Assembly: GCA_963754655.1 (NCBI GenBank) | Contig: CAVWGN010000001.1 | Span: 160,001-224,000 of the forward strand | Length of the DNA: 64,000 nt | Direction of reading: 5' to 3' | Source of the DNA: an uncultured Chlamydiae bacterium | Lineage (GTDB): Bacteria; Chlamydiota; Chlamydiia; Chlamydiales; Parachlamydiaceae | Shown: positions 1-64,000 of the stretch, piece by piece | Position numbering within the stretch: the stretch's first letter is position 1 | Layout of the letters: each line of letters opens with the position of its first letter | Notes under the pieces: generated by a model | The model's input: the letters and a program-made list of their open reading frames with translations, nothing else | Databases searched by the model: none | Told to the model about the DNA's origin: nothing | Made by a program: the position numbers and the translations under genes

Positions 1-1059
1 AGCAAACCGCCCGGTGTGATCAAAGAGCGAATAAATGGGTTGGACGCGTAGCCCAATGACTTTACCCTCTGCATTGCGTTCTACAGCAATAGGTCCGACG
101 CGATTGATGATTTTAATCCCTTCTTCAATTCCATCTTCAATTTCAAATTCATCTGCTGTTTGTTCATCCCTCGATTCTAAACAAACCATGGTCACAGTTT
201 GAGCTCCATTACGAACTGATGTGCGAGCAACGTCAAAAGCCACATTTCCTCCGCCCACAACCACAATGTGTTTGCCAATTTTCCAGGGCTCTTCTACGCA
301 ACGTACACGCAAATATTCAATGCCGCGAATAATATCAGGAGCATCTGCACCTGGGATAGGAAGATCACGCGACTTCCATAATCCAATTCCAATAAAAACA
401 GCTTGATAGCGCTGCATGAGCTCTGTCAGGGTAATGTCGCGACCGACTTTCATATTGTAGTGAATTTTAGCACCCAAATACTCAATGGCATAACATTCGT
501 TAATGGCAATCTCATTTTTCAGGCGATAGGACGGAACGCCATACACCAACATGCCACCAGGTAAACGCATCATTTCATAGATATCGACAGCATATCCCAA
601 CCGCAGTAAGTCATGCGCACAAGTCAAAGAAGCAACACCCGCACCAATACAGGCAACACGCAATCCATTGGGTTCTGGGTGAGTAGAACCGCGAGCATAG
701 CTAAATTCTAAGGATTTGACATGCGCCTCTTTGCTAAGACCAAACCACTCATCCAAGTAGCGTTTTTGGGCACGAATGGTCAGTGTTTTGTCAATGCGGT
801 CGCGCCTGCAAGTCACTTCACAGGGAGCGCCGCAAATCATTCCGCAAATGGAGGCAAAGGGATTGGGCCCACGTGCAATCTTATATCCTTCTAAAAGATT
901 GCCCGCATGCAAGGCCATCATGTAGCCTCGGCCATCTGTTTTGACAGGACAGCCATCACGACAATCAATTTGACGAATAAAATAATCCAAATCCGGAATG
1001 GTGACATCATAAAGCTCTCGATAGCTCTCAATGATCTTTTCATCTTGTTCATCTGTCAT
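1..1059 (-). CDS. GltD/SudA-like FAD/NAD(P)-dependent Fe-S oxidoreductase (5' part; runs off the window start)
   Basis: Not in the ORF track. Manual translation from ATG 1059: MTDEQDEK...CRDGCPV...NPFASICGMICGAPCEVTCRR (4Fe-4S motifs), VACIGAGVASL (FAD), VVVGGGNVAFDVAR (NADPH). Confidence 0.85.
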   Translation of the reverse strand, partial: MTDEQDEKIIESYRELYDVTIPDLDYFIRQIDCRDGCPVKTDGRGYMMALHAGNLLEGYKIARGPNPFASICGMICGAPCEVTCRRDRIDKTLTIRAQKRYLDEWFGLSKEAHVKSLEFSYARGSTHPEPNGLRVACIGAGVASLTCAHDLLRLGYAVDIYEMMRLPGGMLVYGVPSYRLKNEIAINECYAIEYLGAKIHYNMKVGRDITLTELMQRYQAVFIGIGLWKSRDLPIPGADAPDIIRGIEYLRVRCVEEPWKIGKHIVVVGGGNVAFDVARTSVRNGAQTVTMVCLESRDEQTADEFEIEDGIEEGIKIINRVGPIAVERNAEGKVIGLRVQPIYSLFDHTGRFA

Positions 1060-1182
1060 AAGGTGCCAGTCTTAAAAGCTCTCACTGATCTCTCAACTCA
1101 AAACTTATTTTACTAGCAATCTATCAAACTAAGTTGTTTTTTAAAAAGATTATTTAATTCTTTTGAATTGTAAGCGTTTTTT

Positions 1183-2367
1183 TCACTTCAAATCAAATGA
1201 ACTCAATTCTAATTGAAATCGCTTTTCAAGAGATGGATGAACATGCAGCAGGTGTTTAAACTTCACATAGGCTTGCCAAGCTGCCTTACAATGTCCATCT
1301 GGTTGAGAACGCTTGATAGCACGAATAAGGAGATTTTTGGGCGTATGCTCAACATCAATAAATTCCAAAATCTGTGCTTGATAGCCTAGAGCTTCCAATA
1401 ATTGAACGCGCGCCGCATCAGTTGCTAATGCAGCAAAGCGCTCTTTTAAAATGCCGTGCTTTAAAAGAGGACGGAGTTCTTCTTGTTGGATTTGATGCAT
1501 CAATTCATGTTGGCAACAAGGAACACTTAAGATCACTTGAGCCTGCCAACGAATGGCCTTTTCCAAGGCAGCATCGGTTGCCGTGTCGCAAGCATGCAGC
1601 GACACCACCATATCGATGGGATGCTTTGCTTGATAATGATCGATATCTTCCCGAATAAAGTGAAGATCGTCTTGATAGCCTAAAGATTGCGCTAATTCCT
1701 GGCAATATTGAATGACATCCTGTTTGAGATCTAACCCCAAGAGTTGCACTTGATATCCTTTTATAGCCTTCAAGAAGTGATAGAGGGCAAATGTAAGATA
1801 AGCCTTGCCACACCCAAAATCAATGATATGCAAAGGCCGCGAAGAATCTAAATGAAGTAAAACATCATCGATCATTTCTAAGAAACGATTGATCTGGCGA
1901 AATTTATCTTTCTTGGCTGCATGGACTTTGCCTTCGGCATTCATCACTCCCAGATGCACAAGAAAGGGAATCGGCTCTCCCTCTTGCAGCAAATATTCCT
2001 TTTGCCGATTATGAATGAGGTCAAGAGGTGCTTTTGAAGGCGCTTTTTTTAAGAGCGTGACGTTGCCTTTTTTACTCAATAGCACATGATAATCGGCAGA
2101 AGTTGTATAAAAAAAGATTTGCTTGAAATTTTCAAGGTGTTGCTTCACCCAATTCAAACATTCCTCTTTAAATAAATTACGATGAAAAGCCTGCTGCTGA
2201 CGGTTTTCCGTGACTTGGTAACTCAGTTTCCCCTTAATTAAAAGCGGACGAATGACAACTTTCGAAATATCCTTTGCAATACGTGGTGCACTAAGAGTTG
2301 CTAAAATGAGCTCTTGTTTTTCAAGAATAGTTTCAATTAAATGCTCAATCTCTTGACGCGCTGCCAT
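1183..2367 (-). CDS. SAM-dependent methyltransferase (Methyltransf_32-like)
   Basis: IIDFGCGKAYLTF motif I; LHACDTATD and PCC motifs typical of this family. Confidence 0.85.
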   Translation of the reverse strand: MAARQEIEHLIETILEKQELILATLSAPRIAKDISKVVIRPLLIKGKLSYQVTENRQQQAFHRNLFKEECLNWVKQHLENFKQIFFYTTSADYHVLLSKKGNVTLLKKAPSKAPLDLIHNRQKEYLLQEGEPIPFLVHLGVMNAEGKVHAAKKDKFRQINRFLEMIDDVLLHLDSSRPLHIIDFGCGKAYLTFALYHFLKAIKGYQVQLLGLDLKQDVIQYCQELAQSLGYQDDLHFIREDIDHYQAKHPIDMVVSLHACDTATDAALEKAIRWQAQVILSVPCCQHELMHQIQQEELRPLLKHGILKERFAALATDAARVQLLEALGYQAQILEFIDVEHTPKNLLIRAIKRSQPDGHCKAAWQAYVKFKHLLHVHPSLEKRFQLELSSFDLK

Positions 2368-2370
2368 GGC

Positions 2371-3033
2371 TTAAGAAATAAAAAGAGGAGTATTGACATT
2401 TTTCCAATCTCTGGCAAACTGCTCGACCCCTTCTAAAGTCATCGCATCACTTTCAATCAATTTTTCAAACAGTTCATCTTTGACTGTGACTCCATAAATG
2501 CCAGCTTCTGCGCATTGCAAAACATGTTCCACGCTTTGAAGCGATGCGGCTAAAATTTTCGTCTTTAATCGATAAATCTGGAACATCTGCACAATGCTTT
2601 TTAACATGTTCCAAGGATTTTCTCCCGCCATTTCTAAACGACCTACATAAGGAGCAACGAAATCAGCTCCTGCTAGAGCCGCTAGTAGCGCTTGACGAGG
2701 ATGAAAAATCAGCGTTGCCATCGTGGGAATGCCTTGGCGAGACAATAAATGGATGGCTTCTAGTCCATTTTTTGTTAAAGGAATTTTAATAATCAAGCGA
2801 TTGGATAAGGAGTAAAGGTTCTGCCCTTGCTGCACCATCTCACCCGTCTCTTCTGCTACAACTTGAGCTGTCACAGGCCCTTCCTGATAGTGCAAGAGAT
2901 CTTCTAATACTTCTTCCAAATCGCGCTCAGATCGAGCAATCAAAGTGGGATTAGTGGTCACACCGGCTAGCAATCCAAATTTCACTGCTTTTTGAACTAT
3001 TCGAATATTCGTTGTATCTAACCAAATATCCAT
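2371..3033 (-). CDS. fsa: Transaldolase-family protein, fructose-6-phosphate aldolase type
   Basis: GVTTNPT and IKIP (Schiff-base Lys). AQV (Gln) and APYVGR (Tyr) are the FSA-type residues rather than the Glu/Phe of true transaldolase. Confidence 0.8.
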   Translation of the reverse strand: MDIWLDTTNIRIVQKAVKFGLLAGVTTNPTLIARSERDLEEVLEDLLHYQEGPVTAQVVAEETGEMVQQGQNLYSLSNRLIIKIPLTKNGLEAIHLLSRQGIPTMATLIFHPRQALLAALAGADFVAPYVGRLEMAGENPWNMLKSIVQMFQIYRLKTKILAASLQSVEHVLQCAEAGIYGVTVKDELFEKLIESDAMTLEGVEQFARDWKNVNTPLFIS

Positions 3034-3154
3034 AATGTTAATCCTCGTCCTTAATCATTTAACTCATTCACAATGAGTCTATCAAAAATAGTCAATTTGG
3101 AAAACAAAGTTATTGTATTGATCCTCTGTTTTCCAACCTGAAGGCGGGGATACT

Positions 3155-3235
3155 CTAGTACCTAACCACAGGAGTTTTGCCTATTGGGCTGCTTGAAAGC
3201 CCCAATAAGTAAAAACTCATATGGTTAAGTACTAG
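3155..3235. repeat. CTAG-bounded imperfect palindrome (MITE-like)
   Basis: ctagtacctaaccacaggagtttt...aaaactcatatggttaagtactag. A similar end (ctagtactcaaccac) recurs at 38036. Confidence 0.7.
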
Positions 3236-3297
3236 GAATTGTCTTAAAATGATAGCGCCTTAGTCCATTAGTTAAGCTTTCGGCTTAAGGAGAGGCA

Positions 3298-3849
3298 CTA
3301 TTGATCATGTCTTAGACTCCTTGCCAAATCTTGAATAAAATTATTCATCACATCTTGAATTAAATCTTGCATTAATCCTATATTCATTTGTTCTTTTTGT
3401 TTGCATGAGCGGCCTATTGAAGTTTGATTAAATACAGATTGCATCTCAGTCATCTTTTGCATTTTTACTTGGTCGCTTATCTCATTGTCTCCTAGAATTT
3501 TTTTTATTTCTATAGAAAATTCTTGCGCCTTTTCCAACTCTTCAATTGTATAAATTTCTAATACCTTAAAAAGTTTCGTTTCATTTACAACATATTTTAC
3601 CTGTTTCTCAAGTGCAAAATTTCCCGCAAAATTTCCCGTTGTTAATTGCAGATCGTTGATACTTTCATAAAGGAAAGATTGCTTGATAGCAGGCGATTCT
3701 CTTAATTTTGATACGTGTTGGAAAAATAGTTGACAAACTAGAGAGATAGGATAAAGATCTTTAACATCTATTTTTTTAAAAATATTGAGTATAGAATCTT
3801 CATTTAAAATAGAATGAAAAATAGATTGATTTTGTTGAATAGGTAACAT
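3298..3849 (-). CDS. F-box-like domain protein (candidate effector)
   Basis: N-terminal LNEDSILNIFKKIDVKDLYPISLVCQLF matches the F-box pattern; low GC. Confidence 0.65.
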   Translation of the reverse strand: MLPIQQNQSIFHSILNEDSILNIFKKIDVKDLYPISLVCQLFFQHVSKLRESPAIKQSFLYESINDLQLTTGNFAGNFALEKQVKYVVNETKLFKVLEIYTIEELEKAQEFSIEIKKILGDNEISDQVKMQKMTEMQSVFNQTSIGRSCKQKEQMNIGLMQDLIQDVMNNFIQDLARSLRHDQ

Positions 3850-3892
3850 ATTTAATAAACTCCTTTTTATAAATTATTAAAACTAATTTATT

Positions 3893-3921
3893 ATTATATT
3901 TTAATTAATAATTAAAATCAA
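3893..3921 (-). promoter_or_regulatory. sigma66/sigma70-type promoter for the F-box gene
   Basis: Minus strand TTGATT-N17-TATAAT, about 45 bp upstream of the ATG at 3849. Confidence 0.55.
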
Positions 3922-4119
3922 ACAAATTATTATTTAAATCATTATTTAAAATATATCATTATAAAATTTTAAAGCTCATGTTGAGAATCATCATTCAATT
4001 GCAAAACGCCACAAAAATTGATCATCTAAGTTAAAGTTATTGGACAAGACATATGAACCTATCGACACTTTACTTTTCATGACCTATAGTGGTCATTACA
4101 GGTCTAAAGACAAGGAATC

Positions 4120-5151
4120 ATGGCAATGATCAAACGTCCCCTCATGGAGTTCACTTCTCGTGGCATTTACTGTCCTAAGGGTCGTTTTTACATCGATCCT
4201 TGGCAGCCAGTCAGTAAAGCAATCATCACACATGCTCATAGCGATCATGCCTATGTTGGACATCGCTATTATTTAACGCAACGCGAGGGCTTACCCATCC
4301 TTCAATACCGTGTTGAAAGACCCGGCGCCCACTTTTATGGTTTAGACTACGGAGAAACAATAAATCTCAATGGCGTTAAGGTTTCTCTGCATCCTGCCGG
4401 TCACATCTTAGGCTCTTCTCAAGTGCGTCTCGAGACCGAGGGACAAGTATGGGTATTTTCAGGCGATTATAAACTCGTTGCAGATGGGATTTGCACACCT
4501 TTTGAACCGGTCAAATGCGATGTGTTTGTTACCGAATCTACTTTTGGTCTTCCCTGCTTTCAATGGGAACCGCAGCATCTCGTCTTTGAAGAAATCAATG
4601 CTTGGTGGCGCTATAATCGCTCGCAAGGCATTACCTCTATTTTACTTGGATATGCACTGGGCAAAGCTCAACGCATTTTAAAGGGAATCGATCCTTCTAT
4701 TGGTCCTTTATTTGCCCATGGAGCTGTATGGAATTTAACGGAAATCATTCGACATCGCTATCCAGATTTATTTCCTCCTATGCCAAAAGTTTCATCTGAA
4801 ATTGCTAAAAAAGATTACACCGGATCTCTTGTCTTAGCCCCTCCCTCTGCCGGTCACAGCACCTGGGTCAATCGCTTTCAACCTTTTCGTATTGGCTATG
4901 CATCTGGTTGGATGGCACTACGTGGAATTCGCCGACGAAATGGAGCCGACAAGGGATTTGTCCTCTCCGATCACGCGGACTGGCCTGGATTGCAGCAAGC
5001 AATTCAAGAGACTGGAGCGCAACGCATCATCGTGACACATGGCTTTACCGAGGTATTTAGCCGCTGGCTACAAGAACAAGGTTATGAGGCTCATGAAGCA
5101 AAAACAGCTTATCGAGGCGAAGAAGATAAGACAGGAGAAGAGAGCGAATGA
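4120..5151 (+). CDS. Ligase-associated DNA damage response exonuclease (metallo-beta-lactamase fold)
   Basis: ITHAHSDH, AGHILGS, SGDYK, TESTFG and LSDHADW motifs; overlaps the ligase start (ATGA). Confidence 0.9.
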   Translation: MAMIKRPLMEFTSRGIYCPKGRFYIDPWQPVSKAIITHAHSDHAYVGHRYYLTQREGLPILQYRVERPGAHFYGLDYGETINLNGVKVSLHPAGHILGSSQVRLETEGQVWVFSGDYKLVADGICTPFEPVKCDVFVTESTFGLPCFQWEPQHLVFEEINAWWRYNRSQGITSILLGYALGKAQRILKGIDPSIGPLFAHGAVWNLTEIIRHRYPDLFPPMPKVSSEIAKKDYTGSLVLAPPSAGHSTWVNRFQPFRIGYASGWMALRGIRRRNGADKGFVLSDHADWPGLQQAIQETGAQRIIVTHGFTEVFSRWLQEQGYEAHEAKTAYRGEEDKTGEESE

Positions 5152-6740
5152 ACGAATTTGTGGAACTTTTCTTAAAACTTGATCAAACCAATAAAACCAA
5201 TGACAAAATTGAAGCTTTAGAAGATTTTTTTAGGCACGCGCCTTCCTCTGATCGCCTTTGGATGATTGCCCTTTTCACGGGACGCCAGCCAAAGCGCACT
5301 GTCAGCAGCCGCTACTTAAAGGAATGGACCATTGAGAAAACACAACTGCCTGAATGGCTGTATGAAGAAACCTATCATGTAGTGGGCGATCTAGCTGAAA
5401 CATTAGCTCTTTTGCTTCCTCAGCAATCTTCTACTAAAAAAAATACGTTAACAGAGTGGATGCTTGCCATACAACACTTGACCACTCAATCACTGTCTGA
5501 AAAAAAAGCGACGATTTTAACTTTCTGGGATCAATTGGATTCAAAAGAGAGATGGGTGTTTAATAAAGTTCTTATTGGAGGATTTCGATTAGGCGTTTCT
5601 CAAAATCTTATTGTACGTGCTTTGGCTAACGTCACTGGTATAGAGGCCAATGTCATTGCTCATCGTTTGATGGGAAATTGGCATCCTACAACTGTTTCAC
5701 CCGATTTTCTACACATTCAGACAGAAGAGCAAGCGCATATTAGCCGTCCTTATCCCTTTTGCCTCGCTTATCCACTAGATATGGAATTAGAAGATTTAGG
5801 ACAATGCTCAGATTGGGCTGCAGAGTGGAAGTGGGATGGAATTCGCGGACAAATAGTGTTTCGGCAAGATGTTATCACCCTGTGGTCGCGCGGCGAAGAA
5901 ATGGTCAATGATCGCTTTCCAGAGCTTGTAAAGCTAGAAAAAATTTTGCCACCCAATTGCGTCATTGATGGGGAAATTGTTGCATTTCGAACTAGCAATG
6001 TACTGCCTTTTCAGCTGCTTCAGCAACGAATTGGACGCAAAAAAATTACCGAGTCTATTTTAAAAGATGTTCCTATTGCATTTTTAGCCTATGATCTAAT
6101 GGAATGGCAAGGAAAAGATTGGCGCAATGAACCCTTTGCCAAACGTCGCAACCAGCTTGAAAAGCTCATTCAACAATTGCCTGCTTCAATTCCCTTGCAT
6201 CTCTCTCCTTTGATTGAATTCAGTACCTGGGAAGATCTCAAAGCTCTGCGTCAACAGTCGCGCCAAAAACAGGCTGAGGGCATTATGCTGAAAAAAAAAG
6301 ATGCTTATTATCATGTAGGACGTAAAAGGGGAGATTGGTGGAAATGGAAAATTGAAGCGTTTACCATTGATGCCGTCATGATTTACGCTCAAAAAGGGCA
6401 TGGCTGGAGAGCGAATGTTTTTTCAGACTACACCTTTGCTGTTTGGTTGAATGACCAACTCATTCCTTTTGCCAAAGCCTATTCTGGACTCACAAAACAG
6501 GAACTTGCCGAGGTCGACCGCTATATCAGAACGCATACCATTGAAAAATTTGGACCTGTTCATGCAGTGAAACCCGAACTTGTCTTTGAAATTGCCTTCG
6601 AAGGCATTCAACTTTCCAAACGCCATAAATCAGGAGTCGCAGTGCGTTTTCCCCGGATTCAACGCTGGCGGCGCGATAAAAAGCCTGAAGATGCTGATAC
6701 CATTGAAACATTGAAAGCTTTGATCGATGTTCCTAACTAA
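5148..6740 (+). CDS. ATP-dependent DNA ligase (ligase-associated repair cassette type)
   Basis: EWKWDGIR adenylation motif, DGEI, EGIMLK, WWKWK, RFPR. Confidence 0.92.
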   Translation: MNEFVELFLKLDQTNKTNDKIEALEDFFRHAPSSDRLWMIALFTGRQPKRTVSSRYLKEWTIEKTQLPEWLYEETYHVVGDLAETLALLLPQQSSTKKNTLTEWMLAIQHLTTQSLSEKKATILTFWDQLDSKERWVFNKVLIGGFRLGVSQNLIVRALANVTGIEANVIAHRLMGNWHPTTVSPDFLHIQTEEQAHISRPYPFCLAYPLDMELEDLGQCSDWAAEWKWDGIRGQIVFRQDVITLWSRGEEMVNDRFPELVKLEKILPPNCVIDGEIVAFRTSNVLPFQLLQQRIGRKKITESILKDVPIAFLAYDLMEWQGKDWRNEPFAKRRNQLEKLIQQLPASIPLHLSPLIEFSTWEDLKALRQQSRQKQAEGIMLKKKDAYYHVGRKRGDWWKWKIEAFTIDAVMIYAQKGHGWRANVFSDYTFAVWLNDQLIPFAKAYSGLTKQELAEVDRYIRTHTIEKFGPVHAVKPELVFEIAFEGIQLSKRHKSGVAVRFPRIQRWRRDKKPEDADTIETLKALIDVPN

Positions 6741-6858
6741 TTTTAATCCTAAAACATTGATACACGTCTCTAGGTTAACTTGAGCGCTTTTAAACCGTTT
6801 TCGTTTCTAAAATAAATGCTTATTAGATCACCTTACGCAAGCGAGGCTAAAGAATCAA

Positions 6859-7386
6859 TGATATCCTTTAAATAACCAAATAGCTTGATTTGTTTAATAG
6901 CCTGAACGGTTTCAAAGAAAATAGCCCAGGGCATCGCGCTGGGTTAGATTAGCCCTCGTCATGTAGTCTGAAGGACTACAAGAAAATCATCTCATCCCCA
7001 ACATGTTTTCATTAAACGCAATTCTCCATTTGTTTTTATCCAGTTAGAAGATCCTTTCTTAATTTCCTGAATAAGCTTACTCAATGGCAAAGTACATGGT
7101 AAAGAAACAAAAGGTGAGTCAAAAAGAATACCATAAAACAATGACATTTCAAAATGATTACTGCGGATTTTAAAAAATATGAAGTGGCGTTTGATGAAAG
7201 CGTGTTTGGGATAGATGATTCTCTTGTAGTCCTTCAGACTACATGACGAGGGCACATCTAACCCAGGGCGATGCCCTGGGCTATTTTATTTGAAGCCCTT
7301 CAGGCTATTAAACAAATCAAGCTATTTGGTTATTTAAGGTTATCACTGAGCCCTGGGCTATTTTATTTAAAGCCTTTCAGGCTATT
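6859..7386. repeat. Long REP-like palindrome (~160-bp arms 6859-7019 and 7187-7345) plus an extra partial unit at 7350-7386
   Basis: The arms are near-perfect reverse complements and contain gtagtccttcagactac, acccagggcgatgccctgggct and gaagcccttcaggct hairpins. Confidence 0.9.
6992..7215. pseudogene. tnpA: IS200/IS605-family Y1 transposase (tnpA/RAYT-like) remnants on both strands inside the palindrome
   Basis: Minus strand: CTLPLSKLIQEIKKGSSNWIK. Plus strand with frameshifts: QKEYHKTMTFQ..LRILKKYEVAFDE.RVWD. Both are typical TnpA segments. Confidence 0.7.
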
Positions 7387-9580
7387 GTTCTAGAGGAGTC
7401 ACTTTCAAACCTACAGGTTCAGATTCATTACCTGCAGCATCAACAGAAACAATAAAATAAGTGTAAAAAGGTTCTCGTTTGCGTATAGGGTCAATAAATT
7501 CTAACTCATGCTTAGAGGGAATTGTGGCAATGAGTGTTTTTAATTCCGAATCGCGATAAATGTGATAAGCAACAGGAATCTCCCCTTCTGTTGGAGGTTT
7601 CCATCTTAAAATGTTGACCCAGTTAATTTCATTTCCTATTGCATTGTTTATTTGAAATCCCGTGACTAGTGTAGGAGGTAAAATGGCTAAATGGGTCATC
7701 TGCAGTAAAGGTGCTGAAGTGGACGGATTAAAGTTCTCATCGCCAGAATAAATTGCAATAATTCGATGTTCACCTTTTTTTAGCTCTTTAAAAACTGTCA
7801 AAGTAGCCTGATGACTATCAGTTAATTTTAAGGGATCTCCTACCTTTTCTTCATTAATTTGAAATTGAATGGTTCCTGTCAGTTTTTTATGGGCAGCAAC
7901 AGTGGCTGTAAAAGTGACAGATTGGCCAAGAATAGAGGGATTAACTGAAGAAACCACGGTTGTAGAAGTGTCGGCTTTATCGATTTGTTGGGTCAACACC
8001 ACATCAGAAGGACTAAAATTTTCACTCCCTAAATAATTAGCTTCTATTTGATGAGTTCCTGCATTTAAATGCTGGATAATGACAGAAACTTGGCCGTTTT
8101 TAAGAGAGCGCGCTTCTTCAAAATTTTTTCCATCAATTTTGAACTGAACAAGACCTGTGGGCTGCAATCCCTCAGCTGTCACCTTAGCCGTAATCTTTAC
8201 AGGACTGCCATACGTAGACGGATTTTTAGAAGAAGTTAATCCCGTCGTTTTAGCTTTTTTAACCTGTTGCATCAAAGAGTCTGCAGAAGGGCTAAAATTT
8301 TCATTGCCGCTGTATTCAGCTTCTATTTGATGAGAACCTGCTGTCAATTGATTAAGGGTAACGGAAACTTGTCCACTTCTTGAGAGAGATTGAATGCTGC
8401 CGAATTCTTTTCCATCCACTCTGAATCGAATCCATCCCTGGGGACGCGCAGTTTCAGAAGTCACTTTTGCTGTCATTCTCACTGCTATCCCATATGTCGA
8501 GGGATTTTCAGAAGAGATTAAATCCGTCTCGGTTTTAGCTTGTCCGATCATTTGGGTTAACAAACTAGTCGAAGGATCAAAATTTTTATTTCCTAGATAA
8601 TGAGCTTCAATATTGTAAGAGCCGCTAGGTAAGTCTTTGAGAATAATTATGGTTTGTCCATTGCTATCTAAAGATAAAGGATTACCATAATGAAGTTCAT
8701 TCATCATCAATTGAACCATGCCATCGGGTATTCCAGCTGAAGAAGTAACTTTTACCGTGAAGGTCATGGGTTGACCAAATAAAGAAGGATTCTCCGAAGA
8801 GGTTAATTGTGTCTTCGTGGGTCCTCTGTCAACTTGTTGCGTAAGTTGAATTTGCGAGGCTTGAAAATTCTCATTTCCTTGATAAATTGCCGTTATCGTA
8901 TGTGCTCCAACAGAAATATCCGCTGTTGAAAAAATGGCTTTTCCACTTGTATCAAGCTCACCTGTTGCGAAAGAAGATCCATCAATGAAGAGTTCGACTA
9001 ATCCGTTAGGTGTTGCCTTAGCAGGTGCCTCTGCATTAACGCCCACTGTGAATTTGACTAATTGATTCAACACAGAAGAGTTAGGTCCGGCTTTAATCAC
9101 ACAAGATGTTTTAGCTGGATACACCCAAAGATTCCAATAATCTCTTGAACTTTCAAAGATCTCATCTCCCGAATAAATTGCGGTAATAGAGTGTTGCTTT
9201 AAATGAGTAGGAGAAAGATTCGAAATGGTAAATTTTGTTTCTCCATTGGCAAGAGGCTGAGTAGAAGCGAGCACTTGATCAACTTCAAATTGAATCGTCC
9301 CTGTAGGGATGGATGCCGGAAGACGGGTGGGAACAACATGGGCAAAAAAAACAACGGGTTGGCTATAAATTGAGCTTTCTTCAGAAGAGCTTGTGATAAC
9401 AGTTTGAGTAGGCCTTGATCCTTCTTGAGGAACTGAAAAAACCTCTTGATTCTCTTCAACCTTTTTTGGCTCTTTTAAAAGATTTTGCAAGTCAGAATTT
9501 CCAACCAAGCTCTGAAAGAATGCAAAGAAGCAAAACAATAATAAGAAACAAGTTAACATTCTTAATGGCTTGAGTCTCAT
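7382..9580 (-). CDS. Secreted Ig-like (Big_3-type) repeat protein with C-terminal FN3-like domain
   Basis: Signal peptide; about 5-6 repeats of SSxNPSxxGQxVTFTAxV...PxGxVQFxIDG...GxHxIxAxYSGxxNFxPS. Confidence 0.85.
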   Translation of the reverse strand: MRLKPLRMLTCFLLLFCFFAFFQSLVGNSDLQNLLKEPKKVEENQEVFSVPQEGSRPTQTVITSSSEESSIYSQPVVFFAHVVPTRLPASIPTGTIQFEVDQVLASTQPLANGETKFTISNLSPTHLKQHSITAIYSGDEIFESSRDYWNLWVYPAKTSCVIKAGPNSSVLNQLVKFTVGVNAEAPAKATPNGLVELFIDGSSFATGELDTSGKAIFSTADISVGAHTITAIYQGNENFQASQIQLTQQVDRGPTKTQLTSSENPSLFGQPMTFTVKVTSSAGIPDGMVQLMMNELHYGNPLSLDSNGQTIIILKDLPSGSYNIEAHYLGNKNFDPSTSLLTQMIGQAKTETDLISSENPSTYGIAVRMTAKVTSETARPQGWIRFRVDGKEFGSIQSLSRSGQVSVTLNQLTAGSHQIEAEYSGNENFSPSADSLMQQVKKAKTTGLTSSKNPSTYGSPVKITAKVTAEGLQPTGLVQFKIDGKNFEEARSLKNGQVSVIIQHLNAGTHQIEANYLGSENFSPSDVVLTQQIDKADTSTTVVSSVNPSILGQSVTFTATVAAHKKLTGTIQFQINEEKVGDPLKLTDSHQATLTVFKELKKGEHRIIAIYSGDENFNPSTSAPLLQMTHLAILPPTLVTGFQINNAIGNEINWVNILRWKPPTEGEIPVAYHIYRDSELKTLIATIPSKHELEFIDPIRKREPFYTYFIVSVDAAGNESEPVGLKVTPLEQ

Positions 9581-9724
9581 GACATCCTTCCTTTATTGGT
9601 GACGCATTGATTCAAATCTTTATGCCATTTATTCTTTAAAAACAATCTGTTAGTTTAGCAGGCACTATTATTTCATATAAAAGAGAGCTTTAACAAGCTC
9701 TATAGTTTGGAGGGAACTCGGCCC

Positions 9725-10018
9725 CTAATGGATAATACGGAAGTCGTCATGCGGCGTGTCAATAGGAAAAAACTGAATGGCTGCCTCTTCAATTTGTCCA
9801 GGAAAAGTTTCCTCTTTTAGCTTTTGCATCAATTCTTCTAAGCGCTTTTTAGAACCATGTGCATAAATTTCAACTGTTCCATCAATTAAATTACGAACTG
9901 TTCCAGTCAGTCTTAAACCCATTGCATAATAACGAGTCATAGCCCGAAATCCGACGCCTTGCACATTGCCTCTAACAATCGCGTGCATTTCGTAGAGATC
10001 TCTTGCTGAGTGTTCCAT
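9725..10018 (-). CDS. acyP: Acylphosphatase
   Basis: VRGNVQGVGFR and GTVRNLIDGTVEI signatures. Confidence 0.92.
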   Translation of the reverse strand: MEHSARDLYEMHAIVRGNVQGVGFRAMTRYYAMGLRLTGTVRNLIDGTVEIYAHGSKKRLEELMQKLKEETFPGQIEEAAIQFFPIDTPHDDFRIIH

Positions 10019-10091
10019 CCCGCCCTCCCGAATTTCAATTTTGAATTCACTTCGGTATTACATCATTCTTGTTATGTAACATAAACAGATG

Positions 10092-11129
10092 TTATAAACA
10101 ACAATCGGATTCTTGCTCTTGCTGTAATCCTTCATTGCCTTCTATTTCACCTAAAGGAAAATGAAGAATGAGATCATGAATTTCTTGAACGCTTTTTGCC
10201 CGACTAATCAATTCACGAAATTGACGCGTTCCAGAAGATTTTTTGAGATACCAACATCCTACGCGGCGCATATCGACACAAACTCGATGGTCATGATGAT
10301 AACGCTGTGTAAAGAGAAAATGTTCAAATAAAGCACTGCGACAATCTTCGAGCGAGCGTTCAATAGCTGGATCTCCTACAAGATAACGTAAAATATCTTC
10401 TACAATCCAAGGCTGTCCCATTGTTCCACGTGCCACTAGTACTGCATCGCATCCCGTCTTAGCATAAATTTCCTCCGCCGAAGGTCCATTGATGACATCT
10501 CCATTGCCAATGACTAAAATGTGGGAAGCGGCCAATTTGCAAGCCTTGATATATTCCCAATTGGCCGGACCCCGGTAGCCCTGCTGGCGCGTCCGTCCAT
10601 GCACACAAATCGCCTTTGCTCCCGCCTTTTCTGCTATTTTGACAATTTGCTCTGCATTAATGTGCTGTTCATCCCATCCCGCTCTAATTTTAACCGTCAC
10701 AGGAATTTTCACAGCCGCCACCATATTAGCCACCACCTCACCAATGAGCTCCGGCGTTTTGAGCATGCCCGAACCACTGCCATCTTTCGTCACTTTATCA
10801 ACAGGACATCCACAATTGAGATCAACCACATCAAATCCTAAATCTTCAATGATTTTAGCCGCTTGACCGGCGAGCCCGGGCTTGCTTCCACAAATCTGAG
10901 CGCCAATAGGATGCATGTCAGCCGAATAATCCAAGAGATGAAAAGTTCCCGCATCGTGCCGCACAAGTGCGTCCATTTTGATCATTTCACAATACATCAA
11001 TCCAGGCCGATACCTGGCCGACATCTTACGAAAGGGGAAATCAGAACATCCCGCTAAAGGAGCATACAAAATGCGATGGGAAAGCTTTAACGATCCCAGT
11101 TGAAGGGGTTGTGTTAACAGTTGTTTCAT
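10092..11129 (-). CDS. dusB: tRNA-dihydrouridine synthase B
   Basis: APLAG, DLNCGCP, PVTVKIRAGWD, VHGRTR, GNGDV. Confidence 0.92.
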   Translation of the reverse strand: MKQLLTQPLQLGSLKLSHRILYAPLAGCSDFPFRKMSARYRPGLMYCEMIKMDALVRHDAGTFHLLDYSADMHPIGAQICGSKPGLAGQAAKIIEDLGFDVVDLNCGCPVDKVTKDGSGSGMLKTPELIGEVVANMVAAVKIPVTVKIRAGWDEQHINAEQIVKIAEKAGAKAICVHGRTRQQGYRGPANWEYIKACKLAASHILVIGNGDVINGPSAEEIYAKTGCDAVLVARGTMGQPWIVEDILRYLVGDPAIERSLEDCRSALFEHFLFTQRYHHDHRVCVDMRRVGCWYLKKSSGTRQFRELISRAKSVQEIHDLILHFPLGEIEGNEGLQQEQESDCCL

Positions 11130-11404
11130 GCTAAATACGCGAGGAAATTAATCACTAAATTTTGGATAAATCTCAAACATAGAAAAGCCACAATGGGACT
11201 TAAATCAAACATACCCAAGGGGGGAATAATGCGTCGAAAAAAATTCAAATAGGGATCGGTATAATACCTAATAAATTGCATAATTCGATACTCATTAATT
11301 TGGGGTACCCAAGAAGACAGAATACGCGCAAATAAAAACAACGTATAAACTTGAAAAATTAAATTGACAAAGTAGATAATGATCACCATAGATTGACTTC
11401 CCAA
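11126..11404 (-). CDS. yggT: YggT family membrane protein
   Basis: RILSSW...TDPYLNFFRRIIPPLGMFDLSPIVA signature. Confidence 0.9.
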   Translation of the reverse strand: MGSQSMVIIIYFVNLIFQVYTLFLFARILSSWVPQINEYRIMQFIRYYTDPYLNFFRRIIPPLGMFDLSPIVAFLCLRFIQNLVINFLAYLA

Positions 11405-11510
11405 TAATCGTAGACTTCTATAAAATTTTAATAATTTGAATTCAAAACTTGAATTAATATTAAAATCCTACTAAAATCATCTATTTTAAGCATTAAAAAA
11501 ACTAAAAAGC

Positions 11511-13157
11511 ATGTTTAATTTCATTTCTTCGCCTACTTCGATTGGATTAGAACGCACGCTCAATGGCATTAAAGGGGCAAGCGTTGTGGCCGGCCGCAAA
11601 AGACCCTCTCTCCTTCGCCTTTTTACTCTTCATCCAGAAAAGGATAATGTAAAGCCGCTTTACATGCATCATCCAGTCATTACGACAGGATTAGAGGGCA
11701 AAGAGGTATTGGTCCGCCCTCTACGCTTGCCTTTAACTAAAAAAAAAGATATTGAAGAGGCTTTGGCTTTTCAAGCCGAGCCGCTTTTGCCCTATGCCGC
11801 TGATCAGGCTTTTTTAGCTTATCAAGAAATCGTTAAAACGGCGGATAGTACTGATTTAACTCTTTTAGCTGTGCGCAAAGAGGCCATTCAAGCCCATCTT
11901 GAGCCTTGGCAAGCTTTGCAAATTGAGCCAGAAAAGATTGCCTGCGTTTCTTCTGCTCTTTGCGAATTTGGAGCAACCTATTTAACCTCTGTTAAAACCT
12001 ATTTAATTTTGCATCTTCAGCGTCAAGAGATGACCTGTGTGTTAATTCAAGATGGCAAGTTATGGGCTTCTTTTGCCAAGCCAGAAGGATTAGATCTTCT
12101 ATGGGCAGCCCAATCTAACGAGGGCTCGGTCTCTTTACCTCAAAATGAAGAGGAGTGGCAAGCACTTGAACAGGAAAAAGAAAACCCCTTGACCGAGACT
12201 CTCAAACGGCTTCAAAAAGAAGTCACGAAAATGGGCTATGCTTTGGCCAAAGAGTGCAAGAGCGGCACAATTGAAGGCATTGCCGTGACAGGAGAAACTG
12301 CTGAATGGCAGGGATTCAGCCAAATCCTCACTCAACATCTGCACCTTCCCTTGTTGACCTGTCAACCTCCTGCTGGCTATTCTTCGCTAGATCTTTTCTC
12401 TTATGCTGTTCCGATTGGATTGGCCATCGGTTCATTGCCTGGCCGCGCACATTGCATTGATTTCCGCCAACAAGAATGGAGTTATCCACATCCTTGGCGT
12501 AGACTAAGAGCTCCTGTTGCGATGTATTTTGTTTCTATTCTTTTACTTTCTTACGCCTTTTATTTTTTTGGTCAGCAATACTTACATGATCATGAAAATC
12601 AGTTGAAGCAGAATTACATTCATTTGCTTTCTAGCATGAACAAATCGCATGAAGAGTTTGAATTGGCATTCGCAGCCAAAAATCCCGGCGCACATGAGCA
12701 ATTTAACGGTGAAATTCCAAAGATTGAACACATTCGTCAAGACGATTTGATGATGCGTTTGGCTTTTTTGCAAAAAGAACTGCAAGCAACACCCGATTCT
12801 TTTCCCTTATTTGCAAATGTTCCTCGCGTCAGCGACATCCTCGCTTGGCTAAGCCAACATCCTGCTGTGATTTTTACCGATGAAGAGGGAAAGCGACAAG
12901 CCAAGCTGCAAATTGAAAACTTTAGTTACACTATGATGAAGAGGCCGCAGCAGGGAAAAAAGCAAGAAAAGTATCAGGTAAAAGTAGAATTAGAATTTAG
13001 TAGTCCCACTCCCAAATGGGCACGCGAATTTCATGATGCTTTAATTGCTCCTAATGATTGGGTTGATTCTAAAGGAGAAGTGAAATGGAATACAAATCAC
13101 GGAAAATATAAAGCCTCATTTTTTTTAAAAGATAAAACCGCTTACCCCAGTTTATGA
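11511..13157 (+). CDS. Conserved chlamydial protein (CT646-like), PilM/GspL-like with one TM segment
   Basis: Position between yggT and ygfA-recA; VRPLRLP..IEEALAFQAEPLLP, LAVRK and PIGLA resemble PilM/GspL; TM near residues 335-355. Confidence 0.6.
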   Translation: MFNFISSPTSIGLERTLNGIKGASVVAGRKRPSLLRLFTLHPEKDNVKPLYMHHPVITTGLEGKEVLVRPLRLPLTKKKDIEEALAFQAEPLLPYAADQAFLAYQEIVKTADSTDLTLLAVRKEAIQAHLEPWQALQIEPEKIACVSSALCEFGATYLTSVKTYLILHLQRQEMTCVLIQDGKLWASFAKPEGLDLLWAAQSNEGSVSLPQNEEEWQALEQEKENPLTETLKRLQKEVTKMGYALAKECKSGTIEGIAVTGETAEWQGFSQILTQHLHLPLLTCQPPAGYSSLDLFSYAVPIGLAIGSLPGRAHCIDFRQQEWSYPHPWRRLRAPVAMYFVSILLLSYAFYFFGQQYLHDHENQLKQNYIHLLSSMNKSHEEFELAFAAKNPGAHEQFNGEIPKIEHIRQDDLMMRLAFLQKELQATPDSFPLFANVPRVSDILAWLSQHPAVIFTDEEGKRQAKLQIENFSYTMMKRPQQGKKQEKYQVKVELEFSSPTPKWAREFHDALIAPNDWVDSKGEVKWNTNHGKYKASFFLKDKTAYPSL

Positions 13158-13167
13158 ACGCATAGTT

Positions 13168-13791
13168 ATGTTTAAAAATATTCCTCTTTCCCGCTTTATT
13201 CTTTATTTGATTTGCCTTGGTTTGTTCCCTTTTATTTTTGTGGTTTTTTTGTTTATTTCTCAAAAAAATGAATTAGAAGAATTCGAAAATACACTTGAAA
13301 ACGTGGAAAATCAGGTTTTTATAAAAGAGAAAAAACAAGCACTCAATTTAGCCGTGCGCCAACACTTTCGCGATGCCGATCATTTTTACATTGATAAATA
13401 CTTAGAAACGTTGATTTTTTTGGAACCTGAAATTGAGCAGCTGCAAAAAATTGTCCAGGATAAGAATTTTGCCGATGACGATCGGATAAAAAAACGACTG
13501 GAATTATTGACGAGTCAAGGCAATGCGCTTGTTTTTTCAGAGGGCAGTGTTCAAACTTTTCCTTTATTTCAAGAAACATCTGAGACGCTGGTTCATCCTG
13601 TTGAAGTAAATGTGAGTGATATTCAAAAGATTCTTTCTCGCATTGAGGGGATAAAAATGGGTGAGTTTGCTACTGGCCTTCACCGCCCGCAGCTTGTCAT
13701 CACTGAATTTAAGCTTGATAAGAAGAAGCAAAATGATAAAAATGAAGTCTATCTTTTAAACTTAAAGCTTATCAAACGGGAATTCTTATGA
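13168..13791 (+). CDS. Conserved chlamydial membrane-anchored protein (CT647-like)
   Basis: N-terminal TM plus coiled coil; operon position. Confidence 0.6.
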   Translation: MFKNIPLSRFILYLICLGLFPFIFVVFLFISQKNELEEFENTLENVENQVFIKEKKQALNLAVRQHFRDADHFYIDKYLETLIFLEPEIEQLQKIVQDKNFADDDRIKKRLELLTSQGNALVFSEGSVQTFPLFQETSETLVHPVEVNVSDIQKILSRIEGIKMGEFATGLHRPQLVITEFKLDKKKQNDKNEVYLLNLKLIKREFL

Positions 13792-15098
13792 AAGAATGGA
13801 AAATATTCAAGCAATTGGGATTGGGCATTCTGCTTTGTGTGCTTCTGTTTGCCTTTACTGGAGCCAAACGTTCTCAAAACCGCAAACCGCGGCTTCTGCC
13901 TTTGTCGAGCGTTCATATTATTGACCGCAATGGATTTTCAGAGACAATCAGCAATAAAGAGCGCTTAAATCAATTTCAGAATGTCAATTTTTTGAGCTCA
14001 CAGCCTTATCAAAAGGTCTTACGTATCTATGCACGGAGTTCAACAGGAAATATTCGATCGGTTGTCAATACTTATCATGAAAATGGAAATCCCAAACAGT
14101 TTTTGGAAATTTTAAATGCCCGTGCAAATGGAAGCTATTGTGAATGGCATGAGAATGGCAATATGAGCATCCTGGCCAAAGTCATTGGAGGGATGGCAGA
14201 CGTCACTTCAGTAGCTGAGAAAACATGGTTATTTGATGGACCTTGTTATGCTTGGGATGAAGAAGAACGACAAATCGCAGAGATTAATTATTCTCAGGGC
14301 TCTTTAGAAGAACTGACCACTTATTTTCATCCTAATGGACAAATTTGGAAACGCATTCCCTATACCAAAAATCAAATCGAAGGAACAACAGAAATTTTCA
14401 GAAGCAATGGAGAGCTGCTTCAACAAATGACCTATTCCCAAGGACAAAGACACGGAGCTAGCGTACGCTATTGGGAAGGGCAGCAGCTGGCAAGCCATGA
14501 AGATTATTGTCGCGGCAAACTTGAAAATGGACAATACTTTGACAAAAAGGGAAATCTTGTCGCAGAAGTTAAACAGGGAGTGGGTTATCGTGCCATTTTC
14601 GGCAAAGAGAACATTCAAGAATTGCAAGAGTTTGTTGATGGTTCTTTAGAAGGCGAAGTGAAAGTTTTCAACCAAGAAGGGCGTCTCAAGCGGATTTATC
14701 ATGTCAAAAATGACATTAAACATGGTGAAGAAGTGGAGTATTATGATCGATTTTTTGCTTCTTCTGCACCTCCGCAACCCAAACTTTCTTTTTATTGGTA
14801 TGAGGGAAAAATCCAAGGAATGGTGAAAACTTGGTATCCTACAGGAGCTTTAGAAAGCCAAAAAGAGATGGCCAACAGTGCTAGGAATGGTGTGCTGACT
14901 GCCTGGTATCGCGACAGCAACCTCATGATGATTGAAGAATATGATAATGATAAACTGATGCGAGGAGATTACTTTAAAAGGGAAGAAAAAGTGCCTGTGA
15001 GCCAAATCATCGAAGGCAAAGGCGTTGCCACGATTTTTGATGCTGATGGACATTTCGTCCAAAAAATTTCCTATCTCAATGGCAAGCCTGAAATTTGA
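13788..15098 (+). CDS. MORN-variant/YwqK-like repeat protein (CT648-like)
   Basis: Repeated YHENG/WHENG/FHPNG..Y..G..EG units; N-terminal signal or TM. Confidence 0.8.
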   Translation: MKEWKIFKQLGLGILLCVLLFAFTGAKRSQNRKPRLLPLSSVHIIDRNGFSETISNKERLNQFQNVNFLSSQPYQKVLRIYARSSTGNIRSVVNTYHENGNPKQFLEILNARANGSYCEWHENGNMSILAKVIGGMADVTSVAEKTWLFDGPCYAWDEEERQIAEINYSQGSLEELTTYFHPNGQIWKRIPYTKNQIEGTTEIFRSNGELLQQMTYSQGQRHGASVRYWEGQQLASHEDYCRGKLENGQYFDKKGNLVAEVKQGVGYRAIFGKENIQELQEFVDGSLEGEVKVFNQEGRLKRIYHVKNDIKHGEEVEYYDRFFASSAPPQPKLSFYWYEGKIQGMVKTWYPTGALESQKEMANSARNGVLTAWYRDSNLMMIEEYDNDKLMRGDYFKREEKVPVSQIIEGKGVATIFDADGHFVQKISYLNGKPEI

Positions 15099-15651
15099 TT
15101 CTCCCGACTCTATTGCTGCTTTAAAGCAGCAATGGCGCCATCGCTTGAAAAAGAGATGTCTAGAATTATCTATTGAAAAACGAAAACAAGCATCGGCACA
15201 AGCGTGTCACTTTCTCAAAAAAAGCTGTCAAGCAGCGCGCTTTGTCCTTTCTTTTGCTAGCTTTGGCTTTGAAATTAGTCTTTGGCCTTTCAATCAAGAG
15301 CTTGCTGCAGAAGAACGCCTTGTCTTGCCTGGCATTAAAGAAGAAAAATTGCTCTTATTTCAAGTCACCCATTTAAGCCATTTAGAGTCTCATCAGTGGG
15401 GAATGCTTGAACCTAAGATTTCTGTTTGTCCACTCCTTGATATTTCTCTAATAGACATTGCCCTTATTCCTGGCCTTGGATTTGATTTAAAAACAAAACA
15501 TCGCCTTGGATATGGCAAGGGTTATTATGATCGACTATTGGCATCGTCCTCTTCTATGCAAAGATGGGGAGTGGGGCTTCTAGAACAAGCTGTCAAAAAT
15601 CTCCCTTATTCCCAAGAAGACATTCCTTTGCATCAAATTCACTTATTTTGA
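15079..15651 (+). CDS. ygfA: 5-formyltetrahydrofolate cyclo-ligase
   Basis: LIPGLGFD...RLGYGKGYYDRLL. Start placed at ATG 15079 (MASLKF). Confidence 0.9.
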   Translation: MASLKFDSPDSIAALKQQWRHRLKKRCLELSIEKRKQASAQACHFLKKSCQAARFVLSFASFGFEISLWPFNQELAAEERLVLPGIKEEKLLLFQVTHLSHLESHQWGMLEPKISVCPLLDISLIDIALIPGLGFDLKTKHRLGYGKGYYDRLLASSSSMQRWGVGLLEQAVKNLPYSQEDIPLHQIHLF

Positions 15652-15778
15652 ATTGGAGTGACCAAAAGACCTGCAATGGCGATACTCATCCAAAGAAAAT
15701 CACAACCTAATCGCAAAATAGAGCAAATTTTAAATTGAACAGCTCTTTCAGTTATAAAAGAGCCATTCTTTAAAAAAA

Positions 15779-16198
15779 TTATGGTCCTTGGTCACGTGGT
15801 GGAATGACATTTGAATCTTGATCGTTCTGCCTATCAGCACATTTGCTACAGCCAAAGCCCAAATACAAGGCAAAGATTGCAATAATGACATGCAAAACGA
15901 CATCGGCAGTATTATTAGCAATGAGCCCCAAAATGGGACGATCGCCATAGAACATTCCCAAGATGGCTACAAGCGCATAGATAATTCCAAAAATTTGGAA
16001 ATAAAGGCGAGAAGCATGTTCGCTAGTCAAACCACATAAAATGCTTACAACACCTGTTAAAATATGAATCCAGTTATGTTCAACGTTGACGTGGAATAAA
16101 TCCAATAATAAGCCATGTGGAGTCACCTGTGGAATAAATCCCAAGATGCCCACAATCACCATGATAATACCAAAGATAATTGCACACGTTTTTAACAT
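15779..16198 (-). CDS. DUF4383-like membrane protein
   Basis: VGILGF, FHVNVEHNWIHILTG and NTADVVLH motifs; 4 TM segments. Confidence 0.75.
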   Translation of the reverse strand: MLKTCAIIFGIIMVIVGILGFIPQVTPHGLLLDLFHVNVEHNWIHILTGVVSILCGLTSEHASRLYFQIFGIIYALVAILGMFYGDRPILGLIANNTADVVLHVIIAIFALYLGFGCSKCADRQNDQDSNVIPPRDQGP

Positions 16199-16431
16199 GC
16201 TAAACTCCTTCTTTAATGATTGGACTCAATAGTCTCCTTATCCACTGCTTTAGATTTATTTTTCAATAAAATATTTTATGTGATTCTATTAAATCTTATT
16301 TTAAGAAAATTATATCGAATATAATACATCATTAAATCAAAACAAGCATTTTTAAAATTAAACAGTCATAAATATAAATCGTGTATAACTCTTTATCACA
16401 CATCACAACTTTTTCAGATTACATGATGATG

Positions 16432-16480
16432 CCGGCAGGGTTCAATTGAAGGTAACATGTTTATGCCGTCCTTTCAGGCT
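16432..16480 (+). repeat. Truncated copy of the 38148 palindrome arm
   Basis: ccggcagggttca...catgtttatgccgtcctttcagg shares the CCGG start and a 23-bp block with 38148-38250. Confidence 0.65.
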
Positions 16481-16757
16481 ATTAGATTCACGACAAGCAA
16501 ATGTCAAAAAAAACCCCATCTTTTTCCCTATGAACGGATAAGATGATTTGCTTTAAAAACTAATAAAATTTTATTAAAAAAAAGGTGATTTCTTCCCTGG
16601 AATCTTAATCCTAAAAAGGTTATGATTAAGACTCATTTTCGCCTATTTTGATTTGCCTTCAGAAACCACTTTGAACACCCTTTACACCCTTTCGGAGATG
16701 GGCAGAAAAAATGACTAATTTTTAGTTGTTAATTATCCTAAATTTAAAGGAGTTTGT

Positions 16758-17840
16758 ATGTCTCAACAAGCACCAGATGCCGAACGCAAAAAAGCGTTGG
16801 GCCTAGCTCTTAATCAAATTAAAAAACAATTTGGTGATGGTTCCATTATGACTTTTGGCAAGCACTCGTTAGAAAAAGAAATCGACGTCATCAAAACAGG
16901 TGCGCTAGCTCTTGACATTGCCTTGGGAATTGGCGGGGTTCCACGCGGCCGTATGGTAGAAATTTATGGTCCAGAATCTTCTGGAAAATCAACCCTAGCA
17001 ACACATATTGTCGCCAATGCGCAACGCAATGGAGGAGTCGCGGCTTATATTGACGCAGAACACGCATTGGATCCCAATTATGCCGCCAAAATTGGTGTTA
17101 ACCTCGACGATCTGCTCATTTCTCAACCTGACTCAGGTGAAGAAGCGCTCAATATTGCTGAGATGCTAGCCCGTTCTAATGCTGTCGATGTCATTGTGAT
17201 TGACTCGGTTGCTGCTCTTGTTCCTAAATCAGAACTTGAAGGGGAGATTGGAGATCAGTTCATGGGTCTTCACGCACGCTTAATGTCTCAGGCCTTGCGC
17301 AAACTCACTTCGGCTTTGGCAAAAAGCAATACTTGCGCCATTTTCATCAACCAAATCCGCGATAAGATTGGCGTGGTGTATGGCAATCCCGAGACAACAA
17401 CAGGCGGACGCGCTCTTAAATTCTATGCCTCTGTTCGCCTTGATATTCGCCGCACTGGAGGAATTAAAGGGCCAGACAACTCAGAAATTGGAAACCGTGT
17501 CAAAGTCAAGGTAAGCAAAAATAAAATGGCGCCTCCTTTCCAAATCGCTGAATTTGATATTCTCTTTAATGAGGGAATTTCGCGCACAGGTTCTGCCATT
17601 GACATGGCAACTGAGTTCAATGTCATTGATAAAAAAGGAGCTTGGTTTAGTTATAAAGGTCAACGCCTTGGACAAGGTCGCGAAGCTGTCAGAGAAGAAT
17701 TAAAAAACAATCCTAAGCTTCTCGAAGAAATTGAATCGTTGATTATTCAACATTATAAAGAGCGTCCTCGGTCTCCTAAAGGCGCTGCTCAACCCGCTGA
17801 ACAAGAAGAGCCTCAAACGGAAGAGGCACTAAACTCTTAA
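16758..17840 (+). CDS. recA: Recombinase RecA
   Basis: [36 protein letters not shown]. Confidence 0.99.
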
Positions 17841-17853
17841 TGTGTTTCTTTTG

Positions 17854-17899
17854 GCCTGCCTCTGGGCGTGTTTGCAAATGCTAGCGCCCTTTGGCAGGC
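17854..17899. terminator. Probable bidirectional terminator between convergent recA and ispA
   Basis: gcctgcc-tctgggcg...cgcccttt-ggcaggc stem flanked by T-rich sequence. Confidence 0.55.
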
Positions 17900-17907
17900 T
17901 CTTTATT

Positions 17908-18819
17908 TTAGCCTATTTGTTGCACTTGAAAAATCAATAAACGAGTCAAAGCCTCCAAATCTCCCTGATTCAGTTTTAAGTCCACAAGGGTTTGATTGAA
18001 TTGTTGAATTTCCTCGTGGAACATTTGCTTAGCTTGTTCTTTTCCAAGGATATTGGCAATATTTAGGGGGTGTTGATGCGCCAAATCTTGAGCCATATCA
18101 TCTAAATCATCTGCTATTTGAAAAGCCCGACCAAAGTGGGCAGCGCTTTTCTTAACTAATTCAAGTTGAGCGAGATTTCCGCCGCCAAAAAGCCAACCTA
18201 AAACAAAAGAAATTTCAAAGAGAGTCACGGTTTTCTTTTGAATGACCTCTTGCACTAGCTCAAGCGAAAGGTTAGGAGGGATTAAATCCAAAAATTGGCC
18301 TCCTGTCGCCCCACACAAACCAGTGTTATGGGTGGCACTTTCAAGAGCAAGAACGCATAAGTAGTCGCGTTGAGCAGCGAAAGGATGTAAACTGTGTTTG
18401 AGTGCATGGGCGTTTTTTGCCAAACACGCATAGCCAGCAGCTATGAGGGCGTAGGTGGCGAGCAAGGCAACAGACTCTCCATAGATGCGATGAGTAGTGG
18501 GCTTGTTGCGCCGCTCATCCTCATTATCCATGCAAGGAAGATCATCAGCAATTAAAGAAGCAGTGTGAAAAAATTCTATTCCCATCGCAGCTTGCGAAAC
18601 GTCCACATCATATCCAAGAGCTTTAGCAATCATGAAAACTAAAGCTGGACGAAATCGCTTGCCTCCATTGAGCAAGGCATATTCACAAGCATCTCTTAAT
18701 GAGCTACGAGCCCCTAGTTGTTCAATATTTTTCCGAAGCTCTTGCTCGACAAGCTGCTTGTAGGGCTCTAAAATGCTCTCTAAAGAAAATTGAGTTTGCA
18801 TTGCCATTTTGGTTATCAT
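17908..18819 (-). CDS. ispA: Polyprenyl synthetase (geranyltranstransferase)
   Basis: GGKRFRP, SLIADDLPCMD..RR, GGQFLDL, KT, FQIADD. Confidence 0.92.
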   Translation of the reverse strand: MITKMAMQTQFSLESILEPYKQLVEQELRKNIEQLGARSSLRDACEYALLNGGKRFRPALVFMIAKALGYDVDVSQAAMGIEFFHTASLIADDLPCMDNEDERRNKPTTHRIYGESVALLATYALIAAGYACLAKNAHALKHSLHPFAAQRDYLCVLALESATHNTGLCGATGGQFLDLIPPNLSLELVQEVIQKKTVTLFEISFVLGWLFGGGNLAQLELVKKSAAHFGRAFQIADDLDDMAQDLAHQHPLNIANILGKEQAKQMFHEEIQQFNQTLVDLKLNQGDLEALTRLLIFQVQQIG

Positions 18820-18891
18820 CTGCTAACGACTCTTCATTTAAAAGAAAACCATTTTACTCGGTAAGCGATTAAATGAATAGATCATATTCAC

Positions 18892-19608
18892 TTAATAAGA
18901 GGTGATAATAGGTTTGGCATAAGGCTTAATTAACGAGCGAGAAGGAATAAAGCCTTCAATATTTAAACAAGGATAGCAACGCACTTCTTGTCCAATTAAC
19001 GTTCCTGGATTAGTCACCGTATTGCATCCAATTTGGCTTTTGTCTCCTATCATTGCTCCCAATTTACGCATGTGGGTAGAAATGTGTTGGCCGGTTATAT
19101 GAAGATTAATGGATGTTTGATCAAGCTTAAAATTGGCGCATTTAGTGCCAGCTCCTAAATTGACTTCATTGCCTACAATGCAATCTCCTACATAGGCAAA
19201 ATGGGCAGCATGGGCTCGATTGAGAAAAATGGAATGCTTGACTTCAGAATCATGTCCAATTACGCAATAATCGCCCGTCAAAACATTTCCTCTAATATAG
19301 GCTCCATGACGAATCAGACAATGCTTACCAATCACGCATGGCCCTTGAATATAGGCGCCAGGTTCAACAATAGATCCCTCGCCAATAAAAATTTCTTCGG
19401 GATTAACAAGATAAGCATAAGGCGAAACGATACCTTCTTGGCGACCCAAAGACTGCGTTTGAAGATAAGCGGCCAGTTGCTGTAAGACAAGCCATGGAAA
19501 TGGGTCACCTTGGAAAAGAGATGCATGGTGAAATTGCGAAAAGTCAAAGAAATACGATGAAAGAGACACAAATGGATTCACCTCGATAAAGAATAAGTTG
19601 AAGAGCAA
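18892..19608 (-). CDS. glmU: GlmU C-terminal-like hexapeptide-repeat acetyltransferase (CT629-like)
   Basis: Left-handed beta-helix repeats; HFAYVGD..G..VNLGAGT..AN; adjacent to ispA as in chlamydiae. Confidence 0.75.
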   Translation of the reverse strand: MLFNLFFIEVNPFVSLSSYFFDFSQFHHASLFQGDPFPWLVLQQLAAYLQTQSLGRQEGIVSPYAYLVNPEEIFIGEGSIVEPGAYIQGPCVIGKHCLIRHGAYIRGNVLTGDYCVIGHDSEVKHSIFLNRAHAAHFAYVGDCIVGNEVNLGAGTKCANFKLDQTSINLHITGQHISTHMRKLGAMIGDKSQIGCNTVTNPGTLIGQEVRCYPCLNIEGFIPSRSLIKPYAKPIITSY

Positions 19609-19609
19609 A

Positions 19610-19960
19610 ACATAAAGTTTCCCACACCTTTCTTACAAGAAGAATAATAGTTATTTATAATACTTCTTCTTCTTCTGGTGTTGTGGGTTTGTTTATAACT
19701 CGAGCATTCTCCTCTTAATTCCTCTGTTGATAACCTCTTAAACTTTTGTTTAAAAGTTGGCAGTTATAAGCAGGTAGCCCTGTTATCGTCATTTCCTCTT
19801 GCCTCTTATGAACATTAAATCCAGCGTTATTTACACAGACAAAAAGCAATCTGCGTCATGTATTTGCTATTTTCACAGCAATAACTAATTACTTGTTTAT
19901 TTAATTTTTTTCTTCAGTTTTTAACGTTTTTTTAATTTTTGCTGTGAATTAATGTTAATT
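19610..19960. promoter_or_regulatory. oriC-like module 1: degenerate DnaA boxes with GAA triplets
   Basis: TTTCCCACA, TGTTTATAA, TGTTGATAA, TTATGAACA, TGTGAATTA. 19661-19700 is 35/40 identical (inverted) to 35150-35189. Confidence 0.5.
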
Positions 19961-20004
19961 AGATTTAAAATTAGATAATTATAATCAAACTTTGGAAAAA
20001 TGCT

Positions 20005-21006
20005 ATGCAAGTTTCAAGATTTTATTCTCTCCAGGATCTGATGGTTGATGAGTGGTTCGATATGCTGGATAATCAGGCTCAGCCTGATCTAGAGATCGAT
20101 GAACAAGAAACAACGTATATTTATAAAGTGGAATCAGACGCTAGTTTTTATCTCAATAATAAGACTCAGGAGCCAGGAATCTATTTGATGAAGGCATCAC
20201 CTGCTATTGCTGAGGACATTTCTAAGAATTATTCACTGAATGTGCACAAATTTTCTTTTTCTCAGCTGGTCTTTTTATCCGATCTTTTTTCGACAAGTGT
20301 GCCAATTTTAATTCCGGATGAAGAGGAAATTTTAGCGATTGCTGACAAAGGAGAGGCTGCGAATTACCTCAAAGAATTTCCATCTACTGAAGGTCTGGTT
20401 AAAATGCGCGAAAAAGTTTGGAACAAATATTTTGATCAGGGATTAATGGCAATGATTCGTCGCTTTTTTTCTAGTCTTAGCCAGTTTTTTATTAAGTATA
20501 ATAAATTTGTTGAGACAGGTGTTTGGCCAGGAAATACTTGTACGTATGCTGATCAAGTTGTAGCTCAAATTAATTTAATTAAAAGAATTTTTATTGCTTA
20601 TGCTTATAAAGCGAGTAAACTCATTCTTAGCGAACGGTTGGGGAAAACGTTAGAAGAATTAGAAGAAATGGAATTTGAAGCCATTCAAAAGCTTTATAGA
20701 CAAAAAGCATTGCGGACTCATCCAGATAAGAATCGAGCTTCTAATGCAGCGGCGCAATTTGAAGAGATCAATAGTATTTGGGAAGACTTTGCTAAATTGA
20801 ATAGATTGAAACTAGAATTTAAAGTCGATCAATTACAAGAGGAAGATGAAAAAAGTCTTTTAATTTTTGAAAAAGAGCTTGCAAAATCAGATAAAATTCT
20901 TTCTACAGAAGACCCTACTTCGTTAGACAAAATTTTAGGTGAGTACCGTTTCAAAACCGGTCATCCTTTTAAAAGTCTTTTAACTTTGCCAGCTTCTGTT
21001 AACTAG
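20005..21006 (+). CDS. J-domain-containing protein (candidate effector)
   Basis: Internal J domain IQKLYRQKALRTHPDKN...FEEINSIWE with an intact HPD. Confidence 0.75.
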   Translation: MQVSRFYSLQDLMVDEWFDMLDNQAQPDLEIDEQETTYIYKVESDASFYLNNKTQEPGIYLMKASPAIAEDISKNYSLNVHKFSFSQLVFLSDLFSTSVPILIPDEEEILAIADKGEAANYLKEFPSTEGLVKMREKVWNKYFDQGLMAMIRRFFSSLSQFFIKYNKFVETGVWPGNTCTYADQVVAQINLIKRIFIAYAYKASKLILSERLGKTLEELEEMEFEAIQKLYRQKALRTHPDKNRASNAAAQFEEINSIWEDFAKLNRLKLEFKVDQLQEEDEKSLLIFEKELAKSDKILSTEDPTSLDKILGEYRFKTGHPFKSLLTLPASVN

Positions 21007-21009
21007 ATC

Positions 21010-22161
21010 ATGAATCATTCCATCCCTTTCTTTTCTCGCTGCTCCCATTTTGGGCAGTGCGCAGGATGTAGTGAATACTTATCATTAGAGCCTCCTCCTA
21101 TATGGGAAGAGGTGTTATCTTTTTTTAATTTCTCTTCACCCCCAACTTTGCATGTAGGCTCTCCCGTTCATTGGCGCCATCGTGCCAAAATGGCCATTAG
21201 GGGAACCTTCACACATCCTCAAATTGGACTTTTTAAGCGCAATTCACATGAGGTTTTTTCCATTCCATTATGTTTAGTTCACCACCCTCATCTTAATCAA
21301 GCTTTTGAAATTGTTCGCAAATGGATGCAAATGCACGCACTTATTCCTTATGAAGAAAAAACTAGGCAAGGCGAGTTACGTTATTTGCAGGGGGTTGTGC
21401 AAAGGTCAACCGGTCAAGTTCAACTTGCCTTTGTTTTCAATTCTTCCTCTTTGAAAAAGGAGCAAGTCCGCCGTTGGCATGCACTTGTTGAGCAGCTGGG
21501 AAAAGAGCATTCCACCTTTTGGCATTCTTTATGGATCAATTTTAATGATCGTCCTGTCAACACGATTTTTGGACAAGAATGGCGTCATGTTTGGGGAGAA
21601 GAACAATTATGGGAACAATTTGGAGAAGTGGCAGTTTGTTATGGTCCTGCAAGCTTTGGCCAGGCGAATTTGCCCCTTTTTGAACGTATGCTCAATCGCA
21701 TCTGCGAATTGTTACCCCATCAAGCGCGTGTAGCCGAATTTTATGCAGGAGTCGGAGCGATAGGATTATGCATTTCTCCGCATTGCCAATGGGTTCGCTG
21801 CAGCGAGATGAATCCTTTTGCAGAGACTTATTTTCAACAAGCACGCGCACAAATGTCCTCACATCTATCTTCTCGTTTAACATTTTTCTCAGGAACTACT
21901 CAAGATACTCTTTCGCTTTTAGAAGATGCTACAACAGCCATTGTAGATCCTCCTAGAAAAGGATTACATATCCATTTCTTTTCTGCTTTAAAAGATGCTC
22001 AAACTGTTCGACAACTATTATACATTAGTTGCGGATGGGAATCTTTCAAACAAGATTGTCAAAAATTATGCGAGGAAGGATGGAAAGTGCAAAGTGTTGA
22101 TGGCTATCATTTTTTTCCGGGCAGCAATCACATAGAATTGTTGGTGCATTTTGAAAGATGA
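21010..22161 (+). CDS. RNA (uracil-5)-methyltransferase, TrmA/RlmD family
   Basis: CSHFGQCAGC, SFGQAN, EFYAGVG, IVDPPRKGL, YISC, FFPGSNHIE. Confidence 0.88.
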   Translation: MNHSIPFFSRCSHFGQCAGCSEYLSLEPPPIWEEVLSFFNFSSPPTLHVGSPVHWRHRAKMAIRGTFTHPQIGLFKRNSHEVFSIPLCLVHHPHLNQAFEIVRKWMQMHALIPYEEKTRQGELRYLQGVVQRSTGQVQLAFVFNSSSLKKEQVRRWHALVEQLGKEHSTFWHSLWINFNDRPVNTIFGQEWRHVWGEEQLWEQFGEVAVCYGPASFGQANLPLFERMLNRICELLPHQARVAEFYAGVGAIGLCISPHCQWVRCSEMNPFAETYFQQARAQMSSHLSSRLTFFSGTTQDTLSLLEDATTAIVDPPRKGLHIHFFSALKDAQTVRQLLYISCGWESFKQDCQKLCEEGWKVQSVDGYHFFPGSNHIELLVHFER

Positions 22162-22178
22162 AATTGATTACTTGTTGA

Positions 22179-23261
22179 TTACTTTTTGGTTTTATCAAGA
22201 TTATTTTGTTCGTTGCTTGGCATGTTCGTATCAAAAAATTTCAGAGCCGCATTACCAATTGCTTCATGCATTTGTGCTCGGTTTACGCCAGGGGCGTCAA
22301 TGCAGGCTTCCGGAAATGCGTCTTTACCCATTTGGTCGCATTCATTGACAAAGATTTCATGATCCACCGGGCCTGGAATGACTTCCAATTTTACATTAGG
22401 AATATATTTAGCTGCAAATTCTGCATTTTCTTTGACGGGGGCTTGTGTATCAATTGAGCCAACAATAATATAGGTGGGGATTTTCAGCTGTTGAAGTCCT
22501 TCTTTATCCATTCCAAAACCTTGAATATCGCCGGGAGCCATCGAAAAAACTGCTTTAACACGACTGTCGTGAACATTGAGTGTTTGCTCTGCATCGAGTG
22601 GTAACTCTTTTCGCAAATATTCTGGCACCATTGGATTATTAATCCACCAGCGTTGAAAATCGAGATATTTATTAGGATTAACTTTTGCTCCACCTATCCA
22701 AAGCGCTGTAAAACCACCTTGTGAGTGACCGGCAACTCCAATTCGATTCGCATCAATGTGTGGTCCCCAAAACTTGTCTTCCAATAAAAAGGAGATGATT
22801 AGGCTGATATCCAGTGGACGCTGCCAAAGCTTATTTGCCAAGTACATAATCGTTGAATCATATGTGTTGGCACGATAATGATAAATACTTGCGACAATAT
22901 AACCGCGCGCCGCTAAGAATTCAGCGAACCAAGCGTAATAAATTCCATTACTACCACGACCATGTGAAAATAGGATAAGGGGCCGTTTGACGTTATCGGA
23001 TAAGGGTGGAGCATCTTGATAGATTTTTAGCTTAGTGAAAAAGGGTATGCGAGTAGGCGTTATTTCATTTTGAATAACAGCTGGATAGAATAATGCAAAT
23101 GTCACATGGCGATCAATGCTTCCTGGAGCAACAAATTCCATTTGTTTCATTCCAACTGGATAGAGAGCCTTAGATGAATCATTTTCGACGGCTATTACTC
23201 TAGAGCACACCATCAGGTAACAAAGCATACTTAAAAAGAAATGATTGGTTGACATAGTCAC
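22179..23261 (-). CDS. Secreted alpha/beta hydrolase (dienelactone hydrolase/PAF-AH-like)
   Basis: Signal peptide; PLILFSHG, GHSQGG nucleophile elbow, D and H downstream. Confidence 0.82.
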   Translation of the reverse strand: MTMSTNHFFLSMLCYLMVCSRVIAVENDSSKALYPVGMKQMEFVAPGSIDRHVTFALFYPAVIQNEITPTRIPFFTKLKIYQDAPPLSDNVKRPLILFSHGRGSNGIYYAWFAEFLAARGYIVASIYHYRANTYDSTIMYLANKLWQRPLDISLIISFLLEDKFWGPHIDANRIGVAGHSQGGFTALWIGGAKVNPNKYLDFQRWWINNPMVPEYLRKELPLDAEQTLNVHDSRVKAVFSMAPGDIQGFGMDKEGLQQLKIPTYIIVGSIDTQAPVKENAEFAAKYIPNVKLEVIPGPVDHEIFVNECDQMGKDAFPEACIDAPGVNRAQMHEAIGNAALKFFDTNMPSNEQNNLDKTKK

Positions 23262-23535
23262 AGCTCTGTTTTTGGTAATAATTTAGTGCTCTAGTATTCT
23301 TTATCCATATATCCATATGCTCCAATCCCCTCCTATTGTCAATTAATTTTTTAAAATTTTATCCATTATCACCTTTATTAAGAAGACGGGTCAAGTTAGA
23401 GAATTTTAAATTCATAAACATCTTGTTTTGTTTCATTTATAATTGAATTTGTCAACCTCCTTTTCTATCGACAATAAATGAAATCCTTTTTATAGATGAG
23501 TTTAATTAAAAATAAGTAGAGAGAGGAGTTTTCTT

Positions 23536-23742
23536 ATGTCAAACTCAGCCTGGATACGTGATTGGGATACAGCAAGGCTTTTAATATTAAGACGATGGGA
23601 TAAAATAAAACCTCAAGAACTTGAATATGCTCCTGCCCTATTTGGTGAGGTAGTGAAGATTATTCAAAAACATTATCACGACGACCCCAAACCCAATATA
23701 GAATCAGATTTAAGAAATTTGATCGACCAAATAGATCGATAA
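23536..23742 (+). CDS. Small hypothetical protein
   Basis: Good RBS (gagagga) and ATG; no recognisable motif. Confidence 0.5.
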   Translation: MSNSAWIRDWDTARLLILRRWDKIKPQELEYAPALFGEVVKIIQKHYHDDPKPNIESDLRNLIDQIDR

Positions 23743-23840
23743 GATTCAGGGTATTTTTTGAGAAAATCTTGTGAGATCTAAACAAATATCCCTAGTAGTT
23801 TTGCGTATTTGGACTGCTTGAAGGAGGACTAGTCCTTAAG

Positions 23841-23896
23841 GAAAAGAATCTGGGTGATAGGATTCGAACCTACGACCCCTTGCACCCCATGCAAGT
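23841..23896 (-). repeat. att site: displaced 3' half of tRNA-Pro
   Basis: gaaaagaatctgggtgataggattcgaacctacgaccccttgcaccccatgcaagt versus 34445-34500; identical 25-bp core acgaccccttgcaccccatgcaagt. Confidence 0.92.
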
Positions 23897-24034
23897 TTAT
23901 CTGTGTCTTATTCAGTTTAATTTAGTCTCATCCAGTCTCACAAAAATCAACTTCACAATGCATCTTAGATGTTGATATCTAATTTTACTTGTCTTATCAT
24001 GTCTTCATGAATTCGATGCAATTTCATGTGGTCT

Positions 24035-24056
24035 CATCCACCACCTATTCACCACC
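24035..24056 (+). repeat. Putative integrase arm-type sites (left)
   Basis: catccaccacctattcaccacc; counterpart at 34369-34390 in the same orientation. Confidence 0.65.
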
Positions 24057-24067
24057 CAGAGATTTTC

Positions 24068-25384
24068 ATGAGCATGAGCAATACTATACCACGTAGCAGC
24101 GGGGATGACTACTGTCAAAAGTTAAAACCGCAAGAAAAGGCGATTTATATTCGCGATTCGCAGGTCAAGGGCTTAGTTCTGCGGGTTAAACCGACAGGAT
24201 CAAAATCTTGGATTTTTTGCTATTCAGTTCCTTGTCCTAAAAGAAAATGGAGGGAAAGAAAAAAAGGACTTGGGCCCTTCAGGCTCGGACGAAACGATGC
24301 AGCAGGACTCACAGTTAATGCAGCTCGCATGGAAGCTGAGCGATTGAAAAATGAAGTGAGACATAATCAAGCAGATCCTGTTGAAGATAAAAGAAGATTG
24401 GCAGCTGAAATACGTCGCGAAAAAGCGAATAATATTTTTGTCAGTGAGCTTTTCGAAAAATGGTTTGATGCCGATCTAGTAAATCGTAAAGATAAAGGAG
24501 CAGAGGCTCGCCGAATGATGTTGAAAGATGTACTTCCTGACATCGGTAACTTCAACATCAAAGATGTTCAGAAGAGCCAAATCTTTGAAATTACCGATAA
24601 ATTATTAAAACGAGGCGTTAACCGGATGGCAAAAGTGGTTTTTAGCTTAATCCGGCAGATGTTTCGCTTTGCTGTAGCTCGTGATCTTTTAAAAATTGAT
24701 CCCACAGCATCGATTAGTAAAATCAATATCGGTGGCTCGAATGTAGAACGAGATAGACTCTTAACTGAAGATGAAATCAAAGAATTGGCCAAAAAGCTAC
24801 CAGAAGCCAACATGAAGGAAGTCAGCATCATTGCAATCTGGATTACTCTTGCGACATGTTGTCGTATTGGAGAAATTTTAAGGGCTCGTTGGTCGCATTT
24901 TGATATGAATAAAAGAATTTGGGAAATCCCTGCAGAACATAGCAAGAATGAAAAGGAACATACAGTATTTCTATCCGATTTTGCCTTCGATTTATTTCAA
25001 AAGCTTCAGGCGATCACAGGAAATAGCGAGTGGTGTTTTCCAACAAAAGAGAAAAGTTCTCACATATGCGTTAAAACGATTACCAAACAAGTTTCCGATC
25101 GGCAACGGAAAAAAGACCCATATTCCAAAAGAGCACAACTAACAGATATTCTGATACTTTCGAAAGGCATTTGGAAACCACATGATTTAAGAAGAACAGG
25201 CGCTACTCTGATGACTTCATTGGGCGTGCTTCCCGAGGTTGCTGAACGCTGTCTTAACCACGCTGAAGAAAACAAAGTCAAAAGAATCTATCAACGTTAT
25301 GGTTACGAGCCGGAAATGAAACAAGCTTGGGAAAAGCTTGGAGACCACCTTAATAAGCTAATCACTGAAAAATCACATCACTGA
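24068..25384 (+). CDS. int: P4-like tyrosine integrase with N-terminal arm-binding domain
   Basis: GLVLRVKPTGSKSWIF arm domain; R (CCRIGEI), K (SKN), HDLRR, LNH and Y catalytic residues present. Confidence 0.95.
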   Translation: MSMSNTIPRSSGDDYCQKLKPQEKAIYIRDSQVKGLVLRVKPTGSKSWIFCYSVPCPKRKWRERKKGLGPFRLGRNDAAGLTVNAARMEAERLKNEVRHNQADPVEDKRRLAAEIRREKANNIFVSELFEKWFDADLVNRKDKGAEARRMMLKDVLPDIGNFNIKDVQKSQIFEITDKLLKRGVNRMAKVVFSLIRQMFRFAVARDLLKIDPTASISKINIGGSNVERDRLLTEDEIKELAKKLPEANMKEVSIIAIWITLATCCRIGEILRARWSHFDMNKRIWEIPAEHSKNEKEHTVFLSDFAFDLFQKLQAITGNSEWCFPTKEKSSHICVKTITKQVSDRQRKKDPYSKRAQLTDILILSKGIWKPHDLRRTGATLMTSLGVLPEVAERCLNHAEENKVKRIYQRYGYEPEMKQAWEKLGDHLNKLITEKSHH

Positions 25385-25391
25385 GGTTTTC

Positions 25392-26159
25392 ATGTATAAA
25401 ACTTTTAAACCCAATATTTCAGCTGATTTTCTAAAAACAATGGAAGATAGCCTTCTTGTAAAAGCTCTTATAGAAAGAGCAGGTATAAGTGCATTTAAAA
25501 TGCTTAGTCGATTCACATTAACTTTACCGTTTGCATCGAATCCTGCAGATTGGCTTGTAGAATCAGATGTAAGCCTTCCCAATCAGCTTCCTGATATCAT
25601 TCTATTTCTTAAATATGCATGGCTTTATTCCGAACGTGAGCAAAATGAGCATGTTGACCGGTTGAGAAAATCGGTCTCTGATGAGGTAACATCTTTTGAA
25701 AAAGATCTCTTAATCGAAAATGAGCAAAAGAAGCAGCGCGCAACTGCTAAATTGCTAAGAAATCGCGAAGAAGAGATCAGAACAGCTGAAGAAGAATTGA
25801 TTCGATCTCAATTGCAGTTGAAATCTCAAAACTCTCAAATAAAACAGCAAAAAAAAGATCTTAAAGGTATCCAAAAAGAGTTAGAAATCAAGCGGCAAAA
25901 AGAAAGAGAAAGTAGTATTAGACACTCAGAAGCTGCCAGCAAGCCTCGTAGCTGCGAAGAGCTGAACGAATATCTTGAGGACTTGGTAACGAATAATCCT
26001 GGTAAACTTCCTGGCGAATTGTGGGCTCTCATCCCTAGAGAAAGAGATGGAAGCGATGTTTATAAAGAAAATAACAAAATATGTCATGAAGGATGTAGGT
26101 GTAAACCATTTGGTAAGAAAGCTTTTACCCAAGGATTCAAAAAATCAATGAAAAATTAA
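25392..26159 (+). CDS. Hypothetical coiled-coil protein of the element
   Basis: Long K/E/Q-rich heptad region; lies between int and alpA. Confidence 0.6.
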   Translation: MYKTFKPNISADFLKTMEDSLLVKALIERAGISAFKMLSRFTLTLPFASNPADWLVESDVSLPNQLPDIILFLKYAWLYSEREQNEHVDRLRKSVSDEVTSFEKDLLIENEQKKQRATAKLLRNREEEIRTAEEELIRSQLQLKSQNSQIKQQKKDLKGIQKELEIKRQKERESSIRHSEAASKPRSCEELNEYLEDLVTNNPGKLPGELWALIPRERDGSDVYKENNKICHEGCRCKPFGKKAFTQGFKKSMKN

Positions 26160-26243
26160 GGGAGAATTCTAGCTAGCCACGCTAAAAAGAATCCAGTGTG
26201 AGACCGTATGCACATAGTTAACAACAAAGGAGACTATGTGCAA

Positions 26244-26434
26244 ATGCAATCCACAACATTTTTAAAAGTCATTCAAGTGCCGATCGCTACAGTGTAAATC
26301 GATCTACGATTTGGCGATGGGTCAAACACGGACACTTCCCCAAACCAAAGAAAATTAGCTGCGGTTCAAGTCGATGGAGTATAATAGACCTTGAACAATG
26401 GGAGTACTTAAAAACTTTAAGGGAGGATAAATGA
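26244..26434 (+). pseudogene. alpA: AlpA-family excisionase/regulator, frameshifted
   Basis: MQSTTFLKVIQV / -1 shift near 26278 / ADRYSVNRSTIWRWVKHGHFPKPKKISCGSSRWSIIDLEQW; RBS aaaggag upstream; missed by the ORF track. Confidence 0.85.
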
Positions 26435-27078
26435 TGTCAAAATCAAATCCTTCCGAAAAAAAAGATGCCGTCCAGACTATGGACGGCATCCTTATAGATC
26501 AAAAAGCTAATCCGAACAACGTCAAGTCTATCGAAGATCACCCAAAAATACAACATAATGCCTTCAAAATTATGACTGCAAAGGGTGTTGTTCTTGCAAA
26601 ATCTATTAAAAGCACGTTAAAGCAGTTACATGAATGCCGATTTAGTGATTGCTATAGGGCATTTATCTGCCCAATTGCGAAGAAAAGTGAAGTTCAAGTC
26701 TTCCTGGATAAATTCGCGATAGAAGCTGAATTAATAGACGTTTTTGCCGACCTTGAAAAAAGCCGAAAAGTCGATGGGCTGGAAACTCGCTTGAGCATAC
26801 TCGATCAAGAAATATATAAGACATTCAATGATTTCGTTATTAAAGCTCATCAATACGATCCCGAGCGGCCGTACCATGATTTTGAAGTAGAGCCTCTTCC
26901 ATATGATTCTGATAAGCCAAACGATGATATTCGTTTTCGTATTGAACAAGATCTTTACGAACAGTCAGTCAAAAGAAAGAGTATGGAAAAGGAGAGAGAG
27001 AATCTTAGGCGCTCTATAGAATTACACGATACTGAGGCCCTGAAAAAGGAGGAGGCGAAGAAACGCGACTTAGCTTAA
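26431..27078 (+). CDS. Hypothetical protein, possibly the N-terminal part of the replication protein
   Basis: Overlaps the alpA stop, RBS ggagg; ends 14 bp before the AAA ORF, which is in the -1 frame. Confidence 0.55.
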   Translation: MMSKSNPSEKKDAVQTMDGILIDQKANPNNVKSIEDHPKIQHNAFKIMTAKGVVLAKSIKSTLKQLHECRFSDCYRAFICPIAKKSEVQVFLDKFAIEAELIDVFADLEKSRKVDGLETRLSILDQEIYKTFNDFVIKAHQYDPERPYHDFEVEPLPYDSDKPNDDIRFRIEQDLYEQSVKRKSMEKERENLRRSIELHDTEALKKEEAKKRDLA

Positions 27079-27092
27079 AAGAATTCATATTC

Positions 27093-28082
27093 GTGAAGGC
27101 AAGTGAACTTGAAATATCGCCTCCAAAATGGATTGTTGAAGATTATTTTGAAGAGAATAGTTTAGCGCAAATCTTTGGAGACCCGGCTTCTGGCAAGAGT
27201 TTTATTGCATTGGATTTGGCTGCGTCCATCGCTACTGGAAAGTCTTGGATGGGTAAAGAAGTAAAGAAAGGAGTCGTTTTTTATATAGCTGGAGAGGCGC
27301 ATAATGGCCTATCACGACGCTTGAAAGCGTGGAGTGAATATCATAAATTGGTTATTGAAGATTTGTATATTAGTAAACAACCTGCTCAATTTATGGATGA
27401 GAACCATGCAAAAGTTGTTTCAGAAGCGATTCGGAATTTATCAATGTTACACGGAAAACCGGTTCTTGTCGTCATTGACACTCTTGCTCGGAATTTTGGT
27501 AGTGGAGATGAAAGTAAAACTCAAGACATGAACAGATTTATTTATTCAATCGACATGTATATAAGGCTCCCGTTTTCATGTTGTATTCTGATCGTTCATC
27601 ACACTGGACATAACGAGAAAGAGCGAGCAAGAGGCGCGATGGCTTTAAAGGTTGCTCTGGACGCTGAATATTGCATTAAGAAAAAGAATGAATTGATTTC
27701 AATGATTGCCACTAAAATGAAGGACGCCGAATTACCTGCTTCTATTTCGTTCCATCTAACTCCTGTGAACATTGGCATTGTAGATCACAAAGGTAGAAGC
27801 ATCAACAGTGCAGTTTTAAAGCTTACATCCTGCGTTGATGCTGATCTTGAAAAAATTAAAGCCTTAATCCCTGACATTGGAATCAACCAGGGAGATTTGA
27901 TAGAAAAGATCAAAGTCAATTTGGTGGATATGTCAAATGCAAAAGCTCTGGTGCTGCTAGAAGCAGGAGTAACTGCTTCTTACTGGCGTACAGAAAAAGG
28001 GAGGAACAATGCAACGATTTATAATCTGTTTTCTGGTTTTCAATCCTATAAGGATCAAGAAACCGAAAAACCAATGGAATGA
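27093..28082 (+). CDS. RepA-like/AAA_25 RecA-fold replicative helicase
   Basis: FGDPASGKS Walker A, YIAGE, VVIDTLAR, VHHTG, RG, KMKD. Confidence 0.85.
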   Translation: MKASELEISPPKWIVEDYFEENSLAQIFGDPASGKSFIALDLAASIATGKSWMGKEVKKGVVFYIAGEAHNGLSRRLKAWSEYHKLVIEDLYISKQPAQFMDENHAKVVSEAIRNLSMLHGKPVLVVIDTLARNFGSGDESKTQDMNRFIYSIDMYIRLPFSCCILIVHHTGHNEKERARGAMALKVALDAEYCIKKKNELISMIATKMKDAELPASISFHLTPVNIGIVDHKGRSINSAVLKLTSCVDADLEKIKALIPDIGINQGDLIEKIKVNLVDMSNAKALVLLEAGVTASYWRTEKGRNNATIYNLFSGFQSYKDQETEKPME

Positions 28083-28150
28083 ACAATATCGGAAAGGTGG
28101 TGGGTGGTTTTTTGGTTTTTCAATGTCAGCTTCGAAAAACCAGAAAACCG
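28025..28150. repeat. Iteron-like short repeats at the 3' end of rep (putative element ori)
   Basis: tttctggttttc, gaaaccgaaaaacc, ggttttttggtttttc, gaaaaaccagaaaacc in both orientations. Confidence 0.5.
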
Positions 28151-28175
28151 TCCGATTAATTGGGTGGTGATTCAT

Positions 28176-28616
28176 ATGCCTGAAAATGCAGGAAAAATGC
28201 AGGTATCTGGAAAATTCCAGAAAGGTCAATCTGGAAATCCGAATGGCAAAGCAAAAGGCACAAAAAATCGTGCTACGCTTGCTGCTGAACAGCTGTTACA
28301 AGGAGATTTGGATAGTATTTGTCGAAAGTTGGTTGAAGAGGCTTTGACTGGCAATGTGCAGGCTATCAAACTCGTTCTAGATCGCGTGCTGCCACCAAAG
28401 AAAGATCGTGTTATTGATGTTCAGCTTCCAAAACTACAAACCACAGATGATGCCGTGAATGCGATATCAATAATCATTGATGCTCTAGGAAGTGGAGAGA
28501 TTACGCCAAGTGAGGGAGAAGCTATGTCTAGAGTTGTTGATGTGTTTATAAAGACCTTGCAGGAATATGAGATTGAAAAAAGGGTTAGCATGTTGGAGCA
28601 AGGACTGAAGAAATGA
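28176..28616 (+). CDS. DUF5681-domain protein (phage terminase small subunit-like)
   Basis: KFQKGQSGNPNGKAKGTKN and A.TGNVQAIKLVLDR motifs; start placed at ATG 28176. Confidence 0.7.
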   Translation: MPENAGKMQVSGKFQKGQSGNPNGKAKGTKNRATLAAEQLLQGDLDSICRKLVEEALTGNVQAIKLVLDRVLPPKKDRVIDVQLPKLQTTDDAVNAISIIIDALGSGEITPSEGEAMSRVVDVFIKTLQEYEIEKRVSMLEQGLKK

Positions 28617-28837
28617 CAAAATCAATTGAAAGGCGGGTGAAAAAGCTTGAAAACTCGTTGAATACTAATCGGAGTAAACGACGAGTGGCAACCGTGGTTT
28701 ATGATCCAAATATTTGCCCGCAATCCAATCTCCCTCTGATCGATGCAGATGTTATCTTGTGCTTGCCCGATAACGGGCACAGAATGCCTAAAGATCAACC
28801 TATACCGCCTGAGGGATATTTGATAGCCTACTCATAG
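28613..28837 (+). CDS. Small hypothetical phage-like protein
   Basis: ATGA overlap with the DUF5681 gene; SIERRVKKLE...LPDNGHR. Confidence 0.6.
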   Translation: MTKSIERRVKKLENSLNTNRSKRRVATVVYDPNICPQSNLPLIDADVILCLPDNGHRMPKDQPIPPEGYLIAYS

Positions 28838-28923
28838 TTTTTTTGAAATCAACACTTATGGCAGCTGTGCAGCTTTTTTATGCATAGTGTTGCATAGTAA
28901 AATGCATAGCTGTGTTATACGTT

Positions 28924-30585
28924 TTATACTGTATACGCTTGATTTGGAGAGTTTCCTCTTTCAGGATAAATATATTTCAATTTGCCGTCTTTGACTAGTG
29001 GGGTTAAATATTGCGTTACTAAATGTTTTTTATCTTTCCTGTTAAGGAATTTTGCAATTTCTTGAGCCGTAAGAGGTTTCCAAGAACAAAGTGCGTAAAT
29101 TAGAGATCTAACTTCTTCATTTTTAGATCTTTTATTTAACTTTTCAATCTTTGACTTCAATACATCGGGTAGCTTTTCTACTTCTAAAAACTCTTCAAAC
29201 TGGTAGGTTTTGGACGCTAGCTGGTGGGTTTTGAGCTCAGACTGGCAGGTTTTAGGTTCCAACTGGTGGGTTTTATACTCAAATAGCCCGTCTTTCTCTT
29301 CATTTGATGTAGATTTTTTCTTTGAAGAAATTTTACGAGAGGCTTCAGCATGGATGGGTAAAGTCACTAAGAAAAAGCTTTGGTTTTCATCAGTTTCAAA
29401 TTTAGGCGACGGAGAACCATTAGTTACCATAGCGTTATGGATTTTAGGAACACCGGTGCAGCGGCCTTCCGTTAAGTGTAGTTCTTTAAGAAAATCCCCT
29501 ATGCGTCTATTTCTATACGTTCTAACTCGTACAGTTCCTTTGTTTAAATCTTCAATTTTAAGTGGAGGGAGAGGTCCTGGAAAAGACAAAATTTCAATAC
29601 GATCATTGTGGATGCTAACCTCAATTGGCTCTCTTTGAGCATAATTTTTATGATAGACTGCATTGGCTAAAACTTCTTCTAAAGCAACATAAGGATAGTT
29701 ATAGAAGCGGTCGGCTTCAGCGCGATCGGGTCGTTTACGTACCTCCTCTTTAATCAAGATTGATTGAAGATATCGCAATGCCTCTTTTAGCTGAATGTGA
29801 ATAGGACCTTTAAAAATTTTCTCTGAAAAGCTATCTCCAATTTCGTCGTGAAATTCTACAATATCAATCTGGGCACAGGGAAAGAATTTTTCAGGTTGGT
29901 CATTGAACATCAGAAGGCCGATGTTCAAAGGTTTCAAAAATTCTTCTGGACCCTGAACAATTTGCATTTGGCGACACAGATTGGTAAACGGAATTTTATC
30001 TACTTCAGAAATGAGGTCGCTTTTAACTTCGCGCAAGAAATCTTTGATTATCCCTAAATTCAGATCAGAAAGTTTAGCTTGATGGCAAATACGATCATCA
30101 AAAGGTACTTGATTGGCCATTTCGTGGAGTTTTTGAATATCGCTTGTCTGAGCTTTCACCGTCGAAGAATTTCGTCTGATGAAATATGCGTAAATAGCGT
30201 TTTTTCCTAATGTCTCTGGAGACTGATAGGGCCTTGTTTGCCCACCCGGACACCAAACGACCAGAATCATTTTGTCTTGGAAGATGACGGGTGCAACAAC
30301 TGGATTGTATTGAGGACGTATTCTGTGGCTCAGTTCCAGCATCTCTTTTTGAATCGAATCGATTTTATTGGGCGATAAGCCAGTAGGAGGAAAAACTGGT
30401 TGGCCATTTTCTTCTTTTACGCCAATAATGAGATACCCACCTCCCCAGTTGTTAATATCGTTGGCGAAGGCTGAAACGGTACGAATGAATGCTTCAGGAT
30501 TCCAACCTTCTTTGAATTCCAAACGCTCCCATTCGACAATCTGTCCTTTAAGCAATTCATCAATGTTTATTGGCAGCGCAGTCAT
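28924..30585 (-). CDS. AlbA_2/Schlafen-domain protein with HATPase_c_4-like and C-terminal HTH domains
   Basis: VEWERLEFKE, SAFAND..GG.LIIGV (AlbA/Schlafen); EVLANAVYH.NY, RN..I..FL, E..CTG.PKI; 7-aa tandem repeats KTHQLEP/KTCQSEL/KTHQLAS/KTYQFEE. Confidence 0.85.
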   Translation of the reverse strand: MTALPINIDELLKGQIVEWERLEFKEGWNPEAFIRTVSAFANDINNWGGGYLIIGVKEENGQPVFPPTGLSPNKIDSIQKEMLELSHRIRPQYNPVVAPVIFQDKMILVVWCPGGQTRPYQSPETLGKNAIYAYFIRRNSSTVKAQTSDIQKLHEMANQVPFDDRICHQAKLSDLNLGIIKDFLREVKSDLISEVDKIPFTNLCRQMQIVQGPEEFLKPLNIGLLMFNDQPEKFFPCAQIDIVEFHDEIGDSFSEKIFKGPIHIQLKEALRYLQSILIKEEVRKRPDRAEADRFYNYPYVALEEVLANAVYHKNYAQREPIEVSIHNDRIEILSFPGPLPPLKIEDLNKGTVRVRTYRNRRIGDFLKELHLTEGRCTGVPKIHNAMVTNGSPSPKFETDENQSFFLVTLPIHAEASRKISSKKKSTSNEEKDGLFEYKTHQLEPKTCQSELKTHQLASKTYQFEEFLEVEKLPDVLKSKIEKLNKRSKNEEVRSLIYALCSWKPLTAQEIAKFLNRKDKKHLVTQYLTPLVKDGKLKYIYPERGNSPNQAYTV

Positions 30586-30594
30586 TAAATATCC

Positions 30595-30894
30595 TTAATT
30601 TACTCCAACAATGGAGTCAGAAGTTGATTGATTCCGATGTTTCAATTGATTTTTCTTTTTGAGAACCAAAATTAGCTTTTGCAATTTTTGGAAAGCTAGT
30701 GGTGAGGGTTTAGCTTTTTGGTTTTCCCAACGATTTACTGTAGGAAATGAGACACCGAGCCTAACTGCAAATTGTTCCTGAGTTAATCCCATTTCTATTC
30801 GCAATTTACGGATTTGTTGACCAATTTGGTTTTCAGCACCTTCTTGTGCATCATCAAACTGGAACATACGGTTACCTTTAGGCCTGTTTTTCAT
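30595..30894 (-). CDS. XRE-family HTH regulator
   Basis: IRKLRIEMGLTQEQFAVRLGVSFPTVNRWEN. Confidence 0.9.
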   Translation of the reverse strand: MKNRPKGNRMFQFDDAQEGAENQIGQQIRKLRIEMGLTQEQFAVRLGVSFPTVNRWENQKAKPSPLAFQKLQKLILVLKKKNQLKHRNQSTSDSIVGVN

Positions 30895-31345
30895 ATATCA
30901 GATGATATATTCTACAACAGATTGATAACAAGAAAAATATAGTCTGAAAGGAACTCCATGGAACAACATCTCCATTTTGTCCCAAGCCTATTGTCAAGTG
31001 GAAGAAGGTTGAGAGCCGTTGCAAACGAGATTTGGAGTGGTCCACTTAATTCAACGTTTTATGAATTTATTGAAGACTATGGAATTAACCTTATAGGCGA
31101 CTCTGGTAGATAGAGAAGGAAGAAGAAACGTCTAACGATGAACAAAATGCAAGGGCATTCCATTTCCTTCGACTGGCAAATGCAAAGTTACATCTTTGCC
31201 CTTATACCCATTGTCTATACTTTGCTCTCCGACCCTTCTGGGGGAAAAGGAGCCGCTGACAGCTCCTTTCCTCTAGTCAATCATCTTGGCTAAATCAGCC
31301 ATGCATAATATTCCGTTCTTAATTCGCTCCCATGTTCCTGTTCAA

Positions 31346-32167
31346 TTAACCAATTTGAGAAGCAAATAACTCAAGGATTGAATTGAATTCTTCTGGTTTT
31401 TGCCGAAATACAGCATGCCCACCTTCAATAAAGTGGACCTTGCCAATCAAATTTCTATAGCTTAACGTTTTGATATAGTCATTATTTATTCCCTGGTCAC
31501 CCTTCCCCTGAATAATACAAAGAGGTGTGTCATCAGTTTCAACAAGCGCTTTTTGATCCCCACCAATTCCTTGTCCCATCGATTGAGCTAAGCGCTGGCG
31601 GGCATAACCATCAGTTTTTAGGGCGGCATCAATAATGAAACTTTCTTTTTGAACATCAAATCCACCACTGGTCATAAATTCGGATGCTTCTTCATATGTA
31701 AAGTTTGGCTTTGGAAATAATTCTCCAATGCGTGGATTAAAATTGAAGCCCATGCCCATTCCCTCAGATGAAACTGGGATAGGAGGCGTACCAGAAAGGA
31801 TTAAGCCAGCAAGTTTAGTCCCTTTTTGAATCATGTTTAATCCAATATGACCACCCAAAGACCAGCCCATAATAATTGGACGATCAAGCTGCAATTTTTT
31901 TATAATTTCGTTTGCTACTTCAGCATATCCTTCAATCGTATAAGCTCTTTCTGGATTTAATGCCTTTTGGCTATTGCCATGCCCAGGGAGATCAATCAAA
32001 ACACAACGATGTTTACCCGCTAAATTTTCATATTGATAAGAAAAACATTCTTTGCAGGCAGAATTTCCGTGAAGAAATAAGATTGGACGTCCCGATCCTG
32101 GAATATCAAAAATGGCGATATTTCCTTGAGAAGTTTCAACGAAATTTTCAGTTGGTTTAACATTCAT
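31346..32167 (-). CDS. Alpha/beta hydrolase, AidH-like AHL lactonase
   Basis: ETSQG.IA, HGNS, DLPGHG, P.RAY.IEGYA, GWSLGGHIG, GTPP, TDG.AR, GGDQ, GHAVFR: block-for-block match to Ochrobactrum AidH as I recall it. Confidence 0.75.
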   Translation of the reverse strand: MNVKPTENFVETSQGNIAIFDIPGSGRPILFLHGNSACKECFSYQYENLAGKHRCVLIDLPGHGNSQKALNPERAYTIEGYAEVANEIIKKLQLDRPIIMGWSLGGHIGLNMIQKGTKLAGLILSGTPPIPVSSEGMGMGFNFNPRIGELFPKPNFTYEEASEFMTSGGFDVQKESFIIDAALKTDGYARQRLAQSMGQGIGGDQKALVETDDTPLCIIQGKGDQGINNDYIKTLSYRNLIGKVHFIEGGHAVFRQKPEEFNSILELFASQIG

Positions 32168-32216
32168 AACTGTTCCTTTTTTTTATTGAGAGCGCTTTTT
32201 GAAAAAGCTCAGGAAT

Positions 32217-32831
32217 TTATATTTTTAAGTACCATACCGAAAAAGAATCATTGAGGTTTTCCAAAGCCGGTATTTGCAATTCAAGAGCCAGCGTGGAATA
32301 AGAAAAATCAGCAATTTTTGTAAAACCTAACTTATTCATTATCACAGCTGATAGCTTGTTTGTCGTTTCACAAAAGAGAGAGGTGGCTCCTATTTCTTTG
32401 CACAATTCTATTTGTTTACAGGTCAGAGCTGTTGCAATTCCTTGTTGCCTATGTTGAGGTAGAATAGCGATACCTGCATTGTGATAAGCAGTTTCTTCAG
32501 ATAATTCGGCTTTCTTTAAAAATAAAGTCTCAGCTTCAACAGCTTTTTTATGAATTGTTGTAAAAATTTGGGTAGATCGATTTTTTTCTGAAGCATCCAG
32601 ATATTCAACATGCTTCCAATATTTAACAGCTTTATTAGCCGAGCATTGACCTATATCGTTCTTACTTTCATCCTTAGCAACATATGAAATTTCAGCATCT
32701 GGAAAAGGCAAAGTAAAACTTACATCCGTCTCATCTCCATTTGCTTGATTAAGCGTTTTTGTCAAAGGCTCGCTTTCCCATGCCGGTCCAAAAAATTGAT
32801 GCCCTGGGATTCCTCTTTCTATACTAAACAT
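32217..32831 (-). CDS. GNAT-family acetyltransferase
   Basis: IAILPQHRQQGIATAL acetyl-CoA motif A; TTNKLSAVIMNKLGF. Confidence 0.85.
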   Translation of the reverse strand: MFSIERGIPGHQFFGPAWESEPLTKTLNQANGDETDVSFTLPFPDAEISYVAKDESKNDIGQCSANKAVKYWKHVEYLDASEKNRSTQIFTTIHKKAVEAETLFLKKAELSEETAYHNAGIAILPQHRQQGIATALTCKQIELCKEIGATSLFCETTNKLSAVIMNKLGFTKIADFSYSTLALELQIPALENLNDSFSVWYLKI

Positions 32832-32896
32832 AATGATCTCCTTTTTATTTTTTACTCATTTATGTTTAAATGTTAAATGATCAAATCAATTACGTT

Positions 32897-32917
32897 GTAG
32901 GGTAAAAATTACCCTAC
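32897..32917. promoter_or_regulatory. Palindromic operator candidate (lux-box-like) upstream of GNAT-hydrolase
   Basis: gtagggtaa-aaa-ttaccctac, perfect 9-bp arms, about 65 bp upstream of the GNAT start. Could alternatively be a terminator of luxR. Confidence 0.55.
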
Positions 32918-32935
32918 TGAACTTAAAGTGATTAG

Positions 32936-33691
32936 TTAGGTGTTCAATAAATCCCATTTCGATGAACAACCTAATTTTATTTTTACATTGTCCAAGTAAT
33001 GTTCAACAGTGCGTTGTGAAAGTCCTAGTTTTGCAGCTGTTGATTGGGCTGAATTGCCCATTTTGAACATTTCAAGGCATTTTTGTTCTTGTGGAGATAG
33101 TTTCCAAATCTCCGCGAAGAATTGTTGTTCAAGATGATGGTTTTTTGACAAAGGAAGATGTTCTGAGAGATTGAGAAATTTATTTTCTCTAGCTTTATAG
33201 ATATTGTATTTTTCTGAAGACATTCTTCCAATAATAGACTGGGCTTCTCTTTTAAAATAGCGAGAAAATTTTTTAAGTAAATCTAGCTTTTCGAGATAAT
33301 CTGACAAAGTATCTACGCCCGAATTTTTATTAGCAAAAATAAACCCTTCCATTTGTCCAGGATTGCATTCTAACGAGAGAAATAAGTAATCTGTTTTAAA
33401 TTGATCTTTTAAAAAGCATTGAGTTTCTTCATCATAAGTGCAAGGAGTATAAACATGTCCTGAACGGAATAAATCAGGATGTGACATATAGGGATTATTC
33501 AGATACAGCTTTTGAAAGTAATATAATTCCATGAAGTCAAAAGCATTTGATAAAATTCCAAAATGCCCATCTTTTTCAATGAAATAATAAGTAAAAAAAT
33601 CAATGCCAAGATATTGAATTAATGGCAAACAAATCTGTTTAATCTTTTTATCATTCTTAATTGAATAATTTGCAATAATATCGTCTAACAT
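32936..33691 (-). CDS. LuxR-family solo transcriptional regulator
   Basis: C-terminal LSPQEQKCL...G.SAQSTAAKLGLSQRTVEHYLDNVKIKLGC; N-terminal autoinducer-binding-like domain. Confidence 0.88.
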   Translation of the reverse strand: MLDDIIANYSIKNDKKIKQICLPLIQYLGIDFFTYYFIEKDGHFGILSNAFDFMELYYFQKLYLNNPYMSHPDLFRSGHVYTPCTYDEETQCFLKDQFKTDYLFLSLECNPGQMEGFIFANKNSGVDTLSDYLEKLDLLKKFSRYFKREAQSIIGRMSSEKYNIYKARENKFLNLSEHLPLSKNHHLEQQFFAEIWKLSPQEQKCLEMFKMGNSAQSTAAKLGLSQRTVEHYLDNVKIKLGCSSKWDLLNT

Positions 33692-33827
33692 GGCTTTAAT
33701 GAAATTTTATACTAATTGTACCTGATTTGATTGTTTAATGATAGCCATAGTTTTCTGATTGGTTTTCTAATTGCATTCTGCACAACAAGTATAGATTTTA
33801 AAGAAAATATTACAGGAATTTCTAGAA

Positions 33828-34241
33828 CTATTCTTCACTTGTAACGCAATCGGCTTCTGTTTCTATAAGCCACTCCTTATTGATGAATCCCTTTACCTCA
33901 ACGAATGTACAGGCTGGACGAATGTCGGAGAAAAATTCACCATGGGCTTTAGCAGCTTCTTTCCAGGAATTTATATCCACAAGCATTATCCGAGTTCGGA
34001 CGACATTTTGAAGTGAACCACCCGCCTCTTCGATTGCCTTTTTCATAATTTCTATACAGTATCTAGTTTGTTCATAGACATTATTGATGCCTATCGTTCG
34101 GCCGTCTGGGCCAATTGCAGCTGTGCCAGCCACAGCTATTATGTTGCCGACTCTAGCCGCACGTGAGAAGCCAATGGGTCCTTCCATAGGCGAGCCGGAC
34201 GATATATTTTTTCTATCCATTTTTTCCTTTACAAATACCAA
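33828..34241 (-). CDS. RidA/YjgF family protein
   Basis: SSGSPME..IGFSRA, VAGT, VVRTRI, HGEFF..IRPA.T.VEV...LIE.EA. Confidence 0.88.
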   Translation of the reverse strand: MVFVKEKMDRKNISSGSPMEGPIGFSRAARVGNIIAVAGTAAIGPDGRTIGINNVYEQTRYCIEIMKKAIEEAGGSLQNVVRTRIMLVDINSWKEAAKAHGEFFSDIRPACTFVEVKGFINKEWLIETEADCVTSEE

Positions 34242-34368
34242 TTTAACTTAGTTATTGAGGTTGTTATCATTGACGAGGCGGCCTTTTTAGACAATCTTTT
34301 GTAGCGAAGAAGCTTTATCTAATTTTTTCAATTTTCATAGAGCTATTTTCCTATCTAATGCTTTGCAT

Positions 34369-34390
34369 CATTCACCACCTATCCACCACC
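34369..34390 (+). repeat. Putative integrase arm-type sites (right)
   Basis: cattcaccacctatccaccacc, matching 24035-24056. Confidence 0.65.
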
Positions 34391-34452
34391 TGAAGAAAAA
34401 TAAGGACTTACAAAAAGCGGTCAAGCATTCATAAGTCCTTGGAAGAAAAGAA

Positions 34453-34527
34453 TCTGAGTGGTGAGATTCGAACTCACGACCCCTTGCACCCCATGCAAGT
34501 GCGCTAGCCAAGCTGCGCTACACCCAG
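34453..34527 (-). tRNA. tRNA-Pro (GGG)
   Basis: CTGGGTG TA GCGC AGCTTGGCTA GCGC A CTTGC ATGGGGT GCAAG GGGTC GTGAG TTCGAAT CTCAC CACTCAG A folds as a cloverleaf; CCA not encoded. Confidence 0.95.
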
Positions 34528-34537
34528 ATAAAAGAAA

Positions 34538-34786
34538 TTAGACGTGAACTAAGCCTTCAAATTGAAGCTTTGTTTCTGACATGCGTACAGCAATTCGACC
34601 ACATTCTTCTATAATTTTTTCTAGAGGATCGCCTGCATGAACATTCGCTTGACTAATATCAACTGAGATAGAAGAACTAAACGTAGCGCCGCCTTTCATG
34701 CCTTTAACACGAAAATTTGCAAATAGGCCATCTTTCTTTTTAGTGATACTGATAAAACGGACTAAATTATTTTCAGCAATGTTCAT
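34538..34786 (-). CDS. Small conserved chlamydial hypothetical protein (CT631-like)
   Basis: MNIAENNLVRFISI..K.DG.FANF.V.G.KGGATF; next to tRNA-Pro. Family assignment from recalled synteny. Confidence 0.6.
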   Translation of the reverse strand: MNIAENNLVRFISITKKKDGLFANFRVKGMKGGATFSSSISVDISQANVHAGDPLEKIIEECGRIAVRMSETKLQFEGLVHV

Positions 34787-34859
34787 AACGCAACCTACTC
34801 TTGAAGGTCCTCTAATATAAAGAACCATGGGGTTTATCGTCAAGAGCAACGAAATTTCT

Positions 34860-35270
34860 GTTCACGACTAACGTCTCATCAATTTTTTAGTCAATCTCAT
34901 TAACCGCATAATTTGTTTTGTGGATCATTTGATTATAACTTGTTTTTATTGGAAGATAACTTTGCCTGTTTTGTCAATAGATCAAATCCATGAACAAAGC
35001 AATCACAGCCTGTGAACGAGTTATTAACAGCTTTTTTAACATAAAAATGACATTTTTATCCGTCCTTTGAGTTAAAAAAATTCATTTAAAACCTATTGTG
35101 AAAAGGAATCATAAAAAAACAGATTCTTTTAAACCTAATTCAATAAATAAGTTATGAACAAATCCACAACAACTAAAGAAGAAGAAGTAAATCTATATCT
35201 TTCTCTTCTTCTTCAGACTGTGGGGAAAAGTTTATTGATTAGCTGTAAAACAAAGACTGTGCAAAAATGA
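34860..35270. promoter_or_regulatory. Candidate chromosomal replication origin (oriC-like module 2)
   Basis: DnaA-box-like TGTGGATCA, TTATTAACA, TGTGAAAAG, TTATGAACA/AAATCCACA tandem, TGTGGGGAA, TGTGCAAAA; GAA triplets around an AT-rich core. Confidence 0.6.
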
Positions 35271-35309
35271 ATAGAGATGGCATTTTAAAAGCTTAGCGCT
35301 CTATTACCA

Positions 35310-35745
35310 AATAGGAAATTTTCTGCGTGGGTACGTGGAAAATTTAAGAAGGAGTGACCTTTAAGGCATTGGAGGAAGGTGTCGTCATGAGCAGGTGAAT
35401 CCATTTTATGGTTCTTAAATTTGTTGTTATTGCGATTTTGTGGACCCTCGAAATCGCGATAGAAATAAGTTTAAGTGTCTCAATTGTGGACATGAGAACC
35501 ATCTGATCAGGTTGCCGCAATGAACTATCTGAGAAGATGTGGCAATATGACACCATTGGACGAAGCCTGCCTTGCAGCTAAGTAAACTATTCTTTTAGAT
35601 CGATCCCATCGCTGATTGGAAGCCGGGCAACCGGCCACTGAGATGTCTTTCGAAATAAAGAAAATATCACAGCCGGTAGAAATGATTTTGCAAACCGGGT
35701 GGTCAATCAAAGAGCGAAACAAAATAAACACGTTTTAACACGTTT
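35310..35745 (+). pseudogene. tnpB: IS200/IS605/IS607-family TnpB C-terminal remnant
   Basis: With frameshifts and stops: NRKFSAWVRG..FKALEEG.RHEQVNPFYGS*ICCYCDFVDPRNRDRNKFKCLNCGHENH.DQVAAMNY..TILLDRSHR*LEAGQPAT (zinc ribbon plus RuvC-III D..AA.N). Confidence 0.8.
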
Positions 35746-35760
35746 TTAGGAACAAGCTAT

Positions 35761-35976
35761 ATGATGGGAAGTGGGGAAATTTTGGTCATTTTAGTTGTGA
35801 TTCTTATTCTCTTTGGAGGAAAGAGATTGCCTGAATTTGCCCAAAGTTTAGGCAAAGGAATTCGAGAGTTTAAAAAGGCTTGCAACGGTGATGAAGCTTT
35901 GTCTTCTACAGAGGAAGTGAAACGTGACCCCTTACCTCCTTCTCTTCCAAATGATTCATCCAATGACCGATCATAA
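35761..35976 (+). CDS. tatA: Twin-arginine translocase TatA/E
   Basis: GEILVILVVILILFGGKRLPEFAQSLGKGIREFKK. Confidence 0.95.
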   Translation: MMGSGEILVILVVILILFGGKRLPEFAQSLGKGIREFKKACNGDEALSSTEEVKRDPLPPSLPNDSSNDRS

Positions 35977-35978
35977 GC

Positions 35979-36893
35979 TTGACTATGCAAGAATATTGGG
36001 CTGGCTTTTGGGAACATATTGATGATTTGCGGCATACGCTTCTACGATCTTTACTCATTGTAGGCGTAGGATTTCTAGGCGTATTGACATTTTATCAGCC
36101 TATTTTGCAGTTTTTGACTGCTTATTCTGTTGAATATACCGAAGGAAACTTGATCAAGCAGCAAGTGCAAAGAATTCAAATCATTAATCAAACCTCTAAA
36201 GATCAAATATTTGATTTGCCCGCCCATGCCTGGCTCATTTCAAACTTAACCCCGGAAAAGAAAGAAGGCAGCTCTTATCGCCTCGCACCTGGGCAAGTTT
36301 TTCTTTATGAAGAAGTGATTCATTCTTCTCTTTTAATTATGGGACCCCTCGAAGGACTGATTTTAGTCTTTAGAATGTGTTTTTGGCTGAGTATTGTCTT
36401 GACTGCTCCCTTGTGGGGATGGATCTGGCTTCAATTTATTTGGCCTGGTTTAAAAGAGCGGGAGCGAGCTCTTGTGATTCCCTTCCTGCTCTGCTCTTTG
36501 CTTTGCCTCGGAATAGGAATTGCCTTTGCCTATTCTTTTACCCTTCCAATGGCAAACCAATTTCTCACCCTTTTCAATAGCGCAATTGGTCAAAATGCAT
36601 GGACAATTACTCATTATGTCAATTACATCTTGATGCTTTGTTTAGGACATGCGGTTGCTGCTGAGTTAGCTTTGTTGCTTTTCATACTTGTTCACTTTCG
36701 TTTTTTATCGCCTCATTGGCTAGTGGCTAAGCGACGCTATATGGTGATAGTAGCCTTTATCATGGGGGCGCTTTTAACACCGCCCGATGTCCTAACCCAA
36801 CTTCTTTTAGCTTTTCCCCTTATTGCATTTTATGAGATGGCGATTCTATATGCCAAATGGCTGAACCGCTCGACTTATACAAATTCTACATGA
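35979..36893 (+). CDS. tatC: Twin-arginine translocase TatC
   Basis: EHIDDLR, FIWPGL..RER, KRRY, GALLTPPDVLTQ...FYE. Confidence 0.93.
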   Translation: MTMQEYWAGFWEHIDDLRHTLLRSLLIVGVGFLGVLTFYQPILQFLTAYSVEYTEGNLIKQQVQRIQIINQTSKDQIFDLPAHAWLISNLTPEKKEGSSYRLAPGQVFLYEEVIHSSLLIMGPLEGLILVFRMCFWLSIVLTAPLWGWIWLQFIWPGLKERERALVIPFLLCSLLCLGIGIAFAYSFTLPMANQFLTLFNSAIGQNAWTITHYVNYILMLCLGHAVAAELALLLFILVHFRFLSPHWLVAKRRYMVIVAFIMGALLTPPDVLTQLLLAFPLIAFYEMAILYAKWLNRSTYTNST

Positions 36894-36922
36894 GACTAAA
36901 ACCAAAAACGAAGAATAACTCA

Positions 36923-37324
36923 CTATTTTACTCTTACATAGATAAGATCATTTTTGTCCTGATCATCTAAATAAATACGCCATTTCTCGGCAATCAAACC
37001 AAATTCTTCTAAAAGTTCTTTAAAATGATGATGGGTTAAAGATTGAGCTTGTCCCAAATAATTAAGTTTAATTTGAAATAACTGCTCATCTACTGTCAAA
37101 AAAGTCAGAATGGAGGGGTGGAAAAAAGGAGATTTGTGGGACAAGCACCGTCTAACACTACTGGGAATGTAATTACTTCCCTCGTAAACGAGTGCTGTTA
37201 AAGAAATCTTTGATGCATCATCAATGACCCGAATCATGATGTCAGATCCATCAAATGGAATTTGAATCGAATCTCCACCTGCTAATTGGCTTAATATTTG
37301 TTGAATATCCTTTTCAACTAACAT
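36923..37324 (-). CDS. Hypothetical protein
   Basis: Open ORF; start placed at ATG 37324; no clear motif. Confidence 0.6.
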   Translation of the reverse strand: MLVEKDIQQILSQLAGGDSIQIPFDGSDIMIRVIDDASKISLTALVYEGSNYIPSSVRRCLSHKSPFFHPSILTFLTVDEQLFQIKLNYLGQAQSLTHHHFKELLEEFGLIAEKWRIYLDDQDKNDLIYVRVK

Positions 37325-37553
37325 AATTTTCACCGATAATAAAAGGTTTAAAGAGATCAATAATCGCCTCTTACTTATATTGTATTACTATTTGCATTAA
37401 ATAGATATATATTTTGTTTTTTAATTAATTTAAATAGTTTGATTAATTGATAGAGGATTATGAAAAAAATAACAAATTATTAAAAAAAATTAATAATTTT
37501 TTTAATTTAATTACTCTGTGATAGAGAATTTTCGGAGAATGTTAGAGATCGTG

Positions 37554-37871
37554 TCAACGATAAGCCTTTACGGCTTCTTTAAGCTTTTGCTGCAGGTGTT
37601 TCCATGATTCATAGGAGCACTCAGCCTCTGCTATGGCATGGTAAAGCTCAGCTTCATTGATTGGTGAGGAAAGCTGAGAAGAGGGCGAAGAACCAACATA
37701 GTGCGAATAAATAGGGCTATGTGATTGATTGGTTTGACTTTGTGGGGGATCCCATTCAGGAAGCTGTAGCTGCAAATTTTTATCAATAAAAGGCTTAGAT
37801 GGGCCTCCAATTTTATATTGGGATAGCTTGTCTCGGCAGCATTCAGAATAAACCACGAAAAACTCCCACAA
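37554..37871 (-). CDS. Hypothetical protein
   Basis: ORF only; weak support. Confidence 0.35.
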   Translation of the reverse strand: MWEFFVVYSECCRDKLSQYKIGGPSKPFIDKNLQLQLPEWDPPQSQTNQSHSPIYSHYVGSSPSSQLSSPINEAELYHAIAEAECSYESWKHLQQKLKEAVKAYR

Positions 37872-37984
37872 AAAACACCTTATTTCCTATTTGTAACGTG
37901 CTCTAAGAATTCCAAGCAAGCTGAATTTTTAAAAATTTTCAATATAAAAAAAGAATGAAGTCATAAATAAAATGATATCTAGAT

Positions 37985-39090
37985 CTAGGGAGCTTTGACG
38001 CACCTTGAAGGACTAAAATCTTTTAGGTACGCTCCCTAGTACTCAACCACATTAGTTTTGTGTATTTAGATTGCTTCAAATCCCCGGGGTTGAATTGGCG
38101 TAAGTGGGTCAATATTAGCAATATGGACCCACTTACGCCAATTCAACCCCGGGTAGGGTGTTCATTTTGTGCAAAAAATGAGCTTTATTTTTCACAATAA
38201 TTGGCATAGTTGAATTGAAAGTCGCATGTTTATGCCGTCCTTTCAGGACTCGATGTCTTTTTGATAGAACCCAGGCCTCCGCTTCGCTGCGACCTGGGCT
38301 GTAACATGACGGCCCTTCAGGCCTTAACAAGAGATCTTTAAGTCCCTCTTCTATAGTCCCTAAATCATCTTTTTGTTAAGGCCTGAAGGGCCGTCATGTT
38401 ACAGCCCAGGTCGCAGCGAAGCGGAGGCCTGGGTTCTATCAAAAAGACATCGAGTCCTGAAAGGACGGCATAAACATGCGACTTTCAATTCAACTATGCC
38501 AATTATTGTGAAAAATAAAGCTCATTTTTTGCACAAAATGAACACCCTACCCGGGACTTAACAAAGAACTGTTTTTGGGCTTGATATTCTTCGTGTCAAT
38601 TTAACAACACCCGCCTGTAAAAGGCTTTAGAGGCATATTTCCCGAAAATGATGCAAAAAACCATCAAGCCCAAAACAGTTCTTTGTTAAGTCCCGGCATA
38701 TGGCTAGGTAATCGGAATTTTTTATCTTTGTTTTTGCAATGTTGCTTGATCCATATCCTTTCCCTCAGCGACGAGCGGCGTTAGCCGCGCATGGATAGTA
38801 GCCGTGGGTGTAGGCGCAAGCCGAAACCCACGGTTACCCAAAAAACAAATTTGAGCCACGTTAGTGGCGTAGCATTCGTTTAAATAAACATTGCTCCACA
38901 ATCACATTTCCTACGCCACTAACGTGGCTTCATTTTTTTTACCATACACCGTGGGTTCCGGCTTGCGCCTACACCCACGGCTACTATCCATGCGCGGCTA
39001 ACGCCGCTTGAGCGACAATTTTAGCTTCTGGAGTTTGCCAGAAGCATTTCGTTCCTAGCCTATGGCCGGGACTTAACAAAGAACTGTTTT
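37985..39090. repeat. Chain of abutting palindromic mini-elements joined through CTAG/CCGG
   Basis: Units 37985-38039, 38083-38153 (28-bp perfect arms), 38148-38555 (183-bp perfect arms), 38551-38696, 38693-39069 (inner REP palindrome 38774-39008), and half-unit 39066-39090. Confidence 0.92.
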
Positions 39091-40223
39091 TATGTTGCAC
39101 TTTCCAAACTGGAGTGTAAATCGCTAATGATAGGATGATTTTGACGATCCAAAGTAACAGTATAATTCAATTTCCCAGTGACTGCATTTGCTAATATGAT
39201 TTTCTCTCCGCCCTTTTGCTCTTGCCACTCACGACGGATATCTAAAGAACCAGTGACTTCCACTTTCACTTTTTCTATCGCATGTGTCTCCGCATTGCGG
39301 ATAAATTCTAAGTGCACTGGCGGTAAATTTTGGGAAAATTTAGCAATTAATTTAAAGTTTTTATCTTCACTAGTGGGGTCTGGCCATGAGACATCGCCTG
39401 TATCCAAATTGAACTTCACTATCGCTGCATCAAATATGTTATTCAAACTGGTTTGATTAGCAACTAATTGAAGAGCTGTCTCCCAACGTTCATCTTGCTC
39501 TGTTTGAAATAAATCTTGTAAGGCTTGTACACCCGCCTTTACTCTTGTTTCTCCGTTAAGTTGATAAGAGGGCTGTGGATGATGATCATCAATTTGTAAA
39601 TAGGAGTCTTTCCTTAAAAAAGCAATGCCTCTTTGTAAATCATTCGCAAATTGAGGAACAGATTTCCCTTGCAATTCTTCCTTCGGAAAATCTTTTATCA
39701 TTCTATCCTGAATGAGATCTAAACGATCTTGATCTGATACCTCACTCTTCAATTCTTGCAAAAGCTGCGGGAGACGTTGAATTTGGTGATGGATTGTATC
39801 TTCTATTTTTCCCCCTTCTCGACTGGATTGAGATCTTCTAGGACCTAACAAAAAATTAATAATTTTATTAAACGCGTTTGTTATCTTCTTATGCGGTTTG
39901 TTTTTCTGTTTTGTTAATTTTTTAGTATATATTTGAATGTTTTTTTTTAAACCTTCCATATCTCCTATTTCTGTAGGATTAGATGAAAAAGACTCCTCTA
40001 AGTTTTGCAACTGATCGCGAGAAATCTTTTTAATCTCATTTAGGGAAAGCTTTTTGATATTTCCCCTTATTTCTGATTCATTAAGCGTATAATAAACATG
40101 TCCATCCTTCACAATAGATAGACGATCTTCAGAATTTACGTTTGTTTGAGTCCTTTCTGTTAACTTCAAAATGGATAGCCATTCTTGAGGCGATGAAGAT
40201 GATGAACTCGTTGCATTATTCAT
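39090..40223 (-). CDS. Hypothetical protein, effector-like (Ser-rich N-terminus)
   Basis: MNNATSSSSSSP; RBS ggaga; low GC; no known domain seen. Confidence 0.6.
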   Translation of the reverse strand: MNNATSSSSSSPQEWLSILKLTERTQTNVNSEDRLSIVKDGHVYYTLNESEIRGNIKKLSLNEIKKISRDQLQNLEESFSSNPTEIGDMEGLKKNIQIYTKKLTKQKNKPHKKITNAFNKIINFLLGPRRSQSSREGGKIEDTIHHQIQRLPQLLQELKSEVSDQDRLDLIQDRMIKDFPKEELQGKSVPQFANDLQRGIAFLRKDSYLQIDDHHPQPSYQLNGETRVKAGVQALQDLFQTEQDERWETALQLVANQTSLNNIFDAAIVKFNLDTGDVSWPDPTSEDKNFKLIAKFSQNLPPVHLEFIRNAETHAIEKVKVEVTGSLDIRREWQEQKGGEKIILANAVTGKLNYTVTLDRQNHPIISDLHSSLESAT

Positions 40224-40550
40224 AAATAAATCTCCACTAAATTACTATTGGTATATATTTAATTATAATTTAATTTTAATTATGTTTATATTTATTTTTT
40301 TTTACAAATTCAAAAATAAATAATTAAAATTAATCTGATGGATTTAAATTTTGTTATCAAATAATTGAAACTTATGAAGATGTGATAAGAGCATCGGCGT
40401 GTTTGAAAAATATTATCAAAAAGCGATTTTAAAAGCCGTTATCCCTAATAGGAAAAAATGGAAATTGGTATTTTCAACATATATATGAAAAATAAAATAT
40501 GCTATGTTCATTTCAAAAATGAAATATCCCATTAATTCTTATGGAGAAAT

Positions 40551-42452
40551 ATGAATACCTCGCTATTGCCAACTGGAGTAGGACAATTGACGCACCGTTT
40601 AGTGGATATATACTCTTACATTGATTCTAATCTTAAAAGGATGTCTCCTTCCTCTCTTGTACTAGGAACCACGCTTACAGCAACGATTACTCTATTAGCT
40701 CTTCATCATTTGAAAAAACGCTGCCAACCAAGATGGAGTGAAACAAGGTGGGAACAAATCGGTCGATTGGCATTGACCTACTCCTCCTATATTAAGGGTA
40801 AATATACGCAAGAAATTGATAAACAATTGGCCCATTTTCAACAATCTGTGCTAAAGAAATGGGAGCCTTTCGGAAAGCTATTTACCAGCATCCCAGAAGA
40901 GGGCATGGATCTTAAAAGCTTAATAAAATTAATTGATCGCTATGATGAAATGACTGTTTCGGCTTTAAAAGGCAAACAGATATCTGGAACTATTTATTCT
41001 AAAAGCCTGGATAAAGGACCTGAAATCCCTACTCAGCTTGTTGAATGGTCTCATCAGATCAAACAAGGCCCTTTTGACGACGATGGAGAATATTGCAGCC
41101 ATTTATCACAAAAGCTAGAATTCCTCTTTACCTATGCTTTTAATCGTTCTTATTTATGGAATTCTCTGCACGGCGATGAATTTCCCATAGGCGATTGCCT
41201 TAATTATCAAGTTGTGCGCATGGTTGCCAGTATGTTTGGAGGAAAGTCAGACGAAGTTAAAGGATTTGTAACTTCAGGTGGGACAGAAAGTTTAATGCTT
41301 GCGCTTCGCATCTACCGAAACTGGGGAATCATCAACCGAGGACATGGACCGGGAGAAGGGGTTGTCATTGCCAGTGAAGATGTCCATGCAGCTATTTTAA
41401 AAGGAGGCGCATCGTCATTGGTCAAAGTTGAACTTGTCAAAACAAATGATGGCAGAATAGATATCAAACATTTACAAGAGCTTGTTGATCAACACGGACA
41501 GAAAGTCGTTGCCATTATTGCATCTGCTCCTTCTTACCCAATAGGAATCATAGATCCCATACATACAATGGCAATCATCGCCCAAAATAATGGTTGTGGT
41601 TTACATGTCGATTGTTGTTTAGGTGCATTTATCATTAATCACTTATCAAAAGACAATAAAAATCTAACTGCTTATTTGTCTATTCCTGGTGTAACAAGCT
41701 TATCAGCAGATAATCATAAATATGGGCTGGGTCCAAAGGGTGTGTCAACCTTAGTCACCAAAGAGCTTGACTCAATCAATCTTGCCTATCATTCAATTTA
41801 TGCAGTACCCGAATGGAGTGGGGGGGTATATGGAACTCCAAAAGATGCTGGCAGCCAATCTTGCGTTTCATCTTTCAATGCTTTTTTAGCTATGCTAGCT
41901 ACAGGTAAAAAAGGTTACGAACGAATAGCAAAATCCATTTATCAAACATCTTCCCAATTAGCCGAGGAGCTTAAAAATTTTAAGGACAAGCTACAGGTGA
42001 TTGCTGAGCCTGAAGCTAACGTCGTGGCATTTCAAATGAATAAAAATTGGGGCTTGCGAAAAGGGGCAATTTATGCTTTTACTCATATCATGGCCAAAGA
42101 ACATAAAATTATCCTGAATACTTTAAATCATGAGAAAGTTCACTTCTGCGTTACTTCACGCTTTGCTGGTGATCCAGCAGCTTTAACGATTTTTAAAGAG
42201 GCTGTTGAAAAAAGTTTAGATGCTGTTGAGCAATTGAATAATCAGGGGACAAATTTTCCCGGCGATTCAGGAATGTACTGTGCATTAGAAGCAGCCATGA
42301 ATCCTAAGAAGGAGGATTTGATCCTCCTAAAATTTATCGAGAATGTAGTGTTGGGCCGGCTAGCAGCAAGAGATGCTGTACGTGCCTATTTTTTAGCACA
42401 ACTTGATCCCTATAAAAATTATGCAAAAACCGCTCAAGATCAGACCCATTAA
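40551..42452 (+). CDS. Sphingosine-1-phosphate lyase-like PLP-dependent enzyme
   Basis: ISGTIY, NSLH..EFP, GFVTSGGTESL, SAPSYP.G.IDP, HVDCCLGAF, PGVTSLSADNHKYGLGPKG, W.GG.Y..P..AGS, G.Y; N-terminal hydrophobic segment. Confidence 0.8.
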   Translation: MNTSLLPTGVGQLTHRLVDIYSYIDSNLKRMSPSSLVLGTTLTATITLLALHHLKKRCQPRWSETRWEQIGRLALTYSSYIKGKYTQEIDKQLAHFQQSVLKKWEPFGKLFTSIPEEGMDLKSLIKLIDRYDEMTVSALKGKQISGTIYSKSLDKGPEIPTQLVEWSHQIKQGPFDDDGEYCSHLSQKLEFLFTYAFNRSYLWNSLHGDEFPIGDCLNYQVVRMVASMFGGKSDEVKGFVTSGGTESLMLALRIYRNWGIINRGHGPGEGVVIASEDVHAAILKGGASSLVKVELVKTNDGRIDIKHLQELVDQHGQKVVAIIASAPSYPIGIIDPIHTMAIIAQNNGCGLHVDCCLGAFIINHLSKDNKNLTAYLSIPGVTSLSADNHKYGLGPKGVSTLVTKELDSINLAYHSIYAVPEWSGGVYGTPKDAGSQSCVSSFNAFLAMLATGKKGYERIAKSIYQTSSQLAEELKNFKDKLQVIAEPEANVVAFQMNKNWGLRKGAIYAFTHIMAKEHKIILNTLNHEKVHFCVTSRFAGDPAALTIFKEAVEKSLDAVEQLNNQGTNFPGDSGMYCALEAAMNPKKEDLILLKFIENVVLGRLAARDAVRAYFLAQLDPYKNYAKTAQDQTH

Positions 42453-42473
42453 GTCAAGAGTTAATCCATCTTT

Positions 42474-43193
42474 TCATTCATTCAAAGCCCAGTCAATGGG
42501 CTCTTGATGCTGCTTTTTCAAAAATTCATTGATTTTAGAAAAATGGTGGCAGCCAAAAAAACCATGATTAGCGGAATAAGGAGAGGGATGGGCAGCCGTT
42601 AATACCAAGTGGCGCGAAGGGATCTCTTCTTGTTGCACATAACGGCATTTATCTTGAGCTGACTTGCCCCAAAGCACAAAAACGACAGGATCTTTACGCT
42701 CTTCCAACTTGCGCACAGCGGCATCCGTAAAACTTTCCCATCCTCGCCCATGATGAGATAAAGGCTCTCCCTGGCGTACAGTCAAGGTGGCGTTAAGCAA
42801 TAACACCCCTTGACGCGCCCAAGGAATCAAACAACCACTCTTGGGCTTGGGAATATGCACATCAGATTCTAATTCTTTAAAAATATTTTGCAAAGAAGGA
42901 GGAGGTTTGATGCCTTTGGGCACGCTGAAACTTAAGCCATGCGCCTGACCAGGCCCATGATAGGGATCTTGTCCCATAATGAGAACCTTCACTTGATCAA
43001 AAGGTGTTTGATAAAATGCATTAAAAATAAGCTCTTGGGGAGGATAAATGGGAACAGGTGCCATGGCATATTCTTTTTCAACGAAAGCAGCAAGCTCTGC
43101 CACATAAGGCTCTTGCAATTCATCTTGTAGCTTGTGTTGCCAGCTAGGCTCGAGTACGAAAGGCGTAAAAGAAGAAGAAGAGTGACGACTCAT
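42474..43193 (-). CDS. ung: Uracil-DNA glycosylase
   Basis: GQDPYH, LLLNATLTV, HPSPYS. Confidence 0.97.
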   Translation of the reverse strand: MSRHSSSSFTPFVLEPSWQHKLQDELQEPYVAELAAFVEKEYAMAPVPIYPPQELIFNAFYQTPFDQVKVLIMGQDPYHGPGQAHGLSFSVPKGIKPPPSLQNIFKELESDVHIPKPKSGCLIPWARQGVLLLNATLTVRQGEPLSHHGRGWESFTDAAVRKLEERKDPVVFVLWGKSAQDKCRYVQQEEIPSRHLVLTAAHPSPYSANHGFFGCHHFSKINEFLKKQHQEPIDWALNE

Positions 43194-43930
43194 GGCAATC
43201 CTATCAATTGTTGAATTTGCTGCAAAAGAGCAACAATTTGTTTTTTTTGTGTAATTGTCAATTCTTGAGCAGCTTGTTTGATCTGTTGGTGCATACGCTG
43301 AAGCACTTGAATTAACGACTTTCCCATTTGTTGTTGGCGTCTATCGGTTTGATCCAAGGGAAAATTTTGTCGGATTAGCGTTAACATCTCCGTTTTGGTT
43401 TCTCCTTGATAATTTTCCACAATTTCTTGCTTTTTTTCCAGACTTCCCTTGCGGCTTGCCAATACATAAACAGCTTGACGAGGCATAAGTTCAATTTGGG
43501 GACGAAGTTGCTTAGGCATTGCTTCGCAAAATTCATAGTATTGCATGAGATTATAGGGAGTCTGACGATTGCCATAAGTAGCCATAAGCCAAGCGGTAAA
43601 AGCGCCCTCACGATAACTAATGAAGATTTGATGAGCCTTTTTAATACGCTCCCCATGTAAAAGGGCGGCTTGATTATTGATTGCCTTTACTTCAGAAGTC
43701 AACGAGATGAGGGTATCTAAATCAGCACGAATGTCTCGCTCCTCATCGGCATAATTTTTTAAAATCTCCTCAAGAAATTCTTTTTCTTTTGCACTCAGCT
43801 CAATAATACTAAAAACTCCAGAAAAACTTGTCAAATTTCCAGTCGCTGATTGCTTGGCCATCGCTGCCATTTTAGATGTATTCGAAGGTTTTTTCATGCG
43901 CTGATCGAGAATGGCGTTCACTTTCGTCAT
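43190..43930 (-). CDS. CT583/pGP6-D-like protein
   Basis: INNQAALLHGERIKKA..YREGAFTAWL..TYGNRQTPYN..QYYE; downstream of parA. Confidence 0.85.
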   Translation of the reverse strand: MTKVNAILDQRMKKPSNTSKMAAMAKQSATGNLTSFSGVFSIIELSAKEKEFLEEILKNYADEERDIRADLDTLISLTSEVKAINNQAALLHGERIKKAHQIFISYREGAFTAWLMATYGNRQTPYNLMQYYEFCEAMPKQLRPQIELMPRQAVYVLASRKGSLEKKQEIVENYQGETKTEMLTLIRQNFPLDQTDRRQQQMGKSLIQVLQRMHQQIKQAAQELTITQKKQIVALLQQIQQLIGLP

Positions 43931-44017
43931 GGCAATATTCTATCCTCATGTTCAAGTTCATTAAATGTAAAGCGGCTTTACATGTCAACAGAGCGCATGT
44001 AATCAGCTTAAGCACCC

Positions 44018-44779
44018 CTACTTAGAGGTGAGACGTTGTAAAATTTCCTTGGTCACTGCTAGATAATCTTCTCCAGCTCGGCTATCGGGATCGGTATCAA
44101 AGACGGGTTTGCCATAAATGGAGGCTTCAGAGACCGCAATATCGCGGCGAATTTTGTTGTGGAATGCCTTATTGGGAAAGGTGCGCTCGATGACATCTAA
44201 AAAGGCTTGATTGCTTTTTCCACGTGTGTTCCAGAAAGATAAAACGACACCTAGGACATTGAGAGGATGGCGCTGTCCGATGCTTCCCATAAATTGTCCC
44301 AAACGTTCCAATCCTTTGACGCTGTAAAATTCAGGCGTGGCACAAACTAACGTATGTTGAGCGGCGATTAAAGCTGATTCAGTGAGCCAGCAAAGGGAGG
44401 GAGGGGTATCGATGATGGTAAAATCATAGGGCAAAGAATGCAATAAATCGCGCAGTTTTTCATGTGAATAGCGGTCGGCTGCTAAAGAGCCGGTCACTTC
44501 CAAGCGTTCAAGCCAAGTATCGGCCGGAATTAAATCTAAATGAGGAATATAAGTGGATTGAACGACATCTTTGAGTTGTTTATTTCCTTGAAGAACAGGA
44601 GCTAAGCTGTCATTTTCATCGGGATCTAAACCCAAACCGGTGGTGAGATTGGCTTGAGCATCGAAATCGATAAGTAAGACTTTTTTCTTGTGAAATTTTG
44701 ACAAAGCAGCTCCAATATGAAGAGCTGTTGAGGTTTTAGCTGTTCCCCCTTTAAAGCTGCTAATGGCAATGGTTTGCAT
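44018..44779 (-). CDS. parA: ParA/MinD-family ATPase (CT582-like)
   Basis: FKGGTAKTST, IDFDAQANLT, IDTPPS; start placed at ATG 44779. Confidence 0.9.
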   Translation of the reverse strand: MQTIAISSFKGGTAKTSTALHIGAALSKFHKKKVLLIDFDAQANLTTGLGLDPDENDSLAPVLQGNKQLKDVVQSTYIPHLDLIPADTWLERLEVTGSLAADRYSHEKLRDLLHSLPYDFTIIDTPPSLCWLTESALIAAQHTLVCATPEFYSVKGLERLGQFMGSIGQRHPLNVLGVVLSFWNTRGKSNQAFLDVIERTFPNKAFHNKIRRDIAVSEASIYGKPVFDTDPDSRAGEDYLAVTKEILQRLTSK

Positions 44780-44789
44780 AAGAAAACCT

Positions 44790-46721
44790 TTAGGTTGCAG
44801 TCTGAGAAGCATAAGGAGAAGCGAACGCGCGTTGCTTTCTCTCTTCCTGAATATTTTTCAAAAAATCTTCAATTTGAATTTCGCCGTGAACGACGTTATC
44901 GCGCGTGCGCAAATTGATCGTTTTATGTTCCACTTCTTGATCGCCGACGGTCAAAATGTAGTTGGCTTGTGCCAGCTGAGCATTGCGTATTTTTTTGCTG
45001 ACTGATTCTTGGGTACTATCGGCTTCCACATGAAAGCCAGCCTGTCTAAATTTTTGCGCTAGTTGCTGGACATAGGGTTCATGGCGGTCAGCAACGGTCA
45101 AAATGCGAATTTGAAGTGGACTAAGCCATAAAGGAAATTTGCCGGCATAGTGTTCAATGAGAATTCCCAAGAAACGTTCAATTGATCCAAAGATAGCACG
45201 GTGAATCATCACTGGACGTTTACGTGTCCCATCTTGAGCGGTATATTCTAAATTAAAACGCTCAGGAAGAGCCATGTCAAGTTGAATGGTACCACATTGC
45301 CAGCTGCGATTGATGGCATCGCGAATATGAAAATCAATCTTGGGACCATAAAAGGCACCGTCGCCTTCATTGATGCGATACTCACGGTTCATTTGATCCA
45401 GGGCGCCCTTAAGTCCTGTTGTTGCCACTTCCCATTCTTCATCTGATCCAATGGTATTGGCTTCTGGGCGGGTCGATAACTCTAGGCGATAAGAAAGACC
45501 AAAAGTCGAGTAAATTTCGTCAGCTAATGCAATAACGGCTGTAATTTCTTGTTGAATATCGCTCGGTTTCATGAAAATGTGAGCATCATCTTGATGGAAG
45601 CTCCGTACTCGGAAAAGCCCAGAAAGCGATCCAGAAGGCTCAAAGCGATGGACATTGCCTATTTCTGCAATGCGTAAGGGAAGTTCGCGATAGCTATGGG
45701 TATGACTCTTGTAATACAACATACAGCCTGGACAATTCATAGGCTTAATGGCGAAGTCACGCTCTTCAACTTGTGAAGTAAACATATTTTGACGGTAGTT
45801 ATGCCAGTGGCCAGAAATTTCCCATAGTTCGCGTGTCATTAAAGTGGGAGTTTTAATTTCAATATAACCGTTGCGATTCAGACATTCCCGAATATAGGCA
45901 AGAAGCTCGTTCCAAATGATCAGCCCTTTAGGATGAATGAATGGCATACCAGGCGCTTCTTCTTTAAGAGAAAAGAGGTCAAGTTTAGGGCCTAAAACCT
46001 TATGATCTCTTTTTTTGGCTTCTTCAAGCTGTTGTAGATAATCCTTAAGCAGTTTGCGATCAGGATAAGTAATGGCGTAGATACGAGTCAGCATTTCATT
46101 TTTGGAATCGCCTCGCCAATAAGCTCCAGCCGTTTTCATGACTTTCAATGCTTTGATTTTCCCTAAATTGTATAGGTGAGGTCCGCGGCATAAATCAAAA
46201 AATTCTCCTTGACGATAGCCGGTTAAAGGACTGCCTTCTTCAAAACTTTGAATGAGTTCGCATTTATAGGGATTATGGTTAAATAAGCGTAAAGCCTCTT
46301 CTTTAGAAGGAAGGACTTCTCTTTGCGAAAGAAAGTTGGAAGCCACGACGTTTTGCATTTCTTTTTCAATGCGCTCAAAATCAGCATCAGAAATATGCAA
46401 ATTAGCAAAATCATAGTAGAAGCCATTTTCAATGGGAGGACCAATGGTGGGTTTGGCATCGGGCCATAGGCGTAAAATGGCTTGTGCTAAAACGTGAGCA
46501 GAAGTATGCCAGAAAATTTCTTTCCCTTCCGGGTCTTCAAAATTCCAAATACTGACATGATCTCCTTGTTTTAAAGGATGAGAAAGATCAACTGTTTTGC
46601 CGTTGATCGATGCCCCCAATGCTTGATGAGGTCCTTTTAAATTCAATTTGTCCGCTAGATCTTTGGCCGTACTTCCCTCAGGAAGTTCAAGGGAGGATTG
46701 ATCTTTCAAGTAAATGAACAT
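44790..46721 (-). CDS. thrS: Threonine--tRNA ligase
   Basis: TGS domain, HTSAH, DLCRGPH, RDH, KPMNCPG, QDDAH, YGPKID, HRAIFGSIERF. Confidence 0.98.
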   Translation of the reverse strand: MFIYLKDQSSLELPEGSTAKDLADKLNLKGPHQALGASINGKTVDLSHPLKQGDHVSIWNFEDPEGKEIFWHTSAHVLAQAILRLWPDAKPTIGPPIENGFYYDFANLHISDADFERIEKEMQNVVASNFLSQREVLPSKEEALRLFNHNPYKCELIQSFEEGSPLTGYRQGEFFDLCRGPHLYNLGKIKALKVMKTAGAYWRGDSKNEMLTRIYAITYPDRKLLKDYLQQLEEAKKRDHKVLGPKLDLFSLKEEAPGMPFIHPKGLIIWNELLAYIRECLNRNGYIEIKTPTLMTRELWEISGHWHNYRQNMFTSQVEERDFAIKPMNCPGCMLYYKSHTHSYRELPLRIAEIGNVHRFEPSGSLSGLFRVRSFHQDDAHIFMKPSDIQQEITAVIALADEIYSTFGLSYRLELSTRPEANTIGSDEEWEVATTGLKGALDQMNREYRINEGDGAFYGPKIDFHIRDAINRSWQCGTIQLDMALPERFNLEYTAQDGTRKRPVMIHRAIFGSIERFLGILIEHYAGKFPLWLSPLQIRILTVADRHEPYVQQLAQKFRQAGFHVEADSTQESVSKKIRNAQLAQANYILTVGDQEVEHKTINLRTRDNVVHGEIQIEDFLKNIQEERKQRAFASPYASQTAT

Positions 46722-46776
46722 GTTTTCTTTCCTTATAGCTATGACTGAAAAGATTCAGTTTACAGCAAGGATGAAA

Positions 46777-46895
46777 AAAAGTGTAGATTGACAAAGGGTA
46801 AAAGCACCTAAAAGACGAAAAAGTAAAGAAATAACGGGGCTTAGCTTACGTTTTTGTCTTTTAGGTGCTTTTTATCTTTTGCAATCTACACTTTT
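46777..46895. repeat. AT-rich imperfect palindrome (~50-bp arms)
   Basis: aaaagtgtagattg...aaaagcacctaaaagac / gtcttttaggtgctttt...caatctacactttt. Confidence 0.7.
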
Positions 46896-46928
46896 AATTG
46901 TTCCTATTTAAAATACACTGGCCTGTGC

Positions 46929-48299
46929 TTATAAGTCATTAGTGATAATCTGGAGATCTTTGAAGTCTTGAGACAAATTATTCTTTATTCCTTTCTCTGT
47001 TAGTGCATCGCACCCGGTGATATTAAGTACTTTAAGATTTTTTGGCAAATTCTTCATGTCTTTATCTATTAATAGAGGACAGTATGATAAATTAAGATAT
47101 TCAAGATCTGGGGGTAACTTGTTTAGACTGTCAGCTTTAAAAAAGCTGCCCGATAAATTAAGCTTCTTAAGCTTTTGGGGTAAATTCTCTAATTCCTGCT
47201 CTGTTACGGTACGTAATCCAGCTAGGTGTATAGTAAGAGACTCAAGATCTTCAGGTAAATTTTTTATCGCCTCTTCTGTTAAGAGTGGGTTTTGAACTAA
47301 TGTCAGTGCTTTAAGATTTTTAGGCAATTGTTTTATTCCTTCATTGGTGAGGCGCGAGCATTGGATAAGTGCAATCGTTTTAAGATTTGCCGGTAAATTC
47401 CCTAATACTGTATTTATTGGCCCCTTGAGGTTCTTGATATTAAGATACTCAAGAGCGGGCAAATTCTTTAGGCCTTTTGATAAAAAGCATCCGGATAAAT
47501 CAATCGTCCTAAGATGTGGTAAATTTATGAAATGCTCTGGCAATAAAACCCAATCACTAGATATTTTAAGAGATTGAAGATCTTTAGGTAAATTTTCTAT
47601 TCCTGCTTCTGTCAATGATGAACATTGAATTAATGACAAAGCTTTAAGCTTTTGAGGCAAATTTTTTAGTCCTTCATCTGTTAAATGATTGCAATTAACT
47701 AAATTAAGCACCTTAAGATTTGGACAGTATTTTAATAGGTTTTTTAGATCTTCATCTGATAGAGGAGTGTCTTCTAAATGAAGCTTTTTCAAAAACTCTC
47801 CCACTTGTTTGATCATTTTTAGCTTTATTTCGAAGGGGATAGGGTTTTTTGCCTTGGAACTCCTATAGTGTAATTCTTCTTCCTCTAATATCGAAACTAA
47901 TACTCGAGGATCTTGCATAAGTTGTTGAGAATTTTTGGCTGTCCTTCCGAATGCATTTTGCGTTTCTTCGTCCCACTGTTTCAAAAAAGAAATCAGCACA
48001 TCTTCTGGTAAATTTTCTATCGTTTTTCCAGTCTCAAAGTTTTTGCAAATTTCATTTATTTTTTGAACTACTGGATCATGAGGATCCACTTCTTCTTGAA
48101 TAAGTTTGGATTTGATAGTGAGAAGATAAGATTGAGCATCTTGTTGACTAATGTAATTTACCCCTCGCTGCAATATTTCTAAAATTTCAGGGAGATGTTG
48201 TTTAGGGTTGCTTGCGATTAATGGATCTAGCCGCTCGTGAAATTGAGTATTTGAAGAAATTTCAGATGGGTCATTGGTTGGTCTTGCGCCTATATTCAT
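46929..48299 (-). CDS. F-box-like plus leucine-rich-repeat protein (candidate effector)
   Basis: IENLPEDVLISFL followed by about 12 repeats of LKxLxLxxCxxLTxEGIKNLP. Confidence 0.85.
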   Translation of the reverse strand: MNIGARPTNDPSEISSNTQFHERLDPLIASNPKQHLPEILEILQRGVNYISQQDAQSYLLTIKSKLIQEEVDPHDPVVQKINEICKNFETGKTIENLPEDVLISFLKQWDEETQNAFGRTAKNSQQLMQDPRVLVSILEEEELHYRSSKAKNPIPFEIKLKMIKQVGEFLKKLHLEDTPLSDEDLKNLLKYCPNLKVLNLVNCNHLTDEGLKNLPQKLKALSLIQCSSLTEAGIENLPKDLQSLKISSDWVLLPEHFINLPHLRTIDLSGCFLSKGLKNLPALEYLNIKNLKGPINTVLGNLPANLKTIALIQCSRLTNEGIKQLPKNLKALTLVQNPLLTEEAIKNLPEDLESLTIHLAGLRTVTEQELENLPQKLKKLNLSGSFFKADSLNKLPPDLEYLNLSYCPLLIDKDMKNLPKNLKVLNITGCDALTEKGIKNNLSQDFKDLQIITNDL

Positions 48300-48589
48300 A
48301 TGATTCTCCTTTCTAAAGACAATTATCTTTAATTGAAAATTTGTAAAATCAAGTTTTAACTTCTATTTTGATTACAATAAATACTCAAAAATCAACTAAT
48401 TACATTATAAAAAATAATTTTTATTTAATCCAATAATATTTGAATTTAAATAAGTGAATTAAACAAATTATTATTTAAAAAGGATGTAAAAGATAAAGAT
48501 CAAGATAAAGAAGAAGAAAAGATACTTGAAAATAAAAAGAGATATGTTTTCTTTATCTCTTGCGTTCCTTATCTTTATTATCTGAGTTG

Positions 48590-48987
48590 TTTTGACTAAA
48601 AACATTTGACACTTGCAGCCCTTCAGGCTGCATGACACAACTCACTCAACCCCAGGGCGTTGCCCTGGGCTTTTGCTCTTACAGCCCTTCAGGCTGAGGC
48701 AGGGAATCTCAGCTTGGCATAAGTCCTTCAGGCTCTAAGCAATGACTGTAGGTTATAATAAGCCCTTCAGCTGATGCAGTGAATCTCAGCGTGCCATAAG
48801 TCCTTCAGGCTCTAGCAGTGACTCTTAGCTTGCAATATTAGACCTGCTGTCTAAAAGTGTACACTATGAGATTTCGTGCATCAGCCTGAAGGGCTGTAAG
48901 TGCAATAGCTCAGGGCAACGCCCTGGGGTTGAGCAGGTTGTGTCATGCAGCCTGAAGGGCTGCAAGTGTCAAATATGTTAGTCAAAA
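48590..48987. repeat. Long REP-like palindrome (~120-bp arms) with tandem REP units in the loop
   Basis: gcagcccttcaggctgc..cccagggcgttgccctgggct..cagcccttcaggctg mirrored; ~65-bp duplication 48683-48747 / 48761-48823. Confidence 0.9.
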
Positions 48988-49168
48988 TATCCTGCTATTA
49001 GCCTGTTGGACTAAACTTTTATTTAGTCAAAGTGGTGATTAAATAAATTATTTATTAACAAAATTTGATTTTGTTATAATAGTGAGATAGATATTGTAGT
49101 CATTTTAGTCCTTCTCCTTTCAGAAAAAGGAGTGTGAATAGAACTTCCTATAAATTTTAGGTTAAAAC

Positions 49169-49666
49169 ATGAAACAATCCGCATCTCATCATCCAAAAGA
49201 AGAAATGATTCAAACCTTCCAAAATGTTTGGAAGCATGCAAGCGAAACAGAAAGAAATTATATTAAAAATATGTGGGCCATGATCATGAAACCGGTTCAT
49301 GTCATCAATTGGAAGTCTTTTGGCAACTCCAATGAATATGAACTTGAATTAGAAAAAGAAATTTTGGGGACTCATCCCGATTTTCCAATTGGGCAATTGA
49401 TCTTAAAGCAAAAGATGAAAATTGCCCTCTTTGAAGAAAAAGAGCAGGAGGCAAACCATTATCGCCAAATCATCGATTTTCCTGACAAAGGCATTTGTTT
49501 TCGCATAGGAATAGGATGGCTTTCAAAAGACAGTGCGGTGGAACGCATCTTTGTTGAAGAAAATCAGCAGCAGGAGATTTGGTGTACTGTTAAAGCTTTG
49601 GGACAGAGTATTGCTCGATCATCAGATGAAACATTGGCGTTCTGGAAAAAAGCCCAATGGAGCTGA
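49169..49666 (+). CDS. Hypothetical protein
   Basis: Open ORF with ATG; no motif. Confidence 0.6.
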   Translation: MKQSASHHPKEEMIQTFQNVWKHASETERNYIKNMWAMIMKPVHVINWKSFGNSNEYELELEKEILGTHPDFPIGQLILKQKMKIALFEEKEQEANHYRQIIDFPDKGICFRIGIGWLSKDSAVERIFVEENQQQEIWCTVKALGQSIARSSDETLAFWKKAQWS

Positions 49667-49849
49667 TCTCTCCACTGAACTTATTGTTATTATTGGTTGC
49701 AAGTCTCTTATTTAAAAAAAGCTTAAAAGTTTAAAATTTTGGAGATTAAATAGTTGATTTTCTAAATAAATTTTTTATAACACCTGTCCTTTTAATAGTG
49801 ATAAAGTTAACTTGCTGGCAATATGAAATTTTCCTAACCGGATTGATTT

Positions 49850-52813
49850 GTGCAACAAAAAGAAATTGATCATATTCTATCTTCTGTTAAAGCGCCTCTC
49901 AATCACCCCCTTTTTTATCCACGGGTCTTTGCTTTGGCTGCTAGGCTGCGGCGCGAAGTGCGAGCAACGCAGGCAGATATTTTGTCAAATATTGTCACAG
50001 AAGAATATGAAGAATTATCACGCCGTTTAGACCGTTCGCAAATTCAAGAAAGTAGCTCTGTACGCAACGTTTTGCGTACCCGTCAGTTGGCTCAGTTATT
50101 AGTTAATGAAAAAGGAGACATTGATCTTTCAGCTTTACCCACTGTCTTGTCTTATTTCAAAGAGCATTTGTATTCTTTAGGACCTCAGCGTCAATATGAC
50201 GGTAAACGACAAGAACATATTTTAAAAGTTTTACAGATTCTCACAACGCAAAAAGATTTTGTTCGCGTACTCAAAAAATTTACAGGACCTTTGACAAATA
50301 GATGGGCAGAAGAGTTGATTCGCCATTCGTTACAACTCTCTTCAGGAACAATTATTACAGATACTCATATCAGACAAGCTGTACTCTCAGCCTGGCTTTG
50401 CTATATCAGACAAAATGTCGGGTCTTGTTTTGCGACAGCACCCGCTGAAATCATTCACGATGAGCAGCCAGAGCTCTTTTTGCAAGATTTAATGGATTTA
50501 ATTGCCACAGGAACACTTAAAAGAACTTTTGCAGGAGTCGAAAACTCTGTTCCATTGAGTGCTAGCTGGGGAAGCGGAGATCTTAAAAAGCCCTTATTGA
50601 TTCGAATTTCAACCAAAGGGATCTATCCTGAAATTTGGTATTCGCCTGGCTTAATTGCAGCTTTTGAAGCCATTGGATTTTTGAAGGCAGAAGATCGCCT
50701 CAAAAAAAAAGTGCAGCAAATTGAAGACTGGATTAAGCCTCTCATCCTGCAAAATCAATCTCATTCGCTGTGCGTACTCACCGTAGAAGAAATTCTTCGC
50801 ACACTTTTACTACAAACATTGGGAATTACAGAAAAACAAGTGAAGGAATACGAAAGCCGTCCTCGGGGAATCGTGCATACTCAATTGCTCATGCTTCCAG
50901 ATTCTGCAAAGAATTTAGGAGGAGTAGGAGAGCGCTGTGCAAATTTTTTACAGCTTTTTGAAATTGCTAAAAACACCTTTAAATCTTTGGCCGATAATGC
51001 CCTGTTAAAGGCTTGGGAATTTACTTTAGCCTCGTTTTCTGACATTAGATATGAATTTGCGCGTTGGAATTTTTATGCCAGTTTAGGATTGCAAACGAAC
51101 GAATCTGGTGGAATTGGACAATGCATCTATCAAATCATTCAACACAAACTCGATCTAGCAAATAGAAAAGCTCAAGAGATTCAATATGAATATGAAATGG
51201 TTTATACGCAAGTGAAAACTCTTGAAGCGCGCATGCGGCATACCTCAACGGAAAAAGAAATTCAATGGCTTAAAATGGAATACCAAAGTCGAATGAATGA
51301 GTTTTACTTTTTAGAGGAACAGCGCAATGAGGCGCAAACTCAAGCCTCTGCACTTGTCAATCTTTATGACACCTTATATCAGCTTTATGTCGATCTTTTT
51401 AAAGATTACTTTCAAGAAGTATATGATGCTGATATGCAAGAGGTTGCAACTGGGCCCTTTGACGATAGTCCTGCAGGTTTCCGTCTACTCTATAAACATG
51501 GTAGAAGCAATACTTCTCAATGGACGCGTATTCAAAATCAACATGATTTTGTTGATGCGTTAGCCTCATTTTTTGTGGCAACAGAGCCACAAATTGCCCA
51601 TGCCTTGAATGGAAAAGAAATAGAAAAAGATCTTTCAGATGTGGTAACAGGAATCATCAATCATGTAAAAACAAAAGAATTTTTAGAAAGTGCTTTGCAT
51701 CGGATGGCGATGGCGCATCAAGCCCCTTTGATTAAAGATCCTTTGGATCATTTAGAGCATATTGAAAAAAAGCCCTGGGTTTATACGTCTGGTGGCACAA
51801 TGAATACGTTGGTTAGCTGTTACTATCGCATTGAGGATAGGCCCAAAGAAGTAGAAAAATGGGTAGAAAATGAAATGGAATTGCTTGTTTATTTGGCTGA
51901 TACGCTTAAACAAATTCCCCCTCTTTTTCTTGATCCTTATTTAAAAGAAAAACGGCAGTCTATGCTCATGCAATCCCCTACTCATGCTTTCTTACTCAAA
52001 CCAGCAGCTTCTCCTTTTAAAGAAACCTGGTTGAATGATGAATTTACTTATACCTTCATTCGCGATCGTTTTGTGCGCCCTTCTGAGATTTTTGTAGAGC
52101 AATTGTTGCTTAATGACGAAATGCTGCGCTATTTAATTCAACAAATAAGTGAAAAAGTTCCTGAAAATTTTCAACCACGATTTAAAGCAGTTTTCGGACA
52201 TATCAGAGGTCCTTTAAATCCGATTTTTTTCCGCGAATACCTTATCGAGAGGCTAGAAAATGACCGTGGCTTGCGCTATGGCTCTCGTCCAATCTTGGCA
52301 ATTGAAGAAATTGATGGTTTGCTCTACTCTCTTCTTCCTCTTTTTTCGATCCACGAATTACAAGATCGATTGCAAAAAATTTTGATCTTTCTACCGGGTT
52401 TAACTGTAGAAAAAGTGAATCACATCTTGCAGCTGCTTAATCAAGTTTCTTTATCAAGAGGAGAACAATCCATCATAGGAGCTCAACAACTTCAAGAGAT
52501 GTGCAAAGCTCTTTTATGCTTAAGCGAAGTGAGTACAACAACTTCTCATGATTATCACCTCCATATTAGCTTAGCAGCGCAAAAATTGGGATTTGCCATG
52601 CCAGCTCCTCTCATCTTTGCCGATACCAATTGGGTTAAAGATATGTTTGGTTTTGTTGTCAATCCAGGCACTGGCAAGCTTGAACTATGGCGTCTCGATT
52701 ATACAGGTTCTACGGGCTATCCCATGACCAGCTGGAAACAGTGGGTCGATGGCTCGCGTTCGGACCTCAGATGGGGGGTGTATGTCAAACCTTTTCAATA
52801 TGGACAAAGCTAA
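49850..52813 (+). CDS. Large conserved chlamydial protein (CT590-like)
   Basis: 987 aa; RQNVGSCFATAPA, KPWVYTSGG, SPTHAF, FADTNW blocks. Family assignment from memory. Confidence 0.65.
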   Translation: MQQKEIDHILSSVKAPLNHPLFYPRVFALAARLRREVRATQADILSNIVTEEYEELSRRLDRSQIQESSSVRNVLRTRQLAQLLVNEKGDIDLSALPTVLSYFKEHLYSLGPQRQYDGKRQEHILKVLQILTTQKDFVRVLKKFTGPLTNRWAEELIRHSLQLSSGTIITDTHIRQAVLSAWLCYIRQNVGSCFATAPAEIIHDEQPELFLQDLMDLIATGTLKRTFAGVENSVPLSASWGSGDLKKPLLIRISTKGIYPEIWYSPGLIAAFEAIGFLKAEDRLKKKVQQIEDWIKPLILQNQSHSLCVLTVEEILRTLLLQTLGITEKQVKEYESRPRGIVHTQLLMLPDSAKNLGGVGERCANFLQLFEIAKNTFKSLADNALLKAWEFTLASFSDIRYEFARWNFYASLGLQTNESGGIGQCIYQIIQHKLDLANRKAQEIQYEYEMVYTQVKTLEARMRHTSTEKEIQWLKMEYQSRMNEFYFLEEQRNEAQTQASALVNLYDTLYQLYVDLFKDYFQEVYDADMQEVATGPFDDSPAGFRLLYKHGRSNTSQWTRIQNQHDFVDALASFFVATEPQIAHALNGKEIEKDLSDVVTGIINHVKTKEFLESALHRMAMAHQAPLIKDPLDHLEHIEKKPWVYTSGGTMNTLVSCYYRIEDRPKEVEKWVENEMELLVYLADTLKQIPPLFLDPYLKEKRQSMLMQSPTHAFLLKPAASPFKETWLNDEFTYTFIRDRFVRPSEIFVEQLLLNDEMLRYLIQQISEKVPENFQPRFKAVFGHIRGPLNPIFFREYLIERLENDRGLRYGSRPILAIEEIDGLLYSLLPLFSIHELQDRLQKILIFLPGLTVEKVNHILQLLNQVSLSRGEQSIIGAQQLQEMCKALLCLSEVSTTTSHDYHLHISLAAQKLGFAMPAPLIFADTNWVKDMFGFVVNPGTGKLELWRLDYTGSTGYPMTSWKQWVDGSRSDLRWGVYVKPFQYGQS

Positions 52814-53080
52814 AGACGTTTTTAAATTTATTCACAAGAGTCTTTCCTATTAATGTATTTATAACAAATAGCTTAGTTTAATCAGTCGGTCTTCATTCTC
52901 TTTTTTATCGCCAAATTTATATTGACTTTAAGATTTGAAAAAAGTAAAACTCTAGCTATTTTGTGAATCATTTCAAAAAAAAAACGAATTCTTTTTCTTC
53001 TAATAGTTAACTTTATTCGTTTTTCATAGAAAATCACATGCACTTAAAGTACTTATCCGCAATAAATTACGGAGTCCACT

Positions 53081-54574
53081 ATGAAATTTGCAAAATATTT
53101 AATGCCATTTTTAGTAGTTGTTGGATTCACAACTAAAGCTGGTTACGCTCAAACTGTCGGACAAGAAACTGTTTTTGACCGTCAACTTAGGACGCGTGAT
53201 GATCAACCATTAAGAGAGTTCGTTGAATCTAAGGAAAACATCGATATCAAACAAAAATCTCAGAACTTGGAGATCAGTGGCGACGTTCGCTTTGAGTGGC
53301 GAACAATTCAGGAAAAGGGTGTTGTGATTTATATTGATACTCCCAGTGGTAGTTATGAAATGATAGATGCAAATGATGCGATGGATAACTCTTTTTACAA
53401 AGACTATAGAAATTTAAGAGGAGGAAGCCATGTCGATGCAGCTGGCATTCCCATTTCAACGAATGACTTTGACATCGAGTTCAACCTCAAAATTAAATAT
53501 ACCTTTAAAGATGCTTGGGCAAAAGCTCATTTGCAATTTGATAATCCAGCAGGAGTCAGAGGTCGCAATCCTTGTTTTGGCGCTTTTCCTGTTTTTAATA
53601 AAGAGGGTAGCGAGGTTGTTGAAACTGTTCCACGTGATAGCCGCTGGGCAATTAAAGGCAGTGGTGAAGGGATGTTTCTCACCTTAAAAAGAGCCTATAT
53701 AGGTTATAACATTTATGCTGATGGAAAGCATCGCTTGGATATTGAAATTGGTCGTCAAAAACTCGATGATATTTTCGATTCTGAAATTGAGTTTTCAAGC
53801 CGTTTTGATGGCGTTTTGTTAAAATATGCAACTACAGTAGAAGATGTTTTTGATTGGTATCTCACAGGAGGCGCTTTTGTGATTGACGAGCGTGCCAATC
53901 ATTTTGGTTATGTTGCGGAAATTGGATTCCTCGATATTTATGAGACAGGGATAGATTTGAGGTATAACTTTATTGACTGGAAGAAAAGAGGAAAAAACCG
54001 CTGCTTTATTTTTAATCCGCTGGGCGCAGAATTTCAAAACTCTCAGGTAACGCTTACATATACATTTGCACAAACATGGTGTGGGTATGAATTCCCCGTT
54101 GAATTGTATGGCGGTTTTTTGGTCAACCATGCTGCTAGAAAAACGGTCTTTACACATTGGAAGAAGAAAAATTTGGGCTGGTATGCGGGGATTTATATTG
54201 GCAATGTTGATAAGAAAGGCGATTGGTCTCTTGACCTTGAGTATGTGGTTGTACAAGCACAGGCAGTTTCTGAATATGATGTTGGAAGTATTGGACGCGG
54301 AAATATTTTGGATGAAAACTTATTAGACATTTTGGATGAAGAATTTCTTTATGCAAATTCCTCTTCTTCAAGCATTCCTTCTTCTCATATTATAGGTTAT
54401 TTTCCACGTCGTGGAAATACTAACTTTATTGGGTTTCGAACAGAATTTTTGTATGCAATTACCGATAATTTTTCTATTGATTTCATCTTCGAAATTTCAC
54501 GCGAAGAGGATAAACGCATTGGTGGACCTCACCACTATCGAGACTTTGAGATCGAAGCGGTTTATGCTTTCTAA
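53081..54574 (+). CDS. Outer-membrane beta-barrel/putative porin (CT623 76-kDa-homolog-like)
   Basis: Signal peptide; LEISGDVRFEW, RAYIGY, IEIGR, FDG; amphipathic strands; C-terminal ...EAVYAF. Confidence 0.8.
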   Translation: MKFAKYLMPFLVVVGFTTKAGYAQTVGQETVFDRQLRTRDDQPLREFVESKENIDIKQKSQNLEISGDVRFEWRTIQEKGVVIYIDTPSGSYEMIDANDAMDNSFYKDYRNLRGGSHVDAAGIPISTNDFDIEFNLKIKYTFKDAWAKAHLQFDNPAGVRGRNPCFGAFPVFNKEGSEVVETVPRDSRWAIKGSGEGMFLTLKRAYIGYNIYADGKHRLDIEIGRQKLDDIFDSEIEFSSRFDGVLLKYATTVEDVFDWYLTGGAFVIDERANHFGYVAEIGFLDIYETGIDLRYNFIDWKKRGKNRCFIFNPLGAEFQNSQVTLTYTFAQTWCGYEFPVELYGGFLVNHAARKTVFTHWKKKNLGWYAGIYIGNVDKKGDWSLDLEYVVVQAQAVSEYDVGSIGRGNILDENLLDILDEEFLYANSSSSSIPSSHIIGYFPRRGNTNFIGFRTEFLYAITDNFSIDFIFEISREEDKRIGGPHHYRDFEIEAVYAF

Positions 54575-54597
54575 ATTAGAGATTGGCTCGCTTTTAC

Positions 54598-54643
54598 CTC
54601 TCTGATTGAACGACGCAAATGAAGTCGCCATTCAATCAGAGAG
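54598..54643 (+). terminator. Stem-loop after the porin gene
   Basis: ctctctgattgaa...ttcaatcagagag. Confidence 0.5.
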
Positions 54644-54896
54644 TGTTCCTTAAAATGTTGGTAAAAATTCCAGATGTATGAAATAAATTGCATTCGGATT
54701 TTCAGTGCTTCTGTTATCAAATAAGTTATCGATTATGCTTTAGTATTTTTCTTTCACTCTCTTAACTCAATTTTAAATAGGTGTTATTAATTAATTATAA
54801 TTAAATTTATTTAAATATTTTTTAAAATATTAATAATAAATTAATAGTATGTTTACAACTTTATTTTATAATTTAATAAAATTAAAGGAGTAAATT

Positions 54897-56987
54897 GTGA
54901 ATAATTTATCTTTATCAGGATCGAATTCCGCATCCTATTCAAATTCTAGTTTTAGTAATAGTTCTTCCCTGCAATCCATTCATAATGCATTAGGGGAAGA
55001 GCAGAGTGAAAGAGAACCGCTTGAAATGTGTTGTTTAAATAGAAAAGATATGGTTTTATCATCAGAATATTTTTATTCAACAGTAAAAGCAATAAATAAA
55101 ACACCTGAAGTGAATAGTTCATTAAGACCTGAAAATTTTAAGGAATTAAAAAATAAATACCGAAATGAACAGTATAAAAAAATTCGTACTCAGAAAAAAG
55201 ATGCAATAATTAAGCTCAAAGAAAAAATAAAAGAGAGCAAGGGTGATCATCAGCATATCAAAAACTTGCTGATTGCTAGTGCTCGAAAAGGGATCCCTTT
55301 TAGCGAGCTTCCATTTTCAAAATTTAAAGACCATTACCCACAGTTATTTTCTATTCTAGAAACCGCTTACAACAAATCAATGCAACAAGCTTCATCATCT
55401 ATCTTTTTAAAAGATGTAAAAAATTTATGTTCGTTAGTTACTCTCGATAATTTTAGCCAAGAGGATCGGAAAACTATTAAAGAGCGGGAAAAAGATCACC
55501 TTAATTTTCTTGATAAGACCAAGGCATCCTTCACCCTAAAAGATTGGGATGATCAAAGAATCAAGTTCACATACGAGATTGCACGTATATGGGAAGGAAA
55601 CAATGAAGAAGGAAAGCCAAATTCAAAGCAGTTGTTTGAATTATGTGTAAAAGGATTTGAACCTAGTCGGGTCAAAATGCAGGCAATTCTTTTCTCTAAA
55701 ATAGATAAAAGAATAACTATGAAGATGAGTTTTTCCATAATATGTAGATTTATCTTTGAGAGAATACAGGCTTTGATAGAAAAAGAAAAAAATACGAACA
55801 ACGAAATTTTTGATCAAGCTTTAAAGGCAAGCTCAAATCTACTTAAGGCATATGCTGAAGATACCGATACCGATAAAGATATAGCAAATATTAGACTTCT
55901 TTTGAAAGAGCAAAAAAAACATAGTTTTGCTCGATTTGGTTATCTTGCTGAAAATTATGCAGATTTTATTCGACATGCAAAATTAATTGAAGAAGCAGTA
56001 GCAAAGATTGATTCTAGCCCTGATTCGAAGACTATTATACGCCAGGCTCTTTCCATACTTTTACAACATTCTCACTATGTTGATTTAACACAGAAAATAG
56101 AAGATGTGGAAAAGAAAATAAAGCGTTCTGAAAGTTGTTCCGATCAAGAATTGTTATTAAAGGAAAAATTATCAAAACTTCAACAACAACAAAAGGATTT
56201 AACGGTTAATCATAATCATCATGAAAAGCATCTAATGGGTTATGAAGCAGACAATTATTTTTCTGGGCCAGAAGAAAAAGCAACAGCTATTCATACAGTT
56301 AATACTATCATGCAATTATTTGAAACCCCGGATGAAATAAAAAATTTCCAACATGCTCATACATTTCCTTTTCCAGCTATGTTTAACTGGGATGAGGAGA
56401 GAATGAAACAAATTCTTAAGCATTTGAACATCAATTTAAGCGAAGATTTCGAGGCCCCAAAAAGATATATTTCTTCTAATTTTTTCAAAAAAATAAGAAA
56501 TGGCCAATCCTCTAAAATTTTAGATGAAGCTTTTATAAATGAATTAAATAAAATTAAACAAGAAGTAGGCTCTGATAAAGCCAAATTTATTTACTGTGCT
56601 CTTGATGTTTTAAAGCACTATCATCTTAGAGTTTTTTCAGAGACAGAGCTCTTTCCTGATGTCATTAACACATATAGTGATCACTTTTCTGAATGGTCGA
56701 TCGCCTTAGGAAAGAATCTAGAACCAAATTCTTATAAAAAAAATTTAGCTTTAGAATTGAGTAAATTATTAGAGCAAGATACAGTAACAAAAGCGATGGT
56801 AGCACAATGCTTATCGGAATATTATAAGCAGACTTTGAATAAAATACGTAAACAGGAAGAATATATTAAATTCAATGATGATTGTACAATTATAGAATTG
56901 TTCAAAAAAATTACAGCTTTTCAAGTTGAACAATCTGTTTTTTTAGCTCAAGTAACAACTGATATTGAAGTTAAGCCTAAAAATTGA
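54897..56987 (+). CDS. Hypothetical helical protein, effector-like
   Basis: Ser/Asn-rich N-terminus, RBS aaggag, very low GC. Confidence 0.65.
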   Translation: MNNLSLSGSNSASYSNSSFSNSSSLQSIHNALGEEQSEREPLEMCCLNRKDMVLSSEYFYSTVKAINKTPEVNSSLRPENFKELKNKYRNEQYKKIRTQKKDAIIKLKEKIKESKGDHQHIKNLLIASARKGIPFSELPFSKFKDHYPQLFSILETAYNKSMQQASSSIFLKDVKNLCSLVTLDNFSQEDRKTIKEREKDHLNFLDKTKASFTLKDWDDQRIKFTYEIARIWEGNNEEGKPNSKQLFELCVKGFEPSRVKMQAILFSKIDKRITMKMSFSIICRFIFERIQALIEKEKNTNNEIFDQALKASSNLLKAYAEDTDTDKDIANIRLLLKEQKKHSFARFGYLAENYADFIRHAKLIEEAVAKIDSSPDSKTIIRQALSILLQHSHYVDLTQKIEDVEKKIKRSESCSDQELLLKEKLSKLQQQQKDLTVNHNHHEKHLMGYEADNYFSGPEEKATAIHTVNTIMQLFETPDEIKNFQHAHTFPFPAMFNWDEERMKQILKHLNINLSEDFEAPKRYISSNFFKKIRNGQSSKILDEAFINELNKIKQEVGSDKAKFIYCALDVLKHYHLRVFSETELFPDVINTYSDHFSEWSIALGKNLEPNSYKKNLALELSKLLEQDTVTKAMVAQCLSEYYKQTLNKIRKQEEYIKFNDDCTIIELFKKITAFQVEQSVFLAQVTTDIEVKPKN

Positions 56988-57013
56988 AGATAACCAAAGC
57001 TAAAGTTTGAAAG

Positions 57014-57618
57014 AAGTAGGCTAATACAAATCTGGCAACTGAATCAGTTATGGTGTTTTTAATAAAAACATTTGACACTGGCAGCCTTACAGGCTGCATG
57101 ATACAACTTGCTCAACCCCAGTGCGTTGCCCCATACGGATCAAGCTAAGAGATGAGTTTATGCTAAGGGACGCATTCAGTCGCCGCGCCGCTTCGCTCTG
57201 GGCTCTGTGAGGGGTTGTGGACCCACCGTTCGGTCGCCCTCCGGGGCTCGGTCACAGTGGGCTAGAATCAGTCGTCCTACGGACTCTAGCGGCAATGTAG
57301 AACCCATTGAATGCTAGTCAATGGTGTTTTTGATAATGCCGCTAGAGTCCGTAGGACGACTGATTCTAGCCCACTGTGACCGAGCCCCGGAGGGCGACCG
57401 AACGGTGGGTCCACAACCCCTCATATAGAGCCCAGAGCGAAGCGGCGCGGCGACTGAATGCGTCCCTTAGCATAAACTCATCTCTTAGCTTGATCCGTAT
57501 GGGGCAACGCGCTGGGGTTAAGTAGGTTGTGTCATGCAGCCTGTAGGTCTGCCAGTGTCAAATATTTTTATTAAAAACACCATAACTGACTCAGTTGCCA
57601 GATTGTATTAGCCTACTT
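57014..57618. repeat. ~600-bp nested palindrome (~280-bp arms)
   Basis: The outer part belongs to the 48.6-kb family. Inner element 57132-57501 is bounded by catacggatcaagctaagag / ctcttagcttgatccgtatg. Confidence 0.92.
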
Positions 57619-57703
57619 TAGAATGTTATCAATTGTTTTTAATTACCAATTTTTATAATCTATAAGATTTGCAAATGATTAATTGAATAAAAGGAGAGAA
57701 GCT

Positions 57704-58606
57704 ATGAACGGAGTAGGAATAGAATCAGGAAATATAAATGATCTTGTGGGTGTGCAGTTGGGAGAGATGACCTCTTCTGTAGACAATGAAAAAAATACCA
57801 AAGTGACTGAGACAGACAAGCAAATTAGCACGATTTTTAAACTTTCCATTCCTTTTCATTCCCAAGAGACTATTGATATTAAAGAGCTTGATTTGTATTC
57901 GCGAGTTTCTTTCCAAGAAGTTATTCAAGAACAGGAAAGCCAAAATTTTCCTTATTTTTTAGCTCTTACCCGGGATAGCTCAGGAAAGATTGAGGCTTCA
58001 GATGGCACCTCTTTATTGCGCAATTATTTCAAATACGGTCGCCGAATTTCTCCTATTACTCAAAGACCCATTATTGAAGCACAAATTTATCAAATTGATC
58101 ATTTAAAAGACCAAATATTCAAATATCTTGGCAATTTATCAACAATTAAAGAAAATCAAGGGCACTGGTTAAAATTTATTAATGCTTGTGATCCAAATTT
58201 AAACCCACTTGATAGAGGTCAAGAACGCTATTATATGGGCTATGCTTTTGAAAAAGGAAAAAAAACAACATTGGGGAATTGGTGGGTTGAACCTGATTTA
58301 AAAAAGGCTTTCTTTTGGTATAACAAATCAAAAGAAGATCAATATTTTGGTGGTCCGCTTGCTTTAGCTGCTTGGTATGAATACGGGAATTCAGAAGTTA
58401 AAGCATCAAATGAGCAATTGTTTGAGAATTTTAAATTAGTTCTAGATTGGATTCCTGAAAATTATCATGCACTCCCTGCTATTTGCCAGTATATCCGCAA
58501 TTTCTATGAAAAAACAGGAAAAACCGTATCCACTGAAAATGAGCTAAAAAAATATCAATATTTGTTAGAAAAGATAAAGCACAAACAAAATTTAAACCTC
58601 AAGTGA
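57704..58606 (+). CDS. Sel1-like repeat protein (candidate effector)
   Basis: YYMGYAFEKG...DLKKAFFWYNKS..Q...LAAWYEYG; RBS aggag. Confidence 0.7.
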   Translation: MNGVGIESGNINDLVGVQLGEMTSSVDNEKNTKVTETDKQISTIFKLSIPFHSQETIDIKELDLYSRVSFQEVIQEQESQNFPYFLALTRDSSGKIEASDGTSLLRNYFKYGRRISPITQRPIIEAQIYQIDHLKDQIFKYLGNLSTIKENQGHWLKFINACDPNLNPLDRGQERYYMGYAFEKGKKTTLGNWWVEPDLKKAFFWYNKSKEDQYFGGPLALAAWYEYGNSEVKASNEQLFENFKLVLDWIPENYHALPAICQYIRNFYEKTGKTVSTENELKKYQYLLEKIKHKQNLNLK

Positions 58607-58744
58607 ATAAGATGAATGACATGTGCAACGGTTTCCGCCTCAAAAACCTATTTCTCTAGTAGTTTTTGGGTGTAGGGAGACAGTCTTAATGCATACAAAA
58701 ACTTATGTAAACAAATATTTGTTTCACAAAAGTGAAGATCTTTT

Positions 58745-60541
58745 TTAATCGTCGAAGCAAAGTTCATGTTCATGCCGCGTAGCTAACAAAGATTGATGGC
58801 CGCTATACACAACATTGCCAAAAGTCACCGAAGCGGGCACGCGGAATTTTTTGAGAAGGCGTTTAAAGAGGTGAATCCGGGGATGTTTGATTCCCTTTTC
58901 AATACGGACAGGAATGATGGGATAGTTAGCAGCTTCCGGAATTTGATTAAAGGGAGCTGCTTGGTGCAGCTTTTCCACTTCTGTGTAAATATCCCAGCTT
59001 TGAATGAAAATGCAAACTGAAATGCCTTTTTTTAAAGTTTTCTGAATGGCTTCTAAACATTCTTGATTTTTGACAAGGGGTTCAATGTCTGGAATAAATA
59101 CAACCCGAAGTAATCGATAAAGGCGCATCATCCAGGGTGAATGCTTTTGTTCATTTTCAATAAAAAAGCGCATGCGACGCCTTTGCGAACCGAGCAATAG
59201 AAGCGTATCATTCCAAGCAGTATGCGTACAGACATAAAGAGCTGCACAATCTGGAATCTTTTCTTGGCCTGTAAAAACTGTTCTAAAATGTAACTTCGAT
59301 AAGATCGCTGCAATAAAGCGGGTCAAATAATTAAAAAATTGAAAGATAAAGGCAATCATGACTAACAAGGTGAAGAGTCCTATGAGACTAAATCCTTGAT
59401 CGGATTGAATGCCAAACACTTCTTTATTGAGATAGACCAAAGCAGAAGCAAACAAAACGCCTACAAAGCTCATAAAATTGGTGGCGGCTACCATCTGACC
59501 TCGCGATGTTCTTGGGCTGGCAACCTGAATATAGGAATCCAAGGGAATTTCAAAAATTCCGCCAAAAATTCCAAGAGTCGTCACTAAAGGAATCACGAAG
59601 AATAGATGCGTCGAAAAAGCATCGAGCATAAAGGCACTGATAGAAATTCCTAACGCACCGAAAGGCACAAGGCCTAGCTCAACGATTCTTCCTGAAATTT
59701 TACCTGCAATGAGAGAGCCTGTTCCAATTCCCAAAGCAGTTAAGAAGAAAAGATAGCCTCCTTGGACGTCGGATAAATGGAGAGATTGAACGGCAAAAGG
59801 AATAATGTTGAGTTGTGTAAACGCTCCAACGAACAGAAAATAGGCCGATCCACACATGGCAGGTAAGAGTGACACCTCTTGCCGAGCAAGCTTTAAAGTT
59901 TGATAAATCTCTCTTAGAAAGAAAAACTGAAATTTTTTTTCAGATCCAGAAGGCGGTGTCGGCTCAATGCCAAAACTCGTTACCAACCCTACTATAGCAA
60001 TGAACGTACAAAAAATTGACGAAATAATAAAATTACGTCCAGTAATTTGCGTCAAAAACGACGCCAAAAAAGTTCCTAAAATAATGGCTAAGAAGGTAAA
60101 TGACGTCATCAGGCCATTCGCTCTAGAAATTTTTTCAGTGGAAACAAGTTCAGGCACAATGCCATATTTCGAGGGACCAAAAATCGCGCTTTGCGTGGCA
60201 AGCATAAATAAGATAGCGTACGATCCCCATTTGCTTTGAAAAGCAAAAGCGCATACGGCAAGGCCCATGATCACGAGTTCTAAAATTTTAGTGGTCACGA
60301 TGATATCTCGCTTGCTAAAACGATCGGCTAATGTTCCGGAGATAGCGGAAAATAATAGAAAGGGAATGACAAACGTCGCACCTGTAGCAAATAAAATTTG
60401 ATGGCTGTATTCAATTCCTTCCAATTGAATAAAAAAGTAAACAATGAGAAGTTTATAAACATTATCATTCAAAGCCCCTAAAAATTGGGTCACATTCAAA
60501 TAGGTAAAGGAAGAGAAGCGATTTAAGAAAGTGTAAGACAT
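58745..60541 (-). CDS. MFS transporter (LplT/Aas-type) fused to a degenerate acyltransferase-like domain
   Basis: TQFLGALNDN.YK, G.LADRFSK, FGPSKYGI.PE; C-terminal PlsC-like HTAWND. Confidence 0.85.
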   Translation of the reverse strand: MSYTFLNRFSSFTYLNVTQFLGALNDNVYKLLIVYFFIQLEGIEYSHQILFATGATFVIPFLLFSAISGTLADRFSKRDIIVTTKILELVIMGLAVCAFAFQSKWGSYAILFMLATQSAIFGPSKYGIVPELVSTEKISRANGLMTSFTFLAIILGTFLASFLTQITGRNFIISSIFCTFIAIVGLVTSFGIEPTPPSGSEKKFQFFFLREIYQTLKLARQEVSLLPAMCGSAYFLFVGAFTQLNIIPFAVQSLHLSDVQGGYLFFLTALGIGTGSLIAGKISGRIVELGLVPFGALGISISAFMLDAFSTHLFFVIPLVTTLGIFGGIFEIPLDSYIQVASPRTSRGQMVAATNFMSFVGVLFASALVYLNKEVFGIQSDQGFSLIGLFTLLVMIAFIFQFFNYLTRFIAAILSKLHFRTVFTGQEKIPDCAALYVCTHTAWNDTLLLLGSQRRRMRFFIENEQKHSPWMMRLYRLLRVVFIPDIEPLVKNQECLEAIQKTLKKGISVCIFIQSWDIYTEVEKLHQAAPFNQIPEAANYPIIPVRIEKGIKHPRIHLFKRLLKKFRVPASVTFGNVVYSGHQSLLATRHEHELCFDD

Positions 60542-60780
60542 ACAATCACTTATAAGAAATGGGTGATGTTAATTGATAATTGATAAATGTTGTGCACGGG
60601 TCATGTTCTAGAATCTCAATAAGTTCGTAAATTTAAAGTATGAGGGGTCGGCTCTTTAGCTACAAGAGAATTTTATCAAATAACCGCTTATCTGGGTATT
60701 TAATTAGAATTATCAATTTTGAATAATTTTGATTTATCAAGTCCTAATTATTTAATATAATCCTTGCTAAACTAATAAAA

Positions 60781-61686
60781 TCAAAACTCATGCATATGTG
60801 CTAGCTTATTCTCTAAAATCGACATGATTTGATCTCGATAAAGAGGATAATTTGTAAGAAGCCATAGATCCACTTTATGAGCCATGATTGCCATTCTTTC
60901 CCTTTGAAGCTGAGATTGGCAAATTTTTTTATCAAACGTCATTTTGCCAACATCAAAATGAATCGGTTCATTGTCAATAAATCCATTGTTGCGGATGAGG
61001 CCGACACCTAAGTCATAAAGACCTTTTTGATAATGCGCCGCATACAGATCAAAGACTTGGCTCAGCCTTTGGGCTGCTAAAGCCACCTCTTGATTTTTTA
61101 ATAATTTGTGTAGCACATCTGCTAATTCTTGGACTTTGAGTTGAATGACAAAGCGTGTGCGATTGAGATTAATGACATGTGGATTTTCTTGCTTATCAAG
61201 TAAAGTAGCTTCAGGAAGTTGATGGAAAGAGGGATTAAGATGAATGTAAAGTAAGCCTGTTCCTTGACGATCATAGTCATAAGCAACTTTATATCCATTC
61301 AACACGGTATCAAGAGACACCTTTTGCATTTTGCGCTTCCGATAGTTTTCAAAGGGGAAGAGAGCAGGAAGATAACGGAGTGACCAATGGGGTTGATGAT
61401 AGCGGTATTTGAAAAATTTTAAGACATATAAACCATCTTCACTTAAAAATGAGATAAGGCGCGCGCCTTTACCTAGATAGGTAAATTTTTGTGAAAGAAT
61501 AATGGTATTCAAATGCTCTTGGTTTTTTTTATTTAAAGGCTGGATTTCCCATTCTTCACGATAAGGAAAATCAAATTGAATCATTTGAAGGTTAAATCTT
61601 TCTTTGTGTGGTTTATTCCATTTAAAAATCTGAAATCCTAAACCAATCAGTAAGGCAATCAATAGGACTCTTAATTTCAATTTCAT
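60781..61686 (-). CDS. Hypothetical membrane-anchored protein, possibly kinase-like fold
   Basis: N-terminal TM; YLGKG...VLKFFK, NNGF and HFDVG resemble degenerate kinase motifs. Confidence 0.55.
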   Translation of the reverse strand: MKLKLRVLLIALLIGLGFQIFKWNKPHKERFNLQMIQFDFPYREEWEIQPLNKKNQEHLNTIILSQKFTYLGKGARLISFLSEDGLYVLKFFKYRYHQPHWSLRYLPALFPFENYRKRKMQKVSLDTVLNGYKVAYDYDRQGTGLLYIHLNPSFHQLPEATLLDKQENPHVINLNRTRFVIQLKVQELADVLHKLLKNQEVALAAQRLSQVFDLYAAHYQKGLYDLGVGLIRNNGFIDNEPIHFDVGKMTFDKKICQSQLQRERMAIMAHKVDLWLLTNYPLYRDQIMSILENKLAHMHEF

Positions 61687-61696
61687 AACCTTTGGA

Positions 61697-63016
61697 TCAT
61701 CCTGATTTTGTGTGAGCGATTTCGAGCCGCTTTGCTGCCGAGGTCAAACGCTCTATTCTGGAAGCATAGCTGCTACGATTGTGAATGATTAAAGGAGAGG
61801 CAAGAAGTACAGCTGCGATGTCTTCTTTTCCTAATAGTCTTTTGTGTAGAAGCCACAAAACCATGAGTGATGGACCGCGGTCCATTCCTTGTCGGCAAGT
61901 GATATTCATAGAGGGGGGATTCCACTTATCAACGAGATGATCTAAAATCAAAAGGTAAGTAATTTCAATGAAATCTTGTCGCTCTTTTCGATTAAGATGT
62001 TCTTGATGATGAAAGATCGAAGCATGAACTTGATGAATCATTTTTTTTAATTCCTCTTTCCAAATAGAAGCATCTAAATATTTAGACCAAAAATAATTGC
62101 CTTTAGATGAGCACATGTTATCTAAGAAAATTTGTTTGAAATCTTTACTTTCAATTTCCTCAGGATACTCCGGATTTCTTTGCCAATAAAAGGAAGAGTT
62201 TTTATCTAGCGTAATCACATAGAAATGATCATTCTTATTTTCTAACGTTTCCAATGCATGTGTGAGTGGACCTTCTACCCCTTTGCGCTTCATCAAATTG
62301 ACATAAAAATGATGCGGGTGTTTATTGAGAAATAATAAAAACTCCGGTGAAATTTGAGGAGACAAACACCACCATAGAAGGCGAAAATTTTGACAAACGG
62401 GTTGACCGAGGCGGATGAGCTTTGTCTGATTGTTGAGAAGGGCAACAAAAGAGGGCAAATTTCCTTGCAAAAACTGATCTTCGTAAAAAGCTTGTTGTTT
62501 TATGCCATTAAATTGCTGACGAGCATGTAATCTCTTTTGTATTTCCTGAAGATAAATCAAAACATCTTCTTTGGGAGGATTCACATAGCGATAAAGGAAA
62601 TCTTGCATTTGTGGTTTAAGGTCTACTTCTAAAAAGAGCCAGTGAATCATCTCTTCAAAAAATTTCCTATGTTCTTGTTCCTCCTGATTCAAGTTCTGCG
62701 AAAGCACACTAAGCTCACGGATCTTTTTAATCAAAGCCTCATGACTTGCACGCTGTTCTTGGGGCGTGCCTGGCTGCTTGTCTATTTCATCTAAGAGGGC
62801 TTTAACTTTTTTCTGATAAACTGTTAGAGGCAGTATTTTGACTGTCTCATAAGCGGGATGATTTGCAACCCATTGTTTCAGCTTAAACCGATAGTGCGAA
62901 TAAATAGGAGAGTCAAAAACATTTTTTCCCTCTTCAATAGGAGGAAATATTTTGAAGGTCAGCCATCCTGCAATCATGGCTGTACATAAAACAATCATAG
63001 TCGCTAATTTTTTCAT
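61697..63016 (-). CDS. Hypothetical protein with CX5R phosphatase-like motif
   Basis: N-terminal TM or signal; NITCRQGMDRG near the C-terminus. Confidence 0.6.
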   Translation of the reverse strand: MKKLATMIVLCTAMIAGWLTFKIFPPIEEGKNVFDSPIYSHYRFKLKQWVANHPAYETVKILPLTVYQKKVKALLDEIDKQPGTPQEQRASHEALIKKIRELSVLSQNLNQEEQEHRKFFEEMIHWLFLEVDLKPQMQDFLYRYVNPPKEDVLIYLQEIQKRLHARQQFNGIKQQAFYEDQFLQGNLPSFVALLNNQTKLIRLGQPVCQNFRLLWWCLSPQISPEFLLFLNKHPHHFYVNLMKRKGVEGPLTHALETLENKNDHFYVITLDKNSSFYWQRNPEYPEEIESKDFKQIFLDNMCSSKGNYFWSKYLDASIWKEELKKMIHQVHASIFHHQEHLNRKERQDFIEITYLLILDHLVDKWNPPSMNITCRQGMDRGPSLMVLWLLHKRLLGKEDIAAVLLASPLIIHNRSSYASRIERLTSAAKRLEIAHTKSG

Positions 63017-63078
63017 AACATTTTATCATTCAAGCGTTTATGTTCAGAGATTTTCCTAAAGATGGATGTCTTTCCTTT

Positions 63079-64000
63079 TTAATCGATGAAAACCCCATTT
63101 TCAAATTGGCCGACTTTTACAGTACCATCAGAATAAGTCGCTTGTCCTTTTCCATGTAATTTGCCATTTTTGAATTCACCCTCATAAACCCAATCTGTAA
63201 AACTCCTTTTTCCTTTTCCTGTCCAGATTTCATCATTTTTGAATTTTCCTTCTTGGACATTTCCCCCTACATCGATTTTCTTTCCTTTAATCAATTGACC
63301 ATTTTGAAATTCCCCTTCTTCTTCTTCTCCGGTTGCCCAAGTTCTTTTCCCAGGGCCATCCAATTGACTCGCCACAAATGAGCCTTCTTCTCTTGTGCCA
63401 TCAGGCAGAATTTGGCTTCCACTTCGTAAAAAACCTCTTACAAATAGCCCTTCTTTTCTTATGATTTTTTTGAGGGAACGATGGACCTCTTCCTTGCCTT
63501 TTCCATCCAATCCTCCATACTCTAGATCGAATTCGCCTTCTTCTATCCTAAAAGAGGCTGTTCTTTTGCCTTTTAATAACTTGCCATTTACGAATAGCCC
63601 TTCTTCAACACCACCACGGGGTAAAGTCTTCGTTCCGTTTCCATTGAGCTGGCCGTTTCTAAATTCCCCTTTTTCTTCAGTTCCATTGGGTAAAGTTTTC
63701 TTTCCATGACCATGTAATCTGCCATGTGTAAATTCCCCTTCTGCAACGGTTCCATCGAGAAAAGTAATTTTAATCGGTTCATCTAATTGAGAATCGTCGA
63801 GATCTATCGGTTTAACTAATTGAGAATCGTCGACATCTTCTGATTTGTCTTTCTTAAAGAAAAAGTAACCAATATAGCAACCTGCTAGGAAAGCAAAAGC
63901 AATAGAAGCAAAAGCGATAGAAGCAATCAAGCAAATTCTTTTTTGTTGATTTGTTAATTCAGGAATGAATTTATTTTTTAATAAAGGCGTAACATGATTT
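63079..64000 (-). CDS. MORN-repeat protein with N-terminal TM (5' end beyond the window)
   Basis: Repeated EGEFxxGxLxGxGK; the frame stays open from 63930 to the window edge. Confidence 0.85.
   Translation of the reverse strand, partial: NHVTPLLKNKFIPELTNQQKRICLIASIAFASIAFAFLAGCYIGYFFFKKDKSEDVDDSQLVKPIDLDDSQLDEPIKITFLDGTVAEGEFTHGRLHGHGKKTLPNGTEEKGEFRNGQLNGNGTKTLPRGGVEEGLFVNGKLLKGKRTASFRIEEGEFDLEYGGLDGKGKEEVHRSLKKIIRKEGLFVRGFLRSGSQILPDGTREEGSFVASQLDGPGKRTWATGEEEEGEFQNGQLIKGKKIDVGGNVQEGKFKNDEIWTGKGKRSFTDWVYEGEFKNGKLHGKGQATYSDGTVKVGQFENGVFID

Follow-up and report, generated by a model that had tools for sequence, protein, structure and literature searches.

The window, i.e. the whole stretch of 64,000 nucleotides analysed here, corresponds to C1:160001-224000 of a 3.16-Mb genome assembled in 2 contigs. 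It contains a long palindrome located between two convergent genes, a ligase gene and a minus-strand gene coding for an Ig-like repeat protein (7382-9580). The inverted-repeat arms (6868-6992 and 7213-7337) are 125 nt long each, 94% complementary and separated by 220 nt. The predicted single-stranded DNA fold of 6859-7386 reaches -171.1 kcal/mol against a mean of -51.1 for shuffled sequences (z = -24), and none of 100 shuffles folded as well. Its full extent proved to be wider than first described, from 6828 at the outer edge of the left arm to 7349 at that of the right arm. The parts of the locus are collected in Table 1.

Table 1. Parts of the palindromic locus in window coordinates (RC, reverse complement)
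Feature	Position	Strand	Remark
Left arm, RC copy of the tnpA 3'-flank module	6828..6992	-	alignment to intact element
Left-arm outer terminus TCACCTTACGCAAGCGAGG	6828-6846	-	
Left-arm extension	between outer terminus and hairpin 3'	-	
Left-arm hairpin 3'	about 6899-6913	-	weakened
Left-arm hairpin 2'	6925-6943	-	one stem mismatch
Left-arm hairpin 1'	6963-6979	-	
Remnant of the last ~15 tnpA codons (...AFNENMLGMR, stop)	6987..7022	-	ends at old internal-deletion joint near 7022/7023
tnpA remnant, about aa 57-89 (VSLPCTLPLSKLIQEIKKGSSNWIKTNGE)	7023..7118	-	HUH would lie upstream, missing
Head-to-head joint of two truncated copies, ...GGTAAAGAAACAAAAGGTGAG / TCAAAAAGAA...	7116..7121		about 3 nt microhomology
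tnpA remnant, about aa 118-150 (SQKEYHKTMTFQNDYCGF, stop, K..KKYEVAFDE..)	7119..7218	+	stop and frameshifts; catalytic Tyr position lost
Right arm, 3'-flank module	7213..7349	+	cut short, without last ~30 nt and terminus
Right-arm hairpin 1	7226-7242	+	
Right-arm hairpin 2	7262-7280	+	
Right-arm hairpin 3	7294-7306	+	followed by extension to 7349
Extra partial unit (second half of hairpin 2 and hairpin 3)	7350..7386	+	95% direct repeat of 7273-7309
Chimeric 87-aa ORF, from right arm across joint into left remnant	6992..7255	-	without HUH and catalytic Tyr

The stop codon of the Ig-like gene (7382-7384) is supplied by the partial repeat unit at 7350-7386. In a congener (G002), the ends of the orthologous ligase and Ig-like genes are separated by 12 nt only and enclose no repeat. 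Because only these 12 nt are present there, the 641-nt intergenic block is specific to the lineage studied here. The 3' end of the congener Ig-like gene is also different, and the congener locus does not therefore represent a clean empty site. At the protein level, the C-terminal domain of the Ig-like protein differs from that of the congener ortholog, which points to a replacement of the 3' end of this gene by the rearrangement.

The preliminary description had read the innermost part of both arms as the TnpA C-terminus. Six-frame translation compared with the intact gene agrees with that reading: the plus strand encodes ...KKYEVAFDESVFGID and the minus strand ...RIAFNENMLGMR followed by a stop, the corresponding end of intact tnpA being ...KKYEIEFDEKYVWD followed by a stop. 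The same description had assigned different transposase pieces to the two strands of the loop. When the genome was searched by tblastn with the intact 150-aa paralog, Y1 transposase matches were indeed obtained on both strands. The minus strand 7108->7013 corresponds to aa 60-91 (81% identity, E 1.8e-10). The plus strand carries a piece of about aa 118-150, detected as 7099-7176 (aa 112-137, 50% identity) and 7172-7198 (aa 137-145, 78% identity). At the level of sequence comparison, the homology of this relic to tnpA is confirmed to lie far beyond chance. The window copy lacks both the HUH motif and the catalytic Tyr: the left piece begins past the HUH and is devoid of the Tyr region, and the right piece begins past the catalytic Tyr position. 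The 87-aa ORF scores 15.2 bits with Pfam Y1_Tnp (cut-off 23), and the Y1 identity of the window pieces therefore rests on the comparison with the paralog rather than on the family model. This ORF is most likely not a gene, and its counterpart at c412 contains three in-frame stops.

For the comparison of copies, positions were numbered along the intact element (L-module 1-100, tnpA 101-553, R-module 554-about 650). At the DNA level, the window locus reads on this scale as the reverse complement of 616->507, the reverse complement of 366->268 and, beyond the joint, 451->616. Both arms thus consist of the 3' (R) module and the last tnpA codons. The centre is formed by two opposed 5'-truncated tnpA pieces that meet head to head near 7118/7119. 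The R-module contains three hairpins, hp1 (GTAGTC..GACTAC), hp2 (CCCAGGGC..GCCCTGGG) and hp3 (AGCC..GGCT), followed by an extension and a fixed terminus, ...CCTCGCTTGCGTAAGGTGA. The left arm reaches this terminus at 6828; the right arm is broken off at 7349 and followed by the 37-nt partial repeat.

In the genome, Y1_Tnp matches seven full-length genes. Two shorter matches also exceed the Pfam cut-off, and three weak ones, the window locus among them, fall short of it. The closest intact copy, a 150-aa tnpA, lies at C1:2544233-2544685; a twin at 2542103-2542555 is 98% identical to it. Apart from this one tandem pair, the tnpA paralogs of the genome are 37-48% identical, and most of the six diverged paralogs inspected have inverted flanks of their own. 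The two intact copies, 2.1 kb apart, belong to a same-strand cluster at C1:2539369-2548293 that also holds one 5' fragment and two 3' fragments and looks like a tandemly duplicated segment. The intact paralog scores 87.8 bits with Pfam Y1_Tnp (PF01797, cut-off 23), 63.8 bits with NCBIfam transpos_IS200 (cut-off 55) and 21.1 bits with NCBIfam REP_Tyr_transpos (NF047646, cut-off 80). Its best solved relatives are ISHp608 TnpA and ISDra2 TnpA. HUH and Tyr are aligned with theirs, the HUH being NHVH and KYIQNQ falling on ISHp608 Y127. The protein displays the motifs N/DHVH, WQ and YIQNQKEHH over 150 aa and a conserved C-terminal tail. It fits TnpA-Y1 subclass 1.2, an assignment made by motif comparison. 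The published description of subclass 1.2 gives DH[IV]H, WQ, YIKNQKEHH, a median length of about 148 aa and a C-terminal tail, together with a low copy number and diverged paralogs in each genome (Quentin 2018, PMC6006769).

In its native form, the 150-aa tnpA lies between mirror-image modules in the order hp3'-hp2'-hp1', tnpA, hp1-hp2-hp3. In the intact copy of this genome, comparison of the upstream module with the reverse-complemented downstream type gives ~73% identity. The two flanks match almost perfectly as inverted repeats, over >100 nt, in the nearest relatives from other Parachlamydiaceae genomes. Relatives of tnpA were confirmed 465 times in species genomes, and the analysis was carried out on the best 80 of the 465, which span Chlamydiae, Planctomycetes, Verrucomicrobia, Acidobacteria and Bacteroidota. 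Among the 78 of these best 80 loci with both flanks, 51 have an exact inverted repeat of at least 12 nt between their 220-nt flanks. Twelve downstream flanks from Chlamydiae, Planctomycetes and Acidobacteria were aligned; they share three hairpins, each at a constant distance downstream of the stop codon, with compensatory changes in 9 of the 17 base pairs. Intact homologs, here and in other genomes, thus carry the same downstream hairpins, and the link of the repeat family to an IS200-type enzyme, put forward in the preliminary description, is upheld by the hairpins that flank intact Y1 homologs. Palindromic flanks as such need no special birth event, because intact genes already possess mirror-image modules. 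The only feature of the window locus that calls for an explanation is the reverse-complemented coding sequence beside the left arm. A native gene with its two flanks was considered as a simple account of the palindrome and ruled out, since the left arm runs into reverse-complemented tnpA coding sequence.

The order of events can be read from the other copies. The left piece has lost element positions about 361-505 (aa about 89-135). This deletion joint and the neighbouring substitutions are identical at six loci, i.e. the window, C1:3099xxx, 412xxx, 428xxx, 453xxx and 1469xxx. Three of these copies (c428, c453 and c1469) lack the palindrome and preserve more of the 5' sequence, c428 being continuous right through to the upstream module; the internal deletion is therefore older than the head-to-head join. 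The right piece retains element 451-505 (aa 118-135), a segment that the left-half deletion removed, and the two halves thus descend from two different copies. Both halves share a 1-nt deletion in the last codons and so belong to the same decayed sub-lineage. The head-to-head joint is common to the window, C1:3099244-3099650 (88% identical) and C1:412913-413213 (84%), the latter with an additional 30-nt central deletion. These three loci are 84-88% identical to one another. As they share the joint, the structure was probably made once and then copied. The left-half deletion joint is also present in a fourth copy, C1:1898084-1898316, whose central gap is larger and whose distal arms differ; it may not simply derive from the window type. 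Outside the termini, the flanks of the composite copies are unrelated. Pairwise identities of left and right halves, taken within and between the four composites, are 82-93%, star-like (at 85-93%) and without clustering, and they support neither in-situ duplication, nor two donors, nor concerted evolution of the arms. The 94% figure for the arms is driven by their distal part, conserved in every copy. Internal-deletion derivatives of the tnpA element arose through at least three independent deletions.

Hairpin 2 is a frequent breakpoint among the copies. Breakpoints within it (GCCCWGGGC) were recorded at C1:453134-453641, 412468-413213, 3099217-3100388 and 1214611-1215214. Hairpin 2 also hosts a ~400-nt palindromic insert, CTAGGGTG...CACCCTAG, holding a mirror pair of another paralog's modules, as well as several ISs and two other sequences, ..CGGGACTTAACA.. 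and ..TGTCATTACCC...

Taken as a whole, the locus is best explained, with moderate confidence, as a non-coding relic (6828-7349) of two different decayed Y1 copies that spread as a MITE-like unit. The structure was probably made once from these two copies and then disseminated as a non-autonomous element. A deleted copy and a non-deleted decayed copy would have been fused by one illegitimate head-to-head join at about 3 nt of microhomology, a figure that is our own reading of the sequences. The join would most likely have occurred after the two copies had come to lie in inverted orientation, the unstable centre of the resulting palindrome then being deleted. The product would have carried two inverted outer termini, which is why the fused R-arms could have been moved in trans, in the manner of a MITE, by a target-duplicating transposase. 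The window copy would later have lost its right terminus and its mobility. On this reading, it is an old, rearranged and now immobile relic, formed elsewhere or earlier and then propagated. The hairpin modules are putative REP-like recognition DNA of the transposase family. Both the processing of the hairpins by the enzyme and the mover of the palindromic derivatives are inferred.

The outer termini are informative about the mode of spread. The terminus TCACCTTACGCAAGCGAGG occurs 47 times in the genome at up to 3 mismatches. Direct repeats of 7-9 nt adjoin the outer side of five of nine inverted terminus pairs; the other four have none of at least 7 nt. As a control, none of 72 non-cognate pairings showed a direct repeat of 5 nt or more. 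The composite copy at C1:3099217-3100388 has both termini (TCACCTTACG...) and the 7-nt direct repeat TGATCCT. The window copy retains only one terminus. Target duplications of this kind are a mark of cut-and-paste (DDE-type) transposition and not of Y1 enzymes. An autonomous element with TCACC... termini was not identified in the genome, where the larger members merely hold nested, unrelated ISs.

A composite formed once could instead owe its presence at three or four loci to homologous recombination, gene conversion or a segmental duplication. The genome offers about 195 dispersed copies and fragments of the unit as possible substrates, hairpin 2 is a frequent breakpoint, and four of the nine terminus pairs are devoid of direct repeats. 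Against it stand a copy bounded by both termini and a TGATCCT direct repeat, and flanks that are unrelated beyond the termini. Spread by recombination appears unlikely, though it may apply to loci other than the C1:3099217-3100388 copy.

A role in the host is compatible with the relic origin. The block may now act as a two-way terminator or an RNA-stabilising hairpin, as its position between the convergent ligase and Ig-like genes and its very strong predicted fold would permit. Hairpin 2 and the T-run that follows it score as terminator-like on the plus strand (7262-7280); on the minus strand, this role would fall to the mirror copy. The congener, however, manages with a 12-nt spacer, and the 2 terminator-like sites compare weakly with the 0.7 expected in the scan, so that this role is doubtful.

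The preliminary description had proposed an inverted duplication of one tnpA 3' end together with its flank, followed by asymmetric deletions; at this site, such a duplication would have come about by fold-back or template switch. The recognition of Y1 remnants and of two opposed 3' ends stands; simple inverted duplication with asymmetric deletions in place is not supported. The opposed 3' ends with their 94% complementary arms, the 1-nt deletion that assigns both halves to one decayed sub-lineage and the pairwise identities of the halves are all compatible with this proposal. It is disfavoured by the left-half deletion joint, identical in three non-palindromic copies with more 5' sequence, and by a right half that keeps aa 118-135, lost in that deletion. 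The central joint, moreover, recurs at three loci with unrelated outer flanks, the block is absent from the congener, and mirror flanks are native to intact genes. Duplication in place is thus improbable, and the fusion of two decayed copies followed by spread is retained. Finally, a palindrome created by mis-joined reads has a negligible probability: long palindromes are error-prone in assembly, but here three diverged copies (84-88%) share internal joints in a 2-contig, 3.16-Mb assembly. A search of sequencing runs gave one soil-metagenome run, containing 0.07 of the query words, and no RNA run.

The locus had also been thought to suggest how the doublets of this repeat family form. About 81 units in the genome cover hp1-hp2, and their neighbouring pairs comprise nine with hp1 outside against two with hp1 inside, the latter being only the window locus and the deleted element c428. 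The common doublets thus have the opposite topology, and the window locus was discarded as a model for them. Palindromic doublets of 328 nt with hp1 outside lie at C1:740704-741031, 784304-784631, 981798-982111, 1034514-1034839 and 2634220-2634539. The last tnpA codons form their outer ends, TTGGGATGAGATG..., and their first 10 nt, TGGGATGAGA, are the termini of a 1865-nt hAT-like IS at C1:69947-71811. This nested IS is flanked on both sides by GCCCAGGGC. Since the doublets share the termini of the hAT-like IS and abut CCNGGG-type sequence, they may be mobilised by its transposase. The window holds two further doublets (48612-48966 and 38270-38433), a diverged (75-76%) pair of the tnpA-relic unit and a mirror pair of matches to the RNA family model RF01687 (36.4 bits) from an abundant second module family.

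RF01687 describes the Acido-Lenti-1 motif, listed as a probable sRNA of Acidobacteria and Lentisphaerae (Weinberg 2010, PMC2864571). The 46-nt model is covered over its whole length by hairpin 2, the linker and hairpin 3 of the module, and hairpin 1 lies outside it. The window copies score 22.7 bits (7262-7306) and 11.1 bits (6914-6943), below the gathering threshold of 37; membership of the window in RF01687 was therefore rejected and the match taken as an architectural resemblance only. In the genome, at least 150 RF01687 matches were found, 11 of them over the threshold and none of these being the window copies. A match of the abundant 36.4-bit type lies directly downstream of paralog C (C1:395654-396268, 48% identical). 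From this position, the largest module family of the genome may belong to paralog C and not to the paralog related to the window relic. An intrinsic-terminator-like score is obtained for hairpin 2 with the CTATTTTATTT after it (window 7262-7290, mirror 6914-6943), which could be one reason why the motif was first read as RNA.

The association of motif and gene extends to other phyla. RF01687 reached the threshold beside tnpA homologs in 7 of 40 loci searched and E<=1 in 12 of the 40. Threshold-level matches flank tnpA homologs in Planctomycetes and Acidobacteria; matches flank them likewise in L095, which reaches the threshold, L106 and L052. They are often arranged as mirror images about 50-100 nt from tnpA, on the minus strand upstream and on the plus strand downstream. 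In a sample of 61 genomes of the chlamydial order, 13 had gene and motif, 4 the gene only, 1 the motif only and 43 neither. Among 41 genomes of the acidobacterial order, the motif was present in all 9 gene-positive genomes (3-104 matches each); 8 had the motif only (seven with 1-3 matches, one with 28) and 24 neither. Fisher's exact test for co-occurrence gave p = 5e-9 (chlamydial) and p = 7e-5 (acidobacterial), values that overstate the evidence, given the relatedness of the genomes and the absence of any correction for phylogeny and genome size. The acidobacterial genome with 28 matches (G076) yielded no tnpA relative at E<=1e-20; either its repeats are orphans or the query with one protein overlooked the gene.

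These data support the moderately novel claim that subclass 1.2 Y1 transposases have REP-like three-hairpin partners that correspond to the Acido-Lenti-1 motif. A wider reading is proposed tentatively and as a whole, at a little less than even confidence. Acido-Lenti-1 would not primarily be an RNA, it would be the REP-like ssDNA module of subclass 1.2. The copies would form a graded series from intact gene to internally deleted copy, head-to-head composite and composites with shorter centres, and the 3' modules would have been captured as MITE-like ends moved by unrelated transposases that make target duplications. In the literature covered by the search, to which subscription papers were external, no link of subclass 1.2 or Acido-Lenti-1 to flanking repeats was found, and a search of the supplement found no passage on Acido-Lenti-1 in Additional file 1 of Weinberg 2010.

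Alone, the locus is an ordinary dead transposase relic of a common sort; what gives it value is that it connects a repeat family to its enzyme. This chlamydial genome contains hundreds of copies of the three-hairpin module, which entered the catalogues in 2010 as an RNA motif without known function and which appears here as the native flank of a Y1 subclass classed as repeat-free. If this holds, it accounts for an orphan Rfam family and widens REP/RAYT-type biology to Chlamydiae, Planctomycetes, Verrucomicrobia and Acidobacteria, and the proposal can be tested by assays of hairpin binding and cleavage. In addition, the copies that are partly deleted or rearranged provide dated intermediates for the origin of non-autonomous palindromic elements from the flanks of transposase genes.

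The hairpin 2-linker-hairpin 3 arrangement is alike in the module and in Acido-Lenti-1, catalogued in its published listing as a probable sRNA with neither function nor enzyme link. Compared with the IS200/IS605 family (IS608, ISDra2), the fold family of the transposase, the hairpins by the gene ends and the occurrence of internal-deletion derivatives are alike. Classical members, however, differ between their left and right hairpins and have neither long inverted arms nor a target duplication, whereas the flanks here are mirror images and the outer termini have 7-9-nt direct repeats. The classical combination of no terminal inverted repeats, no target duplication and near-identical copies is thus not the one found here. 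TIRtrons and their TIRYT transposases are similar in that Y1 genes with long inverted repeats form dispersed families; the GGGGWSAS motif given for TIRYTs was not seen here (Di Nocera 2013, PMC3733652). In the classification of Quentin 2018 (PMC6006769), the published TIRYTs are subclasses 2.1, 2.2 and 2.5, not 1.2.

With subclass 1.2 as described in that work, the enzyme shares the motifs, the Y-motif being YIQNQKEHH here and YIKNQKEHH in the published form, the length (150 aa against a median of 148) and the presence of few, diverged copies per genome. The subclass entry reads 'REP: no', without typical terminal hairpins and with members mostly in Cyanobacteria and Bacteroidetes; the automatic REP search described there targeted canonical GT[AG]G-foot REPs (Quentin 2018, PMC6006769). 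In contrast to this REP-less description, the present copy and the 80 relatives are accompanied by mirror-image hairpin modules, amplified genome-wide.

The arrangement can also be compared with the REPtron, RAYT-REP and REPIN systems (Nunvar 2010; Bertels and Rainey 2011). The module has three hairpins over about 100 nt, where a REP has one over 20-40 nt. A REPIN consists of two inverted REPs with a short spacer, forms one hairpin and is mobilised by a single-copy RAYT; the doublets here are also inverted but measure 0.3-0.6 kb, some being bounded by target duplications. The enzyme itself departs from class-2 RAYTs, with a Y-motif of the Y---Q type (YIQNQ) instead of Y---NP and a REP_Tyr_transpos score of 21.1 against a cut-off of 80. 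The REPtron or RAYT-REP system was reportedly also treated by Ton-Hoang in 2012. As in REPtrons in the published accounts, a Y1 gene lies between inverted hairpin repeats dispersed in tens to hundreds of copies, the repeats often occur as inverted doublets, and diverged paralogs each have their own flank type. Overall, the hallmark of a REPtron-like arrangement, a gene flanked by an inverted and dispersed hairpin repeat, is found here.

Follow-up and report, generated by a model that had tools for sequence, protein, structure and literature searches.

A palindrome chain in a chlamydial genome as a probable nest of miniature elements docking on a duplicated 9-bp REP stem

How does a chain of unlike palindromes come to be assembled, seemingly end to end, at one place in a bacterial chromosome? 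The window analysed here, a stretch of 64,000 nucleotides corresponding to C1:160001-224000 of the 3.16-Mb two-contig genome of an uncultured Parachlamydiaceae bacterium (window coordinates are used hereafter unless prefixed C1), holds such a chain, and repeat islands make up 15.5% of the chromosome. A first-pass annotation of the window had proposed that non-autonomous elements insert serially at a palindromic tetranucleotide, CCGG or CTAG, which each insertion regenerates and which neighbouring units share with no spacer between them. Much of what it described is present in the sequence: CCGG lies at 38084, 38149, 38551, 38693 and 39066 and CTAG at 37985 and 38036, the long palindromes are real (the 183-nt arms 38148-38330 and 38373-38555 are 100% complementary), the end of the unit named U3 below occurs three times in the window, and two units, U2 and U4, indeed consist of a terminal shell around a REP-like core. 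A sixth CCGG, at 38958, is internal to U4. We name the units U0 (37985-38039) and then U1, U2, U3 and U4 in order; the chain is nested inside a further element, P, which had gone unnoticed. In our reading the chain is probably a nest of MITEs from two cut-and-paste transposase sets, with the history reconstructed below. The features are the following.

3155..3235, no strand: short CTAG-bounded palindrome with P-like ends
16434..16478, plus strand: half copy of U2's inner element, the CC before its start being incidental
37988..38036, no strand: U0, what remains of an IS5 (IS427-like) element, with the IS terminus, in a CTAG context, on its right
38039..38153, no strand: left arm and core of P, an element whose ends are GTAC in a CTAG context, including the U1 of the first annotation; right arm absent
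38154..38549, no strand: U2, a palindromic MITE of 396 bp whose ends read TAGG, inserted at the second CCCCGGG stem of P
38203..38500, no strand: inner element of U2, 298 bp with GGCA ends, enclosing an inverted REP doublet
38550..38551, no strand: collapsed U2-U3 joint, 2 bp remaining of the expected 9, source of the CCGG at 38551
38552..38695, no strand: U3, a MITE of 144 bp whose ends read CGGG, the left-hand member of the composite U3-U4-U3
38696..38704, no strand: inner joint of the composite, a 9-bp spacer; identical 9-mer at 24/29 U4 left ends
38705..39057, no strand: U4, 353 bp, weak TAGG ends around a REP doublet, now apparently moving between two U3
39058..39066, no strand: second inner joint, a 9-bp spacer; identical 9-mer at 27/37 U4 right ends
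39067..39091, no strand: first 25 bp of the right-hand U3, the remainder of which is missing together with P's right arm
39090..40223, minus strand: 377-aa ORF without a Pfam family, its stop codon overlapping the point of truncation

The joints between units were examined across the whole genome, where paired copies number 47 for U2, 72 for U3 and 31 for U4. U2, U3, U4 and an insertion sequence designated IS-A begin with YRGG and adjoin a 9-bp REP stem, RCCNNNGGY, and the gap is exactly 9 bp in 85 of the 89 joints between their members (68 of the joints are U3-U4 and two U4-U4). The U3-U4 and U4-U3 joints of the window, reported at first as having no spacer, conform to this rule: their spacers, which match at 8 of 9 positions as a direct repeat, had been counted as arms of U4. 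Termini are fixed as TAGG at 158/177 U2 ends, CGGG at 134/150 U3 ends and TAGG at 62/66 U4 ends, and RCCNNNGGY with at most one mismatch precedes 134/177 U2, 134/150 U3 and 60/66 U4 ends, a motif that in its exact form occurs once per 2,400 bp of the chromosome. When flanking 4-mers were tabulated for each terminal arm, as had been suggested, CCGG was not general among U2, U4 and inner-element ends. It spans or abuts 117/150 U3 ends, 11/177 U2 ends and 0/66 U4 ends; U2 ends more often read CTAG (101/177), and U3 ends also read TCGG. Over the genome the observed/expected ratio of CCGG is 0.97, and 124 of its 2837 occurrences lie at family ends. At U3 ends the tetranucleotide results from the usual final C of the 9-mer meeting the CGG with which U3 starts, and we conclude that it is a by-product of these two sequences and not a target, a role that the flank tables reject. 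In the window the CCGGs come from the REP stems of P (38084, 38149), from the deletion that fused U2 to U3 (38551) and from U3 termini (38693, 39066). The deletion is the best reading of the U2-U3 joint since it is the sole 2-bp gap among 68 joints in paired copies, of which 66 are 9 bp; the remaining five U2-U3 joints in paired copies all have 9 bp. The original idea of serial insertion by non-autonomous elements at a site that they copy is retained, with the difference that the copied site is not CCGG but a 9-bp RCCNNNGGY duplication. An apparent tetranucleotide system is in this way replaced by a testable 9-bp one.

A census of multicopy ORFs yielded IS-A, an element of 1,846 bp with TGGG ends. 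All nine copies of 1845-1846 bp, and 9 of the 11 paired IS-type copies, are flanked by exact 9-bp duplications, which belong to the same class as the 9-mers at the joints. Its protein of 439 aa has 51 homologues, and residues D68, D142, D166, H169 and E340 are invariant in the 43 that were aligned, giving both a DDE triad (D68, D142, E340) and a DxxH motif (D166/H169), a name in use for the p-MULT / IS256 superfamily. The structure model (pLDDT 88.9) was closest to Hermes (Z 15.0, rmsd 4.8, 319 residues aligned), followed by the P element transposase (11.8) and ISCth4 (10.6), and Foldseek gave an E value of 8e-6 against the Hermes-like fold; sequence identity to solved structures is 12-14%, and a PDB sequence search with the family profile returned no match. 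IS-A itself matched no Pfam family and no NCBIfam transposase model, no Pfam transposase match at cut-off occurred among the 25 families listed for the 43 members, and Atlas neighbours with Transposase_mut, ISL3, ISKra4 or related families were reached only at 0.80. The hAT superfamily is marked by 8-bp duplications and a hAT dimerisation domain; the duplications of the present family are 9 bp, and no Pfam match to that domain was found. Comparison with the ISNCY IS892 group, carried out without the IS892 sequence itself, matched nine plasmid records, none from PCC 7120 and all annotated as hypothetical. Judging from alignments and the structure model, IS-A and its relative IS-B, described below, are likely DDE transposases of a family uncatalogued by the Pfam and NCBIfam models tested.

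This family is present in at least 29 of 400 genomes of the phylum and also in cyanobacteria, planctomycetes and Bacteroidota. Its 117 loci were reduced to 58 distinct candidate elements, a set that includes some false end pairs from the TIR scan, and exact 9-bp duplications were found in 27 of the 58; the ends seen most often are TGGGGTGT, TAGGCTGT and TAGGGTGT, of which the third is that of U2 itself. The family-wide target consensus, SNYNNNRNS, is weak, which together with the 27/58 exact duplications argues that REP targeting is lineage-specific, and in Calothrix and two other chlamydiae the targets of family members are varied, so specialisation on REP stems is not a property of the whole family. 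Two Bacteroidota loci (L110, L111) contain family members with palindromic, REP-stem-like duplications, hinting at REP targeting outside the chlamydiae.

A profile search of the genome detected a second member of the family, IS-B, full-length and single-copy at C1:426687-428472. It had been suggested that transposase genes bounded by the ends of the chain units be looked for, and IS-B carries those of U3: the first 17 nt of U3 are identical to its left end and 12 nt to its right end. IS-B has a 447-residue open frame with a short upstream ORF, is flanked by an 8-of-9 duplication and encodes a protein 28% identical to that of IS-A (E 5e-39) in which the catalytic residues are kept. U3 would accordingly be named a MITE of IS-B; no other finding ties the chain so closely to an enzyme, and the pair forms a candidate natural MITE-transposase set for a DDE family that lacks a Pfam or NCBIfam model. 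Right-end remnants of IS-B, each adjoining a 9-mer, lie at C1:762988 and 2646730 and appear to be former extra copies. The U3 end occurs 148 times here and at most once in each of 400 other genomes, like a reversed control; in metagenomes it gave five matches, all to one unrelated sequence without a transposase, and a metagenome scan with the IS-B protein found nothing.

Solo U3 copies carry exact non-palindromic duplications in 7 of 69 paired cases. When the flanks of U3-U4-U3 were compared, exact 9-bp direct repeats were found in 6 of 14 copies and repeats with at most one mismatch in 11 of 14, two of the three misses being located in a longer tandem array; flank shuffles gave a mean of 0.78 exact repeats, and none of 20,000 reached 6. 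These flanks suggest that two U3 flanking a U4 move as one composite. The inner 9-mers of the composite are constant and are thus regarded as fossils of an older event. U4 ends share little beyond TAGG, and U4 may be either a decayed MITE of the IS-A/IS-B family or captured cargo. In the window the composite breaks off 25 bp into its second U3, where the stop codon of the neighbouring 377-aa ORF lies; this ORF has homologues in 3 of 5 genomes searched that align to residue 375.

U2 is three-layered, with a TAGG shell, the 298-bp inner element and a REP doublet. In its first 9 nt the shell is identical to the ends that family ISs have in Nostoc and in other chlamydiae, and duplications around U2 are exact in 5/45 copies and have at most one mismatch in 22/45. 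The inner element is also found without the shell, with exact 8-bp duplications in 5/15 copies; CC precedes its ends in only 1 of 30 cases, so the CCGG at 16432 does not mark an element start as had been thought. A second mirror shell, about 70 bp in size and without a shell-core duplication, encloses it at C1:1081571, 1188505, 2178594 and 1307074, which suggests repeated capture of the inner element by inverted copying. The genome contains no match to an empty U2 shell and no IS1595 match as a partner for the inner element, and the profile search found no autonomous partner for U2 or U4 in the assembly.

Inverted REP doublets form the cores of U2, U4 and P. The REP of the U2 core lies on both sides of a Y1 transposase gene (L004), and the U4 core resembles a REP on one side, upstream, of another Y1 gene (L006; 80% over 103 nt); no Y1 gene flanked by P's core was found in the genome. 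Two host REP classes also adjoin Y1 genes, and of nine Y1 matches in the genome several are flanked by REPs of these classes. The doublets within the shells would derive from RAYT-type elements and now also be carried by DDE transposition. Two segments of U2, 38270-38324 and 38379-38433, score 36.4 bits against the Rfam motif Acido-Lenti-1 (gathering score 37); microRNA matches from Rfam in the units fall far below their gathering scores. Other mobile elements use the same repeats: one encoding a 375-aa IS5/IS1182-like transposase is found at one and the same 9-bp position of the U2 REP core in 10/10 full-length copies (e.g. L014:608-1735), copies of IS4, a second IS5, IS481 and IS256 are mostly inside these repeats (e.g. 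L015, L016), and many arrays are enclosed by an outermost shell (44 ends, e.g. C1:1214613-1215212) with 7-8-bp duplications in 5/10 paired copies. In the window, three further long REP-type palindromes were noted at 6868-7337, 48599-48979 and 57029-57604. Two ORFs of the window have repeats of their own, namely internal repeats of 66-75 nt, typical of a repeat protein, in 46929-48299 and 21-nt tandem repeats (29195-29278) in 28924-30585.

At the left end of the chain a different set of elements is found. The segment 38039-38153 matches the first 115 nt of an empty P at 111 of 115 positions, empty P being a CTAG-bounded palindrome of 159-160 bp with U1 as its fixed core. U1 had been described as a separate unit; all 11 paired P copies shorter than 200 bp contain it, each of the 23 paired U1 copies is accompanied by P stems or by an inserted U2, and in other genera this core recurs at 12 loci, flanked by similar stems (CCCGCGG or a variant of it on one side at 8 of the loci) and enclosed in different outer shells. 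These three observations rule out U1 as a mobile unit, and it is best described from such comparisons as an old REP-doublet core and not as a CCGG insertion. Of 44 paired P copies, U2 is present in 25, whether or not U1 is there too, and all three units are lacking in 6. U0 ends like an 840-bp IS that is present in about 24 paired copies and whose protein matches the IS5 family (NF033580, E 5.5e-40, 137.5 bits for a cut-off of 110), and this remnant shares a single CTAG with the left end of P. For this joint, at 38036, the tetranucleotide idea holds, in a separate set that duplicates TA: the IS5-like IS and P start with G and end with C, so that a TA duplication restores CTAG on both sides. 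GTACT ends are abutted by 17/24 paired IS5-like copies, for an expectation of 3.4% from the share of CTAG sites with such ends, and CTA precedes 128 of 161 P ends. An IS630 at C1:954916-956046 shares only GTACT with the ends of P. At C1:1481143-1481302 P occupies a CTAG made by a U4 end and its 9-mer, an instance in which the 9-bp system creates a target for the CTAG system.

We then asked how far the target itself accounts for the chains. RCCCNGGGY, the stem of several REP classes, lies in repeats at 219 of 236 sites. Removal of a chain together with one 9-mer yields a sequence that exists elsewhere in the genome for 29 of 77 clean chains, and for 4 of 6 solo IS-A copies the empty REP is found at paralogous sites, in 3 to 34 copies per case. 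In a simulation in which each insertion doubles any available 9-mer, 15.5, 35.7 or 52.8 mixed joints were expected under three target definitions, later deletion being ignored, and 17 were seen. Target doubling alone accounts for the chains, and given the simulation a special preference for landing beside existing elements is unneeded. Joints between like units number 0 of 17 (P ~5e-5 under random pairing), so the units within a chain are distinct; we infer that identical neighbours collapse and are lost after insertion. No orthologous empty site was found, the relatives being distant with no synteny across the site; genome G002 shares only the tatC side of the locus.

The same rules are seen in two other genera. 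Genome G411 has four copies of a sister of IS-B (support 100/99), all with exact 9-bp duplications and three of the four in the same REP stem. Genome G416 has 86 U2-type ends and shells of about 128 bp that lack a core; of the ends sampled, 18 of 31 lie beside RCCNNNGGY (at most one mismatch) and one chain has a 9-bp joint, matching outer 9-mers and no CCGG, while exact duplications flank 0 of 5 paired shells and a transposase search gave a fragment only. Genome G009 has U2-type shells around another core. No partner was found beside U2-type ends at eight loci of G009 and G416.

These observations lead us to propose the following history. One set would consist of the uncatalogued DDE family (IS-A and IS-B, with YRGG ends), the members of which have 9-bp duplications at their borders and, in this genome, lie in RCCNNNGGY REP stems; because the entire recognised stem would be duplicated, a usable target would be left on both sides of each insertion, and later elements would dock beside earlier ones with a single 9-mer between. 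U2 would be a MITE of a third family member, one not found in the assembly. The other set would comprise the IS5/IS427-like IS and P, the latter possibly driven by IS630, with TA duplication inside CTAG. At this locus P would have inserted at the CTAG of the IS5 remnant, or the reverse, after which U2 would have entered P's second stem and U3-U4-U3 the duplicated target of U2; deletions would finally have fused U2 to U3 and removed everything past 39091.

A different origin has to be weighed against this history, namely that the arrays arose mainly by recombination or replication template switching at the quasi-palindromic 9-mers, possibly started by RAYT nicks, with DDE transposition seeding some copies. 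Several features speak in its favour: flanks differ at two or more positions in 36 of 77 clean chains and are mirror images in 11 of 77, the inner element sits in two perfect-mirror shells without a duplication, tandem U3-U4 runs with inversions occur at C1:413-416 kb, several of the nine Y1 matches are flanked by these REPs, and like-with-like joints are lacking, a sign of loss after insertion. However, the exact non-palindromic duplications of IS-A, solo U3 and U3-U4-U3, and a full-length IS with U3's ends, need a transposase making staggered cuts, and mirror flanks would follow from deletion inside palindromic hosts. We therefore consider this origin unlikely as the main one; recombination probably acts as a second layer. 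Imperfect flanks, those of U2 and of the G416 shells included, speak against the nest of MITEs but could result from ageing, from deletion between repeated stems or from exchange between copies, as imperfect repeats of ISRm22 are attributed, in the part of the account available, to recombination between copies (PMC1525189), and part of the array structure may be recombinational.

Mis-assembly of collapsed repeats is considerably less probable still. In its favour, the U2-U3 joint has no counterpart elsewhere in the genome, the chain is cut off on the right, no spanning read was found, and the locus is not spanned by any contig of an independent contig set; against this, the assembly has two contigs, copies differ by 1-5%, units of the same kinds are found again in dozens of arrays whose outer duplications match, and in the independent set, which could itself come from the source sample, the units occur at high depth next to unique DNA that is near-identical. 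A single system inserting at CCGG or CTAG, with neighbours sharing the tetranucleotide, has the five CCGGs at apparent window junctions, most U3 ends and the CTAG joint with its GTACT neighbours on its side and is hardly credible in view of the U2, U4 and inner-element counts, the TCGG ends, the CCCGCGG stem on one side in 8/12 relatives' loci and the G416 joint without CCGG.

Returning to the nest of MITEs from two transposase sets, a broader version of it can be put forward tentatively, with less confidence than would be needed to prefer it: a hAT/IS256-like family might have specialised on REP stems in at least three chlamydial genera, whole-stem copying providing a self-extending docking site, while MITEs capture RAYT-type doublets and form composites and two unrelated chemistries build arrays together. 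If true, enzymes only 28% identical would read one 9-bp stem and copy it whole, and would be compact, site-preferring, serially reusable integrases.

Compared with described systems, this one works like a REP-targeting IS with MITEs. ISPsy8, ISPa11, ISPpu9, ISPpu10, ISRm22 and ISRm19 (Tobes and Pareja 2006, PMC1525189) and IS1397 and IS621 (Delihas 2011, PMC3184786) are given as REP-targeting ISs in the available parts of these sources, with a fixed insertion point in REP stems and a REP rebuilt on removal of the element; both traits, by which Tobes and Pareja recognise type 1, are found here. In contrast to the duplications of 0, 2, 3 or 6 bp in those accessible accounts, the 9 bp duplicated here are a whole stem half, so that the target doubles; the enzyme lies outside Pfam and NCBIfam, and the target is used by several non-autonomous partners, which together make up mixed chains. 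TIRs around a non-coding core, as in MITEs, are found in U2, U3 and P and are weak in U4. Nezha and the MITE-flanked units termed IMU, as presented in the available part of PMC3184786, resemble our elements in their IS-shared TIRs, target duplication, long hairpin and lack of a transposase, and IMU-type units also in that two MITEs mobilise the DNA between them; here, unlike there, the cargo is a REP doublet or another MITE, stacking is three-layered and the target is a REP stem. With REPINs, RAYT REPtrons and TIRtrons (Bertels and Rainey 2011, PMC3116915; Di Nocera 2013, PMC3733652) the inverted REP doublets are shared, as is the location of the same REPs around Y1 transposase genes, whereas doublets wrapped in DDE-type ends with target duplications do not figure in the accessible portions of those descriptions. 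The prokaryotic Mutator-like IS256, ISH6, ISLre2, ISKra4 and ISMich2 (Guerillot 2014, PMC3942029) have, in the portion available, a DDE core with helical insertion and DxxH, and ISMich2 has two ORFs joined by an apparent -1 frameshift, in likeness to the present elements; the fold of the IS-A model resembles that of Hermes, a eukaryotic hAT, and of ISCth4. The family differs from Mutator-like elements and Hermes in ends that begin with TRGG or CGGG and in having no Pfam transposase match in 43 members. ISPpu9 (PMC12288879) is, from what its accessible text describes, a REP-targeting IS whose transposase is used by a non-autonomous module, with mixed modules; it is of the IS110 family with circular intermediates, not a DDE element with a 9-bp duplication. 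What is catalogued as the Acido-Lenti-1 RNA motif (RF01687; Weinberg 2010, PMC2864571) is here a multicopy inverted-pair DNA repeat flanking a Y1 gene, which suggests that this orphan Rfam motif is a mobile DNA repeat. The literature covered, ISfinder and subscription papers lying outside its scope, gave no account of this family, of chains with 9-bp joints or of these repeats in chlamydiae, and the family may have a prior name. REP-targeting ISs, MITEs, MITE-flanked units and REPINs were known already, and each ingredient has a precedent; new are the 9-bp joint rule, IS-B as the putative partner of U3, the candidate composite, the absent like-with-like joints and the parallel in two genera. 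The locus illustrates how target duplication by itself can give rise to complex BIME-like mosaics and how REP doublets can be carried inside DDE shells, a point of relevance to the spread of REPs.
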